Positions 1 to 64,000 of a DNA stretch of 64,000 nt are shown one piece after another. The stretch comes from Candidatus Poribacteria bacterium (GTDB taxonomy: Bacteria > Poribacteria > WGA-4E > WGA-3G). The notes beneath the pieces were generated by a model that saw only the letters and a list, made by a program, of their open reading frames with translations, ran no database searches and was not told the origin of the DNA. The stretch spans positions 416,001-480,000 of the forward strand of contig CBDANF010000002.1 in NCBI GenBank assembly GCA_965197475.1. Direction: 5' to 3'. A program made the translations under genes and the position numbers. Numbering within the stretch: the stretch's first letter is position 1; every line of letters begins with the position of its first letter.

Positions 1-20
1 GATTAAATGGGGAAGGCAAA

Positions 21-611
21 ATGGAAGAAAGAGAACATAATCAATCCAGAACGGAATTACCATCCGCGCAACAAACACTTCTAACTGCCGAAGCCTTATG
101 GAAACAGGCTGATGATGGTTATCGATATGAATTGGTGAAAGGAGTAATACGTAGAATGCCACCAGCTGGATTTGAACATGGGATAAGAACGGCTGAAATT
201 GGGAGTCTTCTTAACGTACACGTTAAAAAACATAAATTAGGCTATGTTTGTGGTGCTGAAACAGGATTTAAAATTTCTCAAAATCCAGATACCGTGCGCG
301 CGCCAGATGCAGCGTTTGTTTGCCAAGCCGCAATTGATGAACAAGGTATTCCTAAAGGTTATTGGGAAGGTGCGCCTGATTTTGCCGTTGAAGTCATCTC
401 CCTAAGCGATACTTATACTGAGGTAGCGGAAAAGGTAGATGAATGGTTAAATGCGGGTTGTGCAATGGTGTGGGTTGTGAATCCACGCCGCGAAACCGTA
501 GAAGTGTACCGGTCTCCTGAGGATATTACCGTTTTCCGTGGAAATGATATACTTGACGGTGGCGATGTTATTGAAGGGTTTCAATGTCAAGTTCAGGATC
601 TATTTGTGTAA
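21..611 (+). CDS. Uma2 family (PD-(D/E)xK-like) endonuclease
   Basis: YELVKG...PAGFEHG...RAPDAAFV...APDFAVEVIS...VWVVNP pattern typical of Uma2/DUF820. Confidence 0.9.
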   Translation: MEEREHNQSRTELPSAQQTLLTAEALWKQADDGYRYELVKGVIRRMPPAGFEHGIRTAEIGSLLNVHVKKHKLGYVCGAETGFKISQNPDTVRAPDAAFVCQAAIDEQGIPKGYWEGAPDFAVEVISLSDTYTEVAEKVDEWLNAGCAMVWVVNPRRETVEVYRSPEDITVFRGNDILDGGDVIEGFQCQVQDLFV

Positions 612-631
612 GATATAAGAGCGTCGCAATG

Positions 632-2005
632 CTATTCATGAGTCAGCGTATCAGGTGCCTTGTCGGTTTCTTGTTTATAGGCATCTAATTTCCGGTGTAG
701 TGTCCGCACTCCGATACCAAGAATTTTTGCTGCCTCTGTTTTATTTTCCCCTGTTACCTTGAGAGTTTTATAGATAGCCGCCTTTTCAATTTCTGACATT
801 TTCATTCCAACCCTACCGATGGTTTGTTCCTCATCAAGCACAGGTAGATACTCTCTTCGATCCTGTGAACCTTCACGCTGTTCCACCGATGTAATGATTG
901 ATGTAACTTCCTCCTGAGTCAGATTTTCAAGTCCCCTTTGACTAGCTAAAAGCACCTCTGATGCTTTCCTGAAAATTTCTGTTGCGTCGTTTACTTCAGT
1001 AATATGCATCCAACTGTTATCTTCATCGGGAATTTGAGATGGGAACTGATTATTGGAAATAGGATTTGACTTAAGCAAGCTGATTGCAGAAGCGATAAGT
1101 GCTAAGATAATCTTTTGAATGGCTTGACTTTCTATTGCAATCGCTTCGGGAGTCTGATTTGCAACTTGTAAAGATGTTCCTGGCTCATCATTAATTGGAA
1201 CAAGGTATCTGATATGTCCAATTTCTGTATCTATGGGAAAATCTTTAAGTTCAAGTTCCTCGGAAGTTGCTACAATAATAGCGGACTCAACGGCATTTTT
1301 GAGTTGCCGGATATTACCCGGCCAGTCGGCGTTTTCAAGATAGTTGAGTGCTTCAGGCTTTATACCAGTAACGCTTTTATTGTGTTTTGCGCTTAATTCA
1401 GAGATGAACGCATCGACAAAAAGTTGGATATCCTCGCGCCTGTCGCGTAGCTGAGGAATGTGGATCCGAAAGTGGTTCAGTCTATAATAGAGGTCTTGCC
1501 TAAATTTTTTATCCTTGACCGATTTTCCAAGATCAACGTTTGTGGCAGCGATAATTCGGACATCAACTTTAACGCTTTTTTCCCCGCCGAGTCGTGTGAA
1601 TTCTTGTGTTTCTAACACGCGAAGAAATTTTACCTGCACTTCGGGAGACATTTCACTTATCTCATCAAGGAACAGTGTGCCGCCATCTGCAAGTTCAAAC
1701 ACACCGCGGCGTTGGCTCGTAGCACCGGTAAAAGCTCCCTTCTCATGTCCAAAGAGTTCACTTTGCAGGAGGTCTTGGTAAAGCACACCGCAGTTGACTG
1801 CTTTGAAGAGTCGGTTTTTACGGGGGCTATTTTCGTGGATAGTCTGCGCGATAACCTCTTTTCCTACACCTGTTTCCCCTGTGATGAGGACAGTCGCGCT
1901 TGTTGGCGCGACCTGCTGAACTTTGCGCCAAACTACCCGCATCGCTTCGGATTCACCGATAATAGGGTATGCATTTGGATCGGTAAGAGGTGTTGGAAGA
2001 TTCAT
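632..2005 (-). CDS. Sigma54-dependent transcriptional activator (AAA+ and Fis-type HTH), no N-terminal receiver/sensor domain
   Basis: GETGVGKE Walker A, GAFTGA loop, LFLDEI, WPGNIRQL, C-terminal NKTEAAKILGIGVRTLHRKL; start placed at MNLPT behind a GGAG RBS. Confidence 0.92.
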   Translation of the reverse strand: MNLPTPLTDPNAYPIIGESEAMRVVWRKVQQVAPTSATVLITGETGVGKEVIAQTIHENSPRKNRLFKAVNCGVLYQDLLQSELFGHEKGAFTGATSQRRGVFELADGGTLFLDEISEMSPEVQVKFLRVLETQEFTRLGGEKSVKVDVRIIAATNVDLGKSVKDKKFRQDLYYRLNHFRIHIPQLRDRREDIQLFVDAFISELSAKHNKSVTGIKPEALNYLENADWPGNIRQLKNAVESAIIVATSEELELKDFPIDTEIGHIRYLVPINDEPGTSLQVANQTPEAIAIESQAIQKIILALIASAISLLKSNPISNNQFPSQIPDEDNSWMHITEVNDATEIFRKASEVLLASQRGLENLTQEEVTSIITSVEQREGSQDRREYLPVLDEEQTIGRVGMKMSEIEKAAIYKTLKVTGENKTEAAKILGIGVRTLHRKLDAYKQETDKAPDTLTHE

Positions 2006-2039
2006 TTTGTCTCCCTGAAAACCTTGAGATAGGTTTCGC

Positions 2040-2660
2040 TTAACTATTTTGTCGGACAATTTCAAGGATAAGTTGCGGATTATTCTTTACTTCTTCAAAC
2101 ACCTCAAAACCTTGCTTACATGCAGCTTCACACAATTTTTTGAATACGATCCCCTTCAGAGCTGTAAAGTTGGTGTCTAGCGCATGTCTTAAAGATTCTC
2201 CTGCTGGAACAAAATGGGTATTCGGCAGATCAAGTTCAAGTATCATTTTTCTGTGAGTGTCACCAAGAAGGAAAATCTGAGTGACTGAGTCTGCAACTTG
2301 AAAAGGGAGTTGTAGCACTTGGACATATTTCTTCCCCAATAAAAAGAAAACAAGATCGTAATCAACGATCAAAGTCTCTACATGTTCATAGATATGAAGA
2401 TTATTACTGCGTTCTAAAAGATCACCAGTGTTAAGACCTGAAAATGTGACGTTGTAAGGAGCAATAACTTTATTTTCACTTAGCAGACCATACTTCGCTG
2501 AAATAATCGCTAAATCGATAGTTGACTTCCCATAACATGTACGAAGTTGTTTTAATCCTTCCATCAGGCGTTGATGCTGCTGACCTGTATACATCTCTGA
2601 AGCTGGTGCTTTGTAATCCCGCTTCCTGCTAGTGCAGGAGGTAATAACTAATGTCTTCAC
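2040..2660 (-). CDS. DUF6884/YaaA-like protein (resembles the N-terminal domain of long DpdA-type proteins)
   Basis: LVITSCTSRK...PASEMYTG...IISAKYGLL...PYNVTF motifs; family recalled, not searched. Confidence 0.55.
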   Translation of the reverse strand: MKTLVITSCTSRKRDYKAPASEMYTGQQHQRLMEGLKQLRTCYGKSTIDLAIISAKYGLLSENKVIAPYNVTFSGLNTGDLLERSNNLHIYEHVETLIVDYDLVFFLLGKKYVQVLQLPFQVADSVTQIFLLGDTHRKMILELDLPNTHFVPAGESLRHALDTNFTALKGIVFKKLCEAACKQGFEVFEEVKNNPQLILEIVRQNS

Positions 2661-2675
2661 GGAACGAACTCCTCG

Positions 2676-3419
2676 TCAATTATTTTTTACAATTTCAATC
2701 AACCGCTGCGGATCCTGTTTTACATCTTCAAACACCTGGAAACCTTGACTACATGCAGCTTCACACAATCTTCTGAGCACAACACCTTTGAGTGCCCAAT
2801 TGGTGGTGCGGAGACCTTTCTGCAAATCCCTGCCAGTTTCAACAACGTGGACATTCGGTAAGTCTTCATTGACCGCCCGTCTTTGACTTTTTGGTAGCAG
2901 GAAAACCAGTGTCGTTGAACGTTCTACTGCAAAAACGCGTTGCAATGATTCTATATCGTCTTGCCTCAATAACGAAAAAACGAGGTCGTAACTTTCCAAC
3001 AAATTTACCGTCCGTTCAGGTACTCCACTCTCACCGAATTCTAAAACCTCAAGTTCATGAAGGGGAGCAGTGTCAAAAGGAACGATAACGTCCTTCTCGT
3101 CAACTGGATCCTTTTTTCCGTCAACACGACAATAATACCACGGAAAATATAGGTCAATAGTTGTCTTACCGTCCTGCTCGTGTTCCCGAATCTGTTTTAA
3201 GCCCTCGCGTAATTGAACATACAAAGGTCCGGTAAACATTTCCCCAGCGGGTAGGCGGTAGTCTCTACTTTTATCGTACCATCCCTCTTCATTGAAACCA
3301 CATAGTTCTTTTATTCGCGACTTAAGGCGGTCTGGTGAACTACAATCTTCAGCACTGAGCGGGTTATCAAGCTTATGTTTTTGCCCCGTTGTGTAGGAAT
3401 TAAAAATCAATATTTTCAC
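2676..3419 (-). CDS. Diverged tandem paralog of 2040..2660
   Basis: Shares PAGEMFTG, EGLKQ, TIDL, YDLVF and ALKGVV..LCEAAC.QGF.VFE.VK..PQ..EIV with its neighbour. Confidence 0.6.
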   Translation of the reverse strand: MKILIFNSYTTGQKHKLDNPLSAEDCSSPDRLKSRIKELCGFNEEGWYDKSRDYRLPAGEMFTGPLYVQLREGLKQIREHEQDGKTTIDLYFPWYYCRVDGKKDPVDEKDVIVPFDTAPLHELEVLEFGESGVPERTVNLLESYDLVFSLLRQDDIESLQRVFAVERSTTLVFLLPKSQRRAVNEDLPNVHVVETGRDLQKGLRTTNWALKGVVLRRLCEAACSQGFQVFEDVKQDPQRLIEIVKNN

Positions 3420-3423
3420 AAGA

Positions 3424-4590
3424 CTACGCTCCCGTTTTTTGCTCCCTTCGCTGCCATATATACAGAATCGGACTGGCGATGAAGACTGAAGAATACGTTC
3501 CTATTAACACACCGACAATGAGGGCTAAGGCAAATGTATTAATTTCTTCCCCAGAGTTGGATAGCACGAAGATGACTGCAACAACAAAAAGGGTTGTTAT
3601 AGAGGTAATAACGGTTCGACTCAGTGATTGATTGATACTTCGGTTTAGTACTTCAACATAGTCGGTGCCGCGCAAAGACACTCCGTTTTCTCGGATACGG
3701 TCAAACACGACGATTGTGTCGTTGAGCGAATACCCGATAATTGTAAGGAATGCAGCGACGGTAGGTAAATTAATTTCCTTTGATAGTAGTGCGAAAAGAC
3801 CTAAGGTGATAAGCACATCGTGGATAAGTGCTGCAATTGCACCGATTGCAAAACGGAATTCAAACCGCCAAGAGATGTAGACCAGTAAAATGGCAATTGA
3901 CGAGAGCACAGACCAGAGTGCCGACCATTTGAGATCACGTCCAACGCTGGGTCCCACTTCAGTAACATTTACACTATCGGAGACAGCTTTCCAACCGTCT
4001 CCTCCTTCCAGAAGGGCATCTGTGAGAATACTGCCGACGCTCGCTTGTATTTGAATGGTAGCGTTTTCTGTCAAATCTATCCCGAATTCTTGTGCGAAAG
4101 TCAGTTGAAGTGCTGTGCCTTCAGCAATAGGTTCCAGATCCCTAATCTCGTTACGCCGTTGTACATCGCCATCAATCAATTCAACCGTATCACCAGATTT
4201 CAAAAGATGCACTTTTTCAGCGGTACTACTCACTTGAAGACTTGTGGCAGTCGCATCACCGGGGTCAACCATAATGGGTATATTAATCGACTGTTCCTGA
4301 AATTCGGGGCGATGTCCCATAGAGATGAATGCTTTGTTTTCATTCGGTTCAAGCTGGATTTTGGCATCTTCGTAGCCTAATTCAGTCAACTTAGCTTTCA
4401 GCTCGGCTTCTGTTACCGCCCTGTCAAATTTCGCTTCAACCTTAACACCTCCTCGGAAGTCGATTCCGAAATTCGGTCCTCCATGGACTATGAGGAAAAT
4501 GATGCCGATAGCGATCAAAACAGCAGAGAACAAAAACCCAGTGCGATGTTTATTGATAAAATCAAAATTTGAATCTATTAGTAGTTGCAA
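3424..4590 (-). CDS. secF: Protein translocase subunit SecF
   Basis: GIDFRGG, HDVLIT, IGYSLNDTIVVFDRIREN, GTYSSVFIA. Confidence 0.97.
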   Translation of the reverse strand: MQLLIDSNFDFINKHRTGFLFSAVLIAIGIIFLIVHGGPNFGIDFRGGVKVEAKFDRAVTEAELKAKLTELGYEDAKIQLEPNENKAFISMGHRPEFQEQSINIPIMVDPGDATATSLQVSSTAEKVHLLKSGDTVELIDGDVQRRNEIRDLEPIAEGTALQLTFAQEFGIDLTENATIQIQASVGSILTDALLEGGDGWKAVSDSVNVTEVGPSVGRDLKWSALWSVLSSIAILLVYISWRFEFRFAIGAIAALIHDVLITLGLFALLSKEINLPTVAAFLTIIGYSLNDTIVVFDRIRENGVSLRGTDYVEVLNRSINQSLSRTVITSITTLFVVAVIFVLSNSGEEINTFALALIVGVLIGTYSSVFIASPILYIWQRREQKTGA

Positions 4591-4708
4591 TTTTATATCC
4601 TTTCCAAATTCACTTTGGCCGATAGTAAATCAGTAGGTTTCATATTGGGCAGTCTTAGGTATGTATGATTTTAGGTGCCGCTTACGATGCGGAACTGATT
4701 CCTACAAA

Positions 4709-6658
4709 TTAGATGCTTAATTTTTTCACATCCCGATTCCCGATCGTCAATCCGTATATTTCACGTGTGACAACAATTGCTGTGAACATACTTGCAAGGA
4801 TACCGATACCGAGCGTTATTGCAAACCCTTTGATTGGTCCAGTGCCGAAATGATAGAGAACAAGGGCAGTAAAAAATGTTGTGAGGTTAGCGTCCAAAAT
4901 TGTTACAAATGCGCGTTGGTAACCGCTCGTAATAGCAGTCCAGACATTTTTTCCGGTTCGCAATTCCTCGCGAATACGTTCAAAGATGAGAACATTTGCA
5001 TCAACAGACATCCCGATAGTGAGTACAAGTCCGGCGATACCGGGGAGTGTCAATGCTGCACCGAACCCTGCCAAGGCACCCAGAATAATAACCATATTAA
5101 AGACGAGCGCGACAATGGCGACTAACCCAGATAACCGATAGTAAAATATCATGAAGAGTAACACACCGATAAGTCCGATAAGTGCGGCTTTTATTCCGTT
5201 ATCAATAGATTCTTTACCGAGAGTAGGACCAACAGTACGTTCTTCACCAACCTGTACACCTACAGGGAAAGCCCCTGCATTCAAGATATTTGAGAGATAG
5301 TTTGCCTCCTCAAAATTGAAGTTTCCCTCAATAATAGCACTACCTCTAATTTGGGTGTTGATTACTGGTGCAGATTGCACCTTATCATCAAGCAGAATTG
5401 CCAAATGTTCCCCGATATGATCGCCAGTGATTTTGGCAAATTTGCTGCTACCTTCCCGATCAAAATCCATCTGAACGACGATGTCAAAACTGGTACTTCC
5501 GCTTGCTGGTCTTGCATCATCAATATTATGACCTGTTAAGAGGACAGGACTTTCTAAAACATACCAGTTCCCTGTTTCATAATGATAACGAATTTCACTA
5601 TTTTCAGGGAGATTATCTGGAGGGGGTGTATTTGCTGAACCGGACCACAAACTACCACCTGTGGGGGATTTCTTTACCATCTTAAATTCTAAACGTCCCA
5701 TTGTTTGCACAATACGAAGCGGGCCTGAGGAATCCTTCGCCCCTGGCAATTCAACGATAATTCTCGGTCGATTTGCCTCCTGTCGGATGGATGGCTCCGA
5801 GACTCCAAAAGCATCAACGCGGTTTCGCAAGACGATTAATACCTGTTCAATCGCCTTATTGCTGTATTCTTGCATTCCTTGATCAGTTAAGCGGAGTCGA
5901 TAACTGGATTGTGTCTCTTTCTCGGAAACAACCTCTGCATCCTCGAAAAAATCTATACCGTTCAAAAGATTGACCGCTTTATCCAAATACTTCTTTTTTT
6001 CAGCTGGATCGGATCTGAATCGAGAAGGAATTTCCACAAGCACGTTTAATGCATCTTCACCACTAACTTGTTCCGCTTGTCGACATAAAATCTGATCAGC
6101 TTTAAGCCTTTCGGGAATAGAATATGAATTTGTTTTTAGCAACTCTCTTTTTGACTTCTCCAAATCAACTTCAAGGACAAGGTGAACACCGCCTTTCAAA
6201 TCCAAACCTAACTTTAATCGGTTTTCGGGCATGATTCTTCTTAACATCTTTGGGATACTACCGTATAGATGTAAATTCTCCAAGGTTGCAGTTGGATTTT
6301 CTTTTGCTTTGTCGGATATCAACCTGACATAAAATTCCCGTGCTTCAGTGGTATCAAACTCATAGTCAACTGTTTCTTCAAATCCGAGTGTCTTTAAATG
6401 GACTCTGAAGACATCTTTAAGTTCAGTAGTTGCTTGTTGGAAGTTATAACCCTCGGGATATTCCACGTCCGCTAAGCTTACCTTAAAAGTGTTTCCTTCA
6501 CTAACTTCAAAGGGAGGAAGTGTCTCTTGCAGTTCCCGCGGTAGATTTCCATACAATGGAAAGTATAGACTATCCGGCGTAGGAATAAGGTATAAAACTG
6601 ATAACAGCAAAACGCCAATTATTAAAACAATTTTCCAGATATTAAATCTGTACATCAA
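4709..6658 (-). CDS. secD: Protein translocase subunit SecD
   Basis: LGLDLKGG, RVDAFGVSEP, LTLPGIAG..IGMSVDANVLIFERIREE, GTGPIKGFA. Confidence 0.97.
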   Translation of the reverse strand: MMYRFNIWKIVLIIGVLLLSVLYLIPTPDSLYFPLYGNLPRELQETLPPFEVSEGNTFKVSLADVEYPEGYNFQQATTELKDVFRVHLKTLGFEETVDYEFDTTEAREFYVRLISDKAKENPTATLENLHLYGSIPKMLRRIMPENRLKLGLDLKGGVHLVLEVDLEKSKRELLKTNSYSIPERLKADQILCRQAEQVSGEDALNVLVEIPSRFRSDPAEKKKYLDKAVNLLNGIDFFEDAEVVSEKETQSSYRLRLTDQGMQEYSNKAIEQVLIVLRNRVDAFGVSEPSIRQEANRPRIIVELPGAKDSSGPLRIVQTMGRLEFKMVKKSPTGGSLWSGSANTPPPDNLPENSEIRYHYETGNWYVLESPVLLTGHNIDDARPASGSTSFDIVVQMDFDREGSSKFAKITGDHIGEHLAILLDDKVQSAPVINTQIRGSAIIEGNFNFEEANYLSNILNAGAFPVGVQVGEERTVGPTLGKESIDNGIKAALIGLIGVLLFMIFYYRLSGLVAIVALVFNMVIILGALAGFGAALTLPGIAGLVLTIGMSVDANVLIFERIREELRTGKNVWTAITSGYQRAFVTILDANLTTFFTALVLYHFGTGPIKGFAITLGIGILASMFTAIVVTREIYGLTIGNRDVKKLSI

Positions 6659-6916
6659 ATGCTCCTATCTTTTAGAAACTAAATTACGGATGATAGAATT
6701 AGGTAGATTGAAATAAATCTTAATATGTGTTGCTTGTTTGCTCTCAAACTATACACCCTTGTCACTGGACAAAAGGATAAAAGGATTAACGATTCAATCA
6801 ACTTGGCCAATTTTCATCCGTAAATTCCTATTAATCATGTGCATCCGAACAATAGGGTTGTATAGAAATGTATTTTAAATCCTACCAATTATCGAATTTT
6901 TAGAGAATAATTTAGG

Positions 6917-6989
6917 TGCGCCTGGGAGGAATCGAACCCCCGACACGAGGCTTAGGAAGCCCCTGCTCTATCCCCTGAGCTACAGGCGC
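6917..6989 (-). tRNA. tRNA-Arg (anticodon CCT)
   Basis: Reverse complement GCGCCTGTAGCTCAGGGGATAGAGCAGGGGCTTCCTAAGCCTCGTGTCGGGGGTTCGATTCCTCCCAGGCGCA gives a full cloverleaf with GGTTCGA T-loop; followed by CCT, not CCA. Confidence 0.96.
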
Positions 6990-7080
6990 GTTTACCTACC
7001 GCCATAAAAACCCGGTTCAAGGTTCAATCTGTTGCTCTGTCTGTTGATTTTCGCAAATTGAGATTAAAACAAAGTATTTG

Positions 7081-7595
7081 CTAAAATTCAACGAGAGAAA
7101 AGATCGGTTGATTCACTACTTTTTTCCGCCCCTCAAATTCCGTAAGTTCTAATAAAAGGGCAATACCTACTATATTCCCACCAAGTATTTTAACGAGTTC
7201 AACCGATGCAGCGAGAGTTCCACCGGTAGCCAAGACATCATCACATATAAGCACGCGACCCCCATCGGGAAAGCGTCCTGATGAATAGCAAGTGAACCGT
7301 TGCCGTATTCAAGGTTGTAGTCTGCTTCATAGGTGTCATACGGCAGCTTCCCGCTTTTACGGATAGGAACAAAACCAATGTCAAGCCGATGTGCAAGGGC
7401 TGCAGCCAGAATGAAACCTCGAGCATCAATTCCGACGATTACGTCAATCATCTCAGATTTATAACGGTTCGCGAAAACCTCAATTGCGGCATTAAAGGCT
7501 GCCCCATTTCCTAAAAGGGGAGTTATATCCTTGAATGAGACTCCTTGTTTGGGGAAGTTCGGTATGTCTCGAATAAATTTTGAAAAATCGCTCAT
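7081..7595 (-). pseudogene. apt: Adenine phosphoribosyltransferase with a single-base frameshift near 7265 (probably a sequencing error)
   Basis: IRDIPNFPKQGVSFKDITPL, DARGF, RKSGKLP, LEYG; the alternative frame continues RVLICDDVLATGGT...IFSLVEF to a stop at 7081. Confidence 0.9.
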
Positions 7596-7746
7596 ACGTT
7601 TACTTTTAACCTTTTTACGAGTGGGATTACCGGATCCTCGTAAAGTAATGGCGAATCAATGGACAGTTGTTTTGTTCGATTTGAAAATCGCTACAACTGA
7701 ATAATTTGTCATTTTTCATTGCGCCTGTAATCTGGTCTGGATCATC

Positions 7747-8799
7747 TTATGGAGCCGCTGCATGAGGATGAATCATAATCTTCATCCCTTTTCGGGATTC
7801 CATAGCCTCAAAAGCTTTGTCAATTTCAACAAGTGGAAAATGATGGGTGATGAGCGGTTGTACGCGAACTAAACCTTTTTCAAGGAGGCGCACTGCCAAT
7901 TCGTGGTGGCGGGGAACACACCCGTGGGAACCGGTAACGAAACACTCTTTATAGTGGATCGTATTAGAAAGAATGCTCATCGGACGCATAGTTTTTGGCA
8001 ATCCACCGAATAGGTTGACATAACCACGGTGTGCGACCATTTCAACACCCTGTTCATGTGCTTCAACGGAACCACAAGTCGTTATAACGATATCTGGTCC
8101 TTCACCATCTGTTTCTTCTCGGCAGCGTTCCACCACATCCTCCTCTTCGGAGGCGATATATGCATCCGCTTCATAGAATTTTGCTATTTCCATCCGCAGT
8201 CGGCTTCGTTGAATGCCAATAACTTTCGTCGCGCCCATGACGCGGGCGAGGTCAATCATCATACATCCGATCGGTCCCAAACCGATAATCACGACACTCT
8301 TTCCGAGAGACATATTTACTAATTCAAGACCGTTGATGGCACATGCCAGGGGTTCAGCGAGGGCAGCTTCATCAAAACTGAGACTGGTGCCAAATGTTGT
8401 AACAGGCCCCTCTTCCAAAACGAGGCGAGGGAGCTTCATATATTGTGCAAATGCGCCGGGGATCTGGTAACCGATAGCGTAGTTAATATCACAGTTGTTT
8501 CCAAGCCCGTTCCGACACCAATGACATTGCCCACACGGAACATCCGCACCGATGGAGACGCGATCGCCTTCCTTCACACGGGTCACGTTTTTACCGACTT
8601 TGACAATCACGCCTGAATTTTCGTGACCGATAATCGTTGGTGGTTTGACTCGGGGATTGCCATGATGGAAAATACGGACATCGGAACCGCATATACTGAC
8701 CGCTTCAATTCGCATCAATGCGGAGTCGTTATCAATTTCCGGTTCTGGAACATCTTGAACATTTAAATTTTCAAGGCTTTCAAGTATAGCCGCTTTCAT
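7747..8799 (-). CDS. Zinc-dependent alcohol/polyol dehydrogenase (L-iditol 2-dehydrogenase-like)
   Basis: ICGSD, GHE, CGQCHWC...C zinc site, GLGPIG NAD motif. Confidence 0.9.
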   Translation of the reverse strand: MKAAILESLENLNVQDVPEPEIDNDSALMRIEAVSICGSDVRIFHHGNPRVKPPTIIGHENSGVIVKVGKNVTRVKEGDRVSIGADVPCGQCHWCRNGLGNNCDINYAIGYQIPGAFAQYMKLPRLVLEEGPVTTFGTSLSFDEAALAEPLACAINGLELVNMSLGKSVVIIGLGPIGCMMIDLARVMGATKVIGIQRSRLRMEIAKFYEADAYIASEEEDVVERCREETDGEGPDIVITTCGSVEAHEQGVEMVAHRGYVNLFGGLPKTMRPMSILSNTIHYKECFVTGSHGCVPRHHELAVRLLEKGLVRVQPLITHHFPLVEIDKAFEAMESRKGMKIMIHPHAAAP

Positions 8800-8841
8800 A
8801 TTTCCCCTTGTTATCCGTAGGTGCGTAATTCTATCAGAAGT

Positions 8842-9909
8842 TTACGATGGATGAATAAGCACTTTTGCGTAAAATTCGCTTTTGTCCTTCATCATGTGTA
8901 GTACTTTGGTACTATCTGTCAACGGGACTTTGTGTGTAATCAACGGAGAGAGGTCCAACTTGCCAGAAGCCATTGCTTGTAACACTGTTCGCCAATCGTC
9001 GTCATTACCAGATACGCTATAATCGGAATTCCATGTGCCTAAAATGCTGACCTCGCGCCGCATCAACTGTGAAATAAGCGATGCGGGCAGCGTAATATCT
9101 GCCGCGGGGTTTCCAAGCAACACAACACTACCACCACGTCGGACACTCCCTAACGCATAGAGATATGTTTGTGGCACCCCTGCTGCTTCAATACAGACGT
9201 GTGCTCCCTTTCCTTCAGTTTGCGCGCTTACGACGTCAACAGGGTCATCTACTGCACTGTTAAAGACACTTTCAAAACCGAGACGTTGTGCTAATTCAAG
9301 TTTTTCTGCGACAATATCAAACAGCAGAACCTGCGTTGATCCCATTATCCTTGCCCACTGTGCTACCATTAACCCGATCGGACCAGCACCGAAGATTGCG
9401 ACTGTTTTACCGACAAGTGAGTCTTGAACCCTACGAAGCGTATGAAGTGCTACAGCTGCGGGTTCCGTCTGCGCTGCCTCTTCCAAAGTTACACCGTTTG
9501 GCACACGAATAATGTTCTCTTTCGGTGCGACAACATATTCGGCAAAAGCCCCATCACTTCGTGAACCGAGGTAATCGTAGTTGCTGCATTGGACATATTT
9601 CCCGTTCTCACACGCAGCACACTCTCCACACCAGATAAGTGGAAAAACAACGACCTTATCTCCTTGTTCAAATTCGTCAACTCCAGGACCGCATTGGTCT
9701 ACAGTTCCAGCAAATTCGTGTCCGCAGACTGTGGGGAAACTGTACGTGCCTTTGGCAAAAATCCTTGGGATGTCGGAACCACACACACCACAAAAACCGA
9801 TTCGGACACGGACTTGGCCTTCAGAGACGTTTGGGATGGGCATCTGTGCTAACCGTAAATCCCCAATGTCGTGTAGCACAAGTGCCTCCATCAAACCATC
9901 TTGCATCAC
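8842..9909 (-). CDS. Zinc-dependent dehydrogenase, galactitol-1-phosphate 5-dehydrogenase-like
   Basis: VCGSDIPR, GHEFAG, CGECAAC..C, YLGSRSDGAFAEY, GTWNS. Confidence 0.85.
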   Translation of the reverse strand: MMQDGLMEALVLHDIGDLRLAQMPIPNVSEGQVRVRIGFCGVCGSDIPRIFAKGTYSFPTVCGHEFAGTVDQCGPGVDEFEQGDKVVVFPLIWCGECAACENGKYVQCSNYDYLGSRSDGAFAEYVVAPKENIIRVPNGVTLEEAAQTEPAAVALHTLRRVQDSLVGKTVAIFGAGPIGLMVAQWARIMGSTQVLLFDIVAEKLELAQRLGFESVFNSAVDDPVDVVSAQTEGKGAHVCIEAAGVPQTYLYALGSVRRGGSVVLLGNPAADITLPASLISQLMRREVSILGTWNSDYSVSGNDDDWRTVLQAMASGKLDLSPLITHKVPLTDSTKVLHMMKDKSEFYAKVLIHPS

Positions 9910-10631
9910 GTTCCTCTTTCTGCGAGTCCAAGCGAAATAGCTTGATGAATCTTTTGAATATTTTCTGCGCGAGAGCCTGATTGATGAAAAACGCTACTGC
10001 TCCCACCGACTAAGATATCCGCCCCAGCTGCTACCATTTTAGGGATATTTTCAAAGCTGACATTACCATCTACTTCAATTGGAAGGTAGACATCGCGCGC
10101 ATTCAAAAAAGTCCGACAATCCGAAATTTTTCGTAGGGTTGCAGGCACCAATTCCTGACCGGCAAACCCTGGATTTACCGTCATAATCAGCACAAAATCA
10201 AGTCGATCAATAACATACGCTATCGCGGAAAGCGGGGTCGCTGGGTTCAAAGCGACTCCCGCTTTTATACCATGTTCTTGAATTACCGATAAAGTTCTAT
10301 CCAGATGGATAGCAGATTCAGCGTGCACAGCGATTTGCTGAACACCAATGTTTGCGACTGCATCCACAAAAAAATCGTTATTTTCCACCATCAGGTGAAT
10401 GTCGAAAGCACAATCTGTTTTTTGACGTAATTGTTCAATGAGTGCCAATCCAATCGGCATGTTTGGGACGAAATGCGCGTCCATCAAGTCAAAATGAAGT
10501 AGACTAATATCAGACTTTTCCAGTTCTCGAATATCTGTTTCCAAATTACAGAGATCCGCACACATCACTGAAGGTGCTATGCCGATCTTTTTATCCGTGG
10601 TACTTGGGCATTGACTCTCATGAGTCGGCAA
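9906..10631 (-). CDS. rpe: Ribulose-phosphate 3-epimerase family protein (Rpe/AlsE)
   Basis: IAPS, HFDLMDAHFVPN, DIHLMV, MTVNPGFAGQ, IEVDG. Confidence 0.88.
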   Translation of the reverse strand: MPTHESQCPSTTDKKIGIAPSVMCADLCNLETDIRELEKSDISLLHFDLMDAHFVPNMPIGLALIEQLRQKTDCAFDIHLMVENNDFFVDAVANIGVQQIAVHAESAIHLDRTLSVIQEHGIKAGVALNPATPLSAIAYVIDRLDFVLIMTVNPGFAGQELVPATLRKISDCRTFLNARDVYLPIEVDGNVSFENIPKMVAAGADILVGGSSSVFHQSGSRAENIQKIHQAISLGLAERGT

Positions 10632-10715
10632 GATATTTCTCCAATCAAATTCGGGTTTCTCAATCTATTTATTATAACATAAAATGAATGAATTGTCAAA
10701 TTTTGGGCAGGTGGT

Positions 10716-10782
10716 GGGTGTGTAAAGTTCTTGTCAATTGTCTGAATCGCGGATTATGCGGATTTCACTGATTACGCGAATT
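10716..10782. repeat. Solitary MITE end (GGGTGTGTAAAG) followed by an inverted AATCC..TTCAGACAA-type repeat
   Basis: Same end-plus-repeat arrangement as the right end of the 41823..42046 element. Confidence 0.55.
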
Positions 10783-10811
10783 AAGGAGATGTCAAAAACT
10801 TGAGTTCGTAG

Positions 10812-11168
10812 TTAAAGTGGGATGTAAGTAATTTGGTCAATATATTCATCGTCGTCAGATGCACCAACAATGAGAAGCAACTGATCAATGATCAATCCCA
10901 TTGGCACTTCGAGATTAATCGTAAAAATGCCGGGAACATGGTGTCCTGCTGCCAGATGGTCAGAGAGATGTTGAGGCATACTTTTCCGATTGTTTGTTAT
11001 CAAGATAAATTGGTTCTGTTCACACCACTCTAAGATTTCTGGGTCTTGAGTGCCTCTTGTGGGAGCACCTTCATCGCCAACCCTCAAGACCGTTAGCGAT
11101 GATTCATGGTAAAGCAATTGCGTTCGGTAAGTTGGAGAAATATTTTCGTCTATCAGAAACCGACGCAT
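10812..11168 (-). CDS. DUF5615 family PIN-like toxin (VapC45-like)
   Basis: RFLIDENI...DPEILEWC....ILITNN...HVPGI. Confidence 0.85.
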   Translation of the reverse strand: MRRFLIDENISPTYRTQLLYHESSLTVLRVGDEGAPTRGTQDPEILEWCEQNQFILITNNRKSMPQHLSDHLAAGHHVPGIFTINLEVPMGLIIDQLLLIVGASDDDEYIDQITYIPL

Positions 11169-11170
11169 CT

Positions 11171-14100
11171 TTATTCCTGTTCATTTTTGGATGGAGATTG
11201 TGTTGTGCTTGCTGAGCCGTTTTTTGGACTGTTCGGGTGTGAATTATCAGAAACAGTTTCCCTTTCTGCTATAAGTTCACGCAAGCGAACAGCACCGGGC
11301 GGCGGATTTTTCTCGTATTCCTCTCGTGCCGTTTGGCAATATTTCAGATAATCCTCCAAATATGTACCAACTTCTTCTTGATTTTGAAAATAATATAGGA
11401 TCGTGGCGTAAATCTGTTCCAGTGTGGGTGTATAGTAATGATCCGCGATTACTACTGGTGTTTTGTTATTGTAAATATATTCGTATAGGATGGTTTCAAT
11501 ACCTACACGTGTTCCTTTAATACGAATATCATCTTCTGCCAAAAACGCAAAGTTATCTTCAAGAGGATAAATTTGTTTGAATTCATTGATTCGTCTAAGA
11601 ATACTGTTTTCGACGGGCAAAAAAAGTGTATGCTTGTTTTGAATTAGATTTTCAAGTTGGCTCAATACTGTGTGGGCATTCCGTCCATAAGTAAGTCCGG
11701 TTAATAAACCCAACGTCAAGAATTCTTTTTGTCTGAAAGAAATTGATTCCTCCCAAAGTATAAAGAGAAAATCAACTGCCACGTCTAAGGCATAATTTAA
11801 ATGCATTCGGTCTCTGCCTAAGGCAAGCACAAAACTATTGTAAGGTTCAGAGATTTTCCAATTTGCCCGTTTTGCTATTTCCAATAGTAGGTTTGCATCA
11901 AATTGAGTGTGATAGTAGCGAGAACAAACCAATTTTATCGTCATCTCATCGTAGTCAGCTTTATCAAGGAGGTTTTGCTTAACACAATGTTCCAATAAAA
12001 CTTGTGTCCACACACCGTCAATTTGAAAGTTTGTCCCGGCATCACTATTGAGAGTTGTCTTTGCATAATGTCTGAGCCGTCCATCATCCGAAAAAAGTAG
12101 GTGCCCCGGTTGGCTTGCGAGAAGAACAGTATCAAGGAAATGCTGTTGTAGCATGTCATTGAGTTCCCTCCTGCGTAATTGGTTCATCTCTGACCCAGCA
12201 GTGGCTTGACCAACTTCACAGTTATTCCTAATCCAGTGAATAATGTTTTTTAGATATTCTATTCCCTGCTTCGTTTCTTCAGGTTTGATGATTTGTTTTA
12301 TATACTGTTTTCCTTTTTTCCCAACTATCATTCCCTCGCGTTTAGACCACATTCCCTCTCTTTCACTGATAATACTCTGTAGTTCATCAATAGTCGATTG
12401 AGCAATGCATAGTTTTCCGAATGCGCTGACCACAATATCCGCAGCATCCAAACTGTGTAATGTTATGAGCGAAATAATATCTACAACCAGTTTAGGTTGA
12501 GAATGATTAAGTAGTTTATGGGCTTTGTTCCTTTCATCAAGATCCCCAAAACTACACCTAATCCCTAATTCAGGGTTACCCATGAGAGTACCCCACGTAT
12601 CTAAACTATTACTACCAACTAATTTTGAAAATACACCAATTGTTATGTTTTCTTCCTTATATCGTTTTTCATTTTGGAGTATGTATTCGTGATGCCGATC
12701 AACCCTGCTATATATTGGTTTAAATCTCTCTTTATCATCAATTACGTCAGAAGTGTCTAATTGAACCGTTTCCATACCTTCATCCGTTGGAAATAGATGC
12801 TCGTAATTGCGAAAACTTTCTTGTTTTGCATGAACAAATTTGCTTTTTATAGCAACGATTTTTTCAATTTTTGGACCATCCAGTGTTTCTTTAAAAATAA
12901 CCTCGTCATTTTCAACTTTATCAAGCATTTTCTGCACAATAGGTTCGTTTATACTGCGTTCACCGCGGGAGATGTCTGGGTCATCGCGATCTTCAATGAT
13001 GTACCAGTTATCCTGATCCATGTTATTGATTTGGACTGCGGTATCCTGGGCAACTTTAGATGGATTTAAGACATGAGGAATTAACTTTTCTACTTGATAG
13101 AATAATTCTATGTATATCAGGTGAGCAGCGGGATTATCCAAATGTGTTCTCCTCATCTCATACATGACCTGTAACGCTTTTTCAAGTTTGGATCTGACTC
13201 TATATAATTGAGCTAAATGATAGCAAGCCTCTAAAGAAAGATCCTTAAGGAAAGAGTGATTATTGAATTCTGGAAAACTTTCTAACACATTGTCAATTTC
13301 TTCCTCTTTATTAGAGCGAAAAAAAAACGTTCCGAGACGTATGTGCATATCATAATCAGTAGGAAATTTTGTTAAATATTCTTTACACACCATCTCTGTT
13401 TGGTTCATATCGCCGTATTCTTCATGAATCATCACTTCCATCACGGAAATGTTTTCAAGGGGTCCATATTTCTCTCGAAGTTTCTGACAAATCTTAAGTG
13501 CCTTCTCAATTTTCCCCGAATTATAGTAACTTTGCACTAACCATTGTGTCAATTGGGAATTCTGACTTGTGTCGGCAAGTCTTTCATATAGTGTTGCAGC
13601 TTCTTTAAATTGTTCATGGATATAGAGTTGGTCAGCCAATATTACAATATCAAGAAATTCTGCGCCATCCTGAACATAGTTGTATGCTTCTTTGAGTAGA
13701 GAAATTGCTTCATCGCGTTTTTCATTCGCGCTAAAAATGCGAGCAGCGTCAACAAGATTCGGTATGCTCTTTGGGGTTGAATCGCGCATAGCTATGGAAA
13801 TTTCTAATGCATCATCAAAACGTTTATCATCAAGATAAACATTAATGAGTAAACGTCTTGCTTTTTCTTGAAGTTCGGGAGACAAATCTGTCTGTAAAAA
13901 ATCATTAAGTATTGTAGTAGACTCATCTAATCGTTCATTCACTAAGAGAAAATTAGCAAGTATAATGGGTGCTTCAGGTACTTCGGGTGCGGATTGGATT
14001 GTTTCCAATAATTCAATCGCTTCTGCTATTTCTCCACACTCAAAAGCTAATAACGCACGATTTTTGATCAAAATTTGATTTGATTTTTCAATATCTAAGG

Positions 14101-15577
14101 CAGTATCAAGGTCTTCTGTTGCTTTTTTCAGTTCGCCAAGGTGAAAATGTGCTATGCCTCTGTTAATGATCCAATCTGCTCTATAATCTTTTAATTCCGT
14201 ATTGGCAATGCAATTCCATGCTTCAGTAAGTAATCCTATTGCACGTTGTAATTGTTCCTTTTGTGAATCATTAAGTTGACTGGTCCCCACTGCAAGATTA
14301 TCTTCTAATACTTGCTTAATCAAGATAGTTGCGAAAGCAGCTTTGAAATCAGGAGCGTTTCCCTGGTCCTGTGACAACATGATTTCACTCCATCTTTTCG
14401 CTGCTTCAAAATTCTCACGTTGCTTCGCTGATTCGCTTATAGCGTAAGCAATTTGTGGAGAATCGTGCAAATAGTCAGGAACTTTAGCGATTACTTCATC
14501 AAGTGGTTCTTCCTCAGCAGAAATTCCAATGAGAATTACATAAGCATCCGTATTAGCAGAATTCTTTTCCAGTGTCTGTTTTACGTATTCTGCAGCATAT
14601 TCCGTTTCTCCCAATAAGAGGTGAGCCAAAGCACGGTTAGAAAGTGCCCTTTCGTCTTCACGATTGTATTGAAATGACTCAAGTAACAACTTTGCAGCTT
14701 CTTTTTCGTTATTCAGTGATAATTGAGTAGCTGCCATATTTGTTAGAATGCTATACTTTAGATCATCCGAAGCATCTTTCCAAGTTCGTTTTTTCAGAGT
14801 TTCTAATAACTCAAGAGAAGTTGTAGGTTTATGTCTCTTGAGTAAGTTTCGAGCATTGTCTATTTCTGCATGATGTTCTTTTGCGATTGCTGTTTTTATT
14901 ATATCATTGTTGGGTGTGTTATTGTGGCGGACTTCATCTAAAATCGCACCCGTCGTTTGCTTAAGCTCCTTATTATCTTGCTTAATTTTTTCGATGTTAT
15001 CTTTGATGGCTTGGATATCTTGGGTTAAACGTTCACTCACTTCTAACCTTATTTGTTCAATTTCTGTCGTAACCTCCTTTAGCATAGAATGTGTGATCTT
15101 TTGATCAGTAGTATTTTTTTGTAGAAATTCAAGTACTACTTGATTGAATGCATCCTGTTCGAATGGAAGTTGTGTCAAAAATTCAATAATCACCATTTCA
15201 ATAACGGGACGAATTCTTCGTTCAATATCCATATTGGGCAATTGATGGTCGGGGACGATAATACATTTACGAAAAAGCGTTGTGATTCTTGTGATTTTTT
15301 CACTTTCATTTAATTGTGTGAATTGGACTTCATCAACATCTTTTAGTGAAGCAATAACGTTGTCAAATGTATGGTGACACACTTTAACCGTTTTTGGATC
15401 AGTAAGATCGGCAAAGTCAGACGCGTATTGCTTAACTACCTTATCAAAAGACTCTTTGAAAAGATCCTCTGCTGTAGTTTTGCAAAAATGTTTGATGCCG
15501 TGGTTGATACCACCAATAATAGAAAATCCAGTTCCTACAATATTATAAGCCTTGAGTACTAAACCGAGTATTGTCAT
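11171..15577 (-). CDS. TPR-GreA/B-C-PIN defence-type protein with C-terminal DUF433 antitoxin domain
   Basis: Long TPR array; GreA/B C-like segment (WYIIED..SINEPIVQKML..VENDEV..IVAIK); PIN (LVVDIIS..QSTIDEL..LFSDDGRLR); tail DDIRIKGTRVGIETILYEY..TLEQIYATILYY. Confidence 0.75.
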   Translation of the reverse strand: MTILGLVLKAYNIVGTGFSIIGGINHGIKHFCKTTAEDLFKESFDKVVKQYASDFADLTDPKTVKVCHHTFDNVIASLKDVDEVQFTQLNESEKITRITTLFRKCIIVPDHQLPNMDIERRIRPVIEMVIIEFLTQLPFEQDAFNQVVLEFLQKNTTDQKITHSMLKEVTTEIEQIRLEVSERLTQDIQAIKDNIEKIKQDNKELKQTTGAILDEVRHNNTPNNDIIKTAIAKEHHAEIDNARNLLKRHKPTTSLELLETLKKRTWKDASDDLKYSILTNMAATQLSLNNEKEAAKLLLESFQYNREDERALSNRALAHLLLGETEYAAEYVKQTLEKNSANTDAYVILIGISAEEEPLDEVIAKVPDYLHDSPQIAYAISESAKQRENFEAAKRWSEIMLSQDQGNAPDFKAAFATILIKQVLEDNLAVGTSQLNDSQKEQLQRAIGLLTEAWNCIANTELKDYRADWIINRGIAHFHLGELKKATEDLDTALDIEKSNQILIKNRALLAFECGEIAEAIELLETIQSAPEVPEAPIILANFLLVNERLDESTTILNDFLQTDLSPELQEKARRLLINVYLDDKRFDDALEISIAMRDSTPKSIPNLVDAARIFSANEKRDEAISLLKEAYNYVQDGAEFLDIVILADQLYIHEQFKEAATLYERLADTSQNSQLTQWLVQSYYNSGKIEKALKICQKLREKYGPLENISVMEVMIHEEYGDMNQTEMVCKEYLTKFPTDYDMHIRLGTFFFRSNKEEEIDNVLESFPEFNNHSFLKDLSLEACYHLAQLYRVRSKLEKALQVMYEMRRTHLDNPAAHLIYIELFYQVEKLIPHVLNPSKVAQDTAVQINNMDQDNWYIIEDRDDPDISRGERSINEPIVQKMLDKVENDEVIFKETLDGPKIEKIVAIKSKFVHAKQESFRNYEHLFPTDEGMETVQLDTSDVIDDKERFKPIYSRVDRHHEYILQNEKRYKEENITIGVFSKLVGSNSLDTWGTLMGNPELGIRCSFGDLDERNKAHKLLNHSQPKLVVDIISLITLHSLDAADIVVSAFGKLCIAQSTIDELQSIISEREGMWSKREGMIVGKKGKQYIKQIIKPEETKQGIEYLKNIIHWIRNNCEVGQATAGSEMNQLRRRELNDMLQQHFLDTVLLASQPGHLLFSDDGRLRHYAKTTLNSDAGTNFQIDGVWTQVLLEHCVKQNLLDKADYDEMTIKLVCSRYYHTQFDANLLLEIAKRANWKISEPYNSFVLALGRDRMHLNYALDVAVDFLFILWEESISFRQKEFLTLGLLTGLTYGRNAHTVLSQLENLIQNKHTLFLPVENSILRRINEFKQIYPLEDNFAFLAEDDIRIKGTRVGIETILYEYIYNNKTPVVIADHYYTPTLEQIYATILYYFQNQEEVGTYLEDYLKYCQTAREEYEKNPPPGAVRLRELIAERETVSDNSHPNSPKNGSASTTQSPSKNEQE

Positions 15578-15618
15578 GGATTTTCATCTCCTTTCAGGTG
15601 TTCGTTCGGTGTGAGTTA

Positions 15619-16525
15619 TAGTAGACCCCAAAAATAAGTTTACATTTTCTGAGATTTATGTTAGCGTTTATGATTATGGCATATTCAACAGATGGACGCA
15701 AAAGCGTCCTTGATTTCATCAATAACGGTGGGAGTAAAACCGCTGCTAAACGCACCTTCGGTGTCTCAAGAAGGACGATCTATAACTGGTTAGAAGCAGA
15801 AAACCCCTTTGCCTATGAGAAGCCGGATACCAAAGGGCCCCGACACATTGATTATGATGCGCTTCAACAACATGTTGCCGATTTTCCCGATAGCACACTC
15901 GCCGAACGTGCCAAACACTTCGGTGTTTCAACAAACGGCATCTTTTATGCCTTGGCAAAACTCAATATCACGCGAAAAAAAAGACCACGACCTACAAAGA
16001 ACAGTGTCCGGTAAAACGCCAAGAGTATCTCTCGGCACTTCAACAAGAGACACACGAGCATGGCAAAAAACCGGTTTATCTTGACGAAAGTGGTTTCACC
16101 GAAACCGATTTCCGTCGGTATGCTTATGCCCGAAAGGTGTCCGTGTTGAAGATAAAGTGCCAAGTCATCGGTATACCACCACAACCTTGATTGCGGCACG
16201 TCTTGATGGATGTTTCACAGTGCCTGTGCTTTTCGAAGGTAGTTGCGATGCGGTTGCCTTCAACGCATGGCTTTCGGAGATGTTATGTCCTTTGCTTGAC
16301 AACAGCCACGTTGTGATTATGGATAATGCCTCTTTCCACAAAGGTTCACAAACAGAAGCATTGATCCGGGAATGCGGTGCAAGTTTGTTGTTTTTACCGC
16401 CGTATTCACCGGAGTTGAATCCGATTGAGAAAGATTTCGCTAACATCAAGCGAATACGTCAATACAACGCTGAGACCTCTATTGATGATATTATAAAAGT
16501 GTATAAGTAATTACAGGTTTTACTA
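15619..16525 (+). mobile_element. IS630-family insertion sequence
   Basis: Imperfect IRs TAGTAGACCCCAAAAATA / TAGTAAAACCTGTAATTA flanked by TA on both sides. Confidence 0.85.
15676..16510 (+). CDS. IS630 transposase (orfA/orfB joined by -1 frameshift at A8G; extra indel near 16130)
   Basis: HTH orfA; YLDESG, VIMDNASFH, LPPYSPELNPIE motifs; AAAAAAAAG slippery site near 15975. Confidence 0.88.
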
Positions 16526-17386
16526 TAAAATGCCGGTAATAGTAAGTCTTGACGGTGCTTCTTCCTGAAATTGTTCAAGAATTTCAATTACTTCTTGCAT
16601 TTGAGAGTTGGATAGGTATGCCGTTCCACCTCTGCTTGGATTTGGCGATATCCAATTAAATTTGGTGTCTATTACGGATTCATTTAGTGCTTGGAGAAAA
16701 TTGGTGTAGTCCTTAGCTACTCTTAATCTTAGTTGTCCAAAGAGTTTCTTAAGTTTTTCTTGGTTGCTTTCGGCATTGAGGAGTTCAAAGAACTTTTCTA
16801 CTGCATCTCCACAATCAGAATTATCAAAAAGGTTAAGTTGAGTAATTTCTGGAGAGACGAGATGAATATTGAACGATCCAGGACTGACTTGCAAAAGCGA
16901 GATTTGCATGCTATTCCTAATTTCATCAGTGACCTGAGATGAGTTAAAGCAGACCATTCCTATTGTGTTAATTACAGCTTGGAGTTTTCCAAAAACATTG
17001 CTTAGGAAAGCTATAGGTGCTTGTGTTTTAGGACCTTCAGCAAAGTTGAAATTTAGATTCAGGCTTTCTTGTTTTCTGGATTTTGCTATTTCTACCGCAT
17101 CCCTTAGTATTGGGGGCATTTCGTTTTCAAGATCGATGCATTCACTGGGCAGTGGCAGCACATCCTCAGATCTACTCAAAGACTCTTCCACCTGTATCGG
17201 TTCACCAGTATGTTGAGTCAGGTACTCAAGAACTTCCTTTTGCATTTTTTCTATTTCCACCCGATACCCACTTGAAACGTATAAAAATTCTTCAGGGGTG
17301 GCTTTAACACACAGTTGCATGAGCAGATCTTGAAAATACGCTACACGTTGTTGACTCGTTTTGAGTTCTGTATTATTTTGAATCAT
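16523..17386 (-). CDS. Chimeric protein: N-terminal small TA partner of DUF6932 fused to an unknown ~210 aa domain; 3' end cut by IS630
   Basis: MIQNNTELKTSQQRVAYFQ..GYRVEIEKMQKEVLEYL start overlaps the DUF6932 stop; removing the IS adds only THTERTPERR before a stop. Confidence 0.55.
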   Translation of the reverse strand: MIQNNTELKTSQQRVAYFQDLLMQLCVKATPEEFLYVSSGYRVEIEKMQKEVLEYLTQHTGEPIQVEESLSRSEDVLPLPSECIDLENEMPPILRDAVEIAKSRKQESLNLNFNFAEGPKTQAPIAFLSNVFGKLQAVINTIGMVCFNSSQVTDEIRNSMQISLLQVSPGSFNIHLVSPEITQLNLFDNSDCGDAVEKFFELLNAESNQEKLKKLFGQLRLRVAKDYTNFLQALNESVIDTKFNWISPNPSRGGTAYLSNSQMQEVIEILEQFQEEAPSRLTITGIL

Positions 17387-17641
17387 TTCTTACCTCTATA
17401 ATACCTCGGCGAGTTCCATCACGTTTGACCTGCCAACCTTCTATAAACTCGTCAAGGGTTTCTAAAAATAGTAATGACGGGCGTATACAGAAAATACTAG
17501 CTCCGAATTCATACGATGCTTGCTGATGGTTCAATAATTTCTTAATCTCTTCACTGCAAGCTGCTATGTCAAAATCGTCATCAAATATTATTACAACATC
17601 AATGTCGTTTGTGCTGGTTTCGCCGTGATATAACTACCAAA

Positions 17642-18997
17642 CTGATATTTCTCAGAATGGTCTTGAACCTAATAATAATCAATAGAAACAAGGTATAGCA
17701 CCATGAAAATGCGTTTTTGCTGTGTCCATTTTCCTTGACTTTTATAGCATGAGATAGCATCCTAATTACAGATTTGAATATAAACAAACATTAGGAGGAT
17801 ATCTCATGCTAACTCAGCTTATCAAATCTACCACTTTTTTTCAAGAACTTCTATCTTCACAGTTTCGGACCTTGAAACAGCATTTTGTTCATACCTTAGT
17901 GTTTTTGTCAACCTGCCATCTGTTTGGGCTCACTAACCCGGATCAAGTGGCGGATGCGTTGTCTATTCCGAAAACGAGGCTATATCGGGAACTGAACACG
18001 ATGAGTCTTTATCTCTGGCAGCATCTTTTTGTGCGTATCGGGTGTTCTATTGCGTTAGAGGTGCTACAGGAGGCAGTATCAAAAAGTGCTGCTTCTCTAT
18101 CGCGTCTGTGTATCGTCATCAGTGTGGATGATACCTTTGTTTTCCGCTATGGAGAGGGTCTCGCCTACACATCCAATTGGTGGTCTTCTCAAGCAAAACA
18201 GCCGATGAAGGGGCAAAATATATTGGGGATCGTCCTAAAGATTGGAAAACGGATCATTCCCCTGAATATGCGACTGATCAGCAAACAAGGCCGCGGGAAC
18301 ACGGATAAACCCTCCTGTGTCATCACTATGTTCAAGGAAATCTTGTCTTTCTTTGAAGGGACCGGAATAGATATCCGAAACTATCCGGTCACCTTTGATT
18401 CGTGGTATGGCAGCCACCACTTGATTGACACCTTGCGAGAAATGGGATTTGAAACGATCCTTGTGCACGGAAAAAGCAACTATGTGATGACGATTGATGA
18501 AAAAAGGGCGAAACTCTCGGAACATAAAAAGTCGATCCAACTCCTCTCCAATCAATGGGGGTGCGATAAACCGGTCTATCGGACTAAAGCCACAAGTCCA
18601 ACTTTTGGAAAAGTAGTGGTGTTGTTCTTTGCAGACCGTGGCAAAGTCCGAACAATGCTGGTATTCGGGAAACCGCTGCGTGCGTGTGAAATCCTACGGA
18701 TATGGTCTCAACACCACGGTATAGAACAGTATTGGCGGTATCTAAAAACAGACCTAAACCTTGCATCCATGAGCCTAAAAGGACGGAATGGCGCGTATGC
18801 GAACTTAGGTGTGAAAGTGATGAGCTACCTTTTGATACAGCAGGTCAGTCGCTCCGTGCGAAAAACCTTTCATCAAGGACAACTTGAACTTTCAGGACAG
18901 AGGCAGATGCTGTCTGATCTCAGCGAGCATTTTCATGAACAAATACCAAGAAAACACTGATAAACATTGACATATGAAGAATTTTGATAAATATCAG
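17642..18997 (+). mobile_element. IS701-like (IS4 superfamily) element, copy 1, 1356 bp
   Basis: IRs CTGATATTTCTCAGAAT / CTGATATTTATCAAAAT; 5-bp target duplication CCAAA. Confidence 0.9.
17806..18960 (+). CDS. DDE transposase (IS701/IS4-like)
   Basis: ISVDDT, TFDSWY, HHGIEQYWRYLK motifs. Confidence 0.88.
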   Translation: MLTQLIKSTTFFQELLSSQFRTLKQHFVHTLVFLSTCHLFGLTNPDQVADALSIPKTRLYRELNTMSLYLWQHLFVRIGCSIALEVLQEAVSKSAASLSRLCIVISVDDTFVFRYGEGLAYTSNWWSSQAKQPMKGQNILGIVLKIGKRIIPLNMRLISKQGRGNTDKPSCVITMFKEILSFFEGTGIDIRNYPVTFDSWYGSHHLIDTLREMGFETILVHGKSNYVMTIDEKRAKLSEHKKSIQLLSNQWGCDKPVYRTKATSPTFGKVVVLFFADRGKVRTMLVFGKPLRACEILRIWSQHHGIEQYWRYLKTDLNLASMSLKGRNGAYANLGVKVMSYLLIQQVSRSVRKTFHQGQLELSGQRQMLSDLSEHFHEQIPRKH

Positions 18998-19218
18998 CCA
19001 AAAATAAGCAATCGTTGAAAGTGGTTTATATCTTTGGCAAGTTGATAAATACGGAGCAACCGCTCGGTTACAATTTTCCGTTGCGCGGTGCCGCTACCAA
19101 ATTGACTGACTACTTCATCAATCGTTGCTTTGTATATTCCTTCAGGCAAATCACCCGCATCATTTAGATCGGGAAGCGTCATTCAATTTAACCTCTATTG
19201 TGGACGCGCACAATCAAG

Positions 19219-19280
19219 AATCTTGTAATCTTGGTTCAGACAAAATTCGCTTAATTTGCTACAATCCGCGATTCAGACAA
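19219..19280. repeat. AATC(C/T)..TTCAGACAA dispersed short repeats (two units)
   Basis: aatcttgtaatcttggttcagacaa and aatccgcgattcagacaa; related units at ~10740, 19693 and 41988. Confidence 0.65.
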
Positions 19281-19372
19281 ATAATACCGCAAGCAAGGAA
19301 GATTATCCCTGTACACGATGTGATTATAGCATATCACAGATTTGACAAAGTGTCAATCCTTTTCTTAAAAAC

Positions 19373-19685
19373 GGATGTGTAAAGTTTTGTTATTAAGAAC
19401 ATAAAGATGTGTATTGTCAAAAATATTAATCCTTTTCAATATTGTGTGTTTTATTAGGACGTTTTGCACGTTCCACGGACGTGCAAATGCCAAGCAGTAC
19501 ATGGATTAGGGCGTGATTTTGTGTGTGTGTGTTTTTTTTTTGCATCTTCTCTGGTTTCATCTTGCAACATTAGTGGTCAACATCTGAAGATATAATCGTT
19601 ATGTGATAATAAGTATAACATAGATACGTGTGTTTGTCAAATTATTTAGAAGAATTCAGTCTTTTACCAAAAACTTTACACACCT
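19373..19685. mobile_element. Degenerate MITE with G(G/A)TGTGTAAAGTTTT ends
   Basis: GGATGTGTAAAGTTTT ... AAAACTTTACACACCT inverted; same end family as 41823..42046; no clean TSD; carries a GT dinucleotide/T-run tract. Confidence 0.5.
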
Positions 19686-19692
19686 CTTTTCT

Positions 19693-19735
19693 AAATCCTG
19701 TAAATCCTGGTTCAGACAATCCGAGATTCTGACAA
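19693..19735. repeat. AATCC..TTCAGACAA dispersed repeat
   Basis: aaatcctgtaaatcctggttcagacaatccgagattctgacaa. Confidence 0.65.
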
Positions 19736-19806
19736 TAGTGACAGCACGCGGAGTGTGCATGCCACTATGCATCGTGCTTACAAAGCGCGACTACAAACGC
19801 AGTAAA

Positions 19807-19846
19807 TATTAACCCGCTACCGATTCTCATCAACAGCGGGTTAATA
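19807..19846 (-). terminator. Hairpin downstream of ALDH, probable terminator
   Basis: TATTAACCCGCT-N16-AGCGGGTTAATA. Confidence 0.5.
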
Positions 19847-19868
19847 CTTAAACATCCTATGTTTGCAC

Positions 19869-21287
19869 TTAACTGTCCAAATGGAAGATAGCCATCTTCA
19901 ACTCGGTCATCTCTTCAATAGCGTATTTCGGACCCTCTTTGCCCATACCGCTCTCTTTAACACCACCATACGGCATCAAATCCGCACGCCACTGCGTTCC
20001 CCAGTTTACCATCAGGTTACCAGATTCAACTTCACGGACAAACCGCATTGCCCAATCAATGTTCTGTGTGAAGATAGCAGCACTCAGTCCATAGTTCGTA
20101 TCGTTCGCGAGGGTGATCGCCTCATCAATATCGTTGACACGCGTCACACCGACAGCCGGTCCGAACACTTCATCGCAAGATATTTTCATTTTAGGTTTGA
20201 CGTTGGCGAGGATAGCAGGCGTAACAAACTGATCTTGCTTTTCGCCACCTGTGAGGAGTTCCGCACCGTCTGACACTGCCTCCTTAATCCATTCGGTGAC
20301 ACGGGCTGCATCCCCTTCACGAATCATCGGTCCCATCCGCACACCGGATTCCAACGGATTGCCTATACCGATTTGAGAGACTTCCGCTTGGAACGCATCT
20401 AAGAAATCGCCATAAATTTTTTCATGGGCGATGACGCGTTGCGTTGAGATACAGACCTGTCCTGCGTTAGAGTAACCGGAGGCTGCTGCTGCACGTGCAA
20501 CCTTTTCCGGATCCGCATCGGGCATAACGATGAGCGGAGAATTTGAACCGAGTTCCATCGTTACCCGTTTCAATCCTGCGACCTTACAGATATGTTCGCC
20601 AACATCACGACTGCCGGTAAAGGTAATTTTTCGGACACGACTATCCGCGCAGAGCGTATCTCCTATTTCGCCGCCGGGACCTGTAACACACTGGATCGCT
20701 TCTGGCGGCGTGCCTGCTTCTAAAAAGAGTTCCACCAATTTCAGTGCTGAGAGCGGTGTATCCGTCGCGGGTTTGATAATAATAGCGTTTCCACCAGCAA
20801 TAGCAGGACCGGCTTTGTGGCAGACAAGGTGCAGCGGAAAGTTGAATGGACTAATCCCAACAACAATACCACACGGCACACGCACCGTAAACCCAAGTTT
20901 GTTTTTTACACCAGGCGCGCCTTCAAGTGGGATCGTTTCACCGGTTAACCTTTTTGCTTCTTCTGCAGAGAGCGCGATAATTTCTGATGCGCGTGTTGCC
21001 TCAACGGTCGCCTCAGCTAAAATCTTCCCCTCTTCACGGGTGATAACCTCAGCAAGTTCTCCTGCCCGTTCAAGCATCAAATCCGCAACTTTCCGCAAGA
21101 TTTCGTAACGTTCATAGCCTGTCAATCCCGCCATGATTTTTGCGCCGCGTTCTGCGGTCTGAATAGCGGTTTCAACGTCGTTGGCATCCCCTTTCGGTAC
21201 AGTATCAACAACGGAACCGTCAAAAGGACTCAGTACATCAATTTTGTTAGATTTGTCAATCCATTCTCCACCAACGTGCATTCGCAT
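19869..21287 (-). CDS. Aldehyde dehydrogenase family protein (GapN/lactaldehyde DH-like)
   Basis: PFNFP, KPA, FTGS, MELGSN, NAGQVCIS, EVFGP, PYGGVKESG. Confidence 0.95.
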   Translation of the reverse strand: MRMHVGGEWIDKSNKIDVLSPFDGSVVDTVPKGDANDVETAIQTAERGAKIMAGLTGYERYEILRKVADLMLERAGELAEVITREEGKILAEATVEATRASEIIALSAEEAKRLTGETIPLEGAPGVKNKLGFTVRVPCGIVVGISPFNFPLHLVCHKAGPAIAGGNAIIIKPATDTPLSALKLVELFLEAGTPPEAIQCVTGPGGEIGDTLCADSRVRKITFTGSRDVGEHICKVAGLKRVTMELGSNSPLIVMPDADPEKVARAAAASGYSNAGQVCISTQRVIAHEKIYGDFLDAFQAEVSQIGIGNPLESGVRMGPMIREGDAARVTEWIKEAVSDGAELLTGGEKQDQFVTPAILANVKPKMKISCDEVFGPAVGVTRVNDIDEAITLANDTNYGLSAAIFTQNIDWAMRFVREVESGNLMVNWGTQWRADLMPYGGVKESGMGKEGPKYAIEEMTELKMAIFHLDS

Positions 21288-21338
21288 AATGCGTTTTCTC
21301 CATTTCTGTTTCGGCACACGGCGTGTGCCTGCTAATGT

Positions 21339-22109
21339 TTACTTTTTGGACTTTAGCAAACCCCAAGTAGTGGTCGCTTTTCCAGCTGCCTCAACTGCGG
21401 CATAATCTACTAAGCCAGTATCCATGACATCGTTGACTTGCGCTTTAGAAAGTGCTTTTGTAAAGAAACCTACTTCATCAAAGAGCCCTGTCGCGGCGAT
21501 ATTGCCAGGACGCGCACCTATCCAAATTGGTGATTGACTGGTATCCAGCGTTCCACCACTCGCCTTTTCAACATCCAGTTTTCCATCAATGAACATCTTA
21601 ACACTTTTGCCATCATAAACTTTTACGATATGATGCCACTTACCATCTGCCACGATAGTTTTACCCGGCAGACGAGTCTCCACGCCCTTGACGTGCCACA
21701 TAAACACCGGATAATCAGCATCATGAATCCATATATCAAGATAACATACAAGATTAGGCTCAGGCCAAACCTCTCCATTTCGCCAAACGACATACTGCCA
21801 TGAGGCTGCTTGCAACTTTACCCAGGCGACGAACGTATAAGGATCGGCGTTGAAAACATCGTCATGTTCAATTCGGACGTAACTGTCACCCTTGCCGGGA
21901 AATTGTAATGCCCTGCCGAATTTACCATCATCCACCCATTTCAGAGATCCTTTGACATTGCCATCATGTCCGCTAACTATATCTTTGGCTACATTTCCAT
22001 CATTTTCTTCAAATAACCACGCGCTAACTAAACCGAGTTTCGCTGCCTGAGCAGAAAAAACTGCTCCGATGATAAGTATTGTCAAACACAAAATAGTTTT
22101 TTTCACCAT
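21339..22109 (-). CDS. Secreted LamG-like jellyroll protein with TTWG tail
   Basis: Signal peptide; WLFEE, GKFGRALQF, DGKWHHI, FIDGKL; C-terminal AVEAAGKATTTWGLLK. Confidence 0.85.
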   Translation of the reverse strand: MVKKTILCLTILIIGAVFSAQAAKLGLVSAWLFEENDGNVAKDIVSGHDGNVKGSLKWVDDGKFGRALQFPGKGDSYVRIEHDDVFNADPYTFVAWVKLQAASWQYVVWRNGEVWPEPNLVCYLDIWIHDADYPVFMWHVKGVETRLPGKTIVADGKWHHIVKVYDGKSVKMFIDGKLDVEKASGGTLDTSQSPIWIGARPGNIAATGLFDEVGFFTKALSKAQVNDVMDTGLVDYAAVEAAGKATTTWGLLKSKK

Positions 22110-22184
22110 GTATCTCCTTTTAATTCTACTAAAACGACAGAATAAGCATTTTACGACAAAGAGTAGTCTGTTCTACGTGTTATT

Positions 22185-23009
22185 TTATGAAACGTGCCAA
22201 TTGTGTGTTACCGCTTCCCTGGATGTGGCGTAATCTTCTTCCTTTTTGGTTTTCAGCAACCCCCAAGTTGTTGTTGCTTTTCCAGCAGCTTCAACAGCGG
22301 CATAGTCAGCTAACCCGTTATCCTTGACATCGTTAAGTTCATTTTCAGAAAGTGCCATTGCAAAGAATCCGATTTCGTCTAAGAGGCCTGTCGCTGCGAT
22401 ACCGTTTGGGTTTGCGCCAATCCAAATTGGCGATTCATTGGTGTCCAACGTTCCACCACTCGGCTTTTCACCATCCAGTTTCCCATCAATGAACATCTTG
22501 ACATTATTACCATCATAAACTTTGGCGATGTGGTGCCATTTATCATCAGTAATAATGACTTTACCATCAATTTGACCTTTTTCCTCCCCGGCGTTCCACA
22601 TGAAAACTGGAAACCCATCTTCGTGAACCCATATATCAAGGTGTCGAATCTCTTTCGGTTCGGGCCAAACCTCACCATTCCGCCAGACGATATACTGCCA
22701 GGAAGCGGATTTTAACTTGACCCATGCAACAAATGTGTAGGGATCCGCATTGAAAACATCATCGTGAGGGATATGGACGTAACTATCACTGTTCCCGGAA
22801 AATTTCAAAGCACTACCGAATTTACCGTAAGAAAACCAGCTTAATTTTCCTTTGATATTCCCATCGTTTCCGCTGACGACATCTTTGACCACATTTCCAC
22901 TATTTTCATCAAATAACCATGCACTCACTAAGCCGAACTTCCCTGCGTGGACAGAAAAAACTGCTCCGATGAAAAGAATTGTTAAACTTAAAATACTCGT
23001 TTTTATCAT
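22185..23009 (-). CDS. Secreted LamG-like jellyroll protein with TTWG tail (tandem paralog)
   Basis: Collinear and highly similar to 21339..22109; start moved to MIKTS. Confidence 0.85.
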   Translation of the reverse strand: MIKTSILSLTILFIGAVFSVHAGKFGLVSAWLFDENSGNVVKDVVSGNDGNIKGKLSWFSYGKFGSALKFSGNSDSYVHIPHDDVFNADPYTFVAWVKLKSASWQYIVWRNGEVWPEPKEIRHLDIWVHEDGFPVFMWNAGEEKGQIDGKVIITDDKWHHIAKVYDGNNVKMFIDGKLDGEKPSGGTLDTNESPIWIGANPNGIAATGLLDEIGFFAMALSENELNDVKDNGLADYAAVEAAGKATTTWGLLKTKKEEDYATSREAVTHNWHVS

Positions 23010-23040
23010 ATTTCTATTTCTTAATACTGTATCAGCAGCT

Positions 23041-24046
23041 TCAGACGCGGCAATTGTCAAGCGCGTCTTCATCCAATTCAACACCTAACCCGGGTTTATC
23101 CGGTATAGTCGCATATCCATCAACAAGCGGAATAGTTGAAGGCGTAACAATGTCAAAAGCACGCAAAGCATTTAGAGTAATCCCTGGCATGGTTGCATTC
23201 CGCATCACTGCAGCAAGATGCATGACGTAACAGGTTGTAATGCCGAGACCGACAATCTGTATCCACACGGGGAGATGCGGCGGCATCTGAAATAATCGCT
23301 TCACGTTTAGCGTTTGCAGCACACGAGTCTGGATAAGCGATAATAAATGAATCGTTCATCTTGGCACGAATCGCTTCAACCGGATCCGGATTTCCGAAGT
23401 GAATTGTAATCGGCATGTCTGTGTGCCGCTTAATTTCTTGGTATCCGGCTATATTCGACTGTGGAATCGGCGTTTCAAAGGACTCTATATTGAAATCCTG
23501 AAGTTGTCGGGCAACTTCAAGGGTGCGTTCTGGTGTTTCAAAAGAGTCATTGGCATCTACGCGGAGTTGAAAATCATCTGGCACGACTTCTGTGATTGCC
23601 TCAACTTGTTCACGTACTTCAAACCATGGACGTGCCTTAATTTTATGGAGTCGATAACCGATCGAGTACGCATGTTGTGCTTCTGCAGCCCACTCCTCCG
23701 GTGTCATGTCAATTGACCAATATCCGAATGATGTTTTGTCGTTAACCTTTTCACCTAATAGTTGATGGACAGGGACACCGAGTGCCTTACCCATGATGTC
23801 ATAAAAGGCTTGCTGAAGCGGGGTTGATGCCCAACCGTTCATAAACTCAAACGGGTTTCTACCAATATATCGCTGAACAGCTTCCTCCGATTGGAACGAA
23901 CCATCGCCGATACCGGTAATTCCGGCATCGGTGTGTACTTTGTAAACGTGATCAATCTGATAAAGATTACGGCGCGTCATCAATTCATAAATGCCATCAT
24001 GGTAAGGTACTCTGACCTTAATAACCTCAATTTGCGTAATTTTCAT
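23041..24046 (-). pseudogene. Mandelate racemase/muconate lactonizing (enolase superfamily) enzyme with frameshift near 23278
   Basis: VHTDAGITGIGD, DIMGKALGVPVHQLLG, KIK, LRVDAN, FETP; C-terminus PDKPGLGVELDEDAL is in another frame. Confidence 0.85.
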
Positions 24047-24128
24047 GATTCTGACTCTCCTTATCCAAATAACGATCTTCTGTCTGTCGTTCGTTGATAT
24101 AAAAAATTATTTTTGCGTTTACGGATTA

Positions 24129-24581
24129 CTATTCATCACGTCGAATCCAACTGACGACATCCTCAGCTTCACCTGTCCCACCTTCCACACCATCACTGCC
24201 AAATGAAATAAGGTCGTACCCGTATCGGTCATGCACGCCGGGACGGATGTAAATGTATAGATTTCCCCACGGATCCTCTGTAATTGGGATTTGAATGTAT
24301 GGACCTAACCAGTTTATAGGCAAGGGTGGTTCTTCGGGTTTTTCCCAAAGTGCCTTCAAGCCTTGTTCAGTTGAAGGATAATCTCCGCTGTCTCTGGCAT
24401 ATCTATCAAGAGCGATACCAAGCGTTTCAATGTCCTCCGCAGCGCGTGTTTGTAATGCGCGCCCTGTTTGCCCGAGCAACCGTGGTGCCAAAAGCACTGC
24501 AGCAATAACACCAAGAACGACAACGACTACTAATATCTGGACCAATGTTAATCCTGATTGCTTAGAATCAATTTGTTTCAC
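24129..24581 (-). CDS. gspG: Type II secretion major pseudopilin GspG
   Basis: Class III leader SG/LTLVQILVV; YPSTEQGLKAL, WLGPY, DPWGNLY, DLISFGSDG. Confidence 0.9.
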   Translation of the reverse strand: MKQIDSKQSGLTLVQILVVVVVLGVIAAVLLAPRLLGQTGRALQTRAAEDIETLGIALDRYARDSGDYPSTEQGLKALWEKPEEPPLPINWLGPYIQIPITEDPWGNLYIYIRPGVHDRYGYDLISFGSDGVEGGTGEAEDVVSWIRRDE

Positions 24582-24699
24582 GTATACGTCTCCGCGCTCC
24601 CTATATTGATATAGTGTTGAAAATCTTCAAAAAGTTTATCACATATAACTGATTGTGTCAACTTTTTGTTGAATATGAACGGAAGCATTTTAGTAAAAT

Positions 24700-24954
24700 C
24701 TAAGAGTTCTCTCTTTGAGAATAGGTTTCCCATAATTTCTTTGGATTCTCAACAGAAAGACCGACGTTTCCACATTCGCCACAAACAGTTGCTCTCAACG
24801 CTTCCCTATGAGCACCCTTGAAAATAAGAGCATTAGGGTTACTTTCTATTTCAACTGCTATATCTTGACCAATAGGTGCATCATAACGATCCCGAATCCG
24901 TAAGTTTGGCATGATATTTTCAGAACCGCACCTTGGACATTTCATTGTAGCCAT
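24700..24954 (-). CDS. Small zinc-ribbon protein
   Basis: CPRC...CGECG. Confidence 0.65.
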   Translation of the reverse strand: MATMKCPRCGSENIMPNLRIRDRYDAPIGQDIAVEIESNPNALIFKGAHREALRATVCGECGNVGLSVENPKKLWETYSQRENS

Positions 24955-25002
24955 TTGGTTTGTCTCCTTATCTCAATATTTGATTAACGGCATTCATGAC
25001 AT

Positions 25003-26142
25003 TCAATTGATCGCATTGCTGGATGCGGCCCTTTTCCATCTTTCCAGCGGATGTTCGCGTGGTGTTAACGGCATATACACCCGACCCTTTTGCCGATGCG
25101 ATTCCCATGTTGCATGAATCATTTCAAGGCAATCCCGACCATCTCTGCCGCTTGCAAAAGGTTCTCGGTCTTCTTCAATCGCTTCAATAAGATCACGTAT
25201 CATCAGACGTTGCAAAAACAACCGTCTGGATCCTTTATCACGTTGATTCCCTTTTTCATCAATGTCTTCGTCAGGTAGATCCACCGGTTCCCACGCTTGT
25301 GCGGGGGTTTGATGTTGTCCTCTATGGATAAACATCGTTGTGCCAACGCTCTCTCGGATAGCGATACGTCCTTCTGTTCCGATAATGTCTATTCCGTAAG
25401 CAGTATCATTGGTTTGGGGTTGCGCGAGGAATTGCACATCCGCATGGATACTGTTCTTAAAGCGAAAGGAGACGTGACCACGTTCACCGATCACAAGTCC
25501 AGAATCGCGATCGTTCGGGTGAACCTCTTGTGTATGTTTGATGTCGTCAATGGTTGATTCGCGTCCATCCATCTGCACGAGGTGTGCGTGTGTCCACTCA
25601 ACATCGCCGCCAAAAAGTCGCACCCAATCATAGAGATGTGTTCCCATCTCCATCAGCGAGTTACCTGCCTTGCGTCCACCTTTGTCAGTTGCCTTCATCA
25701 AGACAACATCACCAATTTCGCCTTTCTCAATCAGCGAAAGGACATAACGATTAAAAAGACTGGCGCGTTTGATATGATTAATGGCGAACTTGATGTTGTG
25801 CGTATCACAAACTTCAACCATTTCATCAGCTTGAATGAGGTTGAGCGCAATCGGCTTTTCACAGAAGACGTGGATGCCGCGTTGTGCAGCCGCAATGGTT
25901 GGTGGGTGGTGCATAGGGGCTTGCGTTGGAACAATAACAATATCAGGTTTCTGTTCATCAAGCATCTTCTCATAGTCGTCATAGATGGCATTGACACCGA
26001 ATCTTTCACTCCATGCTTTTGCGCGTTCCGGATTGAGTTCTGCTCCAGCGACGAGTTCACAGTTTATCTCTAACTTTACCGCCTGAGCATGATGACCTCC
26101 CATGCCGCCCAAGCCAATAATCGCAATACGGTAGTTTTTCAT
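25003..26142 (-). CDS. Gfo/Idh/MocA family oxidoreductase
   Basis: IAIIGLGGMG, HVFCEKPIA, GTHLYD. Confidence 0.92.
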   Translation of the reverse strand: MKNYRIAIIGLGGMGGHHAQAVKLEINCELVAGAELNPERAKAWSERFGVNAIYDDYEKMLDEQKPDIVIVPTQAPMHHPPTIAAAQRGIHVFCEKPIALNLIQADEMVEVCDTHNIKFAINHIKRASLFNRYVLSLIEKGEIGDVVLMKATDKGGRKAGNSLMEMGTHLYDWVRLFGGDVEWTHAHLVQMDGRESTIDDIKHTQEVHPNDRDSGLVIGERGHVSFRFKNSIHADVQFLAQPQTNDTAYGIDIIGTEGRIAIRESVGTTMFIHRGQHQTPAQAWEPVDLPDEDIDEKGNQRDKGSRRLFLQRLMIRDLIEAIEEDREPFASGRDGRDCLEMIHATWESHRQKGRVYMPLTPREHPLERWKRAASSNAIN

Positions 26143-26278
26143 GCATGTCTCCGAAGTTGACCAAAAAAATTCGTTGCTTACAACTATCATAGCAACTTCA
26201 AAATGAAAGTGCAATAAAAAACGGTACGGTTATAGCACCGCACCGGATTAAGGTATTGTTGCAAGGTCTTTGTAAGAA

Positions 26279-27361
26279 TTACTGGATTTTCACGTTTGCC
26301 CAAGTCGTTGTCAGCTTATTTGTATCAGGGGTAACATCGTAAACACCTTCGATATCCAAAGCGATCCCAGATACGGATTTCAATCCCGTAAGAATATCTG
26401 TGACATTTGTTCCATCAAGGTTTGCACGTTGGATTTTATGCATTTTTGTCTCCCGATCCCAACTGGCCCAGTAAATTTTTTGGGATTGCGGGTCTAAAAC
26501 GATTTCTTCTGGAGAATTCAATCCTGTGACAAAGTCTTCAACGTTATCTCCATTGAAAGAGGCGCGTTTGATTGTGCCTCTGTTCGGGTTAGACCAGTAT
26601 ATCTGGTGAGTGTGCACGTCCAACGCAAGTCCCACTATGGTAGTAGGCCATCTGATAACGATGTCTTCAATGTCGGTTCCGTCAAGGTTCGCACGTCTGA
26701 TTGTCTTACTCGCAAGTCCAACCCAATACATCTTACCTGCCTTCAGGTCCAATTTAATGTCCCATATACCTGCATCCGCTACTCTTCGGGGAAAGAGGTT
26801 TTCAATATCGGTTCCGTCAAGGTTAGCACGCTGAATATTACGAGGAGATAAGTTTCCCCAGTATATCCTGTTTGTTTCACCATCTACAGCGATACAGCGT
26901 GGCTCGATTTGCAATTCAGGATCTATTTCAACCGGGTGGTCTTGGCCTTTTGGAAACAACTTTACCTTACACACCCCATGAACACATTCTCTAATAGCAC
27001 GACCTCCTTCAGGTGGAAGCGTAAGTCCTGTAATAATGTCTTTGATATTAGAACCATTAAGGTTTGCACGCTGAATTGTAGCTGTGCCAATTGTGGTGCC
27101 CTCTATTTTAGTTGTGCCGGTGTCAATCCAGTACATCTTTCCGTTCCGTAGGTCTAAAGTGATATCCTTTGGTAGAAACAGATTCGGCACTACATCTTCA
27201 ACAGCGGATCCGCCAAAATTAGCTCTTCTGATTTTACCCCATTCCGACCAGTAAATTTTGCCTTTTCCTTGTGCGTAAGTAATACCTTGGACAACATAAA
27301 TCAACAAAACTGTTACCAAAATGAGCATGATCCGTTTTTTCAACGTGAACATATTTTTCAT
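26279..27361 (-). CDS. Secreted LDL-receptor class B (YWTD beta-propeller) repeat protein with TTW tail
   Basis: Repeated KIYW/KMYW..I.RANLDG; ends DVTPDTNKLTTTWANVK. Confidence 0.88.
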   Translation of the reverse strand: MKNMFTLKKRIMLILVTVLLIYVVQGITYAQGKGKIYWSEWGKIRRANFGGSAVEDVVPNLFLPKDITLDLRNGKMYWIDTGTTKIEGTTIGTATIQRANLNGSNIKDIITGLTLPPEGGRAIRECVHGVCKVKLFPKGQDHPVEIDPELQIEPRCIAVDGETNRIYWGNLSPRNIQRANLDGTDIENLFPRRVADAGIWDIKLDLKAGKMYWVGLASKTIRRANLDGTDIEDIVIRWPTTIVGLALDVHTHQIYWSNPNRGTIKRASFNGDNVEDFVTGLNSPEEIVLDPQSQKIYWASWDRETKMHKIQRANLDGTNVTDILTGLKSVSGIALDIEGVYDVTPDTNKLTTTWANVKIQ

Positions 27362-27382
27362 TTCATAAACTCCTTGTCTCTA

Positions 27383-27473
27383 ATACCATATTAACTTGAT
27401 CCTTCTCGGTTGGCGCGCTTTGTCCGCGCGCTGTCTGCCCAGAAAAATAAGACTAATCCCGTTAATTTGGTAT
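27383..27473. mobile_element. Small MITE-like element
   Basis: IRs ATACCATATTAAC / ATACCAAATTAAC with internal GCGCG..CGCGC hairpin. Confidence 0.5.
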
Positions 27474-27536
27474 AAAACCGTCTTGATATAGAACAAGTAT
27501 AAGTACGAACTTATTTTACCATAAGGTTTTTATAAA

Positions 27537-28517
27537 TTACTGGGTTTTCATGTTTGCCCAAGTCGTTGTCAACTTATTTGTATCGGGAGCAACATCGTAA
27601 ACGCCCTCGGTATCCAAAGCAATACCGCCGATGTAATTCAAATCCGTAAGGATATCTGTGACATTAGAACCATCAAGGTTTGCTCGTCGGATTTTATGCT
27701 TCTTTGTTTCCTTATTCTTTTCTACCCAGTACATCTTGAGAAAACGCATGTCTAAAACGATATCGTCTGGTCTGTTCAATTCGGTTAGGAGGGTTTCAAC
27801 ATTGTCACCATTAAGAAAGGACCGTTCAATTCTGCCAAGGAATATATCAGTCCAATATATGTGGCGATTGCGTAGGTCAAGTGCGAGTCCAAATGGAGCA
27901 GGTGTAGTACCGAGTTCTTCATAATTTGATCCGTCAAGGTTTGCGCGTCCGATATTATCATTAAAAGAATCTGCCCAATACATCTTCCTTGTTTTCAGGT
28001 CAAGTTCAAGACTCTCAGCATCAACTATTCGTCCAAATACACCGTCTAAAGGTTTAATCATTATCTCTTCAATATCAGATCCGTCATTATCTGCACGCGA
28101 AATTCCCCATGGACCCCTCCAATTACCCCAATATATCTTACTTGCATTTGTGTCTAAGGTGATGGTGCCTGGAGTAGGCAATCGCTTACCTGGCACCGCA
28201 ATCGGTGCTCCACGATTGATGATTGCTTCAATATCCGAACCATCAAGGTTTGCACGGTATACTTTTGAGGGGCCAAAGCTAACCCAGTACATCTTATGGT
28301 CGTGTAGATCCAAAACAATATCCGTCGGCGATTCCAATTCCGTTAGAATGTCTTCTACATTGGACCCATCAAGGTTTGCCCGTCTAATTTTGCCTGATTC
28401 TGTCCAATATATTTTGCCTCTTCCTTGTGCGTAACCTATGCTTTGAATGACAAAAACTAACAAACCCGTAGCTAAAATGAACAGGATCCTCTTTTGTGTA
28501 AAAACTTGAATTTTCAT
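27537..28517 (-). CDS. Secreted YWTD/LDLR-B repeat protein with TTW tail (paralog)
   Basis: IYWTE, IYWTD, RANLDGS repeats; ends DVAPDTNKLTTTWANMK. Confidence 0.88.
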   Translation of the reverse strand: MKIQVFTQKRILFILATGLLVFVIQSIGYAQGRGKIYWTESGKIRRANLDGSNVEDILTELESPTDIVLDLHDHKMYWVSFGPSKVYRANLDGSDIEAIINRGAPIAVPGKRLPTPGTITLDTNASKIYWGNWRGPWGISRADNDGSDIEEIMIKPLDGVFGRIVDAESLELDLKTRKMYWADSFNDNIGRANLDGSNYEELGTTPAPFGLALDLRNRHIYWTDIFLGRIERSFLNGDNVETLLTELNRPDDIVLDMRFLKMYWVEKNKETKKHKIRRANLDGSNVTDILTDLNYIGGIALDTEGVYDVAPDTNKLTTTWANMKTQ

Positions 28518-28563
28518 TTTATAGACTCCTTATATGTCAGAGTTTGAACTACCTCAAACCTTC

Positions 28564-30903
28564 TCATTTCCTGATAAGCATTTTGCGTGTAGCCGAGAAG
28601 TCGCCAGCATTGATTGTATAGAGATAGACACCACTACTAACAGATTCGCCTTCTTCATTGCGTCCATCCCAGTGAACTGCTTGCGATTGTGAGGAATAAT
28701 CCCCTGCCTTCATTATTCCCGGTGATAAAGATCGAACTAACTTACCATTCAAGGTATAGATGCTGATCGTGACATTACTCTTGTCCGCAAGACGGAATGG
28801 AATCCATGTTTCAGGATTGAAAGGGTTAGGAAAGTTTTGTAGCAGTTGGTTCCGTTTTATCTGTCCGAGTGTTACAAACTTCTTCCCTTTAGGTTCAACA
28901 GAGTAGGGCAGCAAAGAGAGTAGGTTTTTTATATCCCAGATCAGGTATTGTTCGGTTGAGTCGTAATCGTACGATATCAGAACAGAACCGTCCTGACTGA
29001 GAGAGATAAATCCTGGAATAGGTAAATGCCTGATAAGTCTGCTTGTCTGCCAGTCCCAGATTTGGAAGTTATCTTCTTGGGACGCAAAGAAATAGCGACC
29101 ATCGGGACTAAATTGTACAGGATAATCTCCATTCAACGTTGATAATAGTTGAGGTGTGTCTGGCAAAAGTTTCCAAATATGGATTCCATTTCTTCCGTTG
29201 CCTGCTAACACTGTTGAACCGTCTGCACTGGTCATAAATGCAGGTGATGATGCAAAGCCTGCTTCCCATGCGTATTGAAAGACGAAAGTGTCTTCCTTGC
29301 GTTTCCACAAAAGAATCCAATATTTATTGTTATTATTATCGATTTTTGTCCATCCCGAAGTTGCAAAATATTCCTCATTTTCACTGAAACCTATCTGATA
29401 GATGTTGGGTATTTCAAGTTTCATTGGTGGGTCGATTCGTTGAATATTTTCAGGAGAATCGACGTTCAAAATAGCTATATCTCCCCAATGACCTTTAACT
29501 GCAAGCCATCTTCCAGAAGAACTGAAGGTAATCTTCTCAGGAAGTCTGAAGTGATGCGGAAATTGTGTTTCAATTTTACCGGTTTGAATGTCACGTAGTT
29601 CAACTAACGGTTCTTTGCCAACTGCGAATTTTTGACTGTCAGGAGAGATTGCAATCGTATTAAATCTATAGTCTTTGGCAGAAATGAGTAGTCGCATCTG
29701 CTGTGAAGCAACATCCCACGTCTTAATAAAATGTGGAGATAGTGAAACTACGGTTTTTCCGTCAGGACTCAACTCAACATCAGTATAAGGCCACTTAGCG
29801 ACAAAATCTGTCCACATCTGGTGTATACGTTTATTTTCAATGTCCCACTGTATTTCCCCATCTGCATATAATAAAAGTGCTTTTTTACCGTCAGGAGAAA
29901 TGGTTATCGTTTGTAACTGTTTAAATTCTGTGTCGAACATATCTATCTGTTGCCCCGAATTGACATCCCACACGCGGACTCTATCATCCCAACCTACCCA
30001 TGGATTAGTGCCGGACTTGCTCAGACCATATGTCCTTGATGCAACATACAGTCGTTGGCTGTCCGGACTGAATGTCACCTGTGAGACTTTTCCGATAGCA
30101 CTTTTCGCCTTCCATAGTAGTTGTCGTGTCTCTATATCCCACAGATATATGGAAGCTAGTTCGCTGTCGTAGGACGCGATGTATTCTCCATCTGGACTGA
30201 TGACCACACCGTTAACCCAGTTTCCAGTGTGTCCTTCAAGGTGTCCTTCTAACTGCCGTGTCTCAACATTCCACAATTCAATATCTGGTCGCATTGAGCC
30301 GACGATGAGATAGCGACCGTCCGGACTAAAGACCGACGCAAAATCTCGGATAGGACTCCGACAAGTCCTCCTAAAACCGTTGACGTAGTAACATGTGTCC
30401 GAGGGGCGACGATCTCCTATCATCGTTCCGATGAACTCGCTAGTTTGCCAATTCCATATATAAATCTCATCATCCAAAGAGGTGGCAAGCAAGGGCTGTG
30501 TTGGACTGAATGCTACGACATCAATATTGCCTTCAATTTCCCAATCAGCTATCTGTTCTTGGATGTTAACATCCCAAATTTCTACGTTAGTGTTCCGTGT
30601 TTCATAAACATAATTCAGAATTGCCAGGTGTGAGGCGTTAGGACTAAACACAACATCGCTGTTATAGTTTAGCTTGCCAAATTCATCTACAACCGCCCCC
30701 GTATCGGCATCAACGATCTGAATATGTGTCGGAACAACGCGTACGATCGTTTCATCGTTAAGAAACGCATGCTTTTCTGGTGTCGGTTGTCCAATCGTTG
30801 CAATAGGTTCAATTGCAAACGCAATGTGGGAAATGCATATAATGCAAATCAGTGTGATATGAATCCGTAAGTTTCGTCTTAAATAGGTCGTAAAAGTTGT
30901 CAT
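28564..30903 (-). CDS. Secreted WD40-repeat protein with C-terminal FlgD-Ig/T9SS-CTD-like domain (copy 1, intact)
   Basis: FSPDG/WD repeats; LLQNFPNPFNPETWIP..WDGRN..SGVYLY..TRKMLIRK. Confidence 0.9.
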   Translation of the reverse strand: MTTFTTYLRRNLRIHITLICIICISHIAFAIEPIATIGQPTPEKHAFLNDETIVRVVPTHIQIVDADTGAVVDEFGKLNYNSDVVFSPNASHLAILNYVYETRNTNVEIWDVNIQEQIADWEIEGNIDVVAFSPTQPLLATSLDDEIYIWNWQTSEFIGTMIGDRRPSDTCYYVNGFRRTCRSPIRDFASVFSPDGRYLIVGSMRPDIELWNVETRQLEGHLEGHTGNWVNGVVISPDGEYIASYDSELASIYLWDIETRQLLWKAKSAIGKVSQVTFSPDSQRLYVASRTYGLSKSGTNPWVGWDDRVRVWDVNSGQQIDMFDTEFKQLQTITISPDGKKALLLYADGEIQWDIENKRIHQMWTDFVAKWPYTDVELSPDGKTVVSLSPHFIKTWDVASQQMRLLISAKDYRFNTIAISPDSQKFAVGKEPLVELRDIQTGKIETQFPHHFRLPEKITFSSSGRWLAVKGHWGDIAILNVDSPENIQRIDPPMKLEIPNIYQIGFSENEEYFATSGWTKIDNNNNKYWILLWKRKEDTFVFQYAWEAGFASSPAFMTSADGSTVLAGNGRNGIHIWKLLPDTPQLLSTLNGDYPVQFSPDGRYFFASQEDNFQIWDWQTSRLIRHLPIPGFISLSQDGSVLISYDYDSTEQYLIWDIKNLLSLLPYSVEPKGKKFVTLGQIKRNQLLQNFPNPFNPETWIPFRLADKSNVTISIYTLNGKLVRSLSPGIMKAGDYSSQSQAVHWDGRNEEGESVSSGVYLYTINAGDFSATRKMLIRK

Positions 30904-30999
30904 GATACATCTCCGATTTTTAGGCGTTGAACCTTGTAGGCGACCCAAGCAGTTTCGCTGGGGATTGACTGAATTATAGAGTTCTCATAAGTAACATAT

Positions 31000-33900
31000 T
31001 TAGAAACCCATCATCGCTCGAACAAACGTTGTATTACTAATCGTATTCTGGAATAGATTAGTGGTTCTACGATAGCCCGCAAGAATGACGATATAGAAAC
31101 TTTGCCATTTTCCTCTGTTGATGGCTTGGATTTCCAAAATACGAGTTCGCAAGTCAGGGCGGTATAGGTTTGGAATGCTAATGTCAGGAGAGAAAGTTCG
31201 CAGGTAGTTCTTGAAGTTATTATCCCAATTAGTAAACTTCCTATATTGGAATCCTCCAAGGATCTTGAGTTTCGGTGTAAACTGATAATCAAGGCGGACA
31301 CCGAGAATATCCTCGCGACTTAGACGATTGAATCGCAAATATTCAACCGGTTCATCGTCGGTTGGGAAAAACAAGGATGGGTTGAGGGTTTTTGGAATTT
31401 CATCGGCACTTCGGTCAAAAGCGCGGTCCCAGACATACTTAACCATCGGTGTTAGGGTTATATCTCCACCAATTTTGTTGACAAATAGGAGATCTCCAAG
31501 TGGAATCTCGTATCTTGCCTTCAGAATGATTAGCTGATTACGGATGTCCCGTTCGGGGTAACGGCGTTTTTTCCAGTTCCTATCGTCATAGATTAAACCG
31601 GTGTCAGTCGGATCAAGTGCGTTAATTCCATGATCAGGATAAAACGGGTATTCTCGCCTTTTTCCATTAGTCCGAACCTGCTCAATAGGCACCATAAAGT
31701 CAACGCGTTCATCGGGTTCAAAGTTCTTTGATGCCGGGTCGTATGCAACATCCGTGAAAAATGCCCTTTCTTCATCTTGTTCAAACTGTTTTTGCATGAC
31801 AACCAAACATTTTGCTTCAAGTGTCAAGTTTGGCACTGCGGTATAAAGGCATTGGAGTGTTGTCGTATTCAAGCGAGCATTGTAAAAATCAAGTTCGTCA
31901 TTAATTTGAAGCGGTTCTAATTCTCCAATAGGCAAGGTAATTGTGTAATCCGGAATATCATCATGCACGCGTACAAATCTATTTTGGAAGTGAAAACTAC
32001 CAAAATCGGGGATGTCACGTTGATAATTGACATGTATGTATTTGGAGTTATTTCGGCGTCTGCTTGAAATTTCGCTTTCGTTTAACCAACCAATTTGGAC
32101 AGCAAGGTTATCAAGGATGTCATATTTTGCTTTGAGGTGATAACCCTGACGGTCTATCCCGTATTCGTATTGGGGTTCAAAGTCATCCTCAATCGAATCA
32201 AAGGTGCCGTTATTATTTTGATCAATAGCGTTGCTAAACACAGGTGGGTCAGCATCAAAAATAAGAAAATCTTCTTGATAGTCTAATACTCCGTTCTGAT
32301 CCCGGTCATCAGCACGCGGAATTAGTCCATCAAAGTCAATGTCATCGGGCCAATCATCGTCATCATCGTCATCTTCAATGAGTGTATAACTGGTAGCGTC
32401 CCATGGAGTTTGTTCTTCTGGAATTCGTTCTTCCAAAGGTATATCATTTCTCCCTCTTTCAAGTGTGAAAATTTGACCACGGTTCGGATGTGCCCCAAAA
32501 TTCAGGTAGTTGGTTGTGTAGCCTGGGTCAATATGATACAAAACACCTTCTAAGTGGAGTTTGTCAAAGCGAGACTCAAGTTGGATGAACCATGCCGTTT
32601 CTCTACCAAGTTTTCCGTTGCCACCTTCATCTGTCCCGTCACCCCCTAAAATAGCCTCAAAACGTTCACCTTCGGTTTCCGAGTAGGTGGGGATGCCATT
32701 TCTGTCTACTGGGAGTCCGCTGTTATCAATAGAAACACCTGTTGGTTCCTCACCATCGCGAGTCTGGATAGTAGTTTTGGTTCGACTAAATCCTACTTTA
32801 TCTTTGGGGATAGTAGGATACTGTTTGTATTTACCATTAATAGAGTAGTGTGTCCTGACGAAAACATTGCCGACAGTCCCTTCAAGGTCAAGTCCGTAAA
32901 GAGCAGCAGCACGTGCGGCACCATAGCGGTATCGGATTTTCCGAGGTCTCCCCTCACCTTTCCATTTACTGGGATTGTCTATAAGTTTTTCCCTGTTTTT
33001 GGTGTAATTTGGAGATTGACCGTAATTCCCCGGAGCCTGAATTATATCACGATACGGTATCTGAATGTGACCATCTTCAGTTTTAATCCACTCTTGTAGT
33101 TCGGGGTTTGACACCGCTTTATTTGCTTCACTAAATCCAATTACAGCGATGTTGTAATCGCCAGCAACAACCATCTCAAATACAACGGATTTGACTGTTC
33201 TCGGGTCAATGTTTATCCTCTCATCAGAAAGAATAAGGTCATATTTCATTTTATTGAAACCTTTGACAATTTTCCACCTCCCATCTACGGAATCATGTAT
33301 CTCTGATGGTCCTCCAGCGTGATCAACCGGCACAAGCTGGTCAGCATAAACTTCAAATTGACGAGTCTTTTTCGGTAGAAGTTTGGGTTTAATACTTTCT
33401 TTTATATCTTCAGGGATCAATTCTTCAAGTTCTTGTGTAATGATCGTAATCTTCATGCTTTTAAAAGCTGCACCGACACCATCTTGGATATTATCGCTAT
33501 GTCTGTCAGGATCATAACCATCAAAATCAGTGAAGGCACTCATGTGATTATCCTCAGGCGAGTCATCACGGAAAACAACTGAGATTGTTTCCGGGGGTGT
33601 ATTGGCTACAGTCCCCATTAATGAATTTATTACGCGTTCCGGATGTTCTCTATGCAAATTTACATAAGTAAATCCGACGCGGAACATTTCGCCTAAAAGT
33701 CCCTGACTGCGAAAACCGATGAGTCGTGTGTTTTCAATGTTCCTGACACCGGTCAATAGGTTCAACCCGTTTTGGCGGCCAAGATCCCGTCCGAGTCTTT
33801 GCATTGCTGCAGAATCTGTTATTTTAATAGAATTAGAAATACGTGAGTGGATGAGGGAAAAGAGATGGTGCTCTTGGGCAAAAGAAATATCCCACCGAAG

Positions 33901-34350
33901 CCCATCAAACTCAGTTTTGTATATAACATATCGGTTTGGAAACAGGGTAGCAGGTTTGAGCCGTATGTGATCGCCAATAGCAAACTCAGAAAATCTACCA
34001 AGAAAGGTATTTTCAACCAAGATGGTCCGGTCCAATTGCGCTGTGAAACGTAGACTATCAAGCTGACCTCCCCAGCCAACAATTAATTTACCGTTCTTAT
34101 CAAATTCTTTCTGATCAACGTACTTATTAAGTTCGCTGCCTTCCATAATCTTTTTACCATAAAGGTCATAGAAGTGTTGCGGGTTTTCTTCCATTTGGAA
34201 TCTATCTGAAAATTTAGCCTCCCCATCAATTGAAGGCAAGAGGGGTTTATGCGGTCCGAGACTTTCCGCGCCACAACCGTAGAACACAGACGTACTAAAG
34301 ATGCAAGTCACTACAAGTAAAGAATTAATCTCGCGTTTTAACTTGTTCAT
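31000..34350 (-). CDS. Large putative outer-membrane protein with lipobox-like signal and Asp-rich Ca-binding motifs
   Basis: VFYGC signal; DDDDDDDWPDD, DRDQNG and DQNNNG motifs; amphipathic strands ending FVRAMMGF. Confidence 0.6.
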   Translation of the reverse strand: MNKLKREINSLLVVTCIFSTSVFYGCGAESLGPHKPLLPSIDGEAKFSDRFQMEENPQHFYDLYGKKIMEGSELNKYVDQKEFDKNGKLIVGWGGQLDSLRFTAQLDRTILVENTFLGRFSEFAIGDHIRLKPATLFPNRYVIYKTEFDGLRWDISFAQEHHLFSLIHSRISNSIKITDSAAMQRLGRDLGRQNGLNLLTGVRNIENTRLIGFRSQGLLGEMFRVGFTYVNLHREHPERVINSLMGTVANTPPETISVVFRDDSPEDNHMSAFTDFDGYDPDRHSDNIQDGVGAAFKSMKITIITQELEELIPEDIKESIKPKLLPKKTRQFEVYADQLVPVDHAGGPSEIHDSVDGRWKIVKGFNKMKYDLILSDERINIDPRTVKSVVFEMVVAGDYNIAVIGFSEANKAVSNPELQEWIKTEDGHIQIPYRDIIQAPGNYGQSPNYTKNREKLIDNPSKWKGEGRPRKIRYRYGAARAAALYGLDLEGTVGNVFVRTHYSINGKYKQYPTIPKDKVGFSRTKTTIQTRDGEEPTGVSIDNSGLPVDRNGIPTYSETEGERFEAILGGDGTDEGGNGKLGRETAWFIQLESRFDKLHLEGVLYHIDPGYTTNYLNFGAHPNRGQIFTLERGRNDIPLEERIPEEQTPWDATSYTLIEDDDDDDDWPDDIDFDGLIPRADDRDQNGVLDYQEDFLIFDADPPVFSNAIDQNNNGTFDSIEDDFEPQYEYGIDRQGYHLKAKYDILDNLAVQIGWLNESEISSRRRNNSKYIHVNYQRDIPDFGSFHFQNRFVRVHDDIPDYTITLPIGELEPLQINDELDFYNARLNTTTLQCLYTAVPNLTLEAKCLVVMQKQFEQDEERAFFTDVAYDPASKNFEPDERVDFMVPIEQVRTNGKRREYPFYPDHGINALDPTDTGLIYDDRNWKKRRYPERDIRNQLIILKARYEIPLGDLLFVNKIGGDITLTPMVKYVWDRAFDRSADEIPKTLNPSLFFPTDDEPVEYLRFNRLSREDILGVRLDYQFTPKLKILGGFQYRKFTNWDNNFKNYLRTFSPDISIPNLYRPDLRTRILEIQAINRGKWQSFYIVILAGYRRTTNLFQNTISNTTFVRAMMGF

Positions 34351-34377
34351 TAGTTTTATGTTCCTTCTTAGTAACGA

Positions 34378-34666
34378 ATTACTAAAGTTTGAACAATTTA
34401 CATGCTATTCAAGTAAACTTCTTAAGAACCGGTGTCTACCTTCAAAAACTTGTGGTATTTTCTGCGATTTGCTGACTGAAAGAAACTCGTAGAAAATACA
34501 TATTGGCAGCAGCCCCAGTGGGGCGGAATGTGTATAGAAACGCAGGTAAACGACCCTTCTTAGCCCCAGCGGGGTGACAGGTGTCCAGCATTTTTGACTT
34601 TATAGACCTAATAGTCTCTCAGCAAGTCCACTTGAACAGCGTGTAAATTGTCCAAACTATACTAAT
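34378..34666. mobile_element. MITE-like element with ~45-bp imperfect IRs carrying AGCCCCAG(C/T)GGGG repeats
   Basis: AGTTTGAACAATTTACATGCTATTCAAGT vs reverse complement AGTTTGGACAATTTACACGCTGTTCAAGT; internal AGCCCCAG.GGGG at ~34511 and ~34562. Confidence 0.65.
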
Positions 34667-34673
34667 AATAAGC

Positions 34674-34719
34674 TGCACAAGTACGTGCAATCCGTACTAA
34701 CGTTGCGCGTACTTGTGCA
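34674..34719. repeat. Inverted repeat downstream of WD40 gene
   Basis: TGCACAAGTACGTGCAA..TTGCGCGTACTTGTGCA. Confidence 0.6.
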
Positions 34720-34805
34720 TTCATTAACCACAATCGCTGTTCTATCTATCAAATAGGTGAGGTTGCAACCATTGCTGTAAAGAAGTAGCAACTCGTCAAA
34801 CTATC

Positions 34806-37081
34806 TCATTTCCTGATAAGCATTTTGCGTATAGCGGAGAAGTCTCCAGCATTGATGGTATAAAGATAGACACCGCTACTCACCGGTTCCCCTTTGTCAT
34901 TACGTCCATCCCAGTAAACCGCTTCTGATTGTGAGGAATAGTCACCCGCAGACATTATCCCTGGCGATAGAGATCGAACCAACTTGCCACTTGGGGTATA
35001 GATGCGGATCGTGACACTGCTCTTGTCCGTAAGACGGAATGGAATCCATGTTTCAGGATTGAAAGGGTTAGGAAAGTTTTGTAGCAGTTGGTTCCGTTTT
35101 ATCTGTCCGAGTGTAACAAGCTGCTTATCTTTAGGTTGGTCGGCGGTAAGTTCAGGTTGTGAAGATAAGAGTTTTGTCCCGTCCCATATCTGGATTTGAC
35201 TGGCTTCATTGAAAGATATTAGAACGGAACCGTCTTGACTAAAATCATAATATCCGGGGATAACGACATGCTCATGTGGCGTTTGTGTTTGCCAATCCCA
35301 AATTTGGAGTTCATCATCTCGTTTGGCAAGAAAATAACGACCATCAGCACTGAAGTGCCCCTGGTGCCACCCATCAATTTTCGTCAGAAGTTGGGAAATG
35401 TCTGGGAGTAGATTCCAGATATGAATACCGTCTTTTCCGGTAGCTGCAAGGACAGTTGTCCCCTCCTCACCAGATGCAAAGTCTAACGTTGATCCTCTAT
35501 TAGATTTTGCTTCCTGCATTGAATATAAATTGACGAAAGTGTCGCCATCACGTTTCCACAACAGTATTGAATATTGATTGTTCCCGCCATAGCTGGTAGC
35601 AGCCAAATATTCGTCATTTTCACTGAATGCCACCTTAGATAAAAGACATACTGAGTTGCCGTTTACATCAGCTTCAATTTTCTGAATTTTGTCGGGATTG
35701 TTGATGTCCAAAATGAATACTTTTCCTAAGTCATTCCCAACTGCAAGCAACCTCCCAGAAGGACTAAAGGCAATTGCCTCAGCCATACCAATGAAATGGG
35801 GAAACTGTATTTCAGCTTTACCTGTTTGGAGGTCTCGTAATTCAATCCAAGGGTCTCTGCCAATTGCCAATTTTTCCCATCAGGAGAGAACGCAAAGTTT
35901 TCAAACATCTCATCTTCTGAAGAAACTAATAGGTTCAACTTTTGTGATGGGATATCCCATGTCTTAAAATGTGTATGAGATACAGAGATAAAAGTCTTAC
36001 CATCAGAACTCAGTCCAACCTTCCAACTCGGATAATCTGCCCATACATTGCGCTGTTGCTTTTCTCTGGTATCCCATAAAACCTCTGCATCCCTATAGTG
36101 TAAGAGTGCCGTTTTCCCGTCTGGTGAAAGTGCCATCATGTTTAAATACCGAAATTCTGTGCCAAACGTGTCAATCTGTTGCCCTGAATTGATATCCCAG
36201 ACGTAGACCTGATCGTCCCAACCCTGCCAAGGTCCATGACCGGATCTTCTCAGACCAGAAGTCGCAGTCGCAACATATAGGTGTTGACTGTCCGGACTAA
36301 ATTGCATGCTTGATACTCTTCCTATACCACTTGTTTGTCGCCATAACAGTTGCCATGTTTCCATATCCCAAACATAAATTAAGGGTGAATCATGTTCAGA
36401 CGTTGCTATGACCTTTCCGTTTGGACTGATTGCCATGTTTTCAATCCTTTTCAGAACGGGCCCGTCAAAGTGTCCTTCAAAGAGCAGTTTTTCGACATTC
36501 CACACCTCAATATAATGTGCTGAGGCAACTATCAGATAACGACTGTCTGGACTAAAAGCCATTGCTTTATACGGCGGAAAATTTACACGCGCCATTTTTC
36601 CAATAGATTTACCGGTTTGCCAGTTCCATAGATGTATTTCACGTGCTAAATAAGTCGCGAATATAGGTTGCGTAGGACTAAATGCTGCATCGTTATCGTC
36701 AACGCGTGATGCTATCACCCACTTAGTAAGAAGTTCTTGGCGATTGACATCCCAGATGTTTACCGTTGTCGTTTTCGGATCAACAGTATGATTCAGAATC
36801 GCTAAATGTGTAGCAGTCGGACTAAATACCACATCACTGAAATAGGTGCGCTCGCCGAATTCATCCACAACCTCACTTGTATTGGGATCGACAAGCTGAA
36901 TATGTGTTGGAACAACACGTAGAATCTGATCATTAGAAAGAAAAGCGTGCTTTTCAGGTAATGGCTGTCCAATGGTGCCGATAGGTTCAATGGCATATAC
37001 AATGCCAGGCATGCAGACAAGGCAAATGAGTACGATATGAACTTGCAAGTATCGTATAAAAAAAGTTGTAAGTGTTTTCAT
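34806..37081 (-). pseudogene. WD40 + FlgD-Ig protein copy 2, frameshift near 35875
   Basis: ORFs 35726..37081 and 34806..35870 join if one A is added to GGGAAAAATTG. Confidence 0.85.
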
Positions 37082-37230
37082 GAAGAATCTCCAATTTTGG
37101 GTTGAATTTTGGCAGGTTCCTAAAAGTGGTCGCGCTGAGGATAAACTGAATTATAGATTTCATCATAGTTGGTAAAATCTTCCAATGACCTGATAAAGTG
37201 CTTGGACGAATATTATCAAGTATGATTCCA

Positions 37231-38586
37231 CTGATATTTATCAAAATTCTTCATATGTCAATGTTTATCAATGTTTTCTTGGTATTTGTTCATGAAAATG
37301 CTCGCTGAGATCAGACAGCATCTGCCTCTGTCCTGAAAGTTTAAGTTGTCCTTGATGAAAGGTTTTTCGCACGGAGCGACTGACCTGCTGTATCAAAAGG
37401 TAGCTCATCACTTTCACACCTAAGTTCGCATACGCGCCATTCCGTCCTTTTAGGCTCATGGATGCGAGGTTTAGGTCTGTTTTTAGATACCGCCAATACT
37501 GTTCTATACCGTGGTGTTGAGACCATATCCGCAGGATTTCACAAGCACGGAGTGGTTTCCCGAATACGAGCATTGTTCGGACTTTGCCACGGTCTGCAAA
37601 GAACAACACCACTACTTTTCCAAAAGTTGGACTTGTGGCTTTAGTCCGATAGACCGGTTTATCGCACCCCCATTGATTGGAGAGGAGTTTGATCGACTTT
37701 TTATGCTCCGAGAGTTTCACCTTTTTTTCATCAATCGTCATCACATAGTTGCTTTTTCCGTGCACAAGGATCGTTTCAAATCCCATTTCTCGCAAGGTGT
37801 CAATCAAGTGGTGGCTGCCATACCACGAATCGAAGGTGATCGGATAGTTTCGGATATCTATTCCGGTCCCTTCAAAGAAGGACACCACTTCCTTGAACAT
37901 AGTGATGACACAAGAGGGTTTATCCGTGTTCCCGCGTCCTTGTTTGCTGACCAGTCGCATATTCAGCGGAATGATCTGATTTCCAATCTTTAGGACGATC
38001 CCCAATATATTTTGCCCCTTCATCGGCTGTTTTGCTTGAGAAGACCACCAATTGGATGTGTAGGCGAGACCCTCTCCATAGCGGAAAACAAAGGTATCAT
38101 CCACACTGATGACGATACGTAGACGCGATAGAGAAGCAGCACTTTTTGATACTGCCTCCTGTAGCACCTCTAACGCAATAGAACACCCGATACGCACAAA
38201 AAGATGCTGCCAGAGATAAAGACTCATCGTGTTCAGTTCCCGATATAGCCTCGTTTTCGGAATAGACAACGCATCCGCCACTTGATCCGGGTTAGTGAGC
38301 CCAAACAGATGGCAGGTTGACAAAAACACTAAGGTATGAACAAAATGCTGTTTCAAGGTCCGAAACTGTGAAGATAGAAGTTCTTGAAAAAAAGTGGTAG
38401 ATTTGATAAGCTGAGTTAGCATGAGATATCCTCCTAATGTTTGTTTATATTCAAATCTGTAATTAGGATGCTATCTCATGCTATAAAAGTCAAGGAAAAT
38501 GGACACAGCAAAAACGCATTTTCATGGTGCTATACCTTGTTTCTATTGATTATTATTAGGTTCAAGACCATTCTGAGAAATATCAG
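37231..38586 (-). mobile_element. IS701-like element, copy 2, 1356 bp, inverted relative to copy 1
   Basis: Same IRs as copy 1; 5-bp target duplication TTCCA. Confidence 0.9.
37268..38422 (-). CDS. DDE transposase (IS701/IS4-like)
   Basis: Near-identical to 17806..18960. Confidence 0.88.
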   Translation of the reverse strand: MLTQLIKSTTFFQELLSSQFRTLKQHFVHTLVFLSTCHLFGLTNPDQVADALSIPKTRLYRELNTMSLYLWQHLFVRIGCSIALEVLQEAVSKSAASLSRLRIVISVDDTFVFRYGEGLAYTSNWWSSQAKQPMKGQNILGIVLKIGNQIIPLNMRLVSKQGRGNTDKPSCVITMFKEVVSFFEGTGIDIRNYPITFDSWYGSHHLIDTLREMGFETILVHGKSNYVMTIDEKKVKLSEHKKSIKLLSNQWGCDKPVYRTKATSPTFGKVVVLFFADRGKVRTMLVFGKPLRACEILRIWSQHHGIEQYWRYLKTDLNLASMSLKGRNGAYANLGVKVMSYLLIQQVSRSVRKTFHQGQLKLSGQRQMLSDLSEHFHEQIPRKH

Positions 38587-38643
38587 TTCCAATATATGTT
38601 TAGGAGATGGGAGTCTATTTATCGATCACTTGTTGGTAACAAG

Positions 38644-38659
38644 TGCAATTTCCGTGCCA
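38644..38659 (-). promoter_or_regulatory. Sigma54 -24/-12 promoter
   Basis: TGGCACGGAAATTGCA, exact TGGCAC-N5-TTGCA consensus. Confidence 0.8.
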
Positions 38660-38720
38660 AAAACAAATTGGGTAAGGAGCACTGAAATTCAACATCAGGA
38701 AGCCTCGGACATGAATCACC

Positions 38721-38767
38721 TGCCCAAAATCGTGCAACCGGTACTTGACGTTGCACAATTTTGTGCA
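38721..38767. promoter_or_regulatory. Tandem palindromic upstream activator sites
   Basis: TGCCC-N6-GTGCA and TGCAC-N6-GTGCA, 31 bp apart, upstream of the sigma54 promoter. Confidence 0.55.
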
Positions 38768-38805
38768 TTCTCTGATCGTATACAGTTTTCTCAAACGGAT
38801 ACAGT

Positions 38806-41097
38806 TTATTTCCGAATAAGCATCTTGCGAGTAGCGGAAAATGCACCTGCCTTAATAGTATATAGATAGACACTGCTACTGACGGGTTCCCCTTCATCAT
38901 TGCGTCCATCCCAATGAACTGCTTTTGATTGTGAGGAATAATCACCCGCAGACATTATTTCCGGTGATAAGGCTCGAACCAACTTACCAGCCGGAGTATA
39001 GATGCGAATCGTGACATTATTTTTGTCCGCGAGTCTGAAAGGTATCCACGTTTCTGGGTTGAAAGGGTTGGGAAAGTTTTGTAGGAGTTGGTTCTGCTTT
39101 ATCTGTCCGATTGTGATGATCTGCTTGCCACGAGGTTCAACAAAGTAAGGTAGCAAAGAGAGAAGGTTTCTTATATCCCAAATTAGGTATAGTCCTCTTA
39201 AATCGAAATCATACGACATCACAACGGATCCATCCTGACTGAGAGAGAAAAATCCTGGAATAGGTGGATGATTGATAGGCCTGCTTGTCTGCCAGTCCCA
39301 GATTTGAAAGTTGTCACCATCTCGATTGGTAAAGAGATAGCGACCATCAGGACTAAATTGCACTGGACGATCTCCATCCAACGTTGTTATAAGTTGAGGC
39401 GCGTCTGGCAAAAGTTTCCAAATTTGGATTTCGCTCCACGGGACTGCTAACACTGTTGAACCGTCTTCAGTAGTTGTAAAGGCAGGGGTTGACCCGAATC
39501 CTTGTCCCGGCCAGGCGTATTGAAAGACGAATGTATCTGCTTCGCGTTTCCACAACATTATCCAGTATGTATAGTTGTTATTCTGACCTGTTCGTCCGGA
39601 CGCTGCAAAATATTCGTCATTATCACTGAATCCAAATTCCGCGTAATTTATTTTGGGGGGAAGTTTAACTTCTAAGTGAAGTAGCTGCGGTTTTTGTGGA
39701 TTTTTGGTGTCCAATATGGCAAGTTCATCCCAGTCATCCGACACTGCAAGCCACCTACCAGAGGATCCAAAGGCAACTTTCTCAACGGTACGAAAGGAAA
39801 TGTGGGAGTTGAGTTTCAATTTTACCGGTCTTAATGTCGCGTAGATCAACCCATGGATTCTTGCCAACAGCGAGTTTTTGACTGTCGGGAGAGATTGCAA
39901 ACCCCCGGAATTGATAGCCTTCGGCAGAAACAAGTAACCGCATCTGCTGTGAAGCAACATCCCACGTCTTAATAAAGTATGAAGATACAAAGGCAAAGGT
40001 TTTTCCATCAGGGCTCAACTCAATATCAGAATACCACAAGTACCTTACGAAATCTGCCCACACATTGCGCTGTTGTTTCTCTTTAATATCCCACAAGACC
40101 TCCCCATCCCGAAAATGCAAGAGTGCCTTTTGCCCGTCTGGCGATAGCGTTATCGTTTTTAAGTCATAAAATTTGGTGCCGAACGTATCAATTTGTTGCG
40201 CTGATTTGACATCCCAGACGCGGACCTGACCTTCCCAACCTTGCCAGGGATTGGTACCAGGATTACGCAATGGAATTCTCCTATTTGCAACATATAAGTG
40301 TTGACTATCCGGGGTGAATGCCATGTCTGAAACCCATCCTGAGCCATTTTCCGCCTTCCATAAAAGCTGTCGTGACTCTATATCCCAAACATAAATTAAG
40401 GGTGAATCACGTTCAGACGTTGCTATGACCTTTCCGTTTGGGCTGATTGCCATGTCTTTAAACCTTTTCAGGACGGCCCGTCAAAGCGTCCTTCAAAGAG
40501 AAGTGTTTCAACATTCCACACCTCAATATAATGTGCAGAAGCAACGATGAGATGATGACCGTCAGCACTAAACCACATCGCACTAAACGAAGGGTAATTT
40601 TCACGCGCCATTTTTCCAACAGACTCCCCAGTTTGCCAATTCCATAGATGTATCTCTATTGGTAAATAGATCGCAAATATAGGTTGAGTAGGACTAAATG
40701 CTGCATCATTACCGTCAACGCGTGATGCTATCACACGCTTAGCAAGAAGTTCTTGGCGATTGACATCCCAGATGTTTACCGTTGTCGTTTTCGGATCAAC
40801 AGTATGATTCAGAATCGCTAAATGTGTAGCAGTCGGACTAAATATCACATCACTGAAAAAGGTGCGCTCGCCGAATTCATCTACAACCTCACCCGTATTG
40901 GCATCAACAATCTGAATATGTGTCGGAACAACACGTAGAATTTGATCATTAGAAAGAAAAGCATGCTTTTCAGGTAATGGCTGTCCAATGGTGCCGATAG
41001 GTTCAATTGCGAACGCAACACATGGAATCCATACGATTTTGATTAGAACAAGAAAAACCTGAAAGTATTGTCTAAAAAAGGTAGAAAATGTTTTCAT
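38806..41097 (-). pseudogene. WD40 + FlgD-Ig protein copy 3, frameshifts near 40475 and 39795
   Basis: Three ORF pieces (40468..41172, 39782..40453, 38806..40008) are collinear with copies 1 and 2. Confidence 0.85.
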
Positions 41098-41190
41098 GAT
41101 TAGTCCTTCCAACTTTCTTTTACAAGAATTATACCAACTATCTTGACATATTATATCTGGTTTCTTTTTCAAAATAACATCTTAGCTCCT

Positions 41191-41607
41191 CTAATGATTT
41201 TGTGAGTCTTTTTTCTCAGGATATTTCTCAACCAATGTGAAAAGTTGAATTGTGTCAATACGACCTCTTCCCATTACAGAATAGTGCGCAATTTTGATAG
41301 CATCCGTCTCAGCAACCAGCGAAATCTCAAATGGAAACTCAATAGTTCTTTTTATACGCGTCATCGGTTCCCAATTGTTTCTTTTATCGCGGACAGCAAT
41401 TGCAATATTTTGGACCCTACCAGTACCGAGAAGTACAATCTTGTAAACACTTGCTCTTTCTGGGATAGAATAAATAACCCCATAGGACACAATTTTTTCT
41501 GAGATTCTTTGATCAATCAGTCTATACTCTTGCTCTGTTAAAAGTGCGGCGCAGCTTGTGAGTGAGAAACAGAGTACCATCAAAAGTAGATATTTCAATT
41601 GAGTCAT
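41191..41607 (-). CDS. Hypothetical lipoprotein
   Basis: MTQLKYLLLMVLCFSLTSC lipobox; GGAG RBS. Confidence 0.65.
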   Translation of the reverse strand: MTQLKYLLLMVLCFSLTSCAALLTEQEYRLIDQRISEKIVSYGVIYSIPERASVYKIVLLGTGRVQNIAIAVRDKRNNWEPMTRIKRTIEFPFEISLVAETDAIKIAHYSVMGRGRIDTIQLFTLVEKYPEKKDSQNH

Positions 41608-41676
41608 AATTCTTTCTCCGCAATACATTTGAGTGACAATTTAGACGATTCAACAAGTTCCTATATTCTAATGTAG

Positions 41677-41692
41677 TGCAATTCTTATGCCA
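41677..41692 (-). promoter_or_regulatory. Sigma54 -24/-12 promoter
   Basis: TGGCATAAGAATTGCA, correct GG-N10-GC spacing, ~70 bp upstream of the lipoprotein gene. Confidence 0.75.
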
Positions 41693-41763
41693 AAGCGGTT
41701 GAACTGAAATTGGTCTAAATGAGTAGGTTTTTACGGATACTGGCAGATAAATCGCTTTGTTAC

Positions 41764-41801
41764 TGACCAGATTCTGGACAGTACTGTTCAGAATCTGGTC
41801 A
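41764..41801. promoter_or_regulatory. Palindromic upstream activator site pair
   Basis: TGACCAGATTCTGGACA-GTAC-TGTTCAGAATCTGGTCA. Confidence 0.55.
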
Positions 41802-41822
41802 TAATTCTGTTCAATATTTCAA

Positions 41823-42046
41823 GGGTGTGTAAAGTTTGTGACATTAAGCACCCAAGTTACCACCGAAAATGAAATGGCAATATTTTCATAGTGCGTTTAA
41901 CTTCATCACGCGATATCTATCATCAGGATAAGTGGCGGCAGTTATATTATCCGTAAGTTGGGCAGAGCACAAAGCGAAACCCAACGAAAATCCGCGTCAT
42001 CCGTGCGATCCGAGATTCAGGCAGTTGACCTTTTATTTACACACCC
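41823..42046. mobile_element. MITE with IS256-like ends
   Basis: IRs GGGTGTGTAAA; 9-bp flanks ATATTTCAA / ATATTTCGA; internal GTTGGG..CCCAAC hairpin and AATCC-type repeat. Confidence 0.72.
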
Positions 42047-42114
42047 ATATTTCGAATGTCTCAGAGCCATTCAATTTTTGATATTTATTCCGAATTAACT
42101 TGATTAGACATCTT

Positions 42115-42150
42115 CGCTCATGTCAAAAGCACTTACTCTTGACATGAGCG
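42115..42150. repeat. Inverted repeat downstream of LRR gene
   Basis: CGCTCATGTCAA-N12-TTGACATGAGCG; no U-tract on the coding strand. Confidence 0.6.
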
Positions 42151-42195
42151 GAAAAAAATAAGATGTCGGATCACTACTTTTGTTTAAGGTGACAG

Positions 42196-43107
42196 TTACA
42201 AAGTTACTTTCAAATTCGGAATCTTCTTACGGAGTCGATGAACCGGTGTCAAATCCTGAATAGGATTTTCCTTTATACCTAAATCCCTTAAATCTGTCAG
42301 ATTTTCAACTACGCTAATGTTCCTGATTTGATTAAATGAGATCAGTAGACTGCTAAGTTGTGTCAAGTTTTTGAGGGGTGTGATGTCGCTAATTCGATTA
42401 GAAACAAGCCATAAATCGGTAAGCTGTGTCAAGTTTTTGAGGGGTGTGATGTCGCTAATATGATTTGAGACAAGCCATAAGCCTATAAGTTGTGTCAAGT
42501 TTTCAAGAGGCGTAATGTCACTAATTTTCGCATACGAAAGCGATAATACTTTTAGTTGTGTTAGTTCTGCAAGTGGCGTAATATCGCTGATTTGACTTTT
42601 TGAAATTGATAGGTTGGTAAGCTGCTTCAAGCCTTTTAGAGGGGAGATATCGTCAATTTGACAATTTGAGATTGAGAGTTCCGTGAGTTGTGTCAATCCT
42701 TGGAGTGGCGTAATATCGTTGATTTGATCGCCGCTGATTTCCAATTTCGTAAGTTTTGTCATTCCCGCAAGTGGTGTCAAATCATTAATTTGGTTCATTC
42801 GGAGATTTAAATCTGTGAGCTGCACTAAGTTTGTTAACGGTGTGATGTTTGTAATCTGATTCCTATCAAGTTGTAAACTCAATAATCTTGTTGCTTTTTC
42901 AAGACCCGTTAAATCTGTGATACCCGCGTTTGGAGCAGAAAGAGTCTGTAATTCATTTAGATTTTTTTGTAGGATCGGTTTGCTTGGATCTAAACCGAGT
43001 GCATCTCTAATTGCTGAGGCTAAGTTCAGATCCGGGATTTCTATGGATTGTGGTGAACAACCGAGCAAAAGGATGAGGATTGGGAATAGTAGGTAAAAAT
43101 GTTTCAT
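42196..43107 (-). CDS. Leucine-rich repeat (internalin-like) lipoprotein
   Basis: LLLGC lipobox, IPDLNL cap, 22-aa ISDITPLxxLTQL repeats. Confidence 0.92.
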   Translation of the reverse strand: MKHFYLLFPILILLLGCSPQSIEIPDLNLASAIRDALGLDPSKPILQKNLNELQTLSAPNAGITDLTGLEKATRLLSLQLDRNQITNITPLTNLVQLTDLNLRMNQINDLTPLAGMTKLTKLEISGDQINDITPLQGLTQLTELSISNCQIDDISPLKGLKQLTNLSISKSQISDITPLAELTQLKVLSLSYAKISDITPLENLTQLIGLWLVSNHISDITPLKNLTQLTDLWLVSNRISDITPLKNLTQLSSLLISFNQIRNISVVENLTDLRDLGIKENPIQDLTPVHRLRKKIPNLKVTL

Positions 43108-43201
43108 GCTGGATGCTCATTTTAATTGAGATCAGTGTGTTTAAGCAGTAACTTGGATAATACTTGAATTATAGCATCTTGGGTGGGATTGGTCAACAGA
43201 T

Positions 43202-43665
43202 TTACGTCTCTTGAATTTTCTCTAAGAAAATAGGTGGTTTAACAATCTCAACCCGAATTCAAATAAAGTCTGTTTGAGTTCAGAATCATCTATGAGGTCT
43301 TTGTCAGTTGATACCAAAAATTGGACTCGTCCTGAGACTGCACAATCAAGGAACATATTATCGGTAGCATCACGACACAGCTCAAGCGAAGAAGTATTCT
43401 CAACAATGTTTGCTTGGTGCAGAAGGTTAATCAGATTTGTAACTTCTTCCAATGTATAACGATATTGTCGGAGCATTTTACGACGTGATAAAACTTCCTG
43501 CACCTCATCAATAATAGCGTGCGATAAGACGAGGACGAATCGTCCTGCTTGCCAAAGTGATAAAAGATGGTTAGCAAGATTACCTTTACGAATAAGTGAA
43601 CGGACGAAAAGGTTGGTGTCAAATGTCGCCCGGTAAACACGCCATCGGTTCTCATTTTTGTTCAC
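43202..43665 (-). CDS. PIN-domain toxin (putative TA component); frameshift near 43252
   Basis: ATFDTNLFV..CRDATDNMFLDCA..LVSTDKDL; adding one G restores the typical GVEIVKPPIFLE end. Confidence 0.85.
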
Positions 43666-44191
43666 GCCTCACCTCTGCAAGTGCTTCCTCAAAATCGCGT
43701 ATCACTTCTTCCTCTGGCGTGTCGGCAAAAGCATCGTGAAACCGTTCCATGGTTCTATCCCACTCCTTTTGAAACTCTTTGCGACCACTTTCAACTTTAG
43801 CGCGGAAGTCTGAAGCGAGGTTTTGCCATTTTGTATTCACTGACGATGCGCTGTCTTGAATGTCTGGCGCGAAATATATTTTGTCAGCAAAATCGCTATT
43901 TTTGACGACATCCTTAATGTGCTCAACAAGTTTTTGATTTTCTACTTTCGGATTGGCAGCGTCGGTAACGAAAACTATATAGTCATCCTGGTTGAGGTAG
44001 TGTTGGATTGCCTTCCTCAGACTATCGTCCAAAGGTGCGCCCTTTCTATGACACTTACGGAGTGCACTTCTTCCAGCTGTTCGGATCGCCAGATATCCAA
44101 GTTGCTTTGACTTTGAGAATTCATCTTCTAAAAATCTGATTGCCTTGGTACCACTGTCCGATTCTACATTCCAGACTCTTACGCTCATCAT
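43652..44191 (-). CDS. Chimera: truncated DUF4276/TOPRIM-like N-terminus plus antitoxin-like C-terminal helices
   Basis: VWNVES, IVFVTD, IYFAP then ..WDRTMERFHDAFADTPEEEVIRDFEEALAEVRR; overlaps both the ATPase stop and the PIN start. Confidence 0.55.
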   Translation of the reverse strand: MMSVRVWNVESDSGTKAIRFLEDEFSKSKQLGYLAIRTAGRSALRKCHRKGAPLDDSLRKAIQHYLNQDDYIVFVTDAANPKVENQKLVEHIKDVVKNSDFADKIYFAPDIQDSASSVNTKWQNLASDFRAKVESGRKEFQKEWDRTMERFHDAFADTPEEEVIRDFEEALAEVRREQK

Positions 44192-45516
44192 ACCGGTTCC
44201 TCCATCAGGTCTTGTAGCAGTTCACTGTCGAAAATGGCACTACCGATTCCGAAATCCGCAATCCAATCATCGAGTGCTTCTCGTTTATCACGCATCTCTT
44301 CAAGATTGAGCACTTCTGTGCCGAGTCCAGAGCGGTTGCGTAACAGTAAAACGCCGAGGGAATCAGACAATTTATCTGGACTAAAGGCATCAAGGAGTTG
44401 AGAACTATGGGTTGTGATAATCACTTGTGTTCTTTCAGCGAGTTGTTCAAGGACGTTAGCAATGTCTTTCAACGCGCCAGGATGCAGATTCCGTTCAGGT
44501 TCCTCAATAGCAATGAGCGGAGGCAATTCGGGTTGGTTGAGTAAGATGTAATAGGCAATGAGACGCAGGGTGCCATCAGAAGTTCTATAGAAAGGGATCG
44601 GATTCTTATATCCTTCTAGTACACATAGTTGAGGTTGTCCATTAATTCTAATGTAGTCAATCTTAAGTTTCGCAGATGCAAAAAGGAGTTCATTTATCTT
44701 GTTAAAAAGTTTTGGAGCACTGCCACGCCAGTAGGATAATAAAGGTGATAAATTTGATCCATCGTTTATTAATTGTGGATATGTATCAAATTTAAAAAAT
44801 GGATTTGTAACATCATCTGGATCAAATCCAATTGGAGGTGTCTGGAAATATCCTCGCATGAGGTCAGTCTGGAAATCATAGAATTTCCACTGCTTAAAAA
44901 ACTCTGTTAATGTCAGGACTTACGCATTTTCTCTTAAAGTCCCCCTGATAAGGGGGTTAGGGGGGTTAAAATACCAAAATTCTGCTTATTTAACCCCCCT
45001 AACCCCCTTATCAAGGGGGAATGCGTAAGTCCTGAATGTATTGGTAACAGGCTTTTTTCCATAATCTCCAGCGGAACCCAAGGAGATTTTTTTACCGGTG
45101 GATGCGTAAATTGTGTTGTTTTGACCATTTTCATCCCATACTTCGCCCTGTCCACACTGAATTGAAATAACTTTCACTCCATTAACCTGTAATTCCTCGT
45201 TGATCGTAATATCTTCCGTTTCAGTTTTAATCTCCAATTCATATAAAGTTGAAATTTCTTCTACCATGGTATGCAATTGGAAAGTAAAAAGGTTTGCTCC
45301 GCCTGCCCAGGTGGAACTTTGGATTATATCATTTCGAGGCAGCTTTTCAGCGTTTATCATTTCCATGAAAAGACTTAAAGCTCTGAAGACGTTTGACTTT
45401 CCACTTGCGTTAGGACCTACAAGAACTGTCAGAGGCTTGAACGGAAGTTCAACATTGCGCAAACTCAGAAAATTTTTGATATGTATTTTCTCTAAAAACG
45501 CTTTCCGTTCAGACAT
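44188..45516 (-). pseudogene. AAA_21/OLD-type ATPase interrupted by a MITE
   Basis: IKNFLSL, GPNASGKSN, SDGTLR, IEEPERNLHP, ITTHS; excising 44914..45039 restores NTLTEFFKQWKFYDF in frame. Confidence 0.88.
44914..45034. mobile_element. 121-bp MITE
   Basis: Perfect IR CAGGACTTACGCATT; TSD AATGT; internal TCCCCC(T)TGATAAGGGGGTTAGGGGGGTTAAA inverted pair. Confidence 0.92.
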
Positions 45517-45676
45517 GACTGTTCACCTCCTATTTGCCTTGTTGTAATTATACATTTGCCCGTTGTGTTTGTCAATCATATTCTGTTTTGGTTTGAGTCA
45601 ATTTTAAGATTGAATTGTTGATACAAATCGGTTAAACTTATACTTAACAATACTTTAGAATTAAAGGTAAGGAACG

Positions 45677-46139
45677 ATGAAACTGATCTTAACCTTTTTT
45701 ACCATAACGCTGATGTACGCGTTCTTTTCAGGATGTGTTCCAAGAGATAAACAAGCCAAGCTTGAAAATACACCTGACGATCGCGCTGATGCTGCAGAGG
45801 AGATCAAAGTTGAACAACCGGTGGAGGACAATATTGAAGGGGCAGAAGCATATATCGGCAAACATCTGCTTGTCGGACTCGCGTACCGCAATAATAAGGA
45901 AGAGGTCATCAGACGTGTCCAACTACATGGAAAAATCACCCGTATAACAGAAGAGGGTATTTTTTTCGATAGGGCAGATGGCAAAGGAGAGTTTTCATTG
46001 CCACCTGACCTTGAATCGTTTGAGCCTGCTATACCTTGGTGCTGAATATAGGTTGAAATCTACGGGTGAGGTTGTCCGCAATCCTGACTATATCAGTAAT
46101 TGGATAATTGATGCACCACCCGATGAAACAGACAAATAA
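45677..46139 (+). CDS. Hypothetical lipoprotein, frameshift near 46037
   Basis: FFSGC lipobox; after LPPDLESFEPAIP the other frame continues GAEYRLKSTGEVVRNPDY to a stop at 46139. Confidence 0.7.
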
Positions 46140-46142
46140 TTG

Positions 46143-47312
46143 CTACGGATCAACGGCTTTGTATAGTACTATCTGTCCGTTGCGGATTGTGTGTAGCAAT
46201 AGTTTTTTGATGGGGTGCCTATTTTCATCAAAACGTGAAATTGTGGATGCGCCTTGGTAGTCAGTGATGTTTGCTAAGGCATTCCGAATTTCAGTGGGAT
46301 CAAGCGTTCCCGCGTTTTTGATAGCGATTGCCAGTAGAGACATTGCATCATATCCCCACGAGAATGGACCGTCTGGAGACTCCATATACATTTCGGTGTA
46401 AGCTTGGACAAAGGGTGCTGCATCGGGCGATTCAACGCTAAAGTCTCTTGTGAAGAAAGAACCTTCTAATGGGGTGTTGTCACCTAAAGTGTTGAAGAGT
46501 TCGTTGGGAATGTCCCAAGCATTTGTGCCGATAAAGGTTGCATCAATTCCTATTTCCCTTGCTCGTGCTGCCAAAAATGGAACTTCAGGAATAAATCCTG
46601 CGATTAAGAAGACATCGGGTACAGCGTCATTTATCCTTGTAAGTTGCGTGTCAAAATCTCTAACGCCATGTTGATAGTATTCGGTCGCGACGATTTTCCC
46701 TCCAAGTTTCTCAAAATTTTCTTCAAAGGCATCTGCCACAGCATTAGAGTATACATCGCCTTTCTGCCGAATTGTTGCTGCAGTTTTGGCATTAAGTTCG
46801 TTTGGGTCCAGGGCGAATTTAGCTGTTGTTGCGCCTTGAAAAGATGTAGGGGCAACTGCAATAAATACATATTCGCCAGTGGCGGTTACGTTCTGACCAG
46901 ATGAACCGGTAATGATGGGACGTTTGAGTTCGGTTACAACCGGTCCAACCTGCGTAGAGTTTGTTGAAAGTAGTGGACCTAAGATTGCAACAACGCCCTC
47001 ATCCTCAATCAGTGTTTTTGCGATACGTACACTTTCGTCTGGGTCAGGAAAATCGCGTATGCCCTGATTATCCATAATGATAAATTCAACTTGCATTCCG
47101 AGTAAGCCGCCGCCTTCGTTGATCTGGAATCTCGCGAGTTCTGCACCTTTTGTGAAACTTGGTGCAAGTCCGGAGGGTTGAATTATGCCGATTTTGATAG
47201 TGGAGATCGTATCGGGTGTAACTACTTGTTTAATCTTTTCACACCCTGACATTGACAATACTAAAATTGTGGATAGGATTACAAATTTTGCTATAAAAGA
47301 TTTTGCGTTCAA
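46143..47312 (-). CDS. Branched-chain amino acid-type ABC substrate-binding lipoprotein (LivJ/K-like)
   Basis: MSGC lipobox, IKIGII, VVAILGP, DFDTQLTRI, WGYDA. Confidence 0.88.
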   Translation of the reverse strand: MNAKSFIAKFVILSTILVLSMSGCEKIKQVVTPDTISTIKIGIIQPSGLAPSFTKGAELARFQINEGGGLLGMQVEFIIMDNQGIRDFPDPDESVRIAKTLIEDEGVVAILGPLLSTNSTQVGPVVTELKRPIITGSSGQNVTATGEYVFIAVAPTSFQGATTAKFALDPNELNAKTAATIRQKGDVYSNAVADAFEENFEKLGGKIVATEYYQHGVRDFDTQLTRINDAVPDVFLIAGFIPEVPFLAARAREIGIDATFIGTNAWDIPNELFNTLGDNTPLEGSFFTRDFSVESPDAAPFVQAYTEMYMESPDGPFSWGYDAMSLLAIAIKNAGTLDPTEIRNALANITDYQGASTISRFDENRHPIKKLLLHTIRNGQIVLYKAVDP

Positions 47313-47860
47313 TTATTGACTCCTTTCTGAAAGAGAAAGTTTTCTACTACGACAAATCTGTCGTTCGTTTCTTGCGATCTGTAGATAAGTGATAGAGATT
47401 CGACCTCAAACTTAATAGGTTCCCACTCATTTTGTAATCGTTGTTGTACGTCATTGAGAGATCGGTGCTGGAATTGTCCGACCGAGAGGTGTGGGTTAAA
47501 TCCACCCGCAAATTGTGCCGTGTCGTCGTAATCTGGAAGATATTTATTGAGTGTGCTGCGTAGTTGCACGATCTCGTTTTTGGGTTCGGGAACAAGGAAA
47601 AGTGTGCACGATTTTCTGTGACGAAAAGCATTGAAAGATGCCAACGTAATAGAAAAAGGTGTTGTCTGTTGTGCAGATTTTGCCAGTGCTGGGATAATAT
47701 CTTGAAAATCTTGTCGTGGTGCAAACGGATAAAGCAGCGTGATGTGTGGCATCCATCGCTGAAAATTTCGGTCATGGACACGACGGATTGCTTGGATAGG
47801 TGGCTGTATCGCTTCTGGTGGAATGAGAACAACGGCTGTGGTGTGTGTTTTGGTTGGCAT
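47309..47860 (-). CDS. 2H phosphoesterase / 2'-5' RNA ligase family protein
   Basis: PHITL and PHLSV motifs. Confidence 0.88.
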   Translation of the reverse strand: MPTKTHTTAVVLIPPEAIQPPIQAIRRVHDRNFQRWMPHITLLYPFAPRQDFQDIIPALAKSAQQTTPFSITLASFNAFRHRKSCTLFLVPEPKNEIVQLRSTLNKYLPDYDDTAQFAGGFNPHLSVGQFQHRSLNDVQQRLQNEWEPIKFEVESLSLIYRSQETNDRFVVVENFLFQKGVNN

Positions 47861-47865
47861 TGGAA

Positions 47866-47934
47866 AATCGGGGTTGGAAACCCCTTCTACAAGAACGAGA
47901 CAATCGGACAATCGGCATTGGAACTCCTCCCACA
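47866..47934. repeat. Two GTAG/GTGG-type REP-like hairpins
   Basis: Reverse complement GTAGAAGGGGTTTCCAACCCCGATT and GTGGGAGGAGTTCCAATGCCGATT. Confidence 0.55.
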
Positions 47935-47956
47935 AGAAAATCCATCATAGCATTTA

Positions 47957-48730
47957 CTAAGCCTTGGCACTTGCTCCGCCATCAACGAGGATAGATGTGC
48001 CTGTAATCCACTCAGCATCGTCTGACGCGAAGAAAACCGCTGCGCGTCCAATGTCTTTCGGTAGACCTAAACGTTGCAATGGTGTTTTTTCTAATGACGA
48101 CTCAATCTCTTCTGGCGTGAGGTAATCCTGGATTGCTGTTTCAATATAGCCGGGACAGATAACGTTAACAGTGATTCCATATTTCCCAACCTCTAAAGCC
48201 GTATCCTGAACCATGTTGACAACAGCGGCTTTTGCGGCGGCGTAAGCCGGTCCCGTACCACCCCCATAAGCATGGACAGATGCAATTTGGATTATCCGTC
48301 CATATTCTGACTTTTTGAGATGTGGTATAGCAAGTTTTGTTGACATGAAGACACCGCGCAGGTTTACGCCAACAACTTTATCCCAATCAGCAATAGAAAT
48401 ATCTTGTGATCCACCCGGAATATGAATCCCTGCGTTATTGACCAGAATGTCAATTCCGTCAAAATGTTCGACGGTGCGCTGGATCATCTGTGCGACTTGT
48501 GATTCTTCGGAAACATCCGTTTTGATGAATATTCCTTTTCCACCTAATTTCTCTATTTCTTGGACGGTTGGCGTTGTGACATCTATCTCATGATATTTGC
48601 CTTGAAGTGGTGTATCTTGTATATCTGCAATGGCAACACTTGCGCCTTCGCGGGCAAATTCAAGTGCGATTCCGCGTCCGATGCCAGAACTACCGCCTGT
48701 TACAATGCTGATACGATCTTTGAGCAGCAT
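47957..48730 (-). CDS. SDR family oxidoreductase
   Basis: TGGSSGIG, LVNNAG, YAAAK, CPGYI. Confidence 0.95.
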   Translation of the reverse strand: MLLKDRISIVTGGSSGIGRGIALEFAREGASVAIADIQDTPLQGKYHEIDVTTPTVQEIEKLGGKGIFIKTDVSEESQVAQMIQRTVEHFDGIDILVNNAGIHIPGGSQDISIADWDKVVGVNLRGVFMSTKLAIPHLKKSEYGRIIQIASVHAYGGGTGPAYAAAKAAVVNMVQDTALEVGKYGITVNVICPGYIETAIQDYLTPEEIESSLEKTPLQRLGLPKDIGRAAVFFASDDAEWITGTSILVDGGASAKA

Positions 48731-48788
48731 AAATGCTTTCCTTTACAAATGGAACTACTGATTTGTCAATCGTTATATTGTCTGGTTT

Positions 48789-51700
48789 CTAAATAGCGGC
48801 GTTTTCAGTGTATATGCTTTTTCCTTCGCCGTAGTAAGAGTCATAGACGTGTTGATATACCGCTTCCGATTTCTGATTGAACAGTTCGTATGTGTAACAT
48901 TGAGGCAGTTCTTGTCCAAGGATGTTCCCCACAGTGAGCATGACTTGGGCACGCAATCGCTGTTGTTTGCGCCAATCTAAAACCAAATTTTCCTGTTTTA
49001 GTTTATCAAGCAAATTCTGGACAGAAGTTTTAACTTCCTCTCGCTCAGGAAGGGTCAAAGCAGGATCGGGTTTCGTCAGTATATCAACAATTGCCAATTC
49101 CTCTTCTGAAAGATCCTCTGTATCAGCACGTTGTGTCTCTTTACTTAGTTCTTCTAAAAACTCAAAAAGTCTCTGATTGTGTAGATCAACGGGAATGGTA
49201 CCGGAGTTATATTCCTCAATCATCTGCTCAAATTTCTCTTGAAAATCCATTCGACTTTTGTTGAGGCGAATCATGTCGGTGAGTTTCCTATTGATAGTAC
49301 TCCTAAGTTGTTCAGCTTGTGTGCGTTTGTGCTCTGTGTTGAATTGTTCGCTTAGTCGTTCAAAGTCAATTTGGCTTAAGTCGATTACTTGTGCTGAGTC
49401 ATAACTATTTTGTGCTGTATTGATTATATAGCCTTCTGGTGCAATTGATTGGTCAAGCAGCTCTTCTATCGCATCTGTAACTTCGGAGATGTCAGTCGGT
49501 TCACTGAGGTTCTTGATTTTTCGAGCAATGATGTTTATCAATGAGCAGATACCGCTGAAGTTGTTCGCGGCGGTGTCGGGCAGAATTGCTTTGAATAATT
49601 TATAGACATTACGTGCTTGTTCAAGGAAATTCCGTTTAGTCTCATCGTTCACCAGGATATGGTTTTCTGCTGCGTCAATTAGTTGGATCTGCTGCAACCT
49701 ATCAGCTTCTTCAATATCGGCAAAGTTTATACCAAGGTTTCTACAAAAATCAGAGATTTTCTCAATTGCTTTCCTAAGTTCCTCAACAAGTTTCGATTTA
49801 TCCGCAATCGGATTGCTTCCGTTCCCGTTAGATCCTGTAGCATAGATAGCAAGTGCCTTTTCAAGGTTACGAAAAACGCCTATGTAGTCAACAATCAAGC
49901 CGTTGACTTTGTCCTTAAACACACGATTTGCTCTTGCAATTGTCTGCATCAAGGTATGGTTGCGTTGGAGTTTGTCAAGGTAGATCGTTGAACAGGAAGG
50001 AACATCAAAACCTGTGGTCCACATTGCACAGAGGAAAACAATACGGAAAGGGTCGTCTGGGTTTTTGAATTTGGTGTCCAAATCCTCACTGTTCATGCGT
50101 TGTCGGTGTGGTCCGATGTCAACCCCTCTCCTTCTCATATCGTCAATTTCGTTTTGTGATTGTGACACCACCACGGCCATATCGGTTTCTTCCATAAACT
50201 GAATTAACGCCTCAAGTGGTTCCTCTCTGTCTCTTGCAACACCACTGTTTAATTCTGATCTCAGAGTTTCAAGTTTATGTCTCCAGTACTTCTGGACTTT
50301 ATCGTACATCTTAACTGCCGTGGGTTTATCGATAGAGATGACCATTGCCTTCCCCCGATAGCCCCTGCCGATAAAGTGCGAAACGATGTCTTCTGCAACT
50401 TTTTCTAAACGTTCATCTCTGGTAATAAGGTGATACTCGCGTTCGAACTCGTCTTTCAGTTTTGCTTCTTGTGCTTCATCCAATTCCGCTTCCTCAAGAA
50501 TCTGTTCAAGGTCGGTATTTAAATCGTCGTTTGTTAATTGGAGTCTGGGAACGCGGTTCTCATAGTAGAGCGGTACGGTTGCCTTATCTTCTACGGATTG
50601 CTTAAAATTGTATACCGACACTTCGTCTCCAAACACTTCACGTGTCTTTTCTTCGCCTGCCATTAGAGGTGTACCTGTAAACGCAATATATGCAGCATTC
50701 GGGAGCGCGGTACGCATATTTAACGCCAATGTATCGTATTGACTACGGTGTGCTTCATCGTTTATGACGATAATGTCCGCACGATCAGAGAGGACAGGAT
50801 GCGGTTCATTATCTGTTGTTTGAAATTTTTGAATAAGTGTGAAAATATAGCGGTGGTCTTCGCTGAGCAGATGACGTAGATGTACTATATCTTCTGCATG
50901 CACATCCTGCTGTGTTAAGAGACCGCTGGCACTCGCAAAGGTTTTATAAATCTGGTTGTCCAATTCTTTGCGGTCTGTTACGATAACAAATGTCCAGTGC
51001 CCCTGCATCTTTCTGAGGACTTTCTGCGCAAAAAAGATCATTGAGACACTTTTACCGCTCCCTTGTGTATGCCAGAACACACCGAGTTTCCCAAAATCGG
51101 ATTCGTTTTCCTGCAATGCCTTAATTGCGTTGTTTACGCCCAAATATTGGTGATTTTTTGAGATCAGTTTTTTTGTGCCACCTTGGAGTTCCATAAACAG
51201 CGTAAAATTTTCGATAATGTCCAGCAATCGATTCGGGTGGCAGACACCTCGCAGTAGTATTTCAATTGAAGCTTTCTGCTGTTCATCTTCGCTTTCAATC
51301 CGTTTCCATTCGGAGAAGTGTTCCCATTCGGCAGTGAAACTCCCGATGCGGCTCTCTGAACCGTTGGAAACGATAATTAAGGCGTTGTACCAAAAAAGGT
51401 GGGGGATAGTGTCTTTGTAGTCTCGGAGGTTGTCGTCGTAAGCTGAGATAAGGTTTTCGTCAATCCGTTTGAATTCCATTAAGACTAAGGGAATCCCGTT
51501 GACGAATCCTATCAGGTCTGGACGTCTGGTATGCATTTCACCAGTGATCCAGAATTGTGACGCTGCGAAAAAGTCGTTATTTTCTGGATTTTCCCAGTCA
51601 ATTATCTGAAGTTCTGAAACGGTTTCTTCTTGCGTGTTCGGGTCGGTGTCTGTTATTTTAACACCTTCTTTCAGGAGACTGTAGATTTCCCGATTTGCTT

Positions 51701-51962
51701 CAACAGGGTTCATTACCCTGCGGGATTGAGTTAATTCTTCAATTGCGGTATCAATAGCATCTTCTGTCGCATCGGGGTTGAGCCGTTCTAAAGCCGCGCG
51801 GAGTCTATCGGTTAGCACGACTTCAGATTTTGCTTCTCTACCGGTCCGAATTTCGATGTCGTATTCAAATTCGTTAGAACAATTCTGGGTGTACCACCCT
51901 ATTTCTTTGAGCAATGCGATTGCGGGTTGTTCGACGAGTTGGTTTTCACTGTAGGGATTCAT
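48789..51962 (-). CDS. hsdR: Type I restriction endonuclease subunit R
   Basis: RPDLIGFVNGIPLVLMEFK, HTQGSGKS, DEAHRSQY, FTGTP, QTIARANR. Confidence 0.96.
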   Translation of the reverse strand: MNPYSENQLVEQPAIALLKEIGWYTQNCSNEFEYDIEIRTGREAKSEVVLTDRLRAALERLNPDATEDAIDTAIEELTQSRRVMNPVEANREIYSLLKEGVKITDTDPNTQEETVSELQIIDWENPENNDFFAASQFWITGEMHTRRPDLIGFVNGIPLVLMEFKRIDENLISAYDDNLRDYKDTIPHLFWYNALIIVSNGSESRIGSFTAEWEHFSEWKRIESEDEQQKASIEILLRGVCHPNRLLDIIENFTLFMELQGGTKKLISKNHQYLGVNNAIKALQENESDFGKLGVFWHTQGSGKSVSMIFFAQKVLRKMQGHWTFVIVTDRKELDNQIYKTFASASGLLTQQDVHAEDIVHLRHLLSEDHRYIFTLIQKFQTTDNEPHPVLSDRADIIVINDEAHRSQYDTLALNMRTALPNAAYIAFTGTPLMAGEEKTREVFGDEVSVYNFKQSVEDKATVPLYYENRVPRLQLTNDDLNTDLEQILEEAELDEAQEAKLKDEFEREYHLITRDERLEKVAEDIVSHFIGRGYRGKAMVISIDKPTAVKMYDKVQKYWRHKLETLRSELNSGVARDREEPLEALIQFMEETDMAVVVSQSQNEIDDMRRRGVDIGPHRQRMNSEDLDTKFKNPDDPFRIVFLCAMWTTGFDVPSCSTIYLDKLQRNHTLMQTIARANRVFKDKVNGLIVDYIGVFRNLEKALAIYATGSNGNGSNPIADKSKLVEELRKAIEKISDFCRNLGINFADIEEADRLQQIQLIDAAENHILVNDETKRNFLEQARNVYKLFKAILPDTAANNFSGICSLINIIARKIKNLSEPTDISEVTDAIEELLDQSIAPEGYIINTAQNSYDSAQVIDLSQIDFERLSEQFNTEHKRTQAEQLRSTINRKLTDMIRLNKSRMDFQEKFEQMIEEYNSGTIPVDLHNQRLFEFLEELSKETQRADTEDLSEEELAIVDILTKPDPALTLPEREEVKTSVQNLLDKLKQENLVLDWRKQQRLRAQVMLTVGNILGQELPQCYTYELFNQKSEAVYQHVYDSYYGEGKSIYTENAAI

Positions 51963-52450
51963 TTGAAAATTGGTTCAGTTGTTCGAAATTTTAGATTATC
52001 TTTTGTTTCAATCTCGGTTATAACTTGCCGAACATCAGTTTGGGTCAAGATGTTTAATTTCCAGAGTGCGCGTAAAATATGAGCTAAGTTAATACAATCG
52101 ATACGGTTTGCGTTGCAGTGGTGCATTACGCGACGTTCGTTGCTAACCAAAATGGCTTTTAGGCGTTTACATAGTGCCATAGATTCGCGCTCTCCCGCAT
52201 CAAGTGTTTGTGGTAAAGAGTGCATAAATTCTTGATCTGCACTTGTCAGATGATGTATGCGAATTTGACCTTGTGTTTTTAGTTCTATGATTTGATAGGC
52301 GAAGTGAAACCCTTTTGAACTCGCTACTTTGATTTCATTTTCGACAGCAGTAGCAATGTTAAGCTGGTCTTGATGAAAAACCACGAACAAGAGGGATAAT
52401 TTCTGAATCTTGGCGAAAATTGAAAGAACATCAGTATCAACAAAGACCAA
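51959..52450 (-). CDS. PIN-domain toxin (DUF3368-like)
   Basis: VFVDTDVLS..LDAGERESMAL..SNE. Confidence 0.8.
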   Translation of the reverse strand: MVFVDTDVLSIFAKIQKLSLLFVVFHQDQLNIATAVENEIKVASSKGFHFAYQIIELKTQGQIRIHHLTSADQEFMHSLPQTLDAGERESMALCKRLKAILVSNERRVMHHCNANRIDCINLAHILRALWKLNILTQTDVRQVITEIETKDNLKFRTTEPIFK

Positions 52451-52452
52451 AG

Positions 52453-52776
52453 TTATTGTTCCTCTGTACTGATGTTTGATTTGTGCAATTCCCTGATGAC
52501 CGCAATTCCCGCTTCCAAATTTTCATCTGAATCAACTTCGGCAATTTTAGATATACCTTTCTCCTTTAAAACCGCTTCCAACTCGAAACGGTGGATTCCT
52601 GCTAATTCAGCGGCTCTTCCGAGCGTCACTTCACCTTCTTGGTATAGCAGGATTGCGGCATCAAGTTGTGATTCAGCATCAAGAGATTTCCGTAGTTGAT
52701 CGCGTTCCATTTTAGGCAATTTTTGTATCAACGGCAGTAGTTTTTCAAGAGTAATCGGTTCAGAAATTTGGATCAT
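52453..52776 (-). CDS. UPF0175 family antitoxin
   Basis: AILLYQEGEVTLGRAAELAGI.RFE. Confidence 0.85.
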   Translation of the reverse strand: MIQISEPITLEKLLPLIQKLPKMERDQLRKSLDAESQLDAAILLYQEGEVTLGRAAELAGIHRFELEAVLKEKGISKIAEVDSDENLEAGIAVIRELHKSNISTEEQ

Positions 52777-52800
52777 CCTATTCTACTCCTTTCTGAAATT

Positions 52801-52872
52801 TTAGGCGTTTTCAGAGTCGTGTGCAATTGCAGGCTGTTCGCCGAGTTGGTTCTCACTGTAGGGGTTTTGCAT
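52801..52872 (-). pseudogene. Collapsed mini-hsdR remnant (first ~16 and last ~5 codons)
   Basis: MQNPYSENQLGEQPAIA-HDSENA* vs HsdR MNPYSENQLVEQPAIA...YTENAAI*. Confidence 0.75.
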
Positions 52873-53133
52873 AATTCATGAAATGGTCTTGTATCTAACG
52901 ATAGGCATTTCGACGATGTTTGATTCGATAAATGCCAACACGCCGTGTTGCATGGACAGTATAAGGCGTTGGCGTGTTCAAAGTTTTCCCTCTTTTATCA
53001 GGTCGGTTCGAATGTCTTGATAGTCGCGAAACTCAGTTTCGGTTTCGACCACAGCATTAGTGTCCGTATAATTGTCTTATTGATATTATACATCTTCACA
53101 GGCGTACTTGTCAATTGCTTTCAGAGTGGCGAG

Positions 53134-54381
53134 CTAAATTATGTTGTCTTTGTTAATATCAAGTTCAGATACGTCTATTTCGCCAGAGATGAGTTTGGGG
53201 AGGAGAAGGTCGCGGGTTTGGCGGAGGTTGGCGTTTTTTTCTAACAAATTGTTAAGTGATTTTCTCAGTGAGGTAATCAATTCCTCAAAACTTTTTCTTA
53301 CATCCTGTGTTGGAATAACTAATCCAAAATCGGTGATAACTCCCGCACTCGCGCTTTTACGAGTGGTGCCAGTGCTTGCTCCATCTACGTAATTTTGATA
53401 ACGGGCATCTAAAAGAGCGTAAAAGAGGTAATAGGGTGATAGGAACGTAGACCTTAATTTCAAACGGATTAGATAAGAGGCAAAAACAGCATTAATATCT
53501 TTTTCAATTATTGCTACTTTCCCAGGATCTGCCATACGAATCACGAGAATATCACCGACATCAAGTTGATATTTCGCATGTTTTTTTGCGTCAATTGGAC
53601 AAAAAGGCACTGCTCCCCAATCGATGTATGTAGTTTTATTGATATCTTTACCTCTAACGAACTTCGGTCCAACTTCATCTTCAGTAGCAGATTCGGTATA
53701 GCCGTATTGCGTCAAAACTAGATCTGCAAGCTGCTTAACTTCCCATCCCTGCGGTATCTGTCCCAATTTTGATTCTACCATCTGGACGTTCTCATGTTCC
53801 GGAAATCGGTAGTGGACGAACCATTCTCTATAGAGGGTTTGTGCCATGTCTTCAAGGATTTTGATGCGGCGGGTGTTGTTTTCAATAAGGTCGTCGTTGG
53901 TGCTGAGGATAGCGGCGATTTTGCGTTGGGTTGGGAGTGGTGGAACACAAACCTTAAGTTTTGCGAATGAAGTCTTATTGACTATAGGGGTAGCAACACC
54001 ACTCGCAACATTCTGGAGAATATCTGTTTGTGTTCTGAGAAGGTAATAAACAAAATATGGGTCGTACTTTTGTTGATTTGCCACAACGCTGTTGATTTGC
54101 TGATTTGTTACGCTGGGAACAGATGTCATGCAAATCTTACCGATGCTTGCAATACAAACTACACAAACAGCATTGCGTGGCAGCAAACGTTTTTTATTAT
54201 ATTCATATCCTTTCTGTGATAAAAATCGTTCGGTATGAACAATGCGAGAATCTATTTCTATATCAGTTGGGGTGATAAAGGGATATTCATTGCCGTAATA
54301 CTCTGTTTTTTTTGTAGGTGGAGTAGAGCCTGTAATGATCTGTCCCAAGTCATTGATAGTTACGTTCTGCCACGTATTCAT
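53134..54381 (-). CDS. hsdS: Type I R-M specificity subunit S
   Basis: TGSTP, PPLPTQRKIAAIL..DDLIENN.RRI, IPQGWE, RDLLLPKLISGEI. Confidence 0.95.
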   Translation of the reverse strand: MNTWQNVTINDLGQIITGSTPPTKKTEYYGNEYPFITPTDIEIDSRIVHTERFLSQKGYEYNKKRLLPRNAVCVVCIASIGKICMTSVPSVTNQQINSVVANQQKYDPYFVYYLLRTQTDILQNVASGVATPIVNKTSFAKLKVCVPPLPTQRKIAAILSTNDDLIENNTRRIKILEDMAQTLYREWFVHYRFPEHENVQMVESKLGQIPQGWEVKQLADLVLTQYGYTESATEDEVGPKFVRGKDINKTTYIDWGAVPFCPIDAKKHAKYQLDVGDILVIRMADPGKVAIIEKDINAVFASYLIRLKLRSTFLSPYYLFYALLDARYQNYVDGASTGTTRKSASAGVITDFGLVIPTQDVRKSFEELITSLRKSLNNLLEKNANLRQTRDLLLPKLISGEIDVSELDINKDNII

Positions 54382-54441
54382 ACTGCGTTCCTAAATCAAA
54401 TTACAATTTCTTCTATACATTCTTCTATCTCAATCATAGTT

Positions 54442-55593
54442 TTAAGGTGTAGCGGGGGATGGATTACGAAGTCTAGCGACTGGAGCGAAGGTTGGAGATT
54501 CAACCATTTGTAGATTCTGTCCCAAAAAGAATTTCTTAAGATCCTCAGTGTATTCCGGCATTGGGTCTTGATCAACTATGTAAAACAATTCACGCCCAAC
54601 ACGCGAAAGGGCAACACCCGATATCCTTAATTCTGGCTTATTCTCTCGTTCTGGTAAGGGTGATAAAACCCAATGTTTTCCTTGATATTGGAATGGTAAA
54701 AGGACTGGGTTATCTTGACTTATTATGCACAAATTGTAGTCATACCGAGAATTGTAAGACGAAATAATCAGATCGTATTCGTTTAGTAAATTAAGTTGGC
54801 CATACCTTAAACCATATTTTTCAAGTGCATTAGTTCCAGGGTTGCCACCCAGAGAAGCAACTCTGGCATCAAGAATCATTTCGCTATTTGGAATTCCAAA
54901 GACCCCATAGACTACACATGCGGAACAGAATTTTTTGAACAAAGCGGCGATTTCTTGATCTAGCTCACTGAGGAGTTTTACAGCTTTTATTGAATACGAC
55001 CCTGGTTTCTCAATTTCACCAGCTAAGACGCGACCGAAACGACGTTGCATATCCTCACTACTTTTTTGACTCCCCTCTTTCTCAAAAATGTTGAACCAAT
55101 CATCGTCAATTGTTTTCTCTTCGTTAGTGTTCTCGCCTTGATTTTTTGGATCCGCAGCTTGTTCTTTATTCTGTTCACTGGTGTTTTCATCTGTTGCGTT
55201 GTCAGTTTTCGTTTTTTTAAGTATATCTGTAGCAAACCCCAATATTTTCTCAAGATTGTGCTGTTCCCGCAGTATTCTCTTCGCAAATGTATTTGATGCT
55301 CTCTGTGGAAATTCAGGATCAACCTTTAATTGCTGAATAATTTGGGCATTAATTGCTTCTGTAATTTTAATACGCGCTTCCGATTCTGACCTTTTCTCTG
55401 CAGATCTTCGTTCAAGAGCTCCAACAGGTATATCAATTAAAGCAGAACCTAACCTGTCCAAAGCCTTAAGCACGTTTCGCCTGATTGGAACAGGAATAGT
55501 TGAATCTAAAGCCAGATCGGTGACAGCATCAAGCGCAGTATTTGATGTGTCTTCGGTTGTTACGGGAAGATCTGGTTTTGTTTCATCAGACAT
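54442..55593 (-). CDS. DUF2806 domain protein
   Basis: REQHNLEKI..IDDDWF..F....SSEDMQ..FGRVLAGEIEKPGSYS. Confidence 0.8.
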   Translation of the reverse strand: MSDETKPDLPVTTEDTSNTALDAVTDLALDSTIPVPIRRNVLKALDRLGSALIDIPVGALERRSAEKRSESEARIKITEAINAQIIQQLKVDPEFPQRASNTFAKRILREQHNLEKILGFATDILKKTKTDNATDENTSEQNKEQAADPKNQGENTNEEKTIDDDWFNIFEKEGSQKSSEDMQRRFGRVLAGEIEKPGSYSIKAVKLLSELDQEIAALFKKFCSACVVYGVFGIPNSEMILDARVASLGGNPGTNALEKYGLRYGQLNLLNEYDLIISSYNSRYDYNLCIISQDNPVLLPFQYQGKHWVLSPLPERENKPELRISGVALSRVGRELFYIVDQDPMPEYTEDLKKFFLGQNLQMVESPTFAPVARLRNPSPATP

Positions 55594-55697
55594 AATTAAT
55601 CTTTCATTTTTTTATTACCAAAACGAATTGTGTTATTCATACTGTTATGTGTTTTCTATTCATTTTCAATCACAGATTTTGGATTATGGAGGATAGA

Positions 55698-56027
55698 TCA
55701 CGAAGTCGTAACGACTCGCAGGTGCCCGCCTTTTTCGTTTGAAGGCTTAATATGAATTTCAACGTCACGGTTCAACTGATTCAGGATTGTAAACAGTTTG
55801 TCCACGTTAAAATCGAAATCCCCGTTCTGTATTCGGGACACATCTGATGGATTGAGTCCAAAACGTTCCTCTGCTTTTGCTGGTGTGAGTTTTAGTTCTT
55901 CAAGTAAACGGTAGATTCTAATGACGAGATCCACTCTTAACTGTTCATGTTCAGCTTCCTCTTTAGAGAAACCGATGTCTAAAAACACATTGCCGGAACT
56001 CTTTGTAAATTTGACCTCTTCACTCAT
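55698..56027 (-). CDS. XRE/HigA-type antitoxin
   Basis: SSGNVFLDIGF..HTH..FNVDKL..L..L..DVEI. Confidence 0.85.
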   Translation of the reverse strand: MSEEVKFTKSSGNVFLDIGFSKEEAEHEQLRVDLVIRIYRLLEELKLTPAKAEERFGLNPSDVSRIQNGDFDFNVDKLFTILNQLNRDVEIHIKPSNEKGGHLRVVTTS

Positions 56028-56376
56028 TTTTTGCCTCCATTTCATGCGCTATTTTCAATCGTTGTTTAATCAAATCAATTTCCTTTTTAGGGGTGCGGAT
56101 ACCACGCGTGGATTTCTTTTGGAATGCGTGGAGCACATAGATATTCTCACCCAATTTGACAGTATAAACTGCGCGATAAGTATTCGTATCGTAACGAGCG
56201 GTAATTTCCAATACACCTGAACCCACTCCCCGCAACGGTTTGGCATTCTTGTCTTTAAGTCCGGATTGAGCAGCCTGTAATGCTCTACCTACCTTTGTTC
56301 TCGCAGCTTTGGGAAAACTCCGTACTCGCACATGCGAATCGCCAACCCATATTACATCTTTCATTACTTCATTCAT
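56020..56376 (-). CDS. RelE/HigB (Gp49-like) toxin
   Basis: KPLRGVGSGVLEI..TYRAVY..IYVLHAFQKKS. Confidence 0.9.
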   Translation of the reverse strand: MNEVMKDVIWVGDSHVRVRSFPKAARTKVGRALQAAQSGLKDKNAKPLRGVGSGVLEITARYDTNTYRAVYTVKLGENIYVLHAFQKKSTRGIRTPKKEIDLIKQRLKIAHEMEAKNE

Positions 56377-56394
56377 AATTTAACGCATTCAATA

Positions 56395-57960
56395 TTATAC
56401 CCTATTTTCTAATATCTTCGCAACATTCTCTGCAATGCGTTCTTCCAATTGGTGTGCCTCTGCGTTTAAAATTTCTAATTCCTCATTCAGTTCTGTGAAC
56501 CGTGGCATAAAGTCAAAATCCTCTGTTTCTTGTGTTGCGACACCGACATAACGTCCAGGGTTTAAACTCCATCCTTGCGCTTCAATTTCTTCTACTGTAG
56601 CAACTTTGCATAGACCGGGGACATCCGTATATTTTCCATCAGGAAATTTGTTTTTGAGGAGTTCCGCGCTGTTGTGTCTATTTTCAGGTGTTTCGTTTCG
56701 GTAAAGGCGCGCTATGTTTGCCAAGAATTCGAGTTGCATGGGTGTGAACTCACGGTGTGCACGACTTACTTGTTGATAGAGATGACGCGCATCAATGAAT
56801 AGGACTGTCCCGTGTCTGTCGGTATTCTGTTTGGATTTGTCGAAAAACCAGAGGGTACATGGCAGTGTTACAGTGTAGAAGAAATTTGATGCGATGCTTA
56901 TCATAACATCAACAGCACGAGATTCAATAATCTGCTTACGAATTTCTAATTCCGAAGCGCGCGCATCTGCAGCGGAGTTTGCCATCACAAAACCTGCCTT
57001 TCCGGTATCGTTCAGCGAGCTAAGAAACAACTGTATCCAAAGATAGTTCGCGTTATCTACGCGAGGCATTCCGAACGGGAATCGTGGGTCATCTTTTATC
57101 CGTTCCATATCTACTTTGTCAACATTAAAGGGCGGATTCGCCATCACAAAATCAAATTCGCCTAAAGACTTATGCGGATCTTTATAGTAGCTATTGGCTT
57201 GCTTGATGTCACCTTCATGTCCATGCACTGCAAGGTTCATCTTGCATAGTTTGATAGTCTCAGTTTTCCGTTCAACGCCGTAAATGCTGATACGTCTTTG
57301 GTTTTCGTTTTGTTGATGATTCTGTATGAATTCTTCGCTTTGGACAAACATACCGCCGGAACCGCAAGCTGGATCAAGAATCCGTCCGTGAAAAGGTTGG
57401 AGTATTTCAACGATGAGTTTAACAAGTGAAGTTGGGGTGAAGAACTCACCTCCGCGTTGCCCTTCACTCATAGCAAAATTGCCAAGAAAGTATTCGTAGA
57501 CCTTACCGAAGGCATCGCCTTCAATGTCCATCGAAATTTGTTCCATAATGCGTAGGAGTTCAATCAGCGTGCTCTTTTCAAGGCGATTGTAGTTTCTCGG
57601 CAAAACCCCATCAACCGGCTTATTTTCCGCTTCAATTGCTTTCATGGCGTTGTTGATAGCTTGTCCAATGTTATCGCTTTCTGGCAAATTTAGAAGATAG
57701 TTAAATCGCGACTTTTCCGGTAGATAGAATGCCCCATGTGCTTGGAATTGTGTTTTTTCATCAGTTCGGACCCGCGTACCAGACGGCATTTCTGATTTGA
57801 GTTCTTGTTGCACTTGTGTGAATTTATAGTCTGCATATTTTAAAAAAATAAGTCCTAAGACTGGCGTAGAGTATTCCGAAGCATTAAGATCTGAATTGGC
57901 CCTCAATTCATCTGCAGCACTCCAAAGTGTTCTTTCTATTTGAGTTAAGTTGGCATTCAT
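56395..57960 (-). CDS. hsdM: Type I R-M methyltransferase subunit M (m6A)
   Basis: [31 protein letters not shown]. Confidence 0.96.
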
Positions 57961-58039
57961 ATTTTTAGATTCCTTTGCACATAAGTACTTGAATAAAGTT
58001 ATGATAAAATACGACTATCCCACTTCCTTTGCTGCTTCA

Positions 58040-61000
58040 TTAGAAGAAGGAACGACCAAGTGAATTTCCGCTGCCAAATGCGTTATACGGCACACCTGCA
58101 GGTAAAGTATGGAGTCCCCATGTGTCAGTAGTCGCGTCAAAACCGACCCCCATAGAAACTGCTGGTTCACCTATCAAGTTAACCTGAAATGTAAAATCTT
58201 GTCGGACGTTGTCAAACGGTGGATCGCGTTTGATTCCGACTCGACTCCAGGAGATACGGAGGTTCCAATCGTGCAAATTGCGGTTAATGCTGACACGTTG
58301 TGAGTAAAATTGCCCTTCAATTGGATAGTAGATGAGGCTAAAGTCAAACTCAAGATCCTTGTTGAAACGGTATCGCCCATTAGCAGTCATGGAGCGCGAA
58401 GCTCGTATAGAGGTGTGTCGGTTGCTAAAGGAATTACCGAGACTGACATACCATTTTTGCCGTGTATATCTAATATTGGTGCGCACACCAACCATTTTGA
58501 ATTGTTTTCCATCATCGGGATGAGGATTTGGGTCATGAGTAAGGCGAACCGTCATATTTAGATTGCGGCTTGGTAATGGAACGATGGTGAAGTCGCTTTC
58601 AATTGGCTCGTATTTGCGCCTATATAACGACTCAAATTCTGTAAAATCAGCGGTAAGGCGGGTATCAAAATAGAAGATACGGTGTGCAGATTGACTGCGT
58701 CTGGTTTTAATTTCTATATTCGTATTGAAATTATATGTTAGCCTTTTGCGTTCATAGAAATAGGTACTGGGACCAAACGGGTAAAGACTGTTTTCCTCAT
58801 CAATAGGCGGTTGAAAATCAAAAGTAAGAGAGGATTGCAATTCATGGCGCAATTTTCGGACACCGGGTATAAAACTGGCGTTGTAGATACGGAATAGGGT
58901 ATTGGTAACTTGTGATCTGATACTGTAAACCCCACGTATTATGTTTTTATTTTTGTCTTGGTCTTTAGCGTGCCAGATAGCGTTTGTGTTCAGACGGGCA
59001 CTTATTTTTATCTCGCGCAAAGGGGTAATAAAAAGGTTTGCTTGCTTGCGCAGGTCAAACCCTAAGTCAATTGTCTGAAGAAAAACGTCATTTTCTTCAC
59101 CGTGTTTGCCGCGATAGGTTTGTCTAAAGAAGTTGCCAAATTCAATATCCATATCAAAACTGGTATCTTCAAGTGTTGGGAAAGCGAGAAGGGAGAGAAT
59201 AGGTATGTCGGTTTTGAGTTTTTCCGAGACAAGAACCATCCCATCGTTAATCGTTTCAAATACTGGAAGCCTGCTAAACCGCATCCGTGAAAAATTCACG
59301 GTCAATTGCGGTAATTTTTGGAGTGCGGTGGTGCCTTGTCCAGAGAAATCATGGATGTGTCGAACTTCGAGCCTGCCTGTGAAGTCACCGATGGTTTCTC
59401 GTGAATACCTGAGGTTCCCGTTTTCATCAACGTCCTTTTCACTTGCGGCGGAGAAGGCTGTGCCGTAGGTGATTATCCCAAAAGAATTGAGAGAAGATTC
59501 ATTTTGGATCTCCAAATCATCTTTATAGTTGACAGCACGCCACGCGGTCCGTCCAACGAAACTAAGTGGACGGCGCCCTGCTTGTCGGCTATCCCAGGGC
59601 GTATAGAAGGATTGTCTATGTCCCCACCGCATATTCCAACGTCTACCAATTCGGGATGCGCTCTGTCTGCTAAAGGAGTACTCGTCCGCCCCGTAGAGAT
59701 AAAAATCTCCGTAATAACTTCGCTTCTTATCTACTTTGATGAGTCTAAACGATTTTTTTGTATTAATTACTCGGCTATATTCATCAGCATAAAGACTTTG
59801 TGCTTCTGATGCCACTTGTCTTGGGTCTTCCCACCGTCCACGAAAACCGTATTTTCTATAAACTTCAAACTTTTCTTCCTCTTCAGCACTTTCTTGCTCA
59901 GTGGTTGTTGCGTCTTCGGGTGTCGCTGGTGGTGTGGACGTTTCGCTTTCAGCATCATCGGTAACAACAGGGGGCGAGGTGCTATCACCACCATTAGGTT
60001 TCTTAGTTTCATCGGAAGTGGTTGTGTTTTCCTCTTTAGGTGGTGTAGTTAAAACCTCAGCTTCAAAAGTTTCCCATTCGGCTTCAAACTGCTCGGCGAG
60101 TTCTTCAAACGTGGGTGTTTCCTCCTTTTTGATTAATTGAAAGATATAAAGACCTTCAGGTGAAAAAACAGGACTACGTTGGGTAATGTCTCCAGGTTTT
60201 TCCAAACGTCGGACAGAATATTGCCATCCGGTGTCCATCTCATTAAGGGGCAATCCGTTGCCATCATTAATTTCGGATAATTTTGCTTCAGTGAATTCCG
60301 AGGCAAGTTTTTCAAATGTTTCACCAGCAAGCGCGCGTTCGTGTATATTATTAGCGGTTTCACGAACGCTCTGCTGTGTTTCAGTACTTGCGGTGATAGC
60401 GATATCAATGCGGAGCAATTTAATTTCGCGTTCACCGTAGATGTTAAGCACACGCTCCGCTTTGAGGATATGAAAAGCGGATTCGGTTTTTAAGACACTG
60501 CTAATTTCACCTTCCTTAAGTGTGAACGCTGCTTCTTCTAAGACCGGCTCAAGTATTGGATTGCCGTCTTTGTCTTTCTCGCCTCGTGCAAGGAATCCCA
60601 TATCACCACCATCGTAACGTGTATCTGAATGGTCAGATACACTCTGGGCGAGTTGTGAAAAGTCAGCGGCATCTTCATTAAGTTGTTTGAGGATTTTTTC
60701 CGCTTCTTCTTTTGCACGGATAGCATCTTCATCAGAGATCTGATACTCCAGGAAAAGTTTTCTTAGCCAATATCGGTCATAGTCACCTTCAAGACGACCA
60801 TATATCTCTTTTGCTTTTTCTTCCAATTTTGTACGTTGGGCAGGGGTAGCGTTAGGCGGGATAGGAATATGGATCTCTCGGAACTGCGTATCACTAAATC
60901 GATATTTTCCTTCTAATCCGAAACCTTGTCCTCTTCGCGCGCTTCTGTCGTATAAAAGTGCACCATCGTAGCGTCTTTTGCGGGCTACAGGTAAGATGAT

Positions 61001-61858
61001 ACTGATGTTGGGACCTTGATAGCTATCTGTTCCGACTCTAACGATAATCTTTGCGACTTTGCCTTTCCGCAGGTCGCGCCGAATAGCAGGAAAATAGAAG
61101 AGCGGAACGCCACCGATCCGCAAGACGATATTTTTGGCAATCATCTCTTGGTTCATTTTGACAATCACTTCGGAAACGCTGAAATGGTAGTGCGGGTATT
61201 TCAACGAGCAGGTCGTTAGAGAACCACCGCGGATATAAGATTTTTTGTCCTCAATTTTAAAGATCTCGCTTCCTCCAAAATACCACGGATCGCTAAATGT
61301 GTACCCATTTCTGGCAATCCCCTTCTTGGTTTCGAGGTTGAAAACCAGTTCATCGGAATAGGTCTCATCATCACCGACTTTAAGATAAACGTTACCAGCA
61401 GCGCGCATCAGGTTATCATTGAAGTCTGCCCACACGTGGTCTGCTCGCAAAATGACATCTTCATATTTTATGAGAGCATTCCCATGAATTTGAACGAAGT
61501 TATCTTGTAAAATGACTTCGTCCCCATCGCCTATTACCGTGTCTGCTTCAGGAGTCATCTTTTCAGGATTTAAGGCTTCTTTAGCAGCTGTGACAGTCTG
61601 ATTCGTATCTTGAATAGCCTGTGTATCGGCTTTTTCTGGATCGTCTGGGGAAGGAGATTGTGAGGCTTGCGCATTCACTGACTGTAACGGTAAGAACAGA
61701 CAGGTGAAAACTACGACAGCAAACAATAAGGCACATAAAAGTCCGGTAATGTGATGTGTATTCTCCATTGATGTGCCACGCATTGACAGTTGATGCTGCA
61801 ACGTTAATATAGGTTGTATCATTTTATTAATTGACAGGATATCTTTGTTCTTTAACAA
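58040..61858 (-). CDS. lptD: LPS-assembly protein LptD with internal parvulin (PPIase) insertion
   Basis: OstA-like N-domain, LTTC..PHY, VPLFYFP, RRGQGFGLEGKY; insert with FSQLAQSVSD..GGDMG..EAAFTLKEGEISSV; barrel-like C-terminus with RNLHDW. Confidence 0.8.
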   Translation of the reverse strand: MLKNKDILSINKMIQPILTLQHQLSMRGTSMENTHHITGLLCALLFAVVVFTCLFLPLQSVNAQASQSPSPDDPEKADTQAIQDTNQTVTAAKEALNPEKMTPEADTVIGDGDEVILQDNFVQIHGNALIKYEDVILRADHVWADFNDNLMRAAGNVYLKVGDDETYSDELVFNLETKKGIARNGYTFSDPWYFGGSEIFKIEDKKSYIRGGSLTTCSLKYPHYHFSVSEVIVKMNQEMIAKNIVLRIGGVPLFYFPAIRRDLRKGKVAKIIVRVGTDSYQGPNISIILPVARKRRYDGALLYDRSARRGQGFGLEGKYRFSDTQFREIHIPIPPNATPAQRTKLEEKAKEIYGRLEGDYDRYWLRKLFLEYQISDEDAIRAKEEAEKILKQLNEDAADFSQLAQSVSDHSDTRYDGGDMGFLARGEKDKDGNPILEPVLEEAAFTLKEGEISSVLKTESAFHILKAERVLNIYGEREIKLLRIDIAITASTETQQSVRETANNIHERALAGETFEKLASEFTEAKLSEINDGNGLPLNEMDTGWQYSVRRLEKPGDITQRSPVFSPEGLYIFQLIKKEETPTFEELAEQFEAEWETFEAEVLTTPPKEENTTTSDETKKPNGGDSTSPPVVTDDAESETSTPPATPEDATTTEQESAEEEEKFEVYRKYGFRGRWEDPRQVASEAQSLYADEYSRVINTKKSFRLIKVDKKRSYYGDFYLYGADEYSFSRQSASRIGRRWNMRWGHRQSFYTPWDSRQAGRRPLSFVGRTAWRAVNYKDDLEIQNESSLNSFGIITYGTAFSAASEKDVDENGNLRYSRETIGDFTGRLEVRHIHDFSGQGTTALQKLPQLTVNFSRMRFSRLPVFETINDGMVLVSEKLKTDIPILSLLAFPTLEDTSFDMDIEFGNFFRQTYRGKHGEENDVFLQTIDLGFDLRKQANLFITPLREIKISARLNTNAIWHAKDQDKNKNIIRGVYSIRSQVTNTLFRIYNASFIPGVRKLRHELQSSLTFDFQPPIDEENSLYPFGPSTYFYERKRLTYNFNTNIEIKTRRSQSAHRIFYFDTRLTADFTEFESLYRRKYEPIESDFTIVPLPSRNLNMTVRLTHDPNPHPDDGKQFKMVGVRTNIRYTRQKWYVSLGNSFSNRHTSIRASRSMTANGRYRFNKDLEFDFSLIYYPIEGQFYSQRVSINRNLHDWNLRISWSRVGIKRDPPFDNVRQDFTFQVNLIGEPAVSMGVGFDATTDTWGLHTLPAGVPYNAFGSGNSLGRSFF

Positions 61859-61878
61859 GCCTCTCGTTCAAACCGATG

Positions 61879-63210
61879 TCAGTTGTCCTTGCCATCAGAG
61901 GTTGGTACTGCATCGGGTTTGATTTTGATATAAGCATTTTCAAGGAGCGTATCAGTATAAGCGGTCCACTCTTTTTCAAAAAGTTGTTGACGTAGGATAC
62001 CGATAATCTGCAGTTTTTCTTGTTGTGTCAACTCAGGCGTTTTGCGTTCATCAACTTTGTAGATATAGAGACCGACTTCGGTTTCAAACGGTTCACTATG
62101 TTTTCCAACCTCAAGCGGTTCGACAACTTTCCGAGTTTTTGGATTTAACTCAGTTAGGATATGGACCCCAAGGTCCCCACCTTTTTCACGGGTTTCCGCA
62201 TCATCGGAATGTTCTTTAGCAATGGCGATAAATTTTTCCCCAGCTTCTAATTTTTTGAAAATTCCCTCGGCTTGTTCACGGGCAGTCTGTAAAGCCTTTT
62301 CACTAAATAGAAATGGAACAGTTAAATGTCGAAACGAAATCTTTTCATCAGTTCGGGTTTCAACCATGAAAACATGGATGCCATCAGCCGCTTCAATAGG
62401 TTCACTAACTTCCCCTGCTTTGAGTTTGGCAAGGACAGTTAGGAACACATCAGGATATGAAAGTATCTCTGCGGGAGTGGTTTCAATGAGAGAGCCGGCT
62501 TGGGTGTTTGGATTATGTTTTGAAGCGATGCGGCGAGCAACAACTTCAAATTGTGTTTTATCTGATCGGATCTCTTCAAGTGCCTGATTCACCGCATCAG
62601 ATGCTGCCTTTCTGTCTGCTTCGGTCGGTTTAAAAGCAATGAATACATGACGCAAATGGACTCTATCAGCTTTAGTTGGAAGTTGATCGCGGTTTTCTTC
62701 AAAAAATTTTTGGACATCGCTATCGCGTACCTGTAACCGTGGTAAAATTCTTCCCATAACCAATTTTTCCGTCATCATGTTCCGCTGGATTTGTTCACGA
62801 AAAGCAACAATAGTCATTCCATCGCGGTTAAGCAATTTTTTGAATTCTTCGTCTGATGGAATTTGGTATTGCGTCTTAAACTTTTGAATTTGTTCCTGAA
62901 CCTCAACGTCGGCGACTTGAATTTTTAGGGTTAAAGCTGCTTCTAACAGAAGCATTTGGCGAATGAGTCGATCTAAAAGTTCACCTCGCTGCTTTTCAGC
63001 CTCTTTAAGTGCTTCACTTTCGCTGAATCGGTGACTCTGCTGAAGTTCAAAGGCGTGCTGCTTAACCACTATGTCAAGTCGTCGTTTTGTTATGATATCA
63101 TCGTTGACATAAGCGATAATTTTATCAAATATCTTCGCAATACCAGGAGTCACGCTGCTGAAGATGAGAAGTAGAATCAGAAGCACACTCATTATTATTT
63201 TGGGGTTCAT
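61879..63210 (-). CDS. surA: SurA-like chaperone/peptidyl-prolyl isomerase
   Basis: DKIIAYVNDDIIT N-domain, two rotamase domains (HSDD..GGDLG). Confidence 0.85.
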   Translation of the reverse strand: MNPKIIMSVLLILLLIFSSVTPGIAKIFDKIIAYVNDDIITKRRLDIVVKQHAFELQQSHRFSESEALKEAEKQRGELLDRLIRQMLLLEAALTLKIQVADVEVQEQIQKFKTQYQIPSDEEFKKLLNRDGMTIVAFREQIQRNMMTEKLVMGRILPRLQVRDSDVQKFFEENRDQLPTKADRVHLRHVFIAFKPTEADRKAASDAVNQALEEIRSDKTQFEVVARRIASKHNPNTQAGSLIETTPAEILSYPDVFLTVLAKLKAGEVSEPIEAADGIHVFMVETRTDEKISFRHLTVPFLFSEKALQTAREQAEGIFKKLEAGEKFIAIAKEHSDDAETREKGGDLGVHILTELNPKTRKVVEPLEVGKHSEPFETEVGLYIYKVDERKTPELTQQEKLQIIGILRQQLFEKEWTAYTDTLLENAYIKIKPDAVPTSDGKDN

Positions 63211-63292
63211 GACAGACCTCCACTGTTAGTTCGAAATTCAATTGTCGGTGATAACAACTTGCTAAGGCAACAGAAGTTGCACAAAATGTGTT

Positions 63293-63379
63293 TATAGTAA
63301 AATCCATAATTATTTTTACACTGTGGTGCGGTTAGGAAACCGCACCTACCAGGGTGTTCATAAGTTTTAAATTTCTATA
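63293..63379. mobile_element. Degenerate IS630-type MITE carrying a GTAG REP-like hairpin
   Basis: TATAGTAAAATCCATAATTA resembles the IS630 IR TATAGTAAAACCTGTAATTA; GGTGCGG-N-CCGCACCTAC hairpin at 63325..63349. Confidence 0.45.
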
Positions 63380-63432
63380 AGACACCTAACCACCAAAGCA
63401 AATATTTTGGTGATATATTTCTAACTGCCTGT

Positions 63433-63468
63433 AAAAATAAGACGGGCGGAAATTGTAGTACCGCCCGT
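63433..63468 (-). terminator. Rho-independent terminator
   Basis: ACGGGCGG-N11-CCGCCCGT followed by CTTATTTTT on the minus strand. Confidence 0.7.
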
Positions 63469-63499
63469 ACGTACTATCTGACAACCCTTCAATGAGAAT

Positions 63500-64000
63500 T
63501 TATTTCTCTGGTGATGTTTGTTCGGAGGGTTTTTCAGATTCTTTTTCGGGGACTTCGTCCTCCGGAATGCGGTCAATGAAGGTTTTAACTTGTGCCTGTT
63601 CTCGGAGCTGAGAAACCCACGCTTTCATCAGAGCGTCCCGTCGTTCCCGTTCAACCTTTCTAATGATGTTTTTACGGACATCCTCTTCACTAAAAGGTCT
63701 CTGATATGCGTCTCTGGCCTCTTTCTTAACGAACATCATGTAGTATTTTTCACCCTGCACCTCAATTTCAATGACTGATGGGTGGAGTGTGTCAATTTCT
63801 GCGCTGAAGGCAGCTTCTATGAAGGGTTCTGTTCCTGGTGGATAAGTGTTTTTGCTAATGAAGTCGGTGTCACCGGGTGAGGCAGGGTTTGCTCCAGGTC
63901 CCACCAATTCGCCTCTATCAGACAGTTCTTGTGCTGCAACGGTGATATCTTTTCCGGCTTTTATTTCAGCAAAAACTTCATCGGCGCGTTCTTTGTCCAT
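63500..64000 (-). CDS. C-terminal part of a PrsA/PpiC-type foldase (5' end outside window)
   Basis: AQELS..GDTDF..FIEAAFS..WVSQLREQAQV. Confidence 0.7.
   Translation of the reverse strand: MDKERADEVFAEIKAGKDITVAAQELSDRGELVGPGANPASPGDTDFISKNTYPPGTEPFIEAAFSAEIDTLHPSVIEIEVQGEKYYMMFVKKEARDAYQRPFSEEDVRKNIIRKVERERRDALMKAWVSQLREQAQVKTFIDRIPEDEVPEKESEKPSEQTSPEK

Follow-up and report, generated by a model that had tools for sequence, protein, structure and literature searches.

The genome of Candidatus Poribacteria bacterium, a sponge symbiont, encodes within the 64,000-nucleotide stretch analysed here (the window) a protein of the TPR-GreA/B-C-PIN (TGP) family that continues in frame into a DUF433 antitoxin-like domain. 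This raises the question of what such a domain does at the end of a putative immune sensor with a DUF5615 PIN-like gene directly behind it. To our knowledge, the TGP proteins constitute a widespread predicted immune family of which a single member has been characterized experimentally. Both open reading frames of the locus are present on the reverse strand: the fusion gene at positions 11171..15577 (1468 aa and a stop) and the DUF5615 gene at 10812..11168 (118 aa). The TAA stop of the former (11173-11171) is separated by the two letters AG from the ATG of the latter (11168-11166), and an AGGA (11178-11175) lies 6 nt 5' of that ATG. The fusion junction (..CAA ATT TAT CCT CTT GAA GAT AAC..) has neither an in-frame stop nor an ATG, and the entire tail is devoid of methionine. 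The uninterrupted frame across the junction and the 2-bp gap between the genes had both been claimed in a sequence-only reading of the window, and are confirmed by the sequence and the coordinates, respectively.

Profile searches bore out the domain order proposed in that reading, namely TPRs, a GreA/B-C-like stretch and a PIN domain followed by DUF433, with DUF5615 encoded next. The N-terminal domain (aa 1-250; 14828..15577, on the reverse strand like all features below) begins with 30 conserved residues of glycine-rich, hydrophobic character and further comprises a helical core and one long helix; it recovered no match in Pfam and none in Foldseek at E<=0.001, its AF2 model has a mean pLDDT of 67 and its Atlas scores of 0.79 and 0.75 are at chance level. 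The TPR repeats span about aa 251-830 (13088..14827), with Pfam matches to TPR_19, TPR_1, TPR_2, TPR_14, ANAPC3 and other families between aa 270 and 830, ahead of the PIN domain. The stretch resembling the GreA/B C-terminal domain (aa 838-896; 12890..13066) is a weak NCBIfam match to GreA (NF001264; E 0.002, profile positions 82-142 of 158) that lies far under the cut-off, and the Pfam GreA_GreB model has no match in the 1468-aa protein; its location between the TPRs and the PIN domain is that given for the TGP family in the available description (PMC8195603). The PIN domain itself (aa 1031-1173; 12059..12487) is recognized by PF20698 (PIN-TPR-GreABC) with 93.6 bits (E 1.6e-26; Pfam cut-off 27.8), and its acidic residues D1033, D1149, D1164 and D1165 are nearly invariant. 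A helical region after it (aa 1174-1337; 11567..12058) corresponds to the usual TGP C-terminus, where relatives stop. Beyond this lies the tail, comprising the DUF433 core of the putatively captured antitoxin (aa 1338-1400; 11378..11566) with its invariant G1355-T-R1357 loop, a conserved C-terminal extension (aa 1401-1436; 11270..11377) of the form ...EEYEKNPPPG.VRLR.L... and a low-complexity end (aa 1437-1468; 11174..11269), the final codons of which extend into the ribosome-binding site of the DUF5615 gene. Searches of PADLOC and PHROGs returned no model or family for the fusion protein or the DUF5615 protein.

DUF433 domains are common in cyanobacteria, Chloroflexi and mycobacteria. The one in the tail was detected at aa 1352-1396 by hmmscan with a sub-threshold 20.1 bits (Pfam cut-off 23.6; profile positions 13-56 of 56) and in a whole-genome scan with 24.9 bits, above the cut-off, while two close relatives that stand alone, P0385 and P0333, reach 38.9 and 26.2 bits. 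As a single sequence the tail found only a chance-level match in the PDB; a profile built from tail-type sequences matches the solved DUF433 protein 2GA1 with E 1.6e-6. The genome scan, the scores of the relatives and this profile match together led us to assign the tail to DUF433. Tail-type and canonical sequences alike have the glycine and arginine of the G-[TM]-R loop without exception, and G1355, T1356 and R1357 are all conserved in the tail. The tail differs from canonical DUF433 in missing ~6 N-terminal residues and in having the conserved C-terminal extension of ~40 aa, which it shares with the stand-alone tail-type proteins. Hence, the earlier designation of a complete DUF433-like domain stands as to the family and was slightly generous as to completeness.

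We looked for a stop or start codon at the junction and for signs that the fusion is a one-off; neither was found. The fusion occurs at 34 loci in 30 of the 176 species genomes of the phylum, with full-length relatives carrying an intact fused frame in 33 rows from 29 genomes and one further locus split over two contigs. Relatives of the fusion protein form 305 clusters; among the 120 listed, identity over residues 1000-1468 is 79-100% at a coverage of 99-100%, and 111 have lengths of 1455-1480 aa. The frequency of the majority residue is 0.91 in the DUF433 core, 0.87 in the extension, 0.91 in the PIN domain and 0.76 in the low-complexity end. Across 36 pairs from nine genes, dN/dS amounts to 0.24 for the tail, 0.17 for the PIN domain, 0.30 for DUF5615 and 0.41 for the low-complexity end; judged by these substitution rates, the tail appears to be constrained as strongly as the PIN domain. 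The fusion is thus real, as the earlier reading had held, and conserved.

The rpe and dehydrogenase neighbours of the window are shared with only one other locus (L003), and a 287-aa ORF upstream of the fusion gene is without relatives at the other loci. In six of eight loci examined hsdM lies directly upstream, with genes for HsdS, a C5-methylase, Mrr or HsdR downstream. An IS630 element is located 80 bp upstream of the fusion gene in the window, and expression there is uncertain on that account; contigs from RNA libraries cover the region, a kind of evidence that cannot prove a transcript.

How did the domain come to be there? Among 150 representatives listed, the match ends by query position 340 (residue 1339) in 144, mostly only a few residues from their own C-terminus, and extends past residue ~1340 in only six, all of them of the Poribacteria type; a tail-less TGP protein (L012) terminates right at the junction. 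Stand-alone tail-type proteins form 2336 clusters, and the same genome encodes four canonical DUF433-DUF5615 pairs in the same gene order. Further, the unfused order of TGP, DUF433 gene and DUF5615 survives in three genomes (G142, G140 and G100), which suggests that a local toxin-antitoxin-like module was captured through stop loss: in G142, for example, 57 nt separate the TGP stop from a DUF433 gene of 129 aa, behind which DUF5615 follows. Comparison of these loci indicates that the fusion arose from a downstream DUF433-DUF5615 module, in line with the origin proposed beforehand. Under such a scenario, loss of the TGP stop codon and a short spacer would have led to absorption of the antitoxin of an adjacent, lineage-specific module.

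The 118-aa protein has 325 relatives and matches DUF5615 (PF18480) with 36.3 bits (cut-off 23.8), the match covering only positions 2-56 of the 110 in the profile. Its AF2 model has a pLDDT of 91.7; a Foldseek search of the PDB gave no match at E<=0.001, and a wide search with VIA gave generic three-layer alpha/beta folds of the receiver or B12-binding type (Z 7-8.7), which speak neither for nor against a PIN-like fold. At the sequence level, searches of the PDB with the single sequence and with a profile found no match at E<=1. Co-folding of the tail with DUF5615, a check suggested at the outset, yielded an ipSAE of 0.70 (0.70, 0.71 and 0.68 in the individual runs), as against 0.01 for the best of three controls, and passes a mark for calling binding that 116 of 157 solved complexes attain, compared with 2 of 215 mismatched pairs. 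The runs share at least 95% of contacts, with a partner pLDDT of at least 88. The predicted interface comprises tail residues 1346-1365, 1380-1383 and 1410-1436 and, on the DUF5615 side, includes residues 7-9 and 59-60, with tail residues 1410-1436 predicted to touch DUF5615 residues 96-118; in it the invariant Arg1357 of the G-T-R loop enters an acidic pocket of DUF5615 formed by D7, E8, N59 and N60. PDB sequence searches found no solved complex of a DUF433 protein with a partner, and the result is unlikely to be the memory of such a structure, as no PDB chain matching DUF5615 was found. The modelling thus supports binding of the tail to DUF5615.

We consider it somewhat probable that the TGP protein has taken in the antitoxin of a downstream module and masks DUF5615, release of which would arrest the cell. 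The DUF5615 gene has remained separate; in all likelihood it is transcribed together with the fusion gene and coupled to it in translation. Its product would be bound by the tail, with the G-T-R arginine in the acidic pocket and the 40-residue extension wrapped around it; if so, each TGP molecule would hold one masked PIN-like partner. DUF5615 might then be freed upon triggering or degradation of the TGP protein or once its synthesis ceases, as could result from host shut-off by a phage, from an anti-defence factor of the phage or from a mutation that truncates the gene; both the toxicity of DUF5615 and the trigger are steps that we infer. Such an arrangement would provide a second, abortive layer of defence and make a large gene hard to lose.

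The pattern of decay at these loci might also be accounted for by a purely selfish function, with the fusion acting as an addiction device or integrity lock that stabilizes itself and has no role in sensing infection. As the antitoxin lies at the very C-terminus, nonsense, frameshift and insertion mutations in the 4.4-kb gene would remove it; with DUF5615 still being made, such mutations would be penalized and only in-frame deletions would survive. Consistent with this, in-frame deletion derivatives of ~477 aa, which retain the N-terminal domain, have kept the tail and DUF5615 at nine of nine loci, and those of ~533 aa at two of three, the third (L058) having a broken DUF5615; moreover, in both copies where an insertion breaks the tail-bearing ORF (L077 and L078) DUF5615 is truncated as well. 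In another genome (G156) a stop falls within the tail extension and DUF5615 is intact, which weighs against masking by the tail. None of 33 TGP-tail rows has a premature stop ahead of the tail; however, the 12 tail-less TGP rows are just as intact, and the count of broken genes is therefore uninformative about such a lock.

The distribution of DUF5615 bears on the same point. It is found directly behind the tail at 32 of 33 assessable TGP-tail loci and downstream of none of 10 tail-less Poribacteria TGP genes, and all 70 DUF5615 rows at or above 60% identity are located 0-75 bp behind a tail row (coordinates read by eye), as would suit a lock and masking alike. DUF5615 is thus strictly linked to the tail. 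The reverse is not the case: 7 of 20 stand-alone tail loci lack DUF5615, and one genome (G073) has kept the fusion tail after its loss, which argues against a lock and against masking. We judge self-stabilization as the sole function to be unlikely; it overlaps with the masking of DUF5615 by a defence protein and does not exclude it.

Another possibility is that the partner has been domesticated: its clade would be nuclease-dead, and the tail would recruit it to the TGP protein as a bound RNA-binding or regulatory subunit. All 120 of 120 ortholog clusters have Asn at both position 59 and position 60; in the alignment, N60 falls where four paralogues have the Asp of their T/S-x-D motif, K62 takes the place of the second Asp, and a 48%-identical sister likewise carries the Asn. 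The clade therefore lacks the full PIN-type acidic set, and DUF5615 may not be a nuclease. Accordingly, the predicted binding by the tail favours the earlier idea that the sensor holds the DUF5615 protein, and the invariant N59 and N60 speak against describing that protein plainly as a second PIN toxin. The strong purifying selection on the whole of DUF5615 (see above) fits a retained non-nucleolytic role, the nearly invariant H67, D70, H71 and H77 could make another kind of site, and active-site content is described as variable in the Mut7-C group in the available text of one survey (PMC5499597). On the other hand, Asn-type DUF5615 proteins are also encoded in many ordinary pairs of genes, together with a small DUF433 protein; tails without DUF5615 exist while DUF5615 without a tail does not, as expected of a toxin; and D7, E8 and D42 are kept, with the predicted antitoxin arginine resting on them. 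On balance, we regard domestication as quite unlikely.

It is very unlikely that the tail is chiefly a winged-helix DNA-binding autoregulator that tethers the TGP protein to its own promoter or DNA, with DUF5615 binding being secondary. The precedent is VapB10, which is reported to bind its own promoter (PMC3834315, available text). Conservation in the tail, however, peaks at the residues of the predicted protein interface, and P0385 has an extra N-terminal segment that is RHH-like by eye (with no Pfam match there), which would suggest that the DUF433 part itself is not DNA-binding. A promoter and terminator scan gave 17 promoter-like sites against 16.6 expected, which does not exceed chance; none falls within the tail on the gene strand, a result that speaks neither for nor against an internal promoter. 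Finally, a sequencing or assembly error, or a recent functionless read-through, is hardly credible given the recurrence of the same fused frame across loci, genomes and clusters, the dN/dS of the tail and the public contigs that cross the junction with zero inserted or deleted letters, even if at one locus (L061) an additional one-base change that puts DUF5615 into the fused frame could be a homopolymer error.

Returning to the masking of DUF5615 by the TGP tail, a stronger form can be envisaged, which we put forward as doubtful: a 'dead-man's switch', in which the last 100 residues of the TGP protein are the only antidote to DUF5615, such that loss of or damage to the sensor unmasks it and the cell dies or is arrested. 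With the sole antidote at the TGP end, host shut-off, degradation or blocking by a phage, or truncation would each have this effect. If true, this would explain why the only persisting derivatives are in-frame ones of ~477 and ~533 aa with the tail retained, and why DUF5615 and broken tail-bearing genes decay together. As a corollary, the invariant G-T-R arginine throughout the DUF433 family would plug the acidic pocket in PIN-like toxins of the Mut7-C type. More generally, the predicted complex offers a structural hypothesis for how DUF433 antitoxins neutralize PIN-like partners. The loci present, within one phylum, the stages of bare sensor, sensor with a free pair, fused, trimmed and possibly triple-fused forms, and thereby a testable case of the recruitment of a toxin-antitoxin module into a defence protein, with the caution that this particular partner may have lost nuclease activity.

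Some parallels are found in other defence systems. The PrrC anticodon nuclease is a latent RNase that is encoded inside an hsd locus, silenced through binding to the type I restriction enzyme EcoprrI and released upon phage attack on that defence protein; its masking is non-covalent and involves no antitoxin fusion, and the likeness to the TGP-DUF433 protein is functional only. CapRel combines toxin and antitoxin in one chain, in which the antitoxin itself senses the phage. In both CapRel and the present case an antitoxin domain within a larger defence polypeptide would gate a toxin; however, here the toxin-like protein is separate and the sensor would be the TGP protein.

Known pairs of DUF433 proteins with PIN-like toxins offer a further comparison. 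The COG2442 (DUF433)-PIN pair is a demonstrated toxin-antitoxin system in VapBC10 of Synechocystis, where, according to the available text, the antitoxin gene region likewise precedes the toxin, the complex neutralizes the toxin and ClpXP degrades the labile antitoxin (PMC3834315). In that pair the antitoxin, small as is usual for type II pairs, is free and binds DNA, whereas here it forms the C-terminal 130 residues of a 1468-aa protein, is incomplete at the canonical N-terminus, carries an extension of 40 aa and faces a partner with Asn at a PIN acidic position. In VapBC45 (Rv2018/Rv2019) a DUF433 antitoxin fused to a wHTH is partnered with a reduced PIN-like toxin, and a DUF433-PIN_10 pair is reported from within an hsdM/hsdS island (PMC5499597, PMC2701414, available portions). 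The known fusion partners in VapBC45 and the PIN_10/COG4634 Mut7-C group are small DNA-binding domains and not a defence sensor, and we do not equate DUF5615 with PIN_10.

In its TPRs, weakly matching GreA/B-C-like stretch and PF20698 PIN domain, in that order, as well as in its non-homologous N-terminal domain and defence-island setting, the protein conforms to the TGP systems as described in the accessible parts of Kaur et al. 2021 (PMC8195603). Most members of that family are described as standing alone, with little conservation of neighbouring genes and an N-terminus that varies; the present group differs by a DUF433 domain at the C-terminus and an obligate neighbour encoding DUF5615. In the portion of the supplement available (fig2-data1), four Poribacteria TGP entries of 470-1315 aa are included, and only TM+TM (4 rows) is listed after PIN, with no DUF433/COG2442. 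The family is not covered in Kaur 2020 (PMC7159879), and the available parts of the literature on TGP, DUF433 and DUF5615 contain no mention of the fusion.

That a TGP protein confers phage resistance is reported for Bab/Agp of E. coli ECOR25 (bioRxiv 10.1101/2024.11.07.622273, available text), in which a TGP sensor acts with a separate small killing effector in an experimentally demonstrated defence against T5. We also considered a Bab-like partner for the present protein and rejected it: an hmmsearch with its N-terminal 34-residue motif against 63083 six-frame ORFs of the genome recovered only the gene itself. In Bab/Agp the coupling is through an amyloid motif shared by the TGP N-terminus and an adjacent membrane-targeting partner, whereas here it would be through a C-terminal antitoxin domain that holds a separate, toxin-like protein encoded downstream, suggesting a second and different way of coupling a TGP sensor to a killer.

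The window carries two abutting minus-strand genes: a single open frame of 1468 codons (11171-15577) for a TPR-GreA/B-C-PIN (TGP) protein, a predicted defence protein, ending in a DUF433-type tail, and a 118-codon ORF (10812-11168) for a separate PIN-like protein, DUF5615. The TGP stop codon (TAA, 11173-11171) is followed two bases further on by the DUF5615 ATG, and an AGGA lies six bases 5' of this ATG within the final TGP codons; both ORFs are thus as the sequence-only reading had claimed. In the long protein, several TPR families from Pfam cover residues ~270-830 and the PIN domain of the TPR-GreAB-C-PIN system (PF20698) is recovered at residues 1031-1173 with 93.6 bits; weak matches are seen to the GreA C-terminal domain at residues 838-896 (NCBIfam) and to DUF433 at residues 1352-1396 (20.1 bits against the Pfam cut-off of 23.6). 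The 118-residue protein is matched by the Pfam DUF5615 profile at 36.3 bits, the alignment covering just the first half of the profile. PADLOC and PHROGs returned no match for either protein. The source genome, that of a member of Candidatus Poribacteria, a group living in symbiosis with sponges, comprises 5.7 Mb in three contigs, with the window lying within contig C2. The fusion junction is bridged by one metatranscriptome-library contig, and the stretch from the TGP stop to the DUF5615 start by contigs from three such libraries in two studies, which shows presence rather than a transcript; none of these contigs has inserted or deleted letters over either site.

Four lines of evidence show that the tail is indeed a DUF433 domain. 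In a genome-wide scan it scores 24.9 bits for DUF433, above the cut-off, and two small tail-only relatives (65% and 57% identity) reach 26.2 and 38.9 bits. A profile built from the tail, its stand-alone relatives and the canonical DUF433 proteins of the same genome matches a solved DUF433 protein, 2GA1 (E 1.6e-6), and a G-x-R loop is invariant in all three sets alike. Compared with the canonical version, the tail has an extra conserved extension of ~40 residues (...EEYEKNPPPG.VRLR.L...) and lacks ~6 residues near its N-terminus. Hence, of the complete DUF433-like domain proposed earlier, the identity stands, and the word complete is a slight overstatement.

Sequence comparisons mark the tail as an evident add-on to the TGP family, with its source still visible. 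A library of 50%-identity representatives yielded 1937 matching proteins; among the 150 representatives listed, six extend past residue ~1340, all of the Poribacteria type, and the other 144 stop at ~1340, mostly a few residues from their own C-terminus. One Poribacteria TGP protein (locus L012, 53% identity) has its C-terminus precisely at the junction, and both tail and DUF5615 are absent. At nine more tail-less Poribacteria TGP loci, at least 2.5 kb of downstream sequence contains no DUF433 and no DUF5615, be it the type seen here or one of three paralogous types. Three genomes preserve an unfused state. In G142 the TGP stop is followed, after 57 bases, by a gene of 129 codons, the product of which matches the tail from its N-terminal residues onward, and then by DUF5615; G140 is arranged likewise, and in G100 the tail sits in a different frame from TGP. 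Thus, the window junction joins the old TGP C-terminus to the old antitoxin N-terminus. A DUF433-DUF5615 pair as the source of the tail, as first proposed, is borne out by these unfused loci and by four canonical pairs in the window's own genome (contigs C2 and C3; L013, L014, L015, L017), in which DUF433 precedes a DUF5615 carrying the usual T/S-x-D motif. Several other DUF433 genes of that genome have no DUF5615 beside them. Free tail-type DUF433 proteins form 2336 clusters, the named ones being annotated as Poribacteria DUF433 proteins, and tail-type sequence is present in 127 of the 176 Poribacteria genomes (E<=1e-8).

The fusion is no one-off. Residues 1000-1468 used as query matched 305 protein clusters; the 120 among the matches listed all span 99-100% of the query at 79-100% identity, with 111 being 1455-1480 residues long and the remaining nine shorter. 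A phylum survey with one genome per species (176 Poribacteria species) found the fused frame at 34 loci in 30 genomes, 33 in a single frame and one split across two contigs, falling into two sub-clades at ~65-78% and 53-58% identity. An internal TAG was flagged in three of these: two are merely two residues shorter, and in the third (G156, L082) the stop falls within the tail extension, with DUF5615 intact. The majority-residue frequency is 0.91 for the tail core, 0.87 for the extension and 0.91 for the PIN domain, and the median dN/dS (36 pairs, nine genes) is 0.24 for the tail, 0.17 for PIN and 0.30 for DUF5615. By these measures the tail is conserved to the same degree as the PIN domain.

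The tail and DUF5615 are tightly linked. DUF5615 comes next in 10/10 public tail-bearing loci (one cut by the locus end) and follows the tail in 32 of the 33 assessable TGP-tail loci of the phylum set, another locus stopping at a contig end; G073 (L079) keeps the fused protein but has truly lost DUF5615, with a 356-residue ORF starting ~160 bp on. The linkage extends to shorter derivatives. A ~477-residue form (L049-L057; e.g. L050:1417-2850, minus strand), mostly from one sister genus, consists of TGP residues 1-211, a piece corresponding to residues 989-1014 and the last ~240-243 residues including the tail; it is without the TPRs, the GreA-like part and PIN, and a full DUF5615 is next in all nine loci. 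A ~533-residue form with PIN, the post-PIN region and the tail is followed by DUF5615 in two of three loci, the gene being broken in the third. In one genome (L061:1489-3282, plus strand) a single frame of 597 codons spans the ~477-residue protein, its tail and DUF5615, the stop being replaced through one extra base in a G run; the triple fusion may be genuine or may stem from a homopolymer error.

When the coordinates of tail and DUF5615 rows were compared side by side, all 70 DUF5615 rows of at least 60% identity were found 0-75 bp 3' of a same-strand tail. Conversely, seven of 20 stand-alone tail genes, from about three independent contexts, are without DUF5615, and three more have only a piece of it; in two loci where an insertion breaks the tail-bearing gene, DUF5615 is truncated too. 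Survival of the antidote without the poison, and never the reverse, is what a toxin-antitoxin pair should show; a DUF5615 that is simply useless alone would also fit this pattern.

Co-folding of residues 1330-1445 (alignment of 60 rows) with DUF5615 (56 rows) gave scores of 0.70, 0.71 and 0.68, against 0.01 for the best-scoring of three controls, and hence predicts the binding proposed earlier. Of 157 solved complexes 116 attain the mark used, as do 2 of 215 mismatched pairs, counts that are only rough with custom alignments. At least 95% of contacts are shared between runs, with partner pLDDT of at least 88. On the tail, the predicted interface is formed by the G-T-R-V-G loop (1355-1359), by residues 1380-1383 and by the extension (1410-1436); on DUF5615, it is formed by residues 7-9, 29-31, 38-40, 59-60 and the C-terminal part. 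The lowest-error contacts are those of R1357 with DUF5615 residues 7, 8, 9, 30, 38-40 and 45; R1357 and D7 of DUF5615 are invariant in our alignments. Neither the DUF5615 sequence nor a profile of it matches any chain in the PDB, and the tail has a single relative there, a DUF433 protein whose structure was determined without a partner; therefore, the pass is unlikely to reflect memory of a solved complex. The modelling thus supports in silico a DUF5615 tethered to the sensor via the tail.

As to the activity of DUF5615, its confident model (pLDDT 91.7) retrieved only generic three-layer alpha/beta folds in structure searches. The T/S-x-D-x-D motif of the four canonical paralogues reads T-N-N-R-K here; N59 and N60 are invariant in all 120 listed ortholog clusters, and Asn is also kept in a 48%-identical sister. 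The protein retains D7, E8 and D42, with H67, D70, H71 and H77 nearly invariant, and in the Mut7-C group the PIN fold is reduced and active-site residues vary in number (PMC5499597). The loss of the Asp is a real caveat to a reading as a nuclease toxin. The Asn type is also found in ordinary two-gene pairs, which argues that it still does something needing an antidote.

The neighbourhood of related loci is a defence-island pattern. The type I methylase gene hsdM lies directly upstream on the same strand in six of eight related loci examined, and various loci have hsdS, C5 methylases, an Mrr-type nuclease, an HsdR N-terminus or a weak NACHT match 3' of the pair; L012 is flanked by an AAA ATPase and an Eco57I-type enzyme. 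In L004, L005 and L007-L010 hsdM immediately precedes the pair, which looks as though it had entered a type I restriction-modification operon. In the window and L003 the neighbours of the pair are two zinc dehydrogenases and rpe. The probable rpe promoter of the window (10671-10699, minus strand), located between the DUF5615 stop and the start of rpe, fits the sigma-70 consensus at 12 of 12 positions and has an extended -10 TG. A split plus-strand IS630 transposase (15658-16510; HTH_Tnp_IS630 and DDE_3 ORFs) is found 80 bp 5' of the TGP start, with a plus-strand IS4-type DDE transposase (17806-18960) beyond it; these insertion sequences may have separated the TGP gene from its native promoter. 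Between them, a minus-strand 287-residue ORF (16523-17386) weakly matches PHROG 6603, of unknown function, with no Pfam family and no relative in the other TGP loci. Beside the IS4 element, a minus-strand 62-residue ORF (18994-19182), which matches DUF6932 over its first 58 positions and no further, is probably the fragment of a gene.

The TGP family was described with a constant TPR, GreA/B-C and PIN core and a variable N-terminus, being mostly standalone (Kaur et al., 2021; PMC8195603). In their source table, TM+TM is the sole domain listed after PIN, where the window protein has DUF433; neither DUF433 nor COG2442 appears in that table, and its Poribacteria entries are 470-1315 residues long, against 1468 here. 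One TGP protein, Agp, defends E. coli with a small partner via an N-terminal amyloid motif (bioRxiv 10.1101/2024.11.07.622273). Residues 1-30 of the window protein (15488-15577, minus strand), nearly invariant, Gly-rich and hydrophobic (M-T-I-L-x-L-V-F-x-A-Y-N-I-V-G-T-G-F-S-I-x-G-G-I-N) and modelled at low confidence, recall that motif by position; no second ORF with this motif, hence no partner sharing it, was found in the genome. Makarova et al. (2009; PMC2701414) predicted that DUF433/COG2442-PIN pairs act as toxin-antitoxin systems, and a Synechocystis pair was validated, its antitoxin being degraded by ClpXP (PMC3834315). A published DUF433-PIN_10 pair within an hsdM/hsdS island has a setting similar to that of the related loci (PMC5499597). 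In the DUF433 fusions described in these sources, the partner is a small DNA-binding domain, whereas here it is TGP, a fusion for which the literature searched yielded no description. Taken together, the fusion is a real and conserved feature with a well-explained origin, combining two known kinds of system, a TGP protein and a DUF433-DUF5615 pair.

Follow-up and report, generated by a model that had tools for sequence, protein, structure and literature searches.

The window is a 64,000-nucleotide stretch of contig CBDANF010000002.1 from a Candidatus Poribacteria bacterium. Open reading frame analysis of positions 58040 to 61858 on the reverse strand gave a single ORF, which is read as an LptD orthologue carrying a parvulin insert (Table 1). 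A public protein (P0002) is 100% identical to the ORF product and begins at M13; translation probably starts at M13 or at M31. Residues 31-63 are likely a Sec signal peptide.

Table 1. Features of the lptD locus, with positions given in the window
Feature	Positions	Strand	Residues and remarks	Basis
Whole ORF, LptD orthologue with parvulin insert	58040..61858	-	1272 aa plus stop codon	open reading frame analysis
Putative Sec signal peptide	61670..61768	-	31-63; hydrophobic core, ..VNA/QAS	read by eye
LptD N-terminal beta-jellyroll (beta-taco)	61073..61531	-	about 110-262; TTC..PHYHF, GGVPLFYFP	profile A3
Barrel strands b1-b4	60896..61072	-	263-321	A3-E. coli, P0146/P0147 and LptD_2-to-E. coli alignments
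Outer parvulin, N-terminal piece (b1, a1)	60788..60895	-	322-357	AF2 strand 2-17, helix 24-42; VIA
Inner parvulin Pa	60434..60781	-	360-475; best Pfam Rotamase match	Pfam, AF2, VIA
Inner parvulin Pb	60116..60433	-	476-581; degenerate, GGD loop reads DGN	second Pfam stretch, AF2, VIA
Outer parvulin helix a2, extended	60035..60115	-	582-608	AF2 model, family alignment
Acidic, T/P/E-rich disordered linker	59873..60034	-	609-662	pLDDT <50, composition
Outer parvulin, C-terminal piece (b2, a4, b3, b4)	59714..59872	-	663-715	AF2, VIA, half-domain Rotamase
Rest of LptD barrel (b5 to C-terminus)	58043..59713	-	716-1272; ending ..GRSFF	hhalign, phmmer, sub-cut-off Pfam LptD_2
SurA-like chaperone gene, immediately upstream of lptD	61879..63210	-	443 aa	Pfam SurA_N + Rotamase
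Rotamase_2 ORF, 3' part	63500..64000	-	324 aa; extends past the window	ORF list, Pfam

The product of the SurA-like gene matches the Pfam families SurA_N_3 (3.5e-17), SurA_N (9.2e-11) and Rotamase (1.1e-32). Two 324-aa Rotamase_2 ORFs are located upstream of this gene, and mfd is found further upstream. The order proposed in the sequence-only reading, with lptD following surA and another PPIase gene, is thus the one present. A parvulin-bearing ORF of 351-470 aa also lies directly upstream of lptD in four other genomes (G001, G003, G008 and G017). For the LptE family (PF04390) no match was obtained in this genome, which is 92.7% complete; the family was found in 89 of 176 Poribacteria genomes, including 7 of 39 from the same genus. 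A role of the insert as a replacement for LptE was rejected, since LptE occurs in these 89 genomes together with the same fused LptD.

The insert corresponds to residues 322-715 (394 aa) and coincides with positions 59715-60895, where about 390 residues of parvulin had been proposed to interrupt an LptD barrel. The segment RRGQGFGLEGKYRF is located at residues 308-321 of the ORF translation, just ahead of the insert. All of the quoted motifs were recovered within the insert: FREIHIPI at residues 326-333, FSQLAQSV at 400-407, AFHILK at 461-466, FEKLASEF at 515-522, GLYIFQL at 569-575 and EYSRVINT..SFRLIKV at 693-709. With an LptD_2 profile made from five insert-less proteins, the N-terminal match stops at position 60893, 2 bases from the start of the insert at 60895.

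LptD is the LPS translocon of the outer membrane, and a 26-stranded barrel is expected of it. When the N-terminal family profile (A3) was compared with PDB sequences, LptD chain 7omm_A was matched with E = 2.1e-5, and LptA chains were matched weakly (E 0.06-0.6). The same profile aligns by hmmsearch to residues 65-269 of E. coli K-12 LptD (b0054), an alignment that extends only to b3 (E. coli residues 267-269). In a seven-sequence search, A3 matched 5/5 LptD_2 proteins bearing the N-terminal domain (E 1e-26 to 1e-35) and gave no match to P0150, a 397-aa barrel-only protein. The single-protein match to Pfam OstA_2 reached only 14 bits. Strand names follow PMC12644819 and PMC6164715, which place P231 and P246 of E. 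coli LptD in b1 and b2, respectively. The b2 proline is invariant in the Poribacteria family (P290 here, column P186 of A3, equivalent to E. coli P246), and the b1 proline is replaced by Arg or Lys.

The region beyond the insert was compared with known LptD barrels using profile methods. An alignment of the family barrel profile (A5) with that of the LptD_2 proteins (A6) by hhalign gave a probability of 99.8% and E = 5e-30 over 416 columns. Matches to proteins carrying PF19838 and PF04453 were obtained with phmmer at E values from 7e-9 to 7e-4. The Pfam LptD_2 model (PF19838) scores 19.2-20.7 bits on the protein against a cut-off of 22.5, and a genome scan with this model gave 23.2 bits for the ORF "with its neighbours in the frame". 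Among 18 barrels of the family, three give an LptD_2 match with E no higher than 0.1. The Pfam profile PF04453 gave no match anywhere in the genome. A search of PDB sequences with A5 returned no LptD, the sole match being irrelevant (E = 0.25), and phmmer with the whole protein against the PDB returned parvulins only. The profile from the five insert-less proteins matched three segments, all in this ORF and none elsewhere, and the ORF is the sole match to PF19838 or to this profile in the 5.7-Mb genome. LpxC (295 bits) and an LptA-like ORF are also present. The comparisons identify the ORF as the LptD of this organism, with a predicted barrel of a divergent LptD_2 type; the resumption of barrel strands after the insert, claimed earlier, is borne out by the hhalign result.

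The position of the insert was assigned by alignment to E. coli LptD. Strands b1-b3 of the family align to b1-b3 of the E. coli protein; the equivalence of b4 comes from the P0146 and P0147 alignments together with the alignment of LptD_2 proteins to E. coli LptD. The b24-b25 connection of E. coli LptD is described as a periplasmic turn in PMC12644819, and by parity the b4-b5 turn is then periplasmic too. The insert is accordingly placed, from alignment and strand parity, in the predicted periplasmic turn between b4 and b5, in agreement with the proposed insertion site. An AF2 model of the whole protein (residues 100-1272, shallow alignment of 33 rows) gave a pLDDT of 42.5 and a pTM of 0.34 and is unusable for topology beyond a low-confidence strand count; where the module lies with respect to barrel and jellyroll is deduced from this parity argument.

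Pfam PF00639 (Rotamase) matches the ORF in two stretches with E = 4.6e-28 and 98.5 bits, a signal well beyond chance. Structure prediction of the insert by AF2 gave a confident model with a pLDDT of 83.8, above 90 outside the linker and below 50 within it. A total of 93 PDB chains align to the model at VIA Z >=8, and the best 50 of those 93 are all parvulin-type PPIases or chaperones. Single-domain parvulins align over about 86-104 residues across insert-model residues 3..400; 4g2p_A aligns with 104 of 108 residues (Z 11.3, 2.7 A) and 1zk6 with 86 of 91 residues (1.8 A). For the tandem PPIase 8hm3_B, the alignment covers 206 residues within model residues 45..266 (Z 16.9). Since VIA outputs no more than the two end residues of an alignment, the assignment of a split domain depends on the aligned length relative to the span and on half-domain Pfam matches. 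The C-terminal piece of the outer parvulin matches Rotamase HMM positions 33-97 only, in 5/5 linker-less relatives (35-57 bits), and the corresponding piece in the window scores 15.2 bits. The N-terminal piece gave a weak match to HMM positions 2-32 in 1/7 relatives.

In the model, the insert is composed of three parvulin folds, with a split outer domain enclosing a tandem of Pa and Pb. Strand b1 and helix a1 of the outer parvulin are predicted to open the insert and the a2-b4 portion to close it, and Pa and Pb are contained in the a1-a2 loop. The earlier suggestion that the first parvulin both opens and closes the insert thus agrees with the AF2 model, the VIA spans and the half-domain matches. 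Two long strands appear at model residues 2-17 and 388-404. Barrel strand b4 would continue as b1 of the outer parvulin, and the last strand of that domain would lead directly back into b5. The overall architecture, an LptD with a three-parvulin module in the b4-b5 turn, is very probably correct.

The acidic linker that had been noticed in the insert was located in the outer parvulin, where it replaces the GGD loop. Ten of the 19 sequences in the alignment have it, namely the window protein and all nine other members of its order, and it is absent from the nine sequences of other orders and of the other class. Identity within the linker is 1-15% among the aligned sequences.

Conservation was examined across the phylum, and a strong match to the protein was found in 174 of 176 Poribacteria genomes, many of them single-contig; the orthologues retain the insert. 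The parvulin insert at the T2 turn is common to all members, and a deep class has parvulin domains at a second turn as well. The parvulin domains match the barrel in degree of conservation; in other orders, for instance, their identity is 31-33% and that of the barrel 35%. Ten distant representatives, six rotamase-bearing and four shorter fragments, were 47-81% identical to Poribacteria genomes by blastp. These data bear on whether the architecture could be an artefact, either a chimeric assembly, a fused gene call or a protein other than LptD. Relatives are named in public sources only as "peptidylprolyl isomerase" or "hypothetical protein", Pfam LptD_2 is below its cut-off on the protein, and four of the 15 distant draft genomes examined have the gene in pieces (on separate contigs in G002 and G004, in different frames in G007 and G009), all of which would favor an artefact. 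The gene is a single ORF in the other 11 of these 15 genomes, however, and the breadth of the match across the phylum argues against an assembly chimera. The GC content of 0.43-0.48 has no break at the insert, and the ORF matches LptD_2 and a PDB LptD and is the only LptD candidate in an LpxC-bearing genome. An artefact is extremely improbable and is effectively refuted by the conservation, the hhalign alignment and the genome search with the LptD_2 profile.

The catalytic residues of the parvulin units were compared in 19 sequences. The first catalytic histidine of Pa is present in 0/19 sequences and the second in 11/19; the GGDMG loop of Pa is retained. For Pb the first histidine is found in 1/19 and the second in 4/19, and for the outer unit, read by eye from the alignment, in 1/19 and 7/19, respectively. 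The canonical histidine pair, as in SurA P1/P2, is complete in no parvulin unit of the 19 sequences, which makes binding or chaperoning a likelier role than catalysis; the module is likely noncatalytic. A module that serves other clients in trans (outer-membrane proteins, lipoproteins, LptA/LptE) as an active PPIase or chaperone on the inner side of the outer membrane would be consistent with the well-formed parvulin folds of the AF2 model, with the loop and second histidine of Pa, and with the likeness of the Pa-Pb tandem to 8hm3_B. Such a role is nevertheless improbable given the incomplete histidine pairs, the scarcity and immobility of an enzyme present as one copy per LptD, and the free SurA and PPIase paralogues encoded next door. 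A built-in chaperone, as the sequence-only reading had proposed, is plausible. The module would hang in the periplasm three strands from the junction of the jellyroll and the lateral gate and would act in cis, mainly as a noncatalytic or weakly catalytic polypeptide-binding unit. It would keep the unfolded barrel segment of roughly 560 residues soluble and assist its delivery to BAM, in parallel with the free SurA of the adjacent gene. This cis mechanism is proposed tentatively, at somewhat short of an even chance. Counting against it, the insert has no SurA N/C core and free SurA-type proteins are already encoded in the genome.

The module may instead act after assembly, built permanently into the translocon in a structural or regulatory capacity, bracing the jellyroll and lateral-gate region in the manner of LptY and offsetting lost disulfides. 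Disulfides between the jellyroll and b24-b25 are an enterobacterial feature and are not universal among LptDs. Through the long modelled strands the outer parvulin would form one piece with the b4/b5 hairpin and so be held rigidly, the catalytic loops are degenerate with one replaced by a linker, and the module is conserved to the same degree as the barrel. C217 is the only Cys of the mature window protein. The Cys of the LHCWE motif of LptD_2 proteins, which aligns weakly to E. coli C724/C725, is replaced by Asp in the Poribacteria family except in the deep class. In E. coli the jellyroll is anchored through Cys residues to the b24-b25 turn and is stabilized by the lipoprotein LptY, as stated in PMC12644819. 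A structural role leaves unexplained why parvulins specifically were acquired, and at two different turns, and contact between module and jellyroll is hypothetical. Complex prediction for the jellyroll (A3 1-160) and insert (A4 8-400) scored 0.00 in both runs, without controls, and is uninformative either way. The structural role fits the data about as well as a built-in chaperone, and taken as the explanation it is possible but doubtful. A combined reading, in which the module is joined rigidly to the b4/b5 hairpin next to the lateral gate, chaperones its own barrel during folding by BAM and afterwards remains in the periplasm to brace the protein or assist the gate, in place of disulfides and LptY-type lipoproteins, would make the Poribacterial LptD a self-contained assembly and translocon unit; we consider this rather unlikely.

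LptD, an essential protein and an antibiotic target, ranks with the outer-membrane proteins that are hardest to fold, and its need for SurA is a textbook example. A phylum-wide LptD with a SurA-like parvulin tandem in a periplasmic turn is a ready-made natural experiment, bearing on the contribution of periplasmic parvulins to the biogenesis of outer-membrane proteins and the LPS translocon and on stabilization of the jellyroll and gate without disulfides. If the self-contained unit were real, no outer-membrane protein before it would be known to bring its own periplasmic folding factor. The doubly nested topology (two parvulins within a parvulin within a barrel) would be rare, and a parvulin-within-parvulin continuous with barrel strands would be an unusual case for protein topology and domain insertion. 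The annotation is also corrected, in that proteins named PPIase or hypothetical are assigned as LptD; under their current names Poribacteria could seem to be without LptD. No description of an LptD-parvulin fusion was found in a search of titles and abstract openings (subscription journals and InterPro architectures were outside its scope), and no publication on a nested parvulin insertion in Poribacteria LptD was found in the searchable literature. Among public sequencing runs, no RNA dataset gave a match, and three contig-level matches all belong to one study.

In both the Poribacterial protein and E. coli LptD, a beta-jellyroll at the N-terminus precedes a large barrel, and the junction region (TxC..., PxFY.P and SGFL-type motifs) aligns. 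The E. coli lptD gene is also linked to surA, in the opposite order to that of the window. Between the b4 and b5 motifs E. coli LptD has only the short stretch LSQAGAG, whereas the Poribacterial protein has the 394-aa module. The Cys pair for interdomain disulfides is present in E. coli LptD and absent here, and, unlike that of characterized LptD, the Poribacterial barrel has diverged too far to be recognized by PF04453 or by PDB sequence profiles. The closest insert-less relatives are the LptD_2 (PF19838) proteins P0143, P0146, P0147, P0145 and P0151, which have no rotamase domain and retain the C-terminal LHCWE Cys. The A3 match reaches b4 in P0146 and P0147 (profile positions 215-216), b3 in P0143 and only b1 in P0145 and P0151. 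That these proteins belong to other phyla is a lead only.

In PrsA and PpiD a parvulin is likewise an inserted domain, with entry and exit via adjacent termini, and the Foldseek/VIA matches of the insert include 8zht_A, 6vj4 and 5tvl_D. These proteins differ in being chaperones, either soluble or anchored in a membrane, that have only one parvulin, and to our knowledge none of this type is inserted in a beta-barrel or in another parvulin. SurA (1m5y) and 8hm3/8hm4 are periplasmic and have two tandem parvulins inside a host domain. The modelled arrangement of Pa relative to Pb resembles the two-parvulin tandem of the SurA-like PPIase 8hm4, and SurA P1 (2pv1_A) aligns to the insert over 97 residues with a VIA Z of 12.9. 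The dependence of LptD on SurA is established (title of reference 31 in PMC12644819), and the chaperone activity of SurA is said to reside in its N/C core domain (abstract of PMC2556385). The Pfam families SurA_N, SurA_N_2 and SurA_N_3 gave no match in the LptD ORF and are represented in the adjoining gene. The likeness of the insert is to the P1-P2 tandem only. The host of the tandem in SurA is the N/C chaperone core; here the host is a predicted parvulin and, around it, an outer-membrane barrel.

The single ORF on the reverse strand encodes the LptD of this organism, an orthologue that carries a conserved and folded module of three nested parvulins. All of the motifs quoted in the sequence-only reading are found in this ORF at the positions stated. 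Pfam detects a PPIC-type rotamase in two stretches (E = 4.6e-28; best match, residues 375-468) and LptD_2 in the C-terminal part (residues 896-1026; 19.2 bits, below the cut-off of 22.5). The GC content across the ORF is even.

Coordinates of the LptD-parvulin ORF, the segments of its insert and the associated genes (window positions unless stated otherwise)
Feature	Coordinates	Strand	Remarks
LptD-parvulin ORF, 1272 aa	58040..61858	-	one single ORF
Insert, 394 aa	59715-60895; residues 322-715	-	
Long strand and helix	residues 317-357		AF2
Complete parvulin set Pa	residues 362-473		AF2
Complete parvulin set Pb	residues 476-579		AF2
Long helix, followed by the linker	residues 584-604		AF2
Acidic T/P/E-rich disordered linker, 54 aa	59873-60034; residues 609-662	-	
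Strand, helix, long strand	residues 667-719		AF2
SurA-like gene	61879..63210	-	SurA_N, SurA_N_3, Rotamase; directly upstream of lptD
Two paralogous 324-aa Rotamase_2 ORFs, then mfd (TRCF)	L009 500-6194 = G000:C2 479500-485194		past the window edge, upstream of the SurA-like gene
Type I restriction-modification locus	53134-57960	-	
hsdM	56395-57960	-	N6_Mtase, HsdM_N
Gp49-like toxin / HTH_37 antitoxin-type pair	56020-56376 and 55698-56045	-	between hsdM and hsdS
DUF2806 ORF	54442-55593	-	between hsdM and hsdS
hsdS	53134-54381	-	Methylase_S
LptA-like ORF, 330 aa	G000:C3:2236622-2237038	-	two LptD_N/OstA-type repeats (33.3 and 17.3 bits)

The part after the insert (residues 710-1272) was searched exhaustively with phmmer against 1.84 billion representatives, and only 30 proteins were returned. 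The long rotamase-bearing hits checked (P0122, P0123, P0124, P0127, P0130 and P0144) and four shorter fragments share 47-81% identity with genomes of the phylum. The next hits are insert-less and have clear PF19838, PF04453 or LptD_N domains (P0143, P0145, P0146, P0147, P0150 and P0151). Eighteen diverse barrels of the family were combined in a profile and compared with five insert-less LptD_2 proteins using hhalign, and the resulting probability of 99.8% (E = 5e-30, 416 columns) bears out the earlier assignment of the C-terminal part to an LptD barrel. The N-terminal profile (residues 105-330, 17 sequences) matches an LptD of known structure, 7omm_A (E = 2.1e-5), and also LptA chains, though weakly; in a 7-sequence search it matches the five LptD_2 proteins with an N-terminal domain at 1e-26 to 1e-35.

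The genome of the window (5.7 Mb, 92.7% complete) gave no match to PF04453, and its sole match to PF19838 is this ORF. The five-protein LptD_2 profile likewise detects this ORF only, in three pieces, the first of which stops at window position 60893; the insert starts 2 bases away, at 60895. LpxC is present (295 bits). The LptA-like ORF is likely an LptA-type periplasmic bridge protein; the LptA chains among the PDB hits (117-159 residues) are about half as long. The C-terminus of the LptD-parvulin protein is ..GRSFF, and BAM substrates usually have an aromatic residue at this end.

A word-indexed protein search gave 370 relatives, of which the best 120 are 1229-1382 aa in length and 59-100% identical, with rotamase domains in all; many are encoded on multi-megabase contigs and, where public names are given, they appear as 'peptidylprolyl isomerase' or 'hypothetical protein' of Candidatus Poribacteria. 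The ORF was matched at E<=1e-5 in 175 of the 176 phylum genomes (strongly, E<=1e-85, in 174; weakly in G032), including 133/133 of good quality, and no match was found in G123. The matches listed from the order of the window cover the full query or both halves in one open frame of ~1230-1450 aa, except in G145, where it is cut at 640 aa. Fifteen genomes were sampled from those families and classes of the phylum that are most distant. Jellyroll, parvulins and barrel lie in a single ORF of 1120-1488 aa in 11 of them; the gene is broken by contig ends in two (G002 and G004) and is in two frames in two more (G007 and G009, 64-73% complete). The insert is therefore kept in the orthologues, the comparison proposed earlier for recognizing a chimera, and an assembly artefact was rejected on the strong matches to the fused ORF across the phylum and on the multi-megabase contigs that encode many of the relatives. 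With the linker left out (identity 1-15%), Pa, Pb and the barrel are 33, 31 and 35% identical to other orders and 31, 27 and 26% identical to the other class. The parvulin units are thus about as conserved as the barrel, and the module is therefore under selection.

The insert with its immediate flanks (residues 316-725) was modeled by AF2 from a 19-row alignment that covered the phylum, giving a pLDDT of 83.8 and a pTM of 0.67, with pLDDT <50 in the linker only. The best PDB hits obtained using Foldseek are multi-parvulin chaperones (8hm4_B, 4.8e-12; PpiD 8zht_A; SurA 1m5y, 1e-6; PrsA). In VIA-align, the tandem PPIase 8hm3_B/8hm4_B aligns over 206-208 residues on model positions 45..267 (Z 16-17). 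Isolated parvulins of ~91-115 residues align over 86-104 residues, with spans from model positions 3-8 to 396-400 (SurA P2 4g2p_A, 104 of 108 residues, 2.7 A, Z 11.3; PrsA 1zk6, 86 of 91 residues, 1.8 A; Pin1 8w11_B, 100 residues, 2.8 A). Coverage of a 390-residue span by a domain of ~100 residues is possible only if the two end segments make up that domain. At the C-terminal end of the insert, 76-77 residues match positions 33-97 only of the Rotamase HMM in five of five linker-less relatives (35-57 bits); the same piece scores 15.2 bits in the window and 18.3 bits in the relative L036. The first 44 residues match positions 2-32 weakly in one of seven sequences (L029, 14.1 bits). From these alignments and half-domain matches, the outer parvulin is interrupted between a1 and a2, with Pa and Pb enclosed in the gap; that the first parvulin encloses the others was already supposed in the sequence-only reading.

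The first and last strands of the outer parvulin are 16-17 residues long in the insert model and continue into barrel strands b4 and b5, which suggests a rigid stalk and not a flexible tether. Several single parvulins align ~97 residues over positions 46..264 of model mae605c895219, which is not one contiguous unit; VIA-align reports the first and last aligned residue only, and this span could come from the aligner itself or point to strands swapped between Pa and Pb. A plain tandem is favored because of the collinear match to 8hm3/8hm4.

The position of the insert was mapped by hmmsearch of the family N-terminal profile against E. coli K-12 LptD, which aligned three segments: ..AKIIVRVG with ..SGFLIP(231)NA (b1), ISIILP(290)VA with FEFYLP(246)YYW (b2), and DGALLYDRSARRG with MDATITPHYMHRRG (b3). 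The family motif GFGLEGKYRF was aligned with IMWENEFRYL (b4) via the LptD_2 proteins, whose profile gives the same strand register against E. coli LptD. In the available text of PMC6164715 and PMC12644819, P231 and P246 of E. coli LptD are on b1 and b2. The motif that precedes the insert is therefore b4, and the b4-b5 connection is periplasmic by parity. By this homology the insert would lie in the periplasmic b4-b5 turn, three strands from the jellyroll/lateral-gate junction, in agreement with the periplasmic turn proposed earlier. The first AF2 run on the whole protein gave a pLDDT of 42.5.

The linker varies from ~40 to ~130 aa between genera. In the 19-row alignment it is present only in the order of the window, where it takes the place of the ..S....GGDxGY.. 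loop in the outer parvulin; other classes keep this loop. A fourth rotamase stretch is found in the deepest class (genomes G001 and G003, stretches L024 and L025; representatives P0130 and P0144). Its insertion site is farther along the barrel, in 2 of 18 barrel pieces, after the strand aligned to E. coli ..SAEPQLDVNYY..; the window protein has only a helix of ~16 residues at this site (residues ~865-880). The two sites are tentatively placed six strands apart, in which case the second would also be periplasmic.

With the two Rotamase_2 ORFs upstream of the SurA-like gene, four parvulin-bearing genes stand in a row with lptD last, which confirms that the gene follows surA and another PPIase. 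In G001, G003, G008 and G017 as well, lptD is directly preceded upstream by an ORF of 351-470 aa that contains a parvulin and is presumed to be the SurA-like gene. The restriction-modification locus downstream is unrelated.

For the catalytic residues, Pa and Pb were aligned to P1 and P2 of E. coli SurA, in each of which the two histidines are present, and the outer unit was scored by eye. The first and second histidines are present in 0/19 and 11/19 sequences for Pa, 1/19 and 4/19 for Pb, and 1/19 and 7/19 for the outer unit; both together were found in none of the 19 for any unit. The module is probably, and not certainly, non-catalytic, since the histidine pair does not predict PPIase activity in every case.

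Once mature, the window protein contains a single cysteine, C217, which lies in the TTC motif at the position of E. coli C173. The cysteine of the C-terminal LHCWE motif in LptD_2 aligns weakly to E. coli C724/C725, and this position is Asp in the family except in the deepest class, which keeps C-terminal cysteines. In the available text of PMC12644819, disulfides join jellyroll and barrel in E. coli LptD, and C724/C725 are in the b24-b25 periplasmic turn. Disulfides of this type are therefore impossible in the window protein. LptE (PF04390) was not found in the genome of the window (92.7% complete). It is detected in 89 of the 176 phylum genomes and in 7 of the 39 other genomes of the same genus, with 32 giving no detection, and the insert as a replacement for LptE was rejected on these counts. 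The PF04390 scores fall toward this genus, in which LptE is probably too divergent for the model and not absent.

Cis polypeptide binding would be preferred as the function, followed by a post-assembly brace and then by activity in trans. As a polypeptide binder, the module would keep the long barrel segment soluble and aid its hand-over to BAM together with the neighboring SurA, which is the leading reading although still short of an even chance. The chaperone activity of SurA is attributed to its N/C core in the available text of PMC2556385; the insert has no such core, which counts against polypeptide binding in cis. A brace or regulator of the jellyroll/gate region, analogous to LptY, might make up for the lost disulfides and is somewhat unlikely. 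That the module serves other clients in trans, as a PPIase or chaperone, is quite improbable.

No description of a parvulin-bearing LptD was found in the literature searched, which covers few subscription journals and no InterPro architectures, and none of a parvulin nested in a parvulin, within the same range of journals. The six long rotamase-bearing barrel relatives checked among the representatives all map to this phylum, in a search that rests on barrel similarity and would not detect such a fusion elsewhere if its barrel had diverged further. In E. coli LptD the conserved b4 and b5 motifs are separated by LSQAGAG only, and in the family of the window protein by 394 residues.
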